Below are positions 1-25,006 of a DNA stretch of 25,006 bases, piece after piece. Within the stretch, counting starts at the first letter, position 1. Each line of letters opens with the position of its first letter. The notes under the pieces were generated by a model. That model was not told where the DNA came from and did not search any database. It was given only the letters and a program-made list of their open reading frames with translations. The stretch comes from Tubiluchus corallicola (lineage: Eukaryota > Animalia > Priapulida): the NCBI GenBank assembly GCA_030141605.1, contig JAQGDQ010002471.1, positions 1 to 25,006 on the forward strand, written 5' to 3'. Both the position numbers and the translations under genes were made by a program.

Positions 1-347
1 TAGAAGTTAAAACGGATAAGAATGGTGAAGAGTGTATTATCTTTAAATTTAATACAGGTTTTAAAACAGAAAAAGGTGAAAAGAGATTTATGTTTGAAAC
101 GCATTATGCTTGTGGGGAGTTTGAACATAATGGTGAAAAGAAGAGTAGAGCTGAAATCTTTGCTAAATTTTTAAATCGGTGTTTCAAGATAAAAAAGATT
201 GGTTCATTTGAAGAATTGAAAAAAGAGGTGGTAAATCAGAAGGTATCAGTGGCAGTTAAAAAAGGAGGTGATTTCTTAGAATTTTGGTATGCTGGGCATG
301 AGGATGAATATTTATCTATGAAGCATAGTTATTCTCCTAAGAAATAA
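1..347 (+). CDS. 5'-truncated duplicate of the 143-aa ORF at 2509-2940
   Basis: ORF 90..347 translation equals the C-terminal 85 aa of 2509..2940; lies within the inverted repeat. Confidence 0.8.
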   Translation, partial: EVKTDKNGEECIIFKFNTGFKTEKGEKRFMFETHYACGEFEHNGEKKSRAEIFAKFLNRCFKIKKIGSFEELKKEVVNQKVSVAVKKGGDFLEFWYAGHEDEYLSMKHSYSPKK

Positions 348-365
348 ATTTTAAAGAGATAAATT

Positions 366-398
366 AAGTGAGGAAATGTAAAATTCCTCACTTTTTTT
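366..398 (+). terminator. Rho-independent terminator after the 143-aa gene copy
   Basis: AAGTGAGGAA-atgtaaaa-TTCCTCACTT followed by a T run. Confidence 0.75.
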
Positions 399-450
399 CT
401 ATATGAATTGTAATTTTAAGTTTAATTAAAAAGAAAGAAGATTAATAGAC

Positions 451-2430
451 GTGGAACAAAAAAATAATGCTATAGTTATTGTATTTGCAGGTTTTTCATT
501 TCTTTTTTTGTTAATGATGCTTTATCAATATAATCATTCTTTTCTTATAGAAAGGAATTTAGCGAATAATTATCTTTCTGATTTTATTTTTAATCGGCAA
601 GATTTTTTTAAGAATTTTGTAAAGATTAAAACTTTTATGGTTTTAGTTATTATTATATCTTCATTTACTTTTCCTAACACTTGTAGTAGAATAGAAAATA
701 AGTTGAAATTTTTTCTATTATTTTTGTTAGTGTGTAGTATGTTTATTTTTTTAGAAAAATTACTTTTCTTTTCTTCAGCATTAGCATTTGTAATTTCTGT
801 TTTTGGGAACATTATTTTGTATTTTTTAATTTTTGTTTATTCAAGAAAGTTTATGTCTTTTTTAAAAAAGAAAATAGGGTTTGATGTGATAGAGAAAGGA
901 GAGGTACGGTTTAAGCAGGCATCAGAAAATGTAAAAAATAAATATAGCGTAAACTTTAATACAACACATGGATATATTTCAGTAACCAATCCTTTTAGAG
1001 CGACCCTTGTGCTTGGCACTCCGGGAAGTGGAAAAAGTTATGCAGTAATAGAGGAATATATTAGACAAATGATAAATAAAGGTTTTGCAATGTTGTTGTA
1101 TGATTTTAAGTATCCTGATTTATCGAAATATGCTTATAATGTATATGAGCAAGCAAAAAAAAAGGGCAAGACAAAGTGTAATTTTTATGTATTGGATTTT
1201 AAAAACATTAATCAATCTTATAGATGTAATCCTTTTAAAAGTGCAGTTGTTGATAGTGCAACGGCAATGGAGATGGCAACTACTATTTTGTTTACAATGA
1301 ATAAGACATGGATAGATAAGGGTGGAGATTTTTTTGTTGAATCTGCTATAAATTTTTATGGACTAGTTTTATCTTTTTTGTTGAAGTATGATAAAAGAAT
1401 GTGTACACTGCCACATTCATTGGTATTTATTTCTCAAAGTGCAGAAGATATATTTCCTTTATTATATCTTTATAGTATTATTCATGATGATTTATTTCCT
1501 TTATTTGCTCCATTTAAAGAGGCTGCTGATAAAGAAGTACATGAGCAGTTAGAGGGACAATTAGGAAGTGTACGAATTGGTTTGGGAAAGTTATCAAATA
1601 AAAATATGGCGTATGTTTTAACAGAAGGAGATATAGCTGATAGAAATATAAATTTAGATGTAAATAATGTAGAAAATCCTAAGATTATATGTGTTGGTAA
1701 TGCACCTGATATGCAGAAAATTTTTGGTATTGGCTGTTCAACAGTTTTAGCTTCTGCGAATAAATTTATGAATAATAGAGGAAAAAATTCTTCAAGTATA
1801 ATAATAGACGAATTACCAACTATATTTGTTAATGGAATAGACAATACAATAGCTACGGCACGAAGTAATAAAGTGGCGGTGGTATTAGGTTTTCAAGATT
1901 TTTCACAGTTAGTACGGGATTATGGCAAGAAAGTAACAGACGCTATAATTAATACTATAGGGAACATATTTAGTGGTGCAGTACGTGGGGAGACAGCAAA
2001 AATTCTTTCGGGAGCATTTGGTGATGTTTATCTGCAAGATGTGAATAAAAGTTATGGTGGATCAACTGTAACAATGTCAGAGCAAAAACGAAAAGAAGTA
2101 AAGATACCGAGAAGTGTTATAGAGGATCTTCCACAGGGTGATTTTGTTGGTAAGGTAGTTAGTGATTTTGGAGAAAAACCGAGAGAGTTATCGTTTCATA
2201 CAACAATAAAAATAAAGGAAGAATATAAAAAGAAGCCTTTTGATATAAAAAGAAAGTTTGAGACAAGTGAAAAGGAGATAGATGATAATAATAGACAGAT
2301 AACAGCAGATGTTATAAGATTGGTAAATAGTCATAAAGGGATTATTAATATTTTTAATACTGCCAAAAAAAAATTAGAAAATATAGCATTATTTTTTTGT
2401 TCCACGTCTATTAATCTTCTTTCTTTTTAA
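451..2430 (+). CDS. mobC: Type IV coupling protein, Bacteroidota MobC/VirD4 family; C-terminus truncated or chimeric
   Basis: N-terminal TM segments, NPFRATLVLGTPGSGKS (Walker A), YDFKYPDL, IIIDELPT (Walker B), ARSNKVAVVLGFQDFSQL; the last ~15 aa are read from the inverted copy of its own 5' end. Confidence 0.92.
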   Translation: MEQKNNAIVIVFAGFSFLFLLMMLYQYNHSFLIERNLANNYLSDFIFNRQDFFKNFVKIKTFMVLVIIISSFTFPNTCSRIENKLKFFLLFLLVCSMFIFLEKLLFFSSALAFVISVFGNIILYFLIFVYSRKFMSFLKKKIGFDVIEKGEVRFKQASENVKNKYSVNFNTTHGYISVTNPFRATLVLGTPGSGKSYAVIEEYIRQMINKGFAMLLYDFKYPDLSKYAYNVYEQAKKKGKTKCNFYVLDFKNINQSYRCNPFKSAVVDSATAMEMATTILFTMNKTWIDKGGDFFVESAINFYGLVLSFLLKYDKRMCTLPHSLVFISQSAEDIFPLLYLYSIIHDDLFPLFAPFKEAADKEVHEQLEGQLGSVRIGLGKLSNKNMAYVLTEGDIADRNINLDVNNVENPKIICVGNAPDMQKIFGIGCSTVLASANKFMNNRGKNSSSIIIDELPTIFVNGIDNTIATARSNKVAVVLGFQDFSQLVRDYGKKVTDAIINTIGNIFSGAVRGETAKILSGAFGDVYLQDVNKSYGGSTVTMSEQKRKEVKIPRSVIEDLPQGDFVGKVVSDFGEKPRELSFHTTIKIKEEYKKKPFDIKRKFETSEKEIDDNNRQITADVIRLVNSHKGIINIFNTAKKKLENIALFFCSTSINLLSF

Positions 2431-2855
2431 TTAAACTTAAAATTACAATTCATATAGAAAAAAAGTGAGGAATTTTACATTTCCTCACTTAATTTATCTC
2501 TTTAAAATTTATTTCTTAGGAGAATAACTATGCTTCATAGATAAATATTCATCCTCATGCCCAGCATACCAAAATTCTAAGAAATCACCTCCTTTTTTAA
2601 CTGCCACTGATACCTTCTGATTTACCACCTCTTTTTTCAATTCTTCAAATGAACCAATCTTTTTTATCTTGAAACACCGATTTAAAAATTTAGCAAAGAT
2701 TTCAGCTCTACTCTTCTTTTCACCATTATGTTCAAACTCCCCACAAGCATAATGCGTTTCAAACATAAATCTCTTTTCACCTTTTTCTGTTTTAAAACCT
2801 GTATTAAATTTAAAGATAATACACTCTTCACCATTCTTATCCGTTTTAACTTCTA
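2382..2855. repeat. Right arm of the 474-bp inverted repeat
   Basis: Reverse complement of 1..474; includes the first 8 codons of mobC on the minus strand (2405 down to 2382). Confidence 0.95.
2458..2490 (-). terminator. Rho-independent terminator downstream of 2509-2940
   Basis: Mirror copy of the 366-398 hairpin plus T run. Confidence 0.75.
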
Positions 2856-2940
2856 CATCTTCAACAAACATAAGATGTACTCCTTGCGTAAACAAAGGTT
2901 TAATTTCTCCTAAATGTTGATTTAATTCTTGAAAATCCAT
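2509..2940 (-). CDS. Hypothetical protein, possibly a DUF669-like / phage-type ssDNA-binding OB-fold protein
   Basis: Clean 143-aa ORF; GVHLMFVEDVEVKTDKNGEECIIFKF resembles the DUF669 N-terminal pattern (by eye only). Confidence 0.6.
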   Translation of the reverse strand: MDFQELNQHLGEIKPLFTQGVHLMFVEDVEVKTDKNGEECIIFKFNTGFKTEKGEKRFMFETHYACGEFEHNGEKKSRAEIFAKFLNRCFKIKKIGSFEELKKEVVNQKVSVAVKKGGDFLEFWYAGHEDEYLSMKHSYSPKK

Positions 2941-2967
2941 AGTTCTAATTTTTATAAGTTGAATAAA

Positions 2968-3387
2968 TTATTTACACCAATAATCCTCTTTTTTGCCACC
3001 ACCATACTTATATGCATAATTCTTATTAAGAAGTTCTTCTGCCAAATCAATATCATCATACCAAACCTCAGCAACAATTCTAAAATACTTTCCTCTTTCT
3101 ATATTTCTCAATTCTATTTTATTAGCATTAAACAATACTTTTCTAACATAGTCCCTAACAATTATTGCCAACTTCTTTTCATCTTCACATTTACCTCTAA
3201 TCTCAGGAGCATCGATTCCTGCTATTCTTATAGGCATATTTTTACCTATTATATCAGGATAACTATTAATATTAACCCTAAATGTATCTCCGTCATAAAC
3301 TGATATTATACTATCTACTATTATATGTTGAGCATATCCTTGTTGAAAACAAGAAAAAACTATAACAAAAAACAATATTCTTTTCAT
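2968..3387 (-). CDS. Secreted thermonuclease (SNase family)
   Basis: Signal peptide; SVYDGDTF, IRIAGIDAPE and GKYFRIVAEV motifs. Confidence 0.93.
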   Translation of the reverse strand: MKRILFFVIVFSCFQQGYAQHIIVDSIISVYDGDTFRVNINSYPDIIGKNMPIRIAGIDAPEIRGKCEDEKKLAIIVRDYVRKVLFNANKIELRNIERGKYFRIVAEVWYDDIDLAEELLNKNYAYKYGGGKKEDYWCK

Positions 3388-3439
3388 AACTATCTAATAT
3401 GCTAATTGAATTAAATTTAAATTATGTTTTTATAAAAAC

Positions 3440-3570
3440 AAAAAAAACGTGAGCCCCCAATCCAACAACAGAAGCTCCACTACTGTATTAATGATGAAGA
3501 GGTAACCCACGCTTATACAAATTTTCATCATTAAATCTATAAACATAAATAGTGGAGTAAGTGTTGAATT
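3440..3570 (-). ncRNA. Candidate structured 5' leader RNA with a pseudoknot, upstream of the thermonuclease operon
   Basis: Nested stems 3461-3467/3562-3568, 3475-3482/3550-3557 and 3488-3498/3524-3534; loop pairs with 3448-3455; G-U pairs work only on the minus strand; followed by a U tract. Confidence 0.6.
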
Positions 3571-3865
3571 AAACAATTATAAACATTTATCTAAACAAAT
3601 CCAAAAAATTAAATATTTCTTTAACTATAATTTAAAATTAAAAACAAATAAAGGAAAAAGGAAAGATAAAAGAATTTCTTTGTGAAAAGACAACAGGGGA
3701 AAAGAATCAAAGGGAGAAAACAAAAAAATCAAAGGGAAAAAAGAGGCAAAGGAGAGGAAGAAGAGAATTTTATGCAACGCACTCCCCACCCTTATTACTT
3801 AACATAATGAAATTTATACTTATAAATATTCCATGAAAAAAAAGTAAAAAAAAACAGCAAAAAAC

Positions 3866-3894
3866 TTGACATAAAGTATTGATTTTCTTATATT
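3866..3894 (+). promoter_or_regulatory. Sigma70-like promoter of the helicase-ibrAB operon
   Basis: TTGACA (3866-3871), 17-bp spacer, TATATT (3889-3894). Confidence 0.65.
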
Positions 3895-3909
3895 TATAAT
3901 AAATAAAAA

Positions 3910-4004
3910 GAAATTAAAATGTGTAAAAAAAAGGAAATTAAAATGTGTAAAAAAAAGGAAATTAAAATGTGTAAAAAAAAGGAAATTAAAATGTGTAAAA
4001 AAAG
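3910..4004 (+). repeat. 24-bp tandem repeat x4, each unit containing an ATG
   Basis: GAAATTAAAATGTGTAAAAAAAAG at 3910, 3934, 3958 and 3982 (last copy one A shorter); encodes MCKKKEIK repeats. Confidence 0.95.
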
Positions 4005-4572
4005 AACCAAAAACCCACAAATCAAAAAAATCAAATGCGTTTCTGTGCGCCTTTCTTCATTCACCCTTTTGAAATCTGGAAAAGCATATCTAGCGACTGC
4101 CTATGATGGCTCTGAATGCTTTATTCCAGCTTCTTGCTATTATGGCGAAGACTATGATGTTCAAAAATCAAACGCTTACTGGATAGCAGAATCGATCCTT
4201 CATCAGAAGGACATTCAATGGTCGAACAAAAAGGTATCTTGGTTTGACAAAAAGCAAGAAGAGAAAGACGGAGTAAAAACAGAAGTTTTTATACCATTGA
4301 AAATAGACCCAATCGCGAATCCGCAAGCAGAAGAGGAATTGCAGAAAACAGTTAAGGGTTATTATTTAAGATGGGATGAAGTCCCCATTGTAATAAACAG
4401 ATTTGGCAAGAAGATGTTTAGAAAAAGGCAAATAATCCATATATATGAGGGGGTTTTGGCAAAAGCTCCCAAAGGGTTTAAAAAATTATCAGATCATAGT
4501 TTTAAAAAAGTAAAAGAAAAAGAGGGGACGCATATAGAGTGGGACGATCCCCTTAACACAAAGTCAAAATGA
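3919..4572 (+). CDS. Hypothetical protein, first gene of the helicase-ibrAB operon (true start may be the ATG at 3991)
   Basis: ORF overlaps the next gene by ATGA; the segment VRL..S.KAY.A..YDGSE..IP.SC..G.DY.VQKS.AYWIA recalls Bacteroidota prophage proteins (from memory). Confidence 0.8.
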   Translation: MCKKKEIKMCKKKEIKMCKKKEIKMCKKRTKNPQIKKIKCVSVRLSSFTLLKSGKAYLATAYDGSECFIPASCYYGEDYDVQKSNAYWIAESILHQKDIQWSNKKVSWFDKKQEEKDGVKTEVFIPLKIDPIANPQAEEELQKTVKGYYLRWDEVPIVINRFGKKMFRKRQIIHIYEGVLAKAPKGFKKLSDHSFKKVKEKEGTHIEWDDPLNTKSK

Positions 4573-5774
4573 ATCAGAAAGACATAAAACTTTTGAAACA
4601 TCAGAGAGAGGCAATAAAACGCCTCTCTCTGTTAAAAGTAGGAGCATTGTTTATGCAACCGGGTACTGGCAAAACCTTGACAGCATACAAATTGCTTCAA
4701 GAATGTAAACCAGATTATATAGTTTGGTTTACACCTTTTCAAACAAAAAAAAATTTAAAAATAGAATTAGAAAAATATGGCAATTTTGTCAACATAGACA
4801 TAATTGGCACAGAAAGTATTAGCGGAAGTAATAGATTGTATTTTAAACTTTTAGAAAAAGTAGGTAAATATAAAAACGTTGCCATTGTTGTTGATGAAAG
4901 CATAAAGATAAAAAATTGGTCTGCAAAAAGAACTCAGAGGATTTTAGAATTAGGTAGGCGAGCAACATTTAAACTTATTCTCAATGGCACTCCTCTCACA
5001 AGAAATATACTTGATCTTTGGGCTCAATGTGAGTTTTTAAGTAGAAAGATATTAAAAATGGGATATGTGCAATTCAAAAATAATTTTTGCGAGATAGTTA
5101 CTCGTACAAGAAAACACAATGGACGTGTACATAAAGAAGAGTTTGTGAGAGATTGTCATAATCTAGACTATTTGTATAGTCTAATCTCTCCTTATGTATA
5201 TGAATGTGATTTGAATTTGAAAATAAAAAAACAGCACGTTACAGTAAATTATAGCTTAGAAGATAAAGAAAGAGAAGAGTATGAGTGGCTTAAACGAAGG
5301 TTTTTGAGTATAGAAGCGTTACAAAAACATAATAACAATATTTTCTTAAAAATGACTCAAAAGCTACAACATTCGTATAGCTCCACACCTTCTAAATTAG
5401 AAGTATTAAAAAAAATATTATCTAAAAAAGATCCTACAAAATGTCTTGTGTATACAAAATACATCAAAAGCAGACAATGCGTAGAAGAAAAGTTTCCAGA
5501 ACTGAAAACGATGAGTTATGGAATGCATTCTTTTGGGCTTAATTTGCAAAAATACAATACAATTATTTACTTTGACCAGACGTTTGACTATGCTCAGCTT
5601 ACACAAAGTGAGTTTAGAATCTATAGAACGGGTCAAGAAGAAGACTGTACTTATTTTTATATGAAAGGAGACGTAGGATTAGAAAAAGTTATAAATTTGT
5701 GCATAAAAAAGAAAATAAGTTTGTTGGAATATTTTAAAAAAGTAGGACTTGAGCAAGTAAAAAAAGAGCTGTGA
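4569..5774 (+). CDS. SNF2-related superfamily 2 helicase/ATPase (phage type)
   Basis: LLKHQ Q-motif, GALFMQPGTGKT (Walker A), VVDES (Walker B), LNGTP (motif III), GLNLQ (motif V), QSEFRIYRTGQ (motif VI). Confidence 0.92.
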   Translation: MNQKDIKLLKHQREAIKRLSLLKVGALFMQPGTGKTLTAYKLLQECKPDYIVWFTPFQTKKNLKIELEKYGNFVNIDIIGTESISGSNRLYFKLLEKVGKYKNVAIVVDESIKIKNWSAKRTQRILELGRRATFKLILNGTPLTRNILDLWAQCEFLSRKILKMGYVQFKNNFCEIVTRTRKHNGRVHKEEFVRDCHNLDYLYSLISPYVYECDLNLKIKKQHVTVNYSLEDKEREEYEWLKRRFLSIEALQKHNNNIFLKMTQKLQHSYSSTPSKLEVLKKILSKKDPTKCLVYTKYIKSRQCVEEKFPELKTMSYGMHSFGLNLQKYNTIIYFDQTFDYAQLTQSEFRIYRTGQEEDCTYFYMKGDVGLEKVINLCIKKKISLLEYFKKVGLEQVKKEL

Positions 5775-6976
5775 GTACGAAACAATACAGAAAAATCAAC
5801 GTATACGAAGCCGCAAAACAACGATTTGAATTTGTTTTTAAAGAGTTTGAGAGGGTTTGTATTAGTTCTTCCTTTGGGAAGGATAGTGGGGTAATGCTCC
5901 ACATGGCAATAGAGGAGGCAAGAAGGCAAAATAAGTTGCCTGTAAACGTCCTCTTTATCGATATGGAGGCTCAATATGAACATACAATAGACTTTGCAAC
6001 AGCAATGATGCAAAAAAAAGAGATAAAGCCTTATTGGGTCGCTCTCCCAATAAATCTCCGAAACTCTGTAAGTCAGTTTCAGCCGTTTTGGAGGTGCTGG
6101 GACGCGGAACGAAAAGGTGATTGGACGAGAAAAATGCCAGAGGATTGCATTAGTGATGTAGATTATTTCCCGTTTTTCAAAATTGGAATGGAGTTCGAAG
6201 AATTTGTACTTGCTTTTGGCGAGTGGTTTAGTCAGGGGAAAAAGACAGCTTGTGTGGTCGGGATCAGAAGCGACGAAAGTCTAAATAGGTTTAGGACGAT
6301 TAGAAATGAAAATAAAAAAACATATAAGAACGAAACGTGGACGACAAAACTATTTCCAGAGACAAATAAGCAGATATACAATTGCTATCCTCTATATGAT
6401 TGGAGGACAGAAGATATTTGGATAGCGAATGGAAAAAACAAATGGAAATATAACAAAATATACGATTTAATGTATCTGGCAGGAGTATCAATACATAAAC
6501 AACGCCTTTGCCAGCCTTATGGAGATGACCAACGACAAGGGTTATATCTATTTAAGATGCTTGAACCTCAAACATGGGCAAAAGTCGTCAATAGAGTCGA
6601 GGGAGCGAACTTTGGAAACAGATACACCGAAGCCAATCATATTGCTTTGGGGAGAAATAAAATATTCTTGCCAAAAGAGCACACGTACGAAAGTTACGCG
6701 AAATTTTTACTCGAAACAATGCCTAAATCTTTATCAGAACACTACCAACGCAAAATAGATAAGTTTATTGCGTGGTGGGAAAAAGAAGGGGTGAAAACAA
6801 TCCCAGATTATGCTAATCAGAAGCAAGAAATGGCAAGGAAAGTGCCATCATGGAGAAGAATTTGCAAAACATTAATTAAAAATGATTATTGGTGCAAAGG
6901 ACTCTCGTTTGCTCAAACAAAAGGAGAAATCCAAAGACAATTAGAAATCATTAAAAAATACACAGAACTACTATGA
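5771..6976 (+). CDS. ibrA: IbrA/YbdN-like PAPS-reductase (PP-loop) + DUF3440 protein
   Basis: NVYEAAKQR, S.GKDSG PP-loop, FIDMEAQYEHT, GIRSDESLNR, YPLYDWRTEDIW, QRLCQPYGDDQRQGL, PSWRRICK..KND.WC..LSF. Confidence 0.92.
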   Translation: MSTKQYRKINVYEAAKQRFEFVFKEFERVCISSSFGKDSGVMLHMAIEEARRQNKLPVNVLFIDMEAQYEHTIDFATAMMQKKEIKPYWVALPINLRNSVSQFQPFWRCWDAERKGDWTRKMPEDCISDVDYFPFFKIGMEFEEFVLAFGEWFSQGKKTACVVGIRSDESLNRFRTIRNENKKTYKNETWTTKLFPETNKQIYNCYPLYDWRTEDIWIANGKNKWKYNKIYDLMYLAGVSIHKQRLCQPYGDDQRQGLYLFKMLEPQTWAKVVNRVEGANFGNRYTEANHIALGRNKIFLPKEHTYESYAKFLLETMPKSLSEHYQRKIDKFIAWWEKEGVKTIPDYANQKQEMARKVPSWRRICKTLIKNDYWCKGLSFAQTKGEIQRQLEIIKKYTELL

Positions 6977-7557
6977 AATTACAATTAGACAAAAAAATGC
7001 CTTTTGAAAAAAAAGTAAAGAGATTTAATGATCTCACCCAACAACTTTATGACTGGCTGGGAGTTAAACATCCCACGTTAAACATTCAACTCGTTCCAAT
7101 AGATAAAGTAAAAGGCAATGATTACAATCCAAATAAAGTCGCCCCTCCAGAAATGAAATTATTGCAGCTTTCTATGGAGAAGGACGGCGTAACCATGCCT
7201 GTAGTGGCATGTAAAACAAAAGAGGGATATACCGTTGTAGATGGCTTTCACAGGCGAACGGTCGCAAAAAAATCAAAAAAATTAGCCAAAAGCCTGAAAG
7301 GATTTTTGCCAATAAGCCGATTAGATAAAGACTTAGAGGACAGAATAGCAAGCACTGTAAGGCATAATTTGGCAAGAGGAACCCACCAAGTAGAACTTTC
7401 GGCAGAATTAGTTATAACTCTCCGAAAACACAATTGGGATGATGAGCGTATCGCTAAAGGATTAGGAATGGATGCAGAAGAAGTTTTACGCTTAAAGCAA
7501 GTTACAGGATTGGCAGAAGCATTTGCTGACAAGGATTTCTCAAATTCTTGGAAATAA
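6973..7557 (+). CDS. ibrB: IbrB/YbdM-like ParB/Sulfiredoxin-domain protein
   Basis: NDYNPNKVAPPEMKLL, DGVTMPVV, VVDGFHR, STVRHNLARGTH, C-terminal HTH LGMDAEEVLRLKQ, FSNSW. Confidence 0.92.
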   Translation: MKLQLDKKMPFEKKVKRFNDLTQQLYDWLGVKHPTLNIQLVPIDKVKGNDYNPNKVAPPEMKLLQLSMEKDGVTMPVVACKTKEGYTVVDGFHRRTVAKKSKKLAKSLKGFLPISRLDKDLEDRIASTVRHNLARGTHQVELSAELVITLRKHNWDDERIAKGLGMDAEEVLRLKQVTGLAEAFADKDFSNSWK

Positions 7558-7584
7558 AAAAGGGTCAAATTAAAAATCAAAAAA

Positions 7585-7902
7585 ATGTTACAAACAACAA
7601 CAAAATTCAATACAATTATTAACACCAAGCTCAATGAACTTGGTTTTGAAAAGGTGGTTAAATCCATCCCTTTAGTACCAGAAAAAACTTCACTGACTAA
7701 GTGTTTTGTCGCAGAGGCAAAGTTAGATGTGGATGGTGCAATAAAACATATTTTTACAAAAGTAGATGTAAAAATATATTGTGTTGGTATGAAAGATGGA
7801 AGTGTAAATTTAATGTTAGACTACTTATACGAACACCCTATAGGTAAAAACGGATATACACTGAAATTCCTTTACAGAAAAGATAAAGGCTGGAATCATT
7901 AA
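7585..7902 (+). CDS. Hypothetical protein
   Basis: 105-aa ORF with an A-rich start, co-oriented with the operon. Confidence 0.7.
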   Translation: MLQTTTKFNTIINTKLNELGFEKVVKSIPLVPEKTSLTKCFVAEAKLDVDGAIKHIFTKVDVKIYCVGMKDGSVNLMLDYLYEHPIGKNGYTLKFLYRKDKGWNH

Positions 7903-8096
7903 TATTTTCCAATATATGTACAACGCTATAAAAAAGATGATGCAAAAGACAAATTTATGGAAGCGGAAATGCGAGCTAAGAAATATTCTCATCTCCCCTT
8001 TGCCAATGAAGTAATTAAAGATGCTAATTATTATCTTAAAAAATTGTAAATTAAATGATAATTATTTTATATTTATAACATAAACTTAGTGAAATA

Positions 8097-8173
8097 AAAT
8101 AGAGCGGTGGCAGTAACAGCAATGTCTGATGGGTTGTCCTTTTAGGTTTTACCTACACAACACCGTTCTATTT
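8097..8173 (+). ncRNA. Candidate small structured RNA (three-way junction) or complex terminator
   Basis: 13-bp closing stem AAATAGAGCGGTG/CACCGTTCTATTT; inner CAG-ta-ACA-GCAA-TGT-CTG hairpin and TAGGT-ttt-ACCTA hairpin; TTGTAA-18-TATATT upstream. Confidence 0.5.
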
Positions 8174-8185
8174 ATCCTGTATAAT

Positions 8186-9178
8186 TTACTCCTTCCCTCC
8201 TATTCTATTGCTTTGCTTTTTTTGTTTTGTGTCCCACTCAAAATCATTTTTTAGAATATATAATATTAGCCTTTTGATATCCTTAGTAGTTTTTTTACCA
8301 CTCACTACGTCATCATCCAATTGTGTGCATCTATTATAGCATTGTTGCAGGTGATTGTTTTGATGTAAATGCTGCATTAATTGAGTTGTGCTATCACTAT
8401 AATATACTGAAAAGAATCTTATTAAATAACTGTACATTTCATTCTCTTTCTCTTTTTTGCTTTCATCTTCTTTTCGTCTTACTATCTTAAAGGTGATAGT
8501 ATCAAATGCTCTACTTCCTTTGGATCTGCTTAAAGAGTAATTGAACCATACATCTGCCTTCTCTTTTAATTCCCGCTGCGCATAATCTAATACAAATCGT
8601 TTAAATTCGCTTAACCCCGAATATTTTTTCTCCACATAAAGCATTCTTTTTAATCTTCTCAAATTTACTTCTACTCCTCCTTTATCTACCCATCTACAAC
8701 ATATTTCATACATTCGCTTTGCATGTGAACTCTTCAAGATAAGAGCTATAGTTTTTTGATACTTTGTAAAACCTTTACCAATATAAAGCCACATGGGAAG
8801 TGCCATTTCAGCTATTTCTATTTTTAATAAATCTGTACCATACGGGTGTTCAGCACCTGCTATCATTCCTGTAACCACAACACTTTTTCTCTCTCTTTCT
8901 AAAGATTCATACTCAAACGTTTTTTGAACAATACTTTCTGCTGCATCTACTAAATTTCTATAATCACTTTTTTTCACAAGATGTTTTACACTAATGAAAA
9001 AGGAAATACTCCCTGTAAGTCCCCTCTGTTGAGGTGTCATTTTATCCTGTAAAACAGAAATAATTTCATAAATAATATTCTTTTGCAAAGGAGTAAAATC
9101 ATATCGTGCATTTGTTATATGGTTAGGTTGGATAATTGTATTTTTATTATTATCCTTTACTACAACTGTATTCTTCAT
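8186..9178 (-). CDS. repB: Plasmid replication initiator, Rep_3/RepB family
   Basis: IIQPNHITNARYDFTPLQKNII, GFTKY, LKSSHAKRMYE, FKRFVLDYAQRELKE motifs; adjacent iterons. Confidence 0.92.
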   Translation of the reverse strand: MKNTVVVKDNNKNTIIQPNHITNARYDFTPLQKNIIYEIISVLQDKMTPQQRGLTGSISFFISVKHLVKKSDYRNLVDAAESIVQKTFEYESLERERKSVVVTGMIAGAEHPYGTDLLKIEIAEMALPMWLYIGKGFTKYQKTIALILKSSHAKRMYEICCRWVDKGGVEVNLRRLKRMLYVEKKYSGLSEFKRFVLDYAQRELKEKADVWFNYSLSRSKGSRAFDTITFKIVRRKEDESKKEKENEMYSYLIRFFSVYYSDSTTQLMQHLHQNNHLQQCYNRCTQLDDDVVSGKKTTKDIKRLILYILKNDFEWDTKQKKQSNRIGGKE

Positions 9179-9256
9179 ATATTCTTATTTAAATAATGTA
9201 ATATGCAATGTATAAAAAAACAAAAAGAAAAACAAAAGAAAACTTTTTTTTTCTCC

Positions 9257-9344
9257 TTTGACTGTTATTTTCTCCTGTTTTGACCGCTATTTTCTCCTGT
9301 TTTGACCGTTATTTTCTCCTGTTTTGACCGTTATTTTCTCCTGT
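9257..9344. repeat. Iteron cluster 1: four 22-bp direct repeats
   Basis: TTTGACCGTTATTTTCTCCTGT consensus at 9257, 9279, 9301 and 9323. Confidence 0.93.
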
Positions 9345-9352
9345 TTCAAAAG

Positions 9353-9361
9353 TTATCCACA
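9353..9361 (+). promoter_or_regulatory. DnaA box
   Basis: Perfect TTATCCACA 8 bp after iteron cluster 1. Confidence 0.85.
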
Positions 9362-9583
9362 TCGTAATTCTTTTTAAAACAACGAGTTACAAAAATTTTT
9401 TTTATTGTACAATAGTACTTATAATATACTACAATATACTACTATAAAGCATTTGCTTGAAAATAAGGCGTTTGCTTGAAAATCAAGCAAACATCCTTCA
9501 AATATTATTCGCTAACGCTCATAAACAACCTTAATCAAAGGGAAAAAAGAACGGTTTTTCCCTTTTAACTCATTTCGTCTCTT

Positions 9584-9900
9584 TTATACCGTTATTTTCT
9601 CCTGTTTTGACCGCTATTTTCTCCTGTTTTGACCGTTATTTTCTCCTGTTTTGACCGCTCTTGCCAAATTATGCCTTACAGTGCTTGCCTGTTTTGACCG
9701 TTATTTTCTCCTGTTTTCAAAAGTTATCCACATCGTAATTCTTTTTAAAACAACGAGTTACAAAATTTTTTTTATTGTACAATACCGAAAGAAGAAAGGG
9801 TAATAAAAGATATCCTGTTTTGACCGTTATTTTCTCCTGTTTTGACCGCTCTTGCCAAATTATGCCTTACAGTGCTTGCCTGTTTTGACCGTTATTTTCT
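9584..9900. repeat. Iteron cluster 2 with interspersed gene-derived ~30-nt inserts
   Basis: Iterons at 9584, 9606, 9628, 9693 and 9819 plus partial copies; inserts at 9658-9688, 9785-9813 and 9849-9879. Confidence 0.9.
9724..9732 (+). promoter_or_regulatory. Second DnaA box (in the duplicated block)
   Basis: TTATCCACA. Confidence 0.8.
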
Positions 9901-10009
9901 TATCTTTTAATCTATTTTTACTTCTTTTATGCCGTTATTTTAAAAAAAATTACTATCTTTACTTAACTGAATTAGAAACACTTAATTGAATTATAAAAAA
10001 CAAACTATT

Positions 10010-11002
10010 ATGAAAAAAATATTATTTCTTTTCCCTTTGATTATTATTTTAATCTCTTGCAAGAAAGATAATCCAATACCCATAGAGGAAGTAATAGAAA
10101 ATAAAAACAAATTCCCATTATTAATAACCTTACATAATGGTTTGCAAGTAGATAAATCTCAAAACCTTGATTTTTCATCTTATGATAAGATATATTTTAA
10201 TACATATGATAAATATGCTACTGATTTTCCCAGTGAACATATAAAGTGGAGAGAAGATAGCGCCAAAGTAAAAACAGAAGATAATTACTCCACAGGCTAT
10301 ACTATTAACTTTAAATTAGATACAACAGACAAAGAATGTAAAAAACAATATATAACTGAATTTTCGTTTTATTTGTTAGATACTATGAAAATAACGGGAG
10401 ATATAGGAGAGGGAGAGGGACAATATTATGAAGTAAAAACAATAATGCAGAAAAAAGAACTAAATGTCAAAGAGTATTTTTTAAAATTTTATCCCGATAC
10501 AACAGGAATATATTATTATCGTCTAAGCGTAAAAAATAATTATGGTAAGGTTATTAATGCTAACATTAGATTAAATGTATTTGATAACATCCCTCCTATT
10601 CCCTATGTCAATATAAAATGGATATCAAACTCTAATAATAGTGGTAATTATCCAAATAGCAGTTATGTATTTGATGTTATATTAGATAGTTGTAAAGACG
10701 GAGATGATTATTACGGAGGTAAAATTGTTAATACAAACATCCTTTTTGAACACTTACCAAGTTCTGGAAATTTAAAGAACGAAACAAAAACTTTTGAAAA
10801 TTGTAATTTAAATGAAATTATCAATATTACACAAGATGAATGGAGATTTGGACAGAATGATACTATTGCTATAACAACGACAGTTACAGATGATAATGGA
10901 GCTGTAACAAGCGAATTTTTAAAAATATATGCTCTATTCCCAAGTGAACAAACAGAAGAGGAGAAGATACGTGTCTTGAAAAGAATAATAACAATTAAAT
11001 AA
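10010..11002 (+). CDS. Lipoprotein with a C-terminal PKD/Ig-like domain
   Basis: Type II signal MKKILFLFPLIIILIS-C-KKD (ATG at 10010); N.PP...D.D..YGG.I...VTDDNGA pattern. Confidence 0.85.
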   Translation: MKKILFLFPLIIILISCKKDNPIPIEEVIENKNKFPLLITLHNGLQVDKSQNLDFSSYDKIYFNTYDKYATDFPSEHIKWREDSAKVKTEDNYSTGYTINFKLDTTDKECKKQYITEFSFYLLDTMKITGDIGEGEGQYYEVKTIMQKKELNVKEYFLKFYPDTTGIYYYRLSVKNNYGKVINANIRLNVFDNIPPIPYVNIKWISNSNNSGNYPNSSYVFDVILDSCKDGDDYYGGKIVNTNILFEHLPSSGNLKNETKTFENCNLNEIINITQDEWRFGQNDTIAITTTVTDDNGAVTSEFLKIYALFPSEQTEEEKIRVLKRIITIK

Positions 11003-11010
11003 TTATTGTC

Positions 11011-13950
11011 ATGAAAAAATTAATTTTATCTTTTTTGCTTACAAACATTATAGCATTTACCACAGCTCAAACATCAATTGTTACTATTAATTGTGGTAGT
11101 CCCACTATTGGTGCATCAGCTCATGCCACAAGTGTTGTTATAACAGAAAATCTAACCTTACGTCCAAACTATAACTATACTTTGAAATATGAAGATTATA
11201 TTAATTTTATTGTTAATTTACCCAATGGAAAAAGTTTTAATGTCTCGTCAGGTGAAGGAAATATCGGAGGAATCTCACTTAATAATTTATGTTCAACAGG
11301 CAGAATTGTTCAACAAATAATAATTTCTAAGACTAATTCACAAGTTTCTGTTAATGGAAACAACGGAGTAAATAAAACTTATGAAAAAACAGTTAATTTG
11401 CCATTGTCTGTATTCTCTTTATGGGAAGACTATACAGCCCCAATGACTACTAATACGACAGTTACAGTAACTGTGAAAATTAATGTGTCATTCGCATTTG
11501 AAGATTATCGAAATATACCTAATGCCATTACTTCTTTTGATCAAGCAGTGATAACAGAAAAAACATGTAATAACATAAAGTTTACAAAAAAAGATCCATA
11601 TAATTTTTATTCAAAATATTTATGGTACGAAGGAAATACGAAAGAAGACGAAAATTTAGAATGGACACATGATATTAGTAACAAATTAAATCAAGAAATT
11701 ACTTTTGGGATTCAGGAAGACCCCGAAGCATACTATGGTTATTCAAAAAGTCAAATTTTTACAAAAAAGATAACTGCCCCCACTCCTACTCTCCCTAATC
11801 CAAAGATAAAAATTACTTCCAATACTACCAATACAACATATTTTCTTAATGATGGGGTAAGATTTTTTGATTTAACAGAAGATGAAAATTTTTCATTAAA
11901 GATAGATGAAAACATAAACTACAGTTCAAAAGTGAAAATAATATGGGAAAAGAGAGATAAAGGCTCAAACGATTGGCAACAGATATCTTATATGTTATGG
12001 AGTAATGGAGGCAACATACTTAATCATGTTGCAGATGTAAATATAGATGCAATACGTTATATATTAATTTACGAACACAACGAAAATGATTGGAACTGTG
12101 CTGTTTCCACACGACAAAGCCAACAATTAAATTTAAATGTGCTCAAAAAACCAATGTTAGTGATAACACCTACTACCGCAACTGAATTATGTGTCGGTGA
12201 AAAATTAATAATAGAAGCCCCTACAAAACAAAACGTAACTCATATTTTAGGTTGGTATAAAGATGATATAAAAATAAATGAAAATGAAAATATAACAATA
12301 AATCCAATTGATTGGACATTAACAGTAAATAATGTTGGAGAAGAAGAAGAAGGCAATTATTACTTTAAAGGTTATAATACATATATATATAATGAAAATG
12401 AATCTAATGAAGTAACTATTAATATACACAGCATACCTATTAAACCAAAACTATACGGAGCTATATATCCATTGACTGAAGGAATAAATGAAAAACAATA
12501 TATGGACACTGTTCATGTAATTGATAGCTACCATACAAAAATTTTTATCAATAATGCTAATGCTGAAGAAAAAGAATATGTATGGAAAAAAGAAAATGAA
12601 GATTTTATAACCACAACAGAAAACTATATACATATATATCCTTTTAACACAAATAATGAAGGAAACTATTCTGTATTTAAAGTATCAGAGGCAAACAAGT
12701 GTACAAGTGAAGTAACAAATATATATCTTAACTTTGTACCCAATATAAAGAATATAATTTTAAATGCTCCTGATGAAATCACTATTGAGCCGAAGGAAGA
12801 AAGGGTAATAAAAGATATAGAACCATATAATGTAAATCATAGAAATAAAATAACATATCAATTTATAGATTATAACGATAATTCTATTTTTGCAACAGGT
12901 GATAGCCTTATTCTCACTCCAGAACTTATACTTACACGCCCAATGATAAAAATAAAAGCTATTAGTGATGATGAAGATACATTTAAAGAAAAGTTATTAA
13001 AAATAAATTTATCAAAATTGGAAATTGAGAATATAGACATAGAAATATCTAAAAATGGTGAGAACATAGAATATAATGATAGAATAGAGGTGGTACAAGG
13101 AACAGAGCTAACTTTTATTCTAATAGGAGATGAAAGTATAGATGGCATTATGAATAACTCAAATATTTCATGGTATGTAGAGAGCCTAAAAACACCGTCT
13201 GTACAAGATACTGGAATGATAAATCTTATTTATCCTTTTAATAATGCAGGCAATTACATTGTAAGAGCGGGAATAAATGGGAATATGTTTAATACTGACA
13301 TTGATGAGACAAGCCCAAGTGTAATAATTAATGTAACTCCTGCTACTTTATCTAACCTAAAAGTAATAGCATTACTTGACGATGAAGAAATTGAAGAAAA
13401 TATCGAAATAAAACGAGGTACAGAAATAAGTTTTATACTTCAATATAACGAAACAAATCAAATTATTAAAAATGCAAAAATAACATGGCAACTTGAAAAA
13501 GAAAATGGATGGGTAATAGATGATATTGGATGGACAACTGTACATCATTTCTTCAATAGTATTGGAAACTTTGAAGTGAAAGCAAAGATTGAAGGTGAAT
13601 TTTTCAACACAGAAATAATAGAAGAAACACATCCATTTCAAGTTAATGTAGTATTACCTGAGGGTACTATAAAAAATGCAGAGTTAGGCGGCGAAGATGA
13701 TATAATATTATATCCTAACCCCTTCACTACACATCTTCACACAAAAATTTTTGTAGAAAAAAGCCAAGAAATACTTATATCCATTTTTAAAAATGGTATT
13801 TTCATTGATAGACAAATAATTAATGTTGTTGGTGGTATTAATAACACTATAAAAATCAATACACAAAGAGTAACAGAAGCGGGGATTTACATCATAAAAC
13901 TACAAAACATACAAGGACTTGACAAAACAATAAGAGTCATTAAACAATAA
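11011..13950 (+). CDS. T9SS-secreted surface protein with Ig/PKD-like repeats (putative adhesin)
   Basis: Signal peptide; Ig-like WYKD...EGNY, YVWKK...EGNYSV and two PKD-like repeats; type A CTD ILYPNPF...GIYIIKL...TIRVIKQ. Confidence 0.9.
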   Translation: MKKLILSFLLTNIIAFTTAQTSIVTINCGSPTIGASAHATSVVITENLTLRPNYNYTLKYEDYINFIVNLPNGKSFNVSSGEGNIGGISLNNLCSTGRIVQQIIISKTNSQVSVNGNNGVNKTYEKTVNLPLSVFSLWEDYTAPMTTNTTVTVTVKINVSFAFEDYRNIPNAITSFDQAVITEKTCNNIKFTKKDPYNFYSKYLWYEGNTKEDENLEWTHDISNKLNQEITFGIQEDPEAYYGYSKSQIFTKKITAPTPTLPNPKIKITSNTTNTTYFLNDGVRFFDLTEDENFSLKIDENINYSSKVKIIWEKRDKGSNDWQQISYMLWSNGGNILNHVADVNIDAIRYILIYEHNENDWNCAVSTRQSQQLNLNVLKKPMLVITPTTATELCVGEKLIIEAPTKQNVTHILGWYKDDIKINENENITINPIDWTLTVNNVGEEEEGNYYFKGYNTYIYNENESNEVTINIHSIPIKPKLYGAIYPLTEGINEKQYMDTVHVIDSYHTKIFINNANAEEKEYVWKKENEDFITTTENYIHIYPFNTNNEGNYSVFKVSEANKCTSEVTNIYLNFVPNIKNIILNAPDEITIEPKEERVIKDIEPYNVNHRNKITYQFIDYNDNSIFATGDSLILTPELILTRPMIKIKAISDDEDTFKEKLLKINLSKLEIENIDIEISKNGENIEYNDRIEVVQGTELTFILIGDESIDGIMNNSNISWYVESLKTPSVQDTGMINLIYPFNNAGNYIVRAGINGNMFNTDIDETSPSVIINVTPATLSNLKVIALLDDEEIEENIEIKRGTEISFILQYNETNQIIKNAKITWQLEKENGWVIDDIGWTTVHHFFNSIGNFEVKAKIEGEFFNTEIIEETHPFQVNVVLPEGTIKNAELGGEDDIILYPNPFTTHLHTKIFVEKSQEILISIFKNGIFIDRQIINVVGGINNTIKINTQRVTEAGIYIIKLQNIQGLDKTIRVIKQ

Positions 13951-13972
13951 CATCACATAAAATTATTATAAC

Positions 13973-14779
13973 ATGAAAAAAATATATATAGTAATTCTTT
14001 TATTACCTTTTACCATCGCTGCTTGTGATCAAACAGAAAAATGGATAAATAGCTATAATGATAAAAATGGAAGAATGACCATTAAAATAAATACTAATCT
14101 GAAAGAGGAATATTTAAACGCTAACGCTGAAAACTACTTACCCATCATAGACTCGGGCAAAGTTTCAAAAATTGTTAATGACACAATCTTAACTGATAAT
14201 CGTTATATACTGCAAATAGAAGCTATTGAAAAAGTCAATAACTTTCATAGCATAAAAGTTCAAAACATTAATGGTGAAGGCATATTTTACGTGGACTTAA
14301 AAAAGATAAATGAAAACGAAAAAATTGTACTTACAGATAAAAAAACACTATTACATTACATTTCTCTTAACCCAACACTGAATGTTTTTAAAATTGAAAT
14401 ATCAGATACTTTTGGAAAAGTATACACAATCATTGATAGTGTATATATGATAGCCAACAAACCACCGAGAGTATCATTTACTATTTCTAATAATAAAGAT
14501 AAAGACAAAAACGAACAAAAATATTTTATAATAACTAATGATATTGTAGACACAGATGCTCACATTGGCGGTTATATTCATTCATTACTATATGAAATAA
14601 AAGTGTATAACGACAATGAAGATTTATTATATGAAAAAAATATTACCAGTACACCGACTGAAACGTTAGAATTTTTCATTCCACAAAAATATACAGGTAA
14701 AACATTACGAATAAAAGTTATAGCTACTGATAATGACTTTGATACTGCTCATGATACAAAAAATATTATAATAGGTTAA
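13973..14779 (+). CDS. Lipoprotein with a PKD/Ig-like domain, distant paralogue of 10010-11002
   Basis: MKKIYIVILLLPFTIAA-C; NKPP...DTD..IGGYI...ATDND pattern. Confidence 0.85.
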   Translation: MKKIYIVILLLPFTIAACDQTEKWINSYNDKNGRMTIKINTNLKEEYLNANAENYLPIIDSGKVSKIVNDTILTDNRYILQIEAIEKVNNFHSIKVQNINGEGIFYVDLKKINENEKIVLTDKKTLLHYISLNPTLNVFKIEISDTFGKVYTIIDSVYMIANKPPRVSFTISNNKDKDKNEQKYFIITNDIVDTDAHIGGYIHSLLYEIKVYNDNEDLLYEKNITSTPTETLEFFIPQKYTGKTLRIKVIATDNDFDTAHDTKNIIIG

Positions 14780-14854
14780 TATAATATAATTAAATTTTTA
14801 ATTCTCAGCTTTTTATGTTATCATTGTATCTTACTATTATAAAATAATATTACT

Positions 14855-15211
14855 ATGTCTAAAAATAAGGAAAAAACTCAAGAACAAGCAGAAAAAAACC
14901 CTTTAGAGAACCAACCTAAAGTAGAACCAAATCGTTTCAACACAGCTTCTACCAAAAATGAACAAGCAGAAAAAAACCCTTTAGAGAACCAACCTAAAGT
15001 AGAACTAAATCGTTTCAACACAGCTTCTACCAAAAATGAACAAGCAGAAAAAAACCCTTTAGAGAACCAACCTAAAGTAGAGAACCAACCTAAAGTAGAG
15101 AACCAACCTAAAGTAGAACCAAATCGTTTCGACACAGCTTCTACCAAAAGTAACGCTGAAAAAAGAAAAACAAAAAATCATTCCTCAAAAAAGAACACAA
15201 GAGATAAATAA
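14855..15211 (+). CDS. Small hydrophilic repeat protein
   Basis: ATG after an A/T-rich leader; repeat units are multiples of 3 and keep the frame. Confidence 0.65.
   Translation: MSKNKEKTQEQAEKNPLENQPKVEPNRFNTASTKNEQAEKNPLENQPKVELNRFNTASTKNEQAEKNPLENQPKVENQPKVENQPKVEPNRFDTASTKSNAEKRKTKNHSSKKNTRDK
14882..15151. repeat. 78-bp tandem repeat x3 with a nested 18-bp triplication
   Basis: Units start at 14882, 14960 and 15038; GAGAACCAACCTAAAGTA x3 in the third unit. Confidence 0.95.
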
Positions 15212-15743
15212 TATACAATAATAATGAAACAACAAAAATCCCCCAAGACCAATTAAAACAAGTAGATCTTTTGGAATCTAAGTCTTCATTATGTTTTATA
15301 ATAAGATAATAAATTTGAATAGCAATGTTCAGCAACCCTTTTTCGTGAGAACCTTTTTCTTCACAAAGTTTCTTATAAAAAGAAGTATCTTTTAAAAAGT
15401 TAGGAGTTCCTATACCATTTATGCCTTTATCTTTTATAAATAAAACAGGATATATAAAACATAATTCCAAGAGCAGAAAAATTAGGATACCTATTAGTAT
15501 AAAAAGTTCTTCCGTACTATTTTTTATAATAAAATAAGAAACAGTAAGTACAACGGTTAATAACAACCATCCTTTATCTGCTGTCCTTCTAATATTTATT
15601 GAAACTTCTGATGAGTATTGTTTTGCTTCTTTTAAAATTAACTTTAAACTACCTTTATCATGTTTAGACAATTTAATATCTAAATCTTTTAACTCTTTTG
15701 TTATTCTCTTTTTTTGTTTGTTCCCCTTTTTAAATAAATCCAT
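15141..15743 (-). CDS. Three-TM membrane protein
   Basis: Two central TM helices and one C-terminal TM helix; directly downstream of traM. Confidence 0.75.
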   Translation of the reverse strand: MDLFKKGNKQKKRITKELKDLDIKLSKHDKGSLKLILKEAKQYSSEVSINIRRTADKGWLLLTVVLTVSYFIIKNSTEELFILIGILIFLLLELCFIYPVLFIKDKGINGIGTPNFLKDTSFYKKLCEEKGSHEKGLLNIAIQIYYLIIKHNEDLDSKRSTCFNWSWGIFVVSLLLYIIYLLCSFLRNDFLFFFFQRYFW

Positions 15744-15762
15744 ATATCATAATATATAAAAA

Positions 15763-16722
15763 TTACCTCAAATAAATTACATAACCATCATCCACTGTTA
15801 TTGTAAGTGTTTCATATTTCTTTGCCAATTGTACAGCATCTTGATATAACGCTGATGACATACCTGTGTTATCTATCGTACTTAATGCACTACCTACAAC
15901 ATTATCTCTTCTATTCTTACCTACTCTATTAACATTATCTTTTTGTAATTCTTTATTCTTATCTGAAATAATATTTAAACCACGTAATCCATCTATATCA
16001 TACGCTTCAAAATGAAAATTCAAATATTTACCTTCATATAATAAATTGGAAAAAACAACAATTAGTCTATTTCCTGAGAGACGACAAATGCCTTTTAACC
16101 TTGTATTCTTCTTAATAATAGTTCCATCATCAAGTTTCAAATCTTTTAACAATCTAATACTAAAATACCCTTCATGTTTTACTTCTTGACGACCAAAGGC
16201 ACACGCCTTTATTGTTTTATCATCATTAACATCAATACTTTCAAGCTGTATAGTTTCCTTATTATCATTAAAAACCATACTTTTTGTTGTTGAAGTAGAA
16301 TTTCTCTCTACTTCATTATTAACAGTAATAGTATCTATATGTGGTACAATTCTTTTTTTAAAACCACTATTTGATTTTACTTTTTTCTCTCCCTTTGATT
16401 CTCCCTTTTTTTCATCATCATTTTTCTTTCTATTTATCTCTAATGAAAAATCAATATGCTTACCATCCTTTCTTAAACTATCTTGCTTATCTTGTTTTTC
16501 ACGTGCTGCCCGAGACTTATACATCTCAATTTTATTTTCCGTCTCTGTTATTTCTTTATCTGCTGGTAAATTACCTTTAAATTCAAACGTATTGTAATTC
16601 CTCACCTCTTGCTCATCATTAAAAATAGAGCTAAAAACATACACCATAACTACAATTATTAATAAAACCACAAAAGCAACGCTTGGCAGTAAAATGTATT
16701 TTATTTTATCCTTTTTATTCAC
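15763..16722 (-). CDS. traM: Conjugative transfer protein TraM (VirB10-like)
   Basis: N-terminal TM; TIKAC...Q.V......IRLL, IIKKNT.L.G, NRL, AYDIDGLRGLNI, DGYVIYL. Confidence 0.88.
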   Translation of the reverse strand: MNKKDKIKYILLPSVAFVVLLIIVVMVYVFSSIFNDEQEVRNYNTFEFKGNLPADKEITETENKIEMYKSRAAREKQDKQDSLRKDGKHIDFSLEINRKKNDDEKKGESKGEKKVKSNSGFKKRIVPHIDTITVNNEVERNSTSTTKSMVFNDNKETIQLESIDVNDDKTIKACAFGRQEVKHEGYFSIRLLKDLKLDDGTIIKKNTRLKGICRLSGNRLIVVFSNLLYEGKYLNFHFEAYDIDGLRGLNIISDKNKELQKDNVNRVGKNRRDNVVGSALSTIDNTGMSSALYQDAVQLAKKYETLTITVDDGYVIYLR

Positions 16723-16952
16723 TAAAATCTTATTTTTATTTTATCCTTTTTTTTAAATCCTTTTTCTGTTCTTTTTAAAAGAATAAATATTCCACCAACA
16801 ATTATTACGATAGCAAATGTTTTTTTTAAAGAAAATTGCATAAAAATTATAAAAGATGAAAGCAACAGTATAACTCCAAACATCAATCCTTTCAAAAAGG
16901 ATAAACCAAATATACTCATTGGTTTATTAATATTTTTATAATTTTTATACAT
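16722..16952 (-). CDS. traF: TraF/VirB3-like small membrane protein (DUF4133-like)
   Basis: MYKNYKNINKPMSIFGL followed by two TMs; follows the pilin; ATG at 16952 preferred. Confidence 0.65.
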   Translation of the reverse strand: MYKNYKNINKPMSIFGLSFLKGLMFGVILLLSSFIIFMQFSLKKTFAIVIIVGGIFILLKRTEKGFKKKDKIKIRF

Positions 16953-16953
16953 T

Positions 16954-17292
16954 TTAAAATGTATATAAGTCAGCTCCAAATATAAAACCTATAACTACTT
17001 CTATTAAAGCTACAATCAATAACCCGACAATTGTATTAACAAATATTTTTCTTGCTCTATCAGGATTTGACTGATACTCCCACATACCATATCCAGCAGC
17101 AATTAATGCAGTAATACCTGCAAGTGCCATCATTAACCAATTTGCTGCACGAAATATTTTAGAAATTCCTTGCCCCAATTCGCTCGTTTTAACATCACTA
17201 TTGAGAACACCCTGTGCCATTAGAAAATCTGTTATAAAAAACATTAAGCATAACACCATTATTAACTTCAATAACCTTTTTTTCATAATCAT
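16954..17292 (-). CDS. traE: Pilin-like TraE/VirB2 (TrbC/VirB2 family)
   Basis: Leader peptide plus two hydrophobic helices split by a short charged loop (WEYQSNPDRARK). Confidence 0.7.
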   Translation of the reverse strand: MIMKKRLLKLIMVLCLMFFITDFLMAQGVLNSDVKTSELGQGISKIFRAANWLMMALAGITALIAAGYGMWEYQSNPDRARKIFVNTIVGLLIVALIEVVIGFIFGADLYTF

Positions 17293-17309
17293 AATTTTTA
17301 GTTTGTTAA

Positions 17310-18209
17310 TTATATATCCAATTCTTTTTTTATTCTGTTTGGCACTGGAAACGAATTACTAAATTCGTTATGCGTAATTGAAAATTCTATAAATCTACCA
17401 TCTTCTTTGTCATATTTATCATCAGCATTTAAACGCAATACCATTGTACTTCCTACATTAATATTTGACTTAAAAGCTACAACTATTAGCCTCTGTATTT
17501 CATTCTCTCCTATATTTTTTGTTCCAAAAACTTTACACGGTACTATTTTATCTTGTGAGGTTACATTACTCTCTTTCTTACTATCTTTTTGAAGTGCCAA
17601 AAACGTATAATCTACAACAAATAATTTTTTTCCACGATTAATAACATCAATAAAAAAGTAATAATATATACTATCATGTGCAATTGTCCCCATTACCGCT
17701 CTCATATTATGCCCATTATACGTAAGTGAAACATTTTGTTTTAACTTAGAAGTCTTTACCTTTTGTTTTTTTAACTTAGAAGTCTTTATCTTTTTATCCT
17801 CACTAACAATAACATCCTTTTTTTTTACTTTTATTGTATCCTCTTCTATCATTATTTCTTTTTTTACTATTCTCCTTTTTTCATTATTTACTTCTCCCAA
17901 AACAAAAACAAATTTTTCTATTTTTTCCCTATAAGAAATAATATATACAAATGTTTTTCCATCTTCTGTTAATAAAACAACGTTATTTTTTTCTTTAAAA
18001 TAACCTTTAGCCGTTATACATAACATGTTATCTATTTTTTCTATTTCATAATTTTCAACCCCAGAACTACTTAATGCACTCACATTTTTATTATGTAAAT
18101 TAAGACATACACTATTAGTAGAATTAACATATATAGTATCTACTTGACTAAAACTATTAAATGTTATAAAAAACATAACTATTATTAATTTTAACTTTTG
18201 TGCCATCAT
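17310..18209 (-). CDS. traN: Conjugative transfer protein TraN (VirB9-like, DUF4138)
   Basis: Signal peptide; NMLCITAK, LLTEDGKTFVY, GRFIEFSI patterns; internal 30-bp duplication at about 17739-17794. Confidence 0.75.
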   Translation of the reverse strand: MMAQKLKLIIVMFFITFNSFSQVDTIYVNSTNSVCLNLHNKNVSALSSSGVENYEIEKIDNMLCITAKGYFKEKNNVVLLTEDGKTFVYIISYREKIEKFVFVLGEVNNEKRRIVKKEIMIEEDTIKVKKKDVIVSEDKKIKTSKLKKQKVKTSKLKQNVSLTYNGHNMRAVMGTIAHDSIYYYFFIDVINRGKKLFVVDYTFLALQKDSKKESNVTSQDKIVPCKVFGTKNIGENEIQRLIVVAFKSNINVGSTMVLRLNADDKYDKEDGRFIEFSITHNEFSNSFPVPNRIKKELDI

Positions 18210-18220
18210 TTTTTCTCAAC

Positions 18221-18820
18221 TTATTGTTGTTTTATTTCTGTATGAATAAAATTAATATATAACGCATGTGGATTATTTGTTGTCCGTTCCTTCAAATTTA
18301 TAATTTCAAAATCTATATCCATTGTCCACAAAGAAATTCCCAAATCACTATCTACTTCTATTACCCCTTGTGCAATAACTTTATACGGATACGCCACATT
18401 ATCAACTTGAATATTTAACTCTTTTACACGTTGAATTACATTATACTGTTTGACATTGGCAAACCAATTTTTATTATTTAATTGATTATATAGATTATAA
18501 AGTTCATCACTACCCAAAAATAATGCTTTATTAATTCTACTTTCATAATTGGAATAATCTATCTCAAAAAATAAATAATAGAATAAACGCACGTGTGCTT
18601 CCACTTCTACATGACGATTAGCAGCAGCATATCCTTTATTTGCTATTAAAACATCTCCACTCTCTGTTAAAAGATAGATAGTATTTGCATTTTCTTTATA
18701 ATGACTATCTGTCAACACCATAAATACTACAACAATAACTACTATTCCAAGAACAGATAATATACTAATAATCCTTGCAGTGGTATGAATACTTTTTAAA
18801 CTTTTTAAATGTTTTAACAT
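18221..18820 (-). CDS. traK: Conjugative transfer protein TraK (VirB8-like)
   Basis: IYLL, NRHVEVEAHVRLFYYLFF, INKALFL.S, RTTNNPH; ATG at 18820 preferred. Confidence 0.9.
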   Translation of the reverse strand: MLKHLKSLKSIHTTARIISILSVLGIVVIVVVFMVLTDSHYKENANTIYLLTESGDVLIANKGYAAANRHVEVEAHVRLFYYLFFEIDYSNYESRINKALFLGSDELYNLYNQLNNKNWFANVKQYNVIQRVKELNIQVDNVAYPYKVIAQGVIEVDSDLGISLWTMDIDFEIINLKERTTNNPHALYINFIHTEIKQQ

Positions 18821-18835
18821 TTTAATACACACTTT

Positions 18836-19939
18836 TTAACCTGAAACACTACCATTACTATCACCTGTTACATCATCTCCTATACGACTTCCCATACTCG
18901 TTCCACCAAGTGATTTTGCAATTTTTGAATAACTTGACATAACAATCATATTAATTGTCGTTCCCACAAAACCACCTGCCTCGCCTTGTCCAGTTATATA
19001 TGTAACAATAAATGGCACAGCAAGTTTCAAAACCATAGAAGCAACATATATAAGCACCGTAAACCACATTGTATTCACTCCTACCCCATCAATAAAAAAC
19101 TTCATAGATAAAGAGTATATAGATGTTGTAACTACATCTATTAAAGAAATTACAAGTATCCACAAAGAAATATTCACGAATGCTGTAAACCAATGCTTGA
19201 GTGCTCCAGAAAAAGCAGGTATCATACTAAAAATTATTGCGAATGGAAGTGCAATTCTCAAAAAAGCAATCAATATTAACCACACTATTACTACAACAAA
19301 GGCAACCATATCACCTAAAAATTTAAGAACTCGATATATAAAATCTTCAACAGATAAAAGCCAAAAAGCCTTTTCACTTTTCATTTCATCTAATGCTTTA
19401 TCAAAATCACTGCTCATTTTATGTGCATCTTCCATTGCACTACCCTCTAACAAATCTTGTGCTATAACCTCATTTTTAATTTTTCTTAACTCCTCAATAT
19501 CTCCTTCCCATAAAACCTTATGTTCCCCTTCCAAATCCTCCAATGTTTTCAAACTTGCTTTAATATAGGCGTCAGCAAAAATATCATCTGCATATTTCTC
19601 ATAATCTCCACCTATTGCTCTTTGCACTACACTTTCTTCTAACCACTTACCTGATTGACGCACTGTTAACAAAGCATATTCCAATAGAGGCATAAATACA
19701 AATGCCAATGCTAAAAACATTAAACGACTAAAATATTTAATCACCACACTTCTCATATCTCCTTCCCCTGTTGCTAAACACCGAATAATACTCCATCCCA
19801 TACCTATCATAAAAGTTATTCCACCCAAAGCGTAGAAAATCCATACTATACCATATATACCCATCAAATTCCAAAACCCTTTAGAAAACAATTGTTCCTG
19901 ATCTAAAAGATATTCTATTAATTCTTGTATTGCATTCAT
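18836..19939 (-). CDS. traJ: Conjugative transfer protein TraJ (VirB6-like)
   Basis: Polytopic membrane protein; L.I..PFAI.FS.IP.F...L..W....V...LW motif; directly upstream of traK. Confidence 0.85.
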   Translation of the reverse strand: MNAIQELIEYLLDQEQLFSKGFWNLMGIYGIVWIFYALGGITFMIGMGWSIIRCLATGEGDMRSVVIKYFSRLMFLALAFVFMPLLEYALLTVRQSGKWLEESVVQRAIGGDYEKYADDIFADAYIKASLKTLEDLEGEHKVLWEGDIEELRKIKNEVIAQDLLEGSAMEDAHKMSSDFDKALDEMKSEKAFWLLSVEDFIYRVLKFLGDMVAFVVVIVWLILIAFLRIALPFAIIFSMIPAFSGALKHWFTAFVNISLWILVISLIDVVTTSIYSLSMKFFIDGVGVNTMWFTVLIYVASMVLKLAVPFIVTYITGQGEAGGFVGTTINMIVMSSYSKIAKSLGGTSMGSRIGDDVTGDSNGSVSG

Positions 19940-19969
19940 TTTTTCTTTTTTAAATCACAATTATAAAAA

Positions 19970-20647
19970 TTAATGTCTCCTCTCTAAAGACATTTCTCTT
20001 AGAACTAAATCTTGATATACTTCATAAGAGTACAATCCATTTTCCCAACGATTCATATGAATAAGTGCCATAGCAAACCTATCAGTTAGCATTAATATAC
20101 GAATATGTCCATCTAACTTTGTATTTATCTTTTCAAGTTCATTCATAATAGTAAAAAAATCCACTACATCTCCCTCATTTCCCGTTTTAAAAAAATTAAC
20201 ATCAAAACGAACTTTTATAATTTTTGCCTTAAAATCTTCTAATTGCTTTCCGATATCTGTCGACTGCTTATACGAATAATTTAAAAGTATAGATACTAAC
20301 TCTGCTTTTTCTGCTAAATTAATTTCATAATTTTGTAAATTACGTTGAATATCTCCATATAAATTATATATTATCCGACCCTTGCGAATAGTTCTATCAA
20401 CTGTCTCACTTGCCCTATATAATAAATAAGTATTATCAATTACATTATTAGCTTGACTCAAAATATCACTTAATGCTTTCCCCATTCCACCATCATCACC
20501 CCATAGATTTTTCATTATATTCTGCATTCCCAAAAACAAACTTAAACCAGCACCAATACCAAAAAATCCTTTTGTTTCTGATGACGGAGTAAAAAGGAAA
20601 ATAATTGATAAAAAAACTAAAACAATTTTACTTTTTATTTTTTTCAT
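19970..20647 (-). CDS. Exported helical protein in the TraI (VirB5-like) position
   Basis: Signal peptide, helical sequence, located between traG and traJ; positional call. Confidence 0.6.
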   Translation of the reverse strand: MKKIKSKIVLVFLSIIFLFTPSSETKGFFGIGAGLSLFLGMQNIMKNLWGDDGGMGKALSDILSQANNVIDNTYLLYRASETVDRTIRKGRIIYNLYGDIQRNLQNYEINLAEKAELVSILLNYSYKQSTDIGKQLEDFKAKIIKVRFDVNFFKTGNEGDVVDFFTIMNELEKINTKLDGHIRILMLTDRFAMALIHMNRWENGLYSYEVYQDLVLREMSLERRH

Positions 20648-20649
20648 AT

Positions 20650-22998
20650 TTATAACTGTTTATTAACAAATGTTTCTATAGCATTCTTTAAATTACCTTT
20701 TCCGTCTTTGTCCAAAAGATTATTTATTTCTACCACTTCATTCTTTGTTGTAGTGAAAGCAGCATACGAATAAGGTGATACCAATAACTTAACAACATCT
20801 ACATTATCACCTCTTTTAATAAATAAATCTTTTGGAGGAACACAACTAAAAAGCAGGTTTATTTGTTCCTCTGTAAAACCAAGAAAATCTTTATTCCGTT
20901 TAATATTTTCCTCTTTTCCTAAATGTGATAATAACATAAAAATAGATGCATTACCTAATATTTGCTTACCGTTAGAAGAATTAGTAATATCCTCAACGTC
21001 TTGAACAATTATGCTTATTTTCCCGCCAGCCTTTCGAATAGTTTTAAACAAATACAAAATAAAATTTGATAATGATGATAGAGACAAAAATTTCCAACAC
21101 TCATCCAAAACTATTGATACATGTCCTTTATTATTCTTTAACATACGTTGCACACTATCTATTATTACCAACATTACTAAATCTAATAACACCTTATGTT
21201 CTTTAATAGCATCCATTTCAAAAACAACAAAAGGATTATCAATAAAATTTCTGTCTTCCTTATTATTAAATAAATACCCAAATTCACCACCTGTAATAAA
21301 CATTTCTAACACTAATAAAAAATTGTCCACTTGAAATATATTAGGTATCAAGTTTTTGTTTTCTTTATTTGTTTTTATAAAATCAAAAAAATCATCAAAT
21401 ATTACAACCTCATTTTTTCTTTCTTTGAAAAAAGAAGTAATAACCTTTCTAATAACTACTTCCTCTTCCTTAGAAAAAGAATTACCTTTTTTCCATATAA
21501 CTTCAAACAATGCTATTAAAAAATGATATTTATCTTCTGATAAACCATCTTTACCTAAAAAAAACGGATTAAACGACAAAGAACTCTTATCTCGGTCATC
21601 AAAAGTGTAGTAACGTCCTTTTAACAAACTTGTAATACGCTTATAAGAATGACCAATATCTACAACAACAGTAAATCGACCCATTTCAAATTCATGAAGT
21701 AACAAATGATTTGTAACAAAACTCTTTCCAGTACCACTAGGACCAACCACAATACTATTGTGGTTGGTCAAACTCTTCTTTGCCAAATCTACTTTTGTAG
21801 GAGTCCCTTCGTTACGCTCAAAAAAAACAACTCCATTTTCTTCACTTTGCCTAATAATAGTATCCAATGGAAAAAAGCACAAAGCATTTTTGAGAAGTGT
21901 AGTATATTTTTCTGTGTGTGGAAGTTTCCATGCTCCACCACCACATGAAGCCAAAAAAACGTCTTGTAACGAATTACTTACTCTACATGGACGAATACCT
22001 TCTAACCTCTTAAGCGATGCCTCTACATCGTTCTGTGCCTTATTTACAACGCTTTTTTTTGCAAAAGCCGTAACATTAAAGTGATGTTGTACTCCTATAT
22101 TTCCTTTTTCTAACAATTCAAAAAAGGATTCATGCTCTTTTTGGGAAGTAAATTGCCGAAATATCTTTCTTCTTCTTACATTTTCTAATACTTCTTTTTT
22201 AAGCGATTCCTTACTACCAATATAAAGTATATTATTAATAACATGTTTATATCTTATATTTATACATGGAAAAGTATAAGATCCCCACATTTTCTGATGT
22301 GCATTAGAAAGTAGATTAGAATACCTACTATTATAAACATTGTCTGATAACTCTGCATCCTGATTAATAGCATATATTATAATTTTCTCATCTCCAAATT
22401 TATCTTTATCAAAATTTAAATCTCGCAAAATTTTAGCTTTACTGTTATCCGTAAAATTATAAGAAAAAAAAGAATTATAATAATTACCTATATCTTCATC
22501 ATTCATTCTTTTCAATTTATAACTACTTGATAACAAATCGCACATTTGTTCTAAACTACTAATAAACTCAGGCAATTTTTTATATGATGATAAAGACAAG
22601 TTCGATACATTCCGAAACCTTTTTGTAAAAAACAAATATGATCTATGAGACATAAACCGCTTATCTTGATGATATTTCTGTTCTTTTTTTCCCAACCAAG
22701 TATTACGCTTTCTTTTTTGAAAAAACATTTCTTCATTTACCTTATCAAAATAATAACAATCCTGCTTATGCACAATAACATCTTCACCAATAGAAGCTAT
22801 TGCACGATAAAATAACTCAATAAAACTACAATAATCTTTATCCGTATTAATAGAAAACATCAACGGACTACTTTCTACAATAAAAGGAATAGTTATACTT
22901 CCATCGTTACCAATGATCACATTTTTATCAACAGCAAATACTGGCATTATTTCTAAAAGATATTTAATATTAATATTTCTGCTACGCATAACAATCAA
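20650..22998 (-). CDS. traG: TraG VirB4-family conjugation ATPase
   Basis: VHKQD, TNHNSIVVGPSGTGKSF (Walker A), VVVDIGHSY, SFNPF, FVVFEMDAIK, LDECWK (Walker B), LFKTIRK. Confidence 0.95.
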   Translation of the reverse strand: MIVMRSRNINIKYLLEIMPVFAVDKNVIIGNDGSITIPFIVESSPLMFSINTDKDYCSFIELFYRAIASIGEDVIVHKQDCYYFDKVNEEMFFQKRKRNTWLGKKEQKYHQDKRFMSHRSYLFFTKRFRNVSNLSLSSYKKLPEFISSLEQMCDLLSSSYKLKRMNDEDIGNYYNSFFSYNFTDNSKAKILRDLNFDKDKFGDEKIIIYAINQDAELSDNVYNSRYSNLLSNAHQKMWGSYTFPCINIRYKHVINNILYIGSKESLKKEVLENVRRRKIFRQFTSQKEHESFFELLEKGNIGVQHHFNVTAFAKKSVVNKAQNDVEASLKRLEGIRPCRVSNSLQDVFLASCGGGAWKLPHTEKYTTLLKNALCFFPLDTIIRQSEENGVVFFERNEGTPTKVDLAKKSLTNHNSIVVGPSGTGKSFVTNHLLLHEFEMGRFTVVVDIGHSYKRITSLLKGRYYTFDDRDKSSLSFNPFFLGKDGLSEDKYHFLIALFEVIWKKGNSFSKEEEVVIRKVITSFFKERKNEVVIFDDFFDFIKTNKENKNLIPNIFQVDNFLLVLEMFITGGEFGYLFNNKEDRNFIDNPFVVFEMDAIKEHKVLLDLVMLVIIDSVQRMLKNNKGHVSIVLDECWKFLSLSSLSNFILYLFKTIRKAGGKISIIVQDVEDITNSSNGKQILGNASIFMLLSHLGKEENIKRNKDFLGFTEEQINLLFSCVPPKDLFIKRGDNVDVVKLLVSPYSYAAFTTTKNEVVEINNLLDKDGKGNLKNAIETFVNKQL

Positions 22999-23258
22999 TT
23001 GTCTTCTTCTATCCTCCTACCTAATTCATCTAAATCAATTCCTTTAATTTCATCATCAACCTTACCACCTTTTTCTACTACACCTACATTTCCATAACTA
23101 TCTGATAGCTTATCAGCTATTTCATCAGCTATATCTTCAAGTTCTTTTTCTGTTAACTCTTTTTGTTTTTTTGACTTGAAAATAAAAAAGAGATATGCTA
23201 ATAACCCCAAAAAGGCTACTCCAAATATAACAGCAATTATAACAACATATTCATTCAT
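22995..23258 (-). CDS. Small N-anchored membrane protein with an acidic tail
   Basis: One N-terminal TM; overlaps the traG start. Confidence 0.75.
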   Translation of the reverse strand: MNEYVVIIAVIFGVAFLGLLAYLFFIFKSKKQKELTEKELEDIADEIADKLSDSYGNVGVVEKGGKVDDEIKGIDLDELGRRIEEDN

Positions 23259-23270
23259 AATTATTTTTAT

Positions 23271-23750
23271 TTAAGTTAAAACCAACTTACATTCCTTTAT
23301 AGAACGTTCTAATTTATCTTGTATTACTTTTAAATTATCACCACGAAAAATACCCCACAAAATACCATTTACTAATGACGTTGCACTAATATTTTGAACA
23401 GAACAAAAAACATTAAGTTTTTCTCTTAAATCCGTTTCTAAATATATTACTTTATTTCTATCTACATTATAAGTAGCTTTTTTAGTCAATAATTGTTCCA
23501 AATCTAATACAAGGAGACTATCGCTCGATTTCAATATTTTCTTGCTTTTTTCTCCCTTTGTTGTTTGTTTTAATTCCTCCTTCTTTATTACTTGTTTTGC
23601 TTCCTCTTTTGATACTTTATTCTGTTTTTCATTTACTTGTAATTCTTTCTTCTCTTCAGGTTCTTTACCCTTATTTTTAAATTTTTTACCCCCAAAACCT
23701 TCTAATAAATCATCAAAATTTTTTGGTTCATTTGCTTTCTTTTTATCCAT
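23271..23750 (-). CDS. ParA partner, TraB/DUF3408-like ribbon-helix-helix DNA-binding protein
   Basis: Disordered N-terminus; C-terminal KVIYL...LREKL......IS...LVN.IL RHH-type pattern; coupled to parA. Confidence 0.6.
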   Translation of the reverse strand: MDKKKANEPKNFDDLLEGFGGKKFKNKGKEPEEKKELQVNEKQNKVSKEEAKQVIKKEELKQTTKGEKSKKILKSSDSLLVLDLEQLLTKKATYNVDRNKVIYLETDLREKLNVFCSVQNISATSLVNGILWGIFRGDNLKVIQDKLERSIKECKLVLT

Positions 23751-23753
23751 AAT

Positions 23754-24578
23754 TTATTTATTTAATATGCCTGCAGTGAGTAGAACTTCTGTTGCGAAAT
23801 TGAAGAATAATTGATAATATTCATATTTTTTATTATTTATTTGTATCATAGTATTAAACGGAAAAATTGTACTTACTTCTTTTTGTATTTTTGTGTTTTC
23901 ATAAACAACAGAAATCAAAAAATCTAAGTTATATTTTTCTTTAAACTCCTTCTTTACAAAGCTATATAGATCTTGATTTTTATGCGATATATATCTTGTG
24001 AAAAATAGATAAATCTTCTTCAACTCAGGAATAATCTCATTCGTTTTTAATCTTTCTATCAACTGTATATATTTCTCTGTACTATCAACTGTAGTTACAT
24101 CAAATGTAGTAGGAATGTACAAATAATTAATGGTTTGAACTATATTAGCAACCCCCGCTTGTTCAATAGAACCGGGCAAATCCACTATTATTAAATCATA
24201 TTCTCCACTTTTTAACAACTCATTATATTTTTCTAAATCTTTCTTTTCTGTCGTTTTAATTTTATAAAAATCAAAAGGTTTAACCCTTTCTTCTCCGTAC
24301 TCTTGAGCAAATTTATCTGCTAACTCTTTATCTGACTTCATTCTACTAATATCTGATTTTCTTAAACTGTGAAAAGATGCTTGTACATCTGCATCAATAA
24401 TACATACATTTATTCTAGAAAATTTATTACGCAAAAAATTTCTTATTGTTTCTTTCTTTTTTCCCTTTGATAACTCTGTATATATATTATTTAGCGTTGC
24501 TACAAACATTGCTGATGTAGTAGTTTTTGTTATTCCTCCCTTTTGCGAAGCAAAAGACATTACCACTGGTTTCTTCAT
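23754..24578 (-). CDS. parA: ParA-family ATPase (CTn TraA-like)
   Basis: FASQKGGITKTT (deviant Walker A), IIDADVQAS, YDLIIVDLPGS. Confidence 0.9.
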   Translation of the reverse strand: MKKPVVMSFASQKGGITKTTTSAMFVATLNNIYTELSKGKKKETIRNFLRNKFSRINVCIIDADVQASFHSLRKSDISRMKSDKELADKFAQEYGEERVKPFDFYKIKTTEKKDLEKYNELLKSGEYDLIIVDLPGSIEQAGVANIVQTINYLYIPTTFDVTTVDSTEKYIQLIERLKTNEIIPELKKIYLFFTRYISHKNQDLYSFVKKEFKEKYNLDFLISVVYENTKIQKEVSTIFPFNTMIQINNKKYEYYQLFFNFATEVLLTAGILNK

Positions 24579-24773
24579 TATAATATTAATCTCAAGTAAA
24601 CATATTAAACTAACAATAATAATACAAACATAATATAATAATTCTATTATGCAAATATATTTTCAATTTATTATTTTAATAAAAATAATATAAACATTAT
24701 ATAATTAACTCAATAAACAATAATATACAAACAAAACTAATCATATTATTAGTTGATAACATAATTAATACAT

Positions 24774-24841
24774 GCTAAGATTATTAATCTTAGCTAACAT
24801 TATTAGCACGCTAACAATGTTAGCACGATAACATTGTTAGC
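24774..24841. promoter_or_regulatory. Array of 15-bp palindromes (parS/operator candidate)
   Basis: GCTAACATTATTAGC (24793), GCTAACAATGTTAGC (24810), GATAACATTGTTAGC (24827), 17-bp period; degenerate copy at 24774. Confidence 0.6.
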
Positions 24842-24866
24842 TCCTATAAAATATAAAAAAATGCAT

Positions 24867-25006
24867 AAATCCTGCTTAAAGCAGGATTTTCTTTATAGTA
24901 CTAATTTGTAAATTAGTACATGCAAGGTGTACTTTTGTCTGACAAAAGTAACCTTGCCCAATGTAAAGTTACATTGGGAGAGAATTTACGCCCTTCGGTT
25001 GCAAAT
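24867..25006. other. oriT-like inverted-repeat cluster
   Basis: Four adjacent palindromes including GCAAGGTGTACTTTTGTC-t-GACAAAAGTAACCTTGC (24922-24957), resembling Bacteroidota CTn oriT hairpins upstream of traA. Confidence 0.65.

What the first reader, a model, noticed from the sequence alone, without database searches (positions are those of the whole stretch)
9584..9900. Iteron array that has captured ~30-nt pieces of the element's own genes at one fixed position: a repeat-spacer structure inside a plasmid origin
Seen: normal iterons read ACCG-TTATTTTCT-CCTGTTTTG. At three places the 9-nt middle is replaced by 26-30 nt of unrelated sequence, each time preceded by ACCG and followed by CCTGTTTTGACCG. 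The two distinct inserts both match coding sequence 2.3-3 kb away, and both sit at junctions of local duplications. Two different donors with similar length and the same junction point suggest a site-specific process. Inferred alternatives: (a) a Cas-independent spacer-acquisition or guide array at the origin, possibly giving antisense or guide RNAs against own or competing plasmids; (b) templated insertions from break repair or template switching at Rep-bound iterons; (c) an amplification or assembly artifact. No cas gene, integrase or reverse transcriptase is visible in the window.
Basis: partly seen in the sequence, partly recalled or inferred. Interest (0 to 1): 0.88.

Follow-up and report, generated by a model that had tools for sequence, protein, structure and literature searches.

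The report
Self-copied patches inside a plasmid origin
In the replication origin of a Bacteroidota-type conjugative plasmid, two roughly 30-letter pieces of the plasmid's own genes sit at the same position of the origin's repeats, looking like a tiny CRISPR array, but they are more likely scars of homology-guided DNA repair than a working memory system, with stray spacer insertion by a host CRISPR enzyme as the main untested alternative.

Summary
The structure is real. A Rep_3 origin with 22-bp iterons has a second, rearranged array holding insert S1 (30 nt, twice; exact reverse complement of 7349-7378) and insert S2 (29 nt, 28/29 to 12790-12818). Contigs of a public run, possibly the source sample, carry the junctions at 24-33x per copy, like the rest of the plasmid.

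There are only two distinct inserts. Left of S2 only ACCG of the iteron remains, and its CCG is also in the donor. Both donors resemble the iteron right beside the copied stretch, in the register of the insertion point (11/14 nt, background 0.0006; CCG, 0.002), which favours homology-primed patching followed by iteron-driven duplication (0.5).

Off-target host Cas1-Cas2 integration stays a real rival (0.3): spacer-like lengths, a perfect 35-nt unit between inserts, shared borders. A functional guide array is unlikely (0.07): the inserts point in opposite directions, the repeat is unstructured, and 0 of 85 distant rep loci showed such inserts. One instance, no close relatives, no RNA data.

The parts
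8186..9178 (-). Rep_3 replication initiator (330 aa)
   Evidence: Pfam Rep3_N E=2.6e-19 and Rep3_C E=1.3e-08; best plasmid hit Fulvitalea axinellae, 36% identity
9252..9346 (.). Iteron array 1, uninterrupted: one degenerate, three full and one partial 22-bp unit, 74-168 nt upstream of the rep start
   Evidence: TRF period 22, 4.1 copies; relatives carry 22/32-spaced repeats at the same place; an Acinetobacter rep plasmid shares 17 nt of the unit
9347..9413 (.). Origin segment X: DnaA-box match (9353-9361) and AT-rich stretch; source of patch X'
   Evidence: the DnaA-box consensus used is recalled, not from a call
9557..9944 (.). Iteron array 2, rearranged; degenerate unit pairs at both ends (9557-9600 and 9901-9944)
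   Evidence: (D1, D4, D18)
9658..9687 (.). Insert S1, first copy, 30 nt, between iteron position 13 and position 1
   Evidence: exact reverse complement of 7349-7378
9718..9783 (.). Patch X', 66-nt copy of 9347-9413 (one A shorter), standing in place of one G of an iteron
   Evidence: both A-tract lengths present in X1 contigs
9785..9813 (.). Insert S2, 29 nt including a CCG shared by donor and iteron (26 nt without it)
   Evidence: 28/29 to 12790-12818; the mismatch (9790 vs 12795) is a synonymous third codon position in the donor frame
9814..9848 (.). Perfect 35-nt unit (22+13) between S2 and S1; same sequence at 9623-9657
   Evidence: no predicted RNA structure on either strand
9849..9878 (.). 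Insert S1, second copy, part of a duplication of 9622-9709 at 9813-9900
   Evidence: (D4)
7335..7378 (-). Donor of S1 (7349-7378) in the ParB_N gene, plus 14-nt flank (7335-7348) resembling the iteron stretch that follows the insertion point
   Evidence: 11/14 match, background fraction 0.0006
12785..12818 (+). Donor of S2 (12790-12818) in the 979-aa Ig-domain gene, starting in an iteron-end look-alike (TTGAGCCG vs TTGACCG)
   Evidence: only 2 such sites in both strands outside the origin; exact 3-nt junction match has background 0.0022

Best explanation
The two inserts are copies of the plasmid's own genes placed at the same iteron position, and they are likely repair or template-switch patches that were primed by short matches between the iteron and the donor flanks, then likely multiplied by duplication between iterons. 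Shown: donor identity, borders, iteron-like flanks at both donors, local duplications. Inferred: a DNA end or gap arises at iteron position 13/14 (a Rep-bound or stalling site is the guess), anneals to an iteron look-alike elsewhere on the plasmid, copies 26-30 nt and rejoins the array at a unit start; the 66-nt X' patch and the second S1 copy arose by the same kind of slippage. The result would be a scar in a spare second origin copy, tolerated because array 1 is intact, with no RNA function.
For: S1 donor 3' flank matches 11 of the 14 nt that follow the insertion point in a C-type iteron; 29 positions outside the origin do as well, fraction 0.0006; its best alignment offset is exactly 13. 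S2 donor begins with the iteron's last three letters (background 0.0022) inside a gapped 7-nt look-alike found at 2 sites outside the origin. I tested 10 flank/register pairs after seeing the data, so corrected odds are roughly 0.01-0.02 each. A third templated patch (X') and two local duplications sit in the same 330 nt. Neither S1 copy is followed by a complete 35-nt unit, and S2 is not preceded by one. Inserts point in opposite directions relative to their genes. Microhomology-guided patches of 3 to about 100 bp are described in bacteria (SPDIR; 10.1101/2023.11.22.568220 passages; 10.1101/2024.07.02.601687 abstract, introduction and passages).
Against: Both inserts share the left border (ACCG) and the right border (CCTG) and have similar lengths, which plain microhomology patching does not predict; SPDIR products are described as highly variable in size and very rare. 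The 11/14 match beside S1 covers the 9 nt that are missing from the product, so a further deletion step is needed. The S1 left junction and the S2 right junction have little or no homology (5/14 and 1/14). The fixed break point is assumed, not shown. n = 2.
Confidence: 0.5

Rival explanations
1. Off-target spacer integration by a host Cas1-Cas2 acting in trans: the integrase took plasmid fragments and inserted them into the iteron array, duplicating a 35-bp (22+13) target, giving R-S1-R-S2-R-S1-R' that was later damaged by the X' patch and a duplication. A natural 'neo-CRISPR' array, probably not functional.
For: Lengths 30 and 29 nt; identical borders; removing X' leaves a repeat-spacer pattern with a perfect 35-nt unit between S2 and S1 and a degenerate last unit. 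Bacteroidota II-C and VI-B repeats of 36 bp and acquisition in trans are described (PMC8092290 passages). Off-target integration is described in vitro (PMC6895254 passages) and in E. coli (Nivala 2018, seen only as cited). The S2 mismatch is synonymous in the donor frame (8 of 29 transitions would be), which weakly fits capture from a related allele; a related rep allele is in the same sample. Weak flank motifs: a TT-N motif 5' of both donors if S2 lost 2 nt; a shared GAACC 3' of both on the window + strand (background 0.03), but then the inserts lie in opposite orientation to it.
Against: No complete target duplication survives on both sides of any insert. The unit is 35, not 36, and begins with C on both strands, whereas the S. 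thermophilus integrase prefers G. It leaves the CCG overlap and the 11/14 flank as coincidences. No shared motif at a fixed offset in array orientation; the F. columnare PAM is absent. No Rfam CRISPR family match at E<=1. No cas gene among 25 ORFs scanned; the host genome is not held. Loose ends shown for X1 and X2 give only the two donor genes as other contexts of S1 and S2 (10 of 11 shown).
Confidence: 0.3
2. A functional, Cas-independent acquisition or guide array at the origin that makes small RNAs against the plasmid's own or competing plasmids' genes.
For: Fixed borders and similar lengths; S1 kept in two identical copies; a related replicon seems present in the sample.
Against: A + strand transcript would be antisense to the ParB_N gene but sense to the 979-aa gene. 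The 35-nt unit folds at 0 kcal/mol and the array folds no better than shuffles (z 0.8 to 1.5). Promoter-like sites 6 vs 3.9 +/- 1.9 in shuffles. No integrase, RT or Cas family among 25 ORFs (15). 0 of 85 distant rep loci show self-derived inserts between iterons (weak test).
Confidence: 0.07
3. Amplification chimera or assembly artefact.
For: The window begins with an inverted duplication (1-477 vs 2379-2855) of the kind that whole-genome amplification produces (PMC6218980 passages). All supporting runs are one sample, library type not on record.
Against: Junction contigs in X1 have the depth expected from their copy number in the window; the iteron|S1 junction recurs in X2; copies differ from their sources by one substitution and two homopolymer lengths, and both A-tract lengths are in X1.
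Confidence: 0.08

Closest known systems
Rep_3 iteron origins of theta plasmids (e.g. Acinetobacter sp. WCHAc010034 p11_010034, NZ_CP032269.1)
   Same: 22-bp direct repeats just upstream of a rep gene; 17 nt of the unit are identical
   Different: That plasmid and the 85 rep loci examined have no self-derived inserts; here a second, rearranged array carries them
SPDIR / microhomology-guided microindels (Acinetobacter baylyi; 10.1101/2023.11.22.568220 passages, 10.1101/2024.07.02.601687 abstract, introduction, passages)
   Same: Short ectopic patch traceable to a donor elsewhere in the cell, replacing a few letters, with gapped or mismatched microhomology
   Different: Two patches share both borders and length; homology is on one side only for each; the S1 homology covers letters missing from the product
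Neo-CRISPR arrays from off-target Cas1-Cas2 integration (Nivala 2018, seen only as cited in PMC7054753 and 10.1101/148544; in vitro off-target sites in PMC6895254 passages)
   Same: Spacer-sized inserts between direct repeats at a non-CRISPR site
   Different: No complete target duplication left, no PAM shown, integrase unknown; target is an iteron array
Virus- and plasmid-borne CRISPR mini-arrays (PMC6858448, search listing and start of abstract only; description otherwise recalled)
   Same: Tiny repeat-spacer unit on a mobile element without cas genes in view
   Different: The repeat is the plasmid's own iteron rather than a host CRISPR repeat, and the targets are the element itself

Membership tests
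Rep_3 iteron origin | Rep_3 gene next to 17-22-bp direct repeats | tested here: met
Rep_3 iteron origin | DnaA box and AT-rich stretch beside the repeats | tested here: met
   match at 9353-9361 to a recalled consensus; AT-rich stretch follows
Rep_3 iteron origin | Rep binds the repeats and the region replicates | not testable with these tools
   needs binding and replication assays
CRISPR array / mini-array | Near-identical repeats separated by unique spacers of near-constant length | tested here: inconclusive
   two complete 35-nt units, one broken by X', one degenerate; spacers 30, 26-29, 30, one duplicated
CRISPR array / mini-array | Repeat belongs to a known CRISPR repeat family or matches a host array | tested here: inconclusive
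   no Rfam CRISPR match at E<=1; host genome not held
CRISPR array / mini-array | Common PAM at a fixed side and offset of the protospacers | tested here: not met
   flanks in array orientation share no motif at the same offset; only offset-shifted or inverted motifs, background 0.03; n=2
CRISPR array / mini-array | Transcription and processing into guide RNAs | not testable with these tools
   no RNA holder listed
Neo-CRISPR (off-target Cas1-Cas2) | Repeat-length target duplication on both sides of the insert | tested here: inconclusive
   13 nt duplicated around S1; 35-nt copy complete on the left only, 30 and 22 nt on the right
Neo-CRISPR (off-target Cas1-Cas2) | Host encodes Cas1-Cas2 with matching rulers | not testable with these tools
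   no genome held
SPDIR / microhomology-templated patch | Patch of 3 to about 100 bp traceable to an ectopic donor | tested here: met
SPDIR / microhomology-templated patch | Microhomology between donor flank and target | tested here: inconclusive
   present on one side of each insert above background, weak or absent on the other
SPDIR / microhomology-templated patch | Single-strand donor, suppression by RecA and exonucleases | not testable with these tools
   genetic test needed

The most novel reading that the evidence does not exclude
Plasmid iterons serve as the repeat for site-specific spacer acquisition: an integrase (most plausibly a host Cas1-Cas2 in trans, less plausibly an unknown Cas-independent enzyme) has twice written about 30 nt of plasmid DNA into one fixed position of the origin repeats, a CRISPR-like array caught being born from a replication origin in nature.
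Probability: 0.3. Interest if true: 0.75.

Novelty: new variant of a known kind. Interest (0 to 1): 0.42.

Why it matters
If the inserts are repair patches, this is a rare natural snapshot showing that iteron arrays can be hot spots for self-templated microindels, and a warning that repeat-spacer patterns can arise without CRISPR. If they are Cas1-Cas2 products, it would be a natural case of an array seeded on a non-CRISPR repeat and would give a testable route by which new arrays start on mobile elements. My searches of the held library listed no paper describing such inserts in iterons; (iteron + Cas1 + integration + plasmid origin) returned 0. Subscription journals are mostly not held.

Tried and rejected
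Whole genome: none held, so host cas genes and the rest of the plasmid could not be examined.

RNA: no RNA holder listed; X5 gave no laid contigs. Not evidence either way.

Close relatives: none found. Rep homologues reach 42-43% identity at best (17 hits). TraG had no hit at E<=1e-100 among the 7992 candidates scored. Iteron patterns gave 0 matches in viral contigs and the Rep alignment gave none there. Origin DNA against plasmids gave 4 records, one meaningful. S2 region against phages gave 19 weak matches (best E 0.07), taken as chance.

Relatives' origins: 85 loci (1 plasmid, 77 metagenome, 7 genome; L021 and L079 are the same stretch; one search kept the best 80 of 100 matches). 64 have more than 500 nt upstream; 40 have a detectable array. 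Five show a 36-55-nt gap: three share a 41-nt spacing (L039, L043, L082) and two are degenerate iterons (L073, L076); none has a donor elsewhere. Median length of array loci is 3960 nt and identity is at most 47%, so the test is weak.

The X1 joint 13332 to 12588 was looked at as a possible host array; flanks gave no repeat and it was left unexplained. Bacteroidota-type promoter pattern (recalled): 5 matches in the window, none in the origin. Low depth of 9365-9620 in X1 (17.7) could mean a deletion subpopulation or coverage noise; not resolved. The T-T tandem and the 3-T junction of array 1 were not seen among X1 records shown; a 52-nt record in X2 and X3 with one difference fits the T-T tandem. 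Earlier findings by place and sequence: none. Nivala 2018 is not held; no supplements were read.

Full report
Setting. The window is a 28% GC stretch of a conjugative plasmid of Bacteroidota type: Rep_3, ParA, TraG/J/K/M of the Bacteroidetes conjugative-transposon type, a MobC-like coupling protein, an SNase, and an SNF2 / PAPS-reductase-DUF3440 / ParB_N operon. No Cas, integrase or reverse-transcriptase family was hit among 25 ORFs, 15 of them also scanned against PADLOC and 10 against PHROGs. Earlier AI notes place the window in an invertebrate animal assembly (not checked by me), so the plasmid is probably from an associated bacterium; no genome is held and the plasmid may extend beyond the window.

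The repeats are iterons. Array 1 (9252-9346) lies directly upstream of rep with period 22, followed by a DnaA-box match at 9353-9361 (recalled consensus) and an AT-rich stretch. Rep relatives carry 22/32-spaced repeats at the same place (44 of 85 loci had an array by the 10-mer test). An Acinetobacter rep plasmid has an uninterrupted array sharing 17 nt of the unit.

The observation. Array 2 (9557-9944) reads: two degenerate units, a C-type unit, a T-type unit, 13-nt half, S1, T-type unit, CCTGTTTT, patch X', ACCG, the rest of S2, T-type unit, half, S1, T-type unit, two degenerate units. S1 is 30 nt and the exact reverse complement of 7349-7378. S2 is 29 nt with 28 matches to 12790-12818. These matches cannot be chance (about 1e-14 and 5e-11). 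9591-9784 equals 9264-9414 plus 43 nt (half + S1), apart from two homopolymer lengths, so array 2 is largely a copy of the origin core.

Is it real? Five runs were listed, two hold the stretch, both from one sample that may be the source. In X1 the contig graph breaks at 7349-7377, as a repeated S1 requires. Records covering the junctions have depth 27.2 (X'|S2), 66.6 and 65.7 (S1, two copies) and 32.8, against 26-32 for single-copy plasmid DNA; depth per window copy is 24-33 in 7 of 8 records and 17.7 in one. Only X'|S2 has 31 nt on both sides. X2 holds the iteron|S1 junction at depth 2.6. An assembly error is therefore unlikely. An early amplification chimera cannot be excluded, since library type is not on record and the window starts with an inverted duplication, but small differences between copies and sources argue for events in the cell.

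What weakens the 'fixed junction'. The ACCG left of S2 is only four letters, and CCG is in the donor too. If CCG is the iteron end, X' is a 66-nt patch replacing one G and S2 is 26 nt; if CCG is donor, S2 is 29 nt and has no iteron on its left.

Evidence for homology-guided patching. The 14 nt after the S1 donor match the 14 nt after the insertion point of a C-type iteron at 11 positions; 0.0006 of positions outside the origin do as well. The S2 donor starts within TTGAGCCG, against TTGACCG at the iteron's position 7-13; two such sites exist outside the origin, and an exact 3-nt junction match has background 0.0022. These were found after inspection among 10 flank/register pairs, so I take about 0.01-0.02 each. 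Microhomology-guided patches of 3 to about 100 bp are known in bacteria. Against: the S1 homology covers the nine letters that the product lacks, the opposite junctions have 5/14 and 1/14 matches, and this model needs an assumed fixed break to explain shared borders.

Evidence for off-target Cas1-Cas2. Lengths of 30 and 29, shared borders and a perfect 35-nt unit between S2 and S1 fit a ruler-type integrase; 36-bp repeats and acquisition in trans are described in Flavobacterium, off-target integration in vitro and in E. coli (cited only). An earlier AI note reports 35-bp repeats with Cas1-Cas2 in Bacteroidales (not tested). Against: no insert keeps a full duplication on both sides, no motif is shared at a fixed offset in array orientation, the unit begins with C on both strands while the one system I read about prefers G, and both homology signals become coincidences. 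The type V-A paper (PMC13034035 passages) describes 27-29-nt prespacers and need for a terminal palindrome, which this unit lacks.

Function. The inserts are in opposite orientation to their genes, so no single transcript is antisense to both. Neither the unit nor the array folds better than shuffles; promoter-like sites are at background; Rfam gives no match near the origin. 0 of 85 distant rep loci show self-derived inserts between iterons, a weak test because loci are short and at most 47% identical.

Verdict. A real, unusual, single-instance structure. Best reading: homology-primed patches plus duplication in a spare origin copy (0.5). Main rival: natural off-target spacer integration (0.3). 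Functional array 0.07, artefact 0.08, other 0.05. It works like a templated microindel hot spot and looks like a mini-array, but it is not filed as a CRISPR array because the PAM test was not met and the repeat is an iteron. Interest 0.42: the odd anatomy is solid and cheaply testable, but it rests on two inserts in one sample.

Noticed in passing
window 1-477 and 2379-2855: Perfect 477-nt inverted duplication at the window start, flanking the MobC-like gene, whose last about 16 codons come from the inverted arm; either an amplification fold-back or an invertible/duplicated segment.
   Followed up: partly
window 8235-8569 and 9408-9446 in runs X1-X3: Variant contigs with several substitutions in the rep 3' part (depth 6.7 in X1, about 4 in X2) and a diverged origin-like record in X2 suggest a related replicon in the same sample.
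   Followed up: no
window 9365-9620: X1 depth 17.7 against about 30 elsewhere; may reflect molecules deleted between the identical stretches of arrays 1 and 2, or noise.
   Followed up: partly
window 3919-7902: Operon of a phage-like unknown gene (phrog_5809), SNF2 helicase, PAPS-reductase/DUF3440 and ParB_N genes with higher GC than the plasmid; resembles ibrAB-type modules (name recalled).
   Followed up: no
window 3700-3745, 9532-9570, 10029-10043, 24454-24471: A TTTTCCCTTTGAT-like motif recurs, with 22-bp period before the SNF2 operon and as an inverted repeat between the two iteron arrays; possible secondary Rep sites.
   Followed up: no
window 13332 and 12588 in run X1: A contig of depth 7.5 joins these two places with 27 other letters between; unexplained, possibly chance short matches.
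   Followed up: partly
window 24757-24841: 17-19-bp repeats upstream of parA, possible centromere-like site.
   Followed up: no
window 9986-14779: Three genes for probable surface or secreted proteins, including the 979-aa Ig-domain protein that donated S2; no family names beyond I-set.
   Followed up: no
L086 1795-1865 (NZ_CP032269.1): An Acinetobacter plasmid iteron shares 17 of 22 nt with this Bacteroidota-type iteron.
   Followed up: partly

What the first reader, a model, noticed from the sequence alone, without database searches (positions are those of the whole stretch)
9658..9879. 31-bp perfect antisense copy of the conserved ibrB motif, present twice in the origin
CTCTTGCCAAATTATGCCTTACAGTGCTTGC at 9658-9688 and 9849-9879 is the exact reverse complement of 7348-7378, which encodes ASTVRHNLAR in the conserved RHNxARG motif of IbrB. 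A plus-strand transcript through the array would be antisense to ibrB mRNA. The donor is overlapped and followed, on the minus strand, by a weak iteron look-alike (GCTATTCTGTCCT vs GCTATTTTCTCCT), which may explain donor choice. If the ibr module is a later acquisition, the capture postdates it.
Basis: seen in the sequence. Interest (0 to 1): 0.8.

Follow-up and report, generated by a model that had tools for sequence, protein, structure and literature searches.

The report
Spacer-sized self-copies in a plasmid origin
The replication-start repeats of a Bacteroidota-type plasmid carry two different copies of its own genes, each about 30 bases long; they were likely pasted in by mistake by a host CRISPR memory-writing enzyme, and are probably scars rather than the antisense regulator first proposed.

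Summary
Observation confirmed: 9658-9688 and 9849-9879 are the exact reverse complement of 7348-7378 in the ibrB-like gene, inside a 22-bp iteron region upstream of a Rep3 gene. One 88-bp duplication explains the two copies, so there was one capture. Both inserts are 28-31 bp and join the same iteron base, with 0-2 bases of microhomology. Both donors lie next to GAACC in the same register (post hoc p about 0.01-0.07). Contigs of run X1 fit these junctions at about 30x, but not a fold-back elsewhere in the window. 0 of 74 related rep loci carry such an insert. Best reading (0.45): off-target Cas1-Cas2-type integration, then iteron recombination. It lacks a repeat-length duplication and the host's cas genes could not be seen. 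Rival (0.33): replication template switching. The antisense idea and the iteron look-alike are unsupported. This scan has reported off-target spacer scars on other DNA; none listed was in an iteron origin.

The parts
8186..9178 (-). Rep3-family replication initiator (330 aa)
   Evidence: Pfam Rep3_N 2.6e-19 and Rep3_C 1.3e-8; best plasmid match Fulvitalea axinellae, 36%
9257..9346 (.). Iteron array 1: 4.1 copies of a 22-bp unit (13-bp core CCTGTTTTGACCG plus 9-bp linker)
   Evidence: 43 of 47 relatives with a repeated 12-mer upstream of rep have 21-23 or 31-33 bp spacings; Rep binding inferred
9353..9414 (+). DnaA-box-type 9-mer (consensus recalled) and AT-rich tract ending in the palindrome TATTGTACAATA
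9591..9784 (+). Second copy of the origin core 9264-9414, longer by 43 bp (30-bp insert 1 plus one extra 13-bp core), with two 1-bp indels
   Evidence: global alignment
9658..9688 (+). Insert 1, copy A: 28-31 bp depending on boundary, reverse complement of 7348-7378
9785..9813 (+). Insert 2: 28-29 bp, copy of 12790-12818 with one G>A difference at a third codon position of the donor; no repeat on its left side
   Evidence: spanned by an X1 contig at 27x
9813..9900 (+). 88-bp duplicate of 9622-9709 carrying insert 1, copy B
9849..9879 (+). Insert 1, copy B
7348..7383 (+). Donor 1 (7348-7378, codons ASTVRHNLAR) followed directly by GAACC (7379-7383)
12790..12824 (+). Donor 2 (12790-12818) followed after one base by GAACC (12820-12824), i.e. 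30 bases from the first C, the same register as donor 1 counted from 7349
7337..7349 (-).
   Evidence: Pfam ParB_N 5e-4, below cut-off; phrog_2159 1.5e-63
5771..6976 (+). ibrA-like PAPS-reductase/DUF3440 gene, preceded by a SNF2-like helicase gene (4569-5774)
11011..13950 (+). 979-aa protein with an Ig-like domain; holds donor 2
   Evidence: I-set 3.3e-5

Best explanation
The plasmid's iteron region holds two different pieces of its own genes, about 30 bp each, that were likely cut out as CRISPR prespacers and integrated off-target by a host Cas1-Cas2-type integrase, then reshuffled by recombination between iterons into scars that are probably inert. Shown: two inserts of 28-31 and 28-29 bp, both followed by the first C of the iteron core, with donors 2.3 and 3.0 kb from the origin that share an adjacent GAACC, embedded in duplications of origin DNA. 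Inferred: the first attack hit the same iteron base both times. Because an iteron has no CRISPR ruler element, the second end would have landed at a wrong distance: 13 bp away for insert 1 (or 35 bp followed by loss of one 22-bp unit), and in the AT-rich tract for insert 2. An unequal crossover between iteron clusters would then give the second origin copy and the second copy of insert 1. The plasmid would survive carrying self-spacers because iteron units are predicted not to be processed into guide RNA.
For: Sizes match Bacteroidota spacers: new spacers of 28-32 bp, mostly 30, in Flavobacterium columnare II-C and VI-B arrays (PMC8092290, passages). Both inserts have the same right-hand junction. 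Microhomology is 0-2 nt at all four junctions and 0 at the left of insert 2. Shared donor flank: a run of 5 or more matches arises in 1.7% (same offset) to 7.1% (free offsets) of 200,000 random donor pairs; weighted by information, 0.9-1.7% of 300,000; with the extra 2-nt match at the far end, 0.23%. All these tests were chosen after seeing the motif. Origin copy 2 equals array 1 plus insert plus one 13-bp core, the shape of an insertion with target duplication. Off-target integration into plasmid DNA, likely half-site, and a ruler for the second site are reported in vitro (PMC6895254, passages; PMC6698737, passages). Prespacers were enriched at the chromosomal origin in F. columnare.
Against: No repeat-length duplication: 13 bp when read directly for insert 1, none for insert 2. 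The two inserts point in opposite directions relative to the shared motif, whereas in F. columnare the PAM ends all face the leader (section 7 read). The motif matches none of the four Bacteroidota Cas9 PAMs I saw (BRTTTTT, BRRTTTW, NARTC, NNAAAR; 4 rows of supplement 7 of PMC7606464), nor NNNNNTAAA. No cas gene among the 25 window proteins scanned with Pfam, and no host genome is held. No Rfam CRISPR repeat among the 6 weak matches. There are only two events.
Confidence: 0.45

Rival explanations
1. Templated insertions from replication template switching (MMBIR/FoSTeS type) or end-joining at a collapsed fork in the origin: the polymerase copied about 30 bp from nearby plasmid DNA and returned to an iteron, creating the duplications in the same events.
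For: The region is a patchwork of duplications (88, 67, 51 and 23 bp exact). Both donors lie within about 3 kb of the origin, one inverted and one direct. Junctions have 1-2 nt of possible microhomology on three sides. Nearby sequence inserted at novel junctions is described for human copy-number variants, with similar complex events on the E. coli F' plasmid (PMC3161906, passages).
Against: It predicts neither equal lengths, nor the same junction base, nor a shared donor flank. The amplification junctions in that paper had 3-30 bp of microhomology (its deletions had 1-4 bp); the left end of insert 2 has none.
Confidence: 0.33
2. A functional plasmid-encoded array: the iteron-insert units are transcribed and act as antisense or guide RNA against ibrB and the 979-aa gene.
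For: Insert 1 is present twice and the inserts are at full depth in X1. Insert 2 to insert 1 spans 64-65 bp, close to a 36+29 array period. A plus-strand transcript would pair with ibrB mRNA.
Against: Insert 2 is in the sense orientation of its gene. The repeat has no predicted hairpin and the region folds worse than shuffles. Promoter-like sites are at background. 0 of 74 related loci have a like insert.
Confidence: 0.08
3. Library or assembly artefact: chimeric reads, amplification jackpot or repeat misassembly.
For: The window has a fold-back (1-477 = reverse complement of 2379-2855) that X1 does not support. X1-X3 are one sample and X1 may be the source of the assembly. The match length equals a common k-mer size, 31. 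Three of the four junctions are not bridged by the tool's strict rule.
Against: Contig breaks at 7377/7349 in X1 and at 7349 in X2; an X1 contig across insert 2 at 27x; depth of 46-66 over the repeated part against about 30 on the flanks. Insert 2 and its donor differ at one third codon position and both alleles are in X1 contigs, which suggests age.
Confidence: 0.07
4. Fragments cut by a both-sides restriction enzyme (type IIB, recalled) and captured by end-joining at a break in the origin.
For: The fragment size fits, and the aligned donors share a central AA.G..TAAT (read).
Against: Overall the donors match at only 9 of 30 positions, about the 0.30 expected per base; the strongest shared motif lies outside the fragments, not inside them.
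Confidence: 0.04

Closest known systems
Off-target (non-canonical) Cas1-Cas2 spacer integration, 'neo-CRISPR' loci (Nivala, Shipman and Church 2018; not held, seen only as cited in passages of 10.1101/148544, PMC7054753 and PMC6698737)
   Same: Spacer-sized pieces of the cell's own DNA inserted at a non-CRISPR site, donors with a shared adjacent motif, and for insert 1 a flanking direct repeat.
   Different: The target is a plasmid iteron cluster; no repeat-length duplication is preserved; orientations are opposite; one insert forms the junction of an origin duplication; the integrase was not seen.
Type II-C / VI-B adaptation in Flavobacterium columnare (PMC8092290; passages and section 7 read)
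   Same: Spacers of 28-32 bp, acquisition machinery acting in trans on another array, prespacer hot spot at an origin.
   Different: That paper's motif is NNNNNTAAA and its orientation is fixed; here the flank is (N)GAACC and the acceptor is not a CRISPR repeat.
Iteron replicons with Rep3 initiators and extra iteron clusters (F incC, P1 incA; recalled)
   Same: 22-bp direct repeats upstream of rep, a DnaA-box-type site, an AT-rich tract and a second repeat cluster.
   Different: Here the extra clusters hold a whole second origin core and foreign inserts; 0 of 74 related rep loci show such inserts.
Microhomology-mediated template switching (MMBIR) in E. coli F' amplification (PMC3161906; passages read)
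   Same: Complex duplications with nearby sequence, direct or inverted, at the junctions.
   Different: Microhomology there was 3-30 bp at amplification junctions and the embedded pieces were kilobases long; here it is 0-2 nt, with two pieces of equal small size.

Membership tests
Off-target Cas1-Cas2 integration (neo-CRISPR scar) | Insert of spacer size | tested here: met
   28-31 and 28-29 bp; 28-32 bp in F. columnare
Off-target Cas1-Cas2 integration (neo-CRISPR scar) | Target duplication of CRISPR-repeat length | tested here: not met
   13 bp for insert 1 (35 bp only if one 22-bp unit was lost later), none for insert 2
Off-target Cas1-Cas2 integration (neo-CRISPR scar) | Shared acquisition motif beside the protospacers | tested here: inconclusive
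   GAACC in the same register, post hoc p about 0.01-0.07, n = 2; not among the PAMs seen
Off-target Cas1-Cas2 integration (neo-CRISPR scar) | Uniform spacer orientation relative to the motif | tested here: not met
   opposite orientations
Off-target Cas1-Cas2 integration (neo-CRISPR scar) | Cas1-Cas2 in the same cell, with a repeat or leader resembling the target | not testable with these tools
   no genome held; none among 25 window proteins
CRISPR array | Repeat like a known CRISPR repeat, or structured | tested here: not met
   no Rfam CRISPR family among 6 weak matches; the 36-nt repeat has no predicted fold
Rep3 iteron origin | About 22-bp direct repeats just upstream of a Rep3 gene | tested here: met
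Rep3 iteron origin | DnaA-box-type site and AT-rich tract | tested here: met
   9353 and 9724 (consensus recalled)
Rep3 iteron origin | Rep binds the repeats and the region replicates | not testable with these tools
   needs EMSA and a mini-replicon test
MMBIR/FoSTeS templated insertion | Microhomology at the junctions | tested here: inconclusive
   0-2, 1, 0 and 1 nt
MMBIR/FoSTeS templated insertion | Nearby templates and linked duplications | tested here: met
   donors 2.3 and 3.0 kb away; 88, 67 and 51 bp duplications
Antisense or guide RNA locus | Promoter and structured or processed RNA | tested here: inconclusive
   promoter-like sites at background; fold z +1.49; expression itself untested
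Antisense or guide RNA locus | Conserved in related elements | tested here: not met
   0 of 74 related rep loci, but their Rep proteins are only about 25-47% identical

The most novel reading that the evidence does not exclude
The extra iteron cluster of this plasmid is a recurrent acceptor for a host Cas1-Cas2: a CRISPR-like array being born from replication iterons, with 36-bp iteron-derived repeats and 29-bp spacers taken by a system with an undescribed (N)GAACC acquisition motif. It may act as a plasmid-borne decoy that soaks up self-derived prespacers, or as a source of guides that tune the plasmid's own genes.
Probability: 0.1. Interest if true: 0.75.

Novelty: new variant of a known kind. 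Interest (0 to 1): 0.4.

Why it matters
If the Cas1-Cas2 reading holds, this is a natural record of spacer integration into a plasmid replication origin. It shows what happens when the target has no ruler (wrong-sized or missing duplication, origin rearranged) and predicts the acquisition motif of an uncultured Bacteroidota host. It would also make iterons a testable source of new CRISPR-like arrays. If template switching is right, it is a small curiosity of origin instability. Nothing seen here points to a regulatory function. My paper searches on iterons with spacer integration listed no paper whose title or abstract start describes this; subscription journals are mostly not covered.

Tried and rejected
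No whole genome is held, so the host could not be searched for cas genes. No RNA holder listed. The iteron 22-mer and the insert 30-mer had 0 exact matches in viral contigs; Rep had no viral relatives. The origin has no close match in PLSDB (3 short matches), and 7900-11000 gave only short weak matches in 49 of 401 Bacteroidota-group genomes. Cas1 was found in 1 of 5 genomes that carry a related Rep; these are not the host, so this is uninformative. The recalled Bacteroidota -7 promoter motif is absent from 8668-11699 on both strands; rep and the next gene must have promoters there, so the scan is too blunt to count. The loose ends listed share no repeat, so they gave no sign of a host array holding plasmid spacers; 5 and 25 rows were not shown. 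PADLOC gave only partial helicase hits for 4569-5774 and one weak nuclease hit among 14 proteins. PMC12996302 held none of my PAM terms in its main text (supplements not read). Casposase (short target duplication, recalled) was considered from a search listing only; no casposase gene is in the window. The primary neo-CRISPR paper could not be read. The first screen of related loci (68 loci) returned only repeat copies in L042 and L080.

Full report
Setting. The window is a Bacteroidota-type conjugative plasmid. It has a Rep3 gene at 8186-9178, TraG, TraM, TraJ- and TraK-like genes, a coupling protein and ParA. The best plasmid match of Rep is Fulvitalea axinellae at 36%. No whole genome is held. 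Other pieces of the same assembly were noted as invertebrate genes (unchecked), so this is probably a bacterial contig in an animal assembly.

Observation. Both 31-mers are exact reverse complements of 7348-7378; the chance expectation is about 2e-12. They lie in one 88-bp duplication, so they record one capture. Self-BLAST found a second insert, 9785-9813, matching 12790-12818 in the 979-aa gene at 28 of 29 bases, with the difference at a third codon position. A 26-mer scan with up to 4 mismatches found no third donor in the window, apart from one A-rich low-complexity hit.

Anatomy. Array 1 (9257-9346) has four 22-bp units, followed by a DnaA-box-type 9-mer and an AT-rich tract. 9591-9784 is a copy of 9264-9414 that is longer by 43 bp: a 30-bp insert plus one extra 13-bp core. 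Insert 2 follows directly, then the 88-bp duplicate with the second copy of insert 1, then degenerate units. Both inserts are followed by the first C of the core CCTGTTTTGACCG. Possible microhomology is 0-2 and 1 nt for insert 1, and 0 and 1 nt for insert 2, giving lengths of 28-31 and 28-29 bp. On the coding strand, counted from 7349 and from 12790, both donors read AG, then 30 bases starting with C, then GAACC. Such a flank match arises in 1.7-7.1% of random donor pairs, 0.9-1.7% when weighted by information and 0.23% with the far-end match included. These tests were chosen after the motif was seen, and n is 2. Relative to the motif the two inserts point in opposite directions.

Is it real DNA? 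2 of 5 listed runs hold the stretch, both from one sample, and X1 may be the source. In X1 a contig ends at 7377 and the next starts at 7349; in X2 one starts at 7349. That is the break expected if the 31-mer has a second context. X1 contigs cover 9680-9765 (33x), 9736-9842 (27x) and 9871-13200 (30x) without differences, and depth over the repeated part is 46-66 against about 30 on the flanks (27 pieces not shown). Only the left junction of insert 2 meets the tool's 31-base bridging rule. As a contrast, the window's 477-bp fold-back at 2379 is not in X1: a 12,363-bp contig at 26x passes there in the unfolded order and carries about 8.9 kb more sequence. So the assembly has a likely chimera, but X1 separates it from the origin junctions. 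No raw reads were available.

Relatives. With a 17-sequence Rep alignment I fetched 7 genome loci and 77 metagenome loci and 7 plasmid stretches. 43 of 47 loci with a repeated 12-mer upstream of rep have 21-23 or 31-33 bp spacings, which supports calling the repeats iterons. A screen for isolated 24-40 bp copies of coding DNA upstream of rep recovered all three window inserts and found 0 in 74 related loci (672 kb). 17 of the 91 loci were left out for having under 300 bp upstream of rep or no Rep hit, and 3 cas1 loci were left out as unrelated. Many loci are short or near-duplicates and all are distant, so the control shows rarity, not absence.

The motif residues are invariant in 120 of 120 homologues, but 54 of 185 windows are as conserved. 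The iteron look-alike is one of 2 sites matching that exact 13-mer at 11/13; when any rotation is allowed, 25 of 286 random stretches have one, and donor 2 does not. The junction skips the linker that the look-alike resembles. Insert 2 is in the sense orientation of its gene. Promoter-like sites are at background, the region folds worse than shuffles and Rfam has no relevant match. The antisense role is therefore unsupported, though expression was not measured.

Mechanism. Equal spacer-like length, one junction base, little microhomology and a shared donor flank are what Cas1-Cas2 leaves. F. columnare takes 28-32 bp spacers, in trans, with a hot spot at the origin (PMC8092290; passages; section 7). 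In vitro, Cas1-Cas2 integrates off-target into plasmid DNA, likely as half-sites, and needs a ruler for the second site (PMC6895254, passages; PMC6698737, passages). In vivo neo-CRISPR loci are reported by Nivala et al. 2018, which I saw only through citing passages. Against this reading: no repeat-length duplication, mixed orientation, a motif unlike the Bacteroidota PAMs I saw (4 rows of one supplement; the other rows were not read), and no integrase in view. Template switching explains the duplications and the nearby donors (PMC3161906, passages) but not the three coincidences. I put 0.45 on Cas1-Cas2-type capture, 0.33 on template switching, 0.08 on a functional array, 0.07 on artefact and 0.04 on restriction fragments. 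It works like a neo-CRISPR scar, but I do not file it as one, because two defining features were tested and not met.

Novelty. Off-target integration is known, and this scan has noted it on other DNA (432 findings hold the search words, 8 shown, mostly unchecked; I had reached this reading). An iteron origin as acceptor was not among the findings shown nor among the paper listings (3 and 0 papers). Verdict: real, unusual, probably without function, and testable once the host genome is binned. Interest 0.4.

Noticed in passing
window 1-477 and 2379-2855: A perfect 477-bp inverted repeat is a fold-back that truncates the coupling-protein gene (451-2430) at a 4-bp TATA overlap. X1's contig runs through in the unfolded order at 26x and has about 8.9 kb more sequence, so the left 2.4 kb of the window is likely a chimeric join.
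   Followed up: yes
window 3706, 3728, 9534 (+); 10041, 16399, 24471 (-): The motif ATCAAAGGGA occurs six times, with 17-18 bp exact matches among 3727, 9533 and 24454; one copy lies inside parA. A candidate parS-like or regulator site.
   Followed up: partly
window 9365-9620: The X1 contig between arrays 1 and 2 has depth 17.7 against 26-33 on either side; some molecules may have deleted it between the 67-bp repeats 9264-9330 and 9591-9657.
   Followed up: no
window 9469-9493 and about 9535-9567: Two hairpins in the unique stretch between the arrays; the first scores as terminator-like on the minus strand, facing rep.
   Followed up: no
window 769-788 and 12553-12572: A 20-bp exact inverted match between the coupling-protein gene and the 979-aa gene; borderline for chance.
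   Followed up: no
window 3900-4003: A 24-bp tandem repeat (4.3 copies) gives the ORF at 3919 several in-frame start codons (MCKKKEIK units).
   Followed up: no
window 3919-7557: A phage-like higher-GC module (phrog_5809, SNF2-like helicase, PAPS reductase/DUF3440, ParB domain) on a conjugative plasmid; function untested.
   Followed up: partly
window 8483-8569: A second, diverged rep allele is present in X1 and X2 at 4-7x, so a related replicon shares the sample.
   Followed up: no
L093 1728-5478: The Runella sp. SP2 plasmid pSP2_2 carries type I-B cas genes about 5 kb from its Rep gene, so plasmids with related Rep proteins can carry CRISPR-Cas.
   Followed up: no
L008 2000-12421: The Fulvitalea plasmid pFArrn with the closest Rep holds a 5,085-bp exact direct repeat that its name suggests is rRNA operon DNA.
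   Followed up: no
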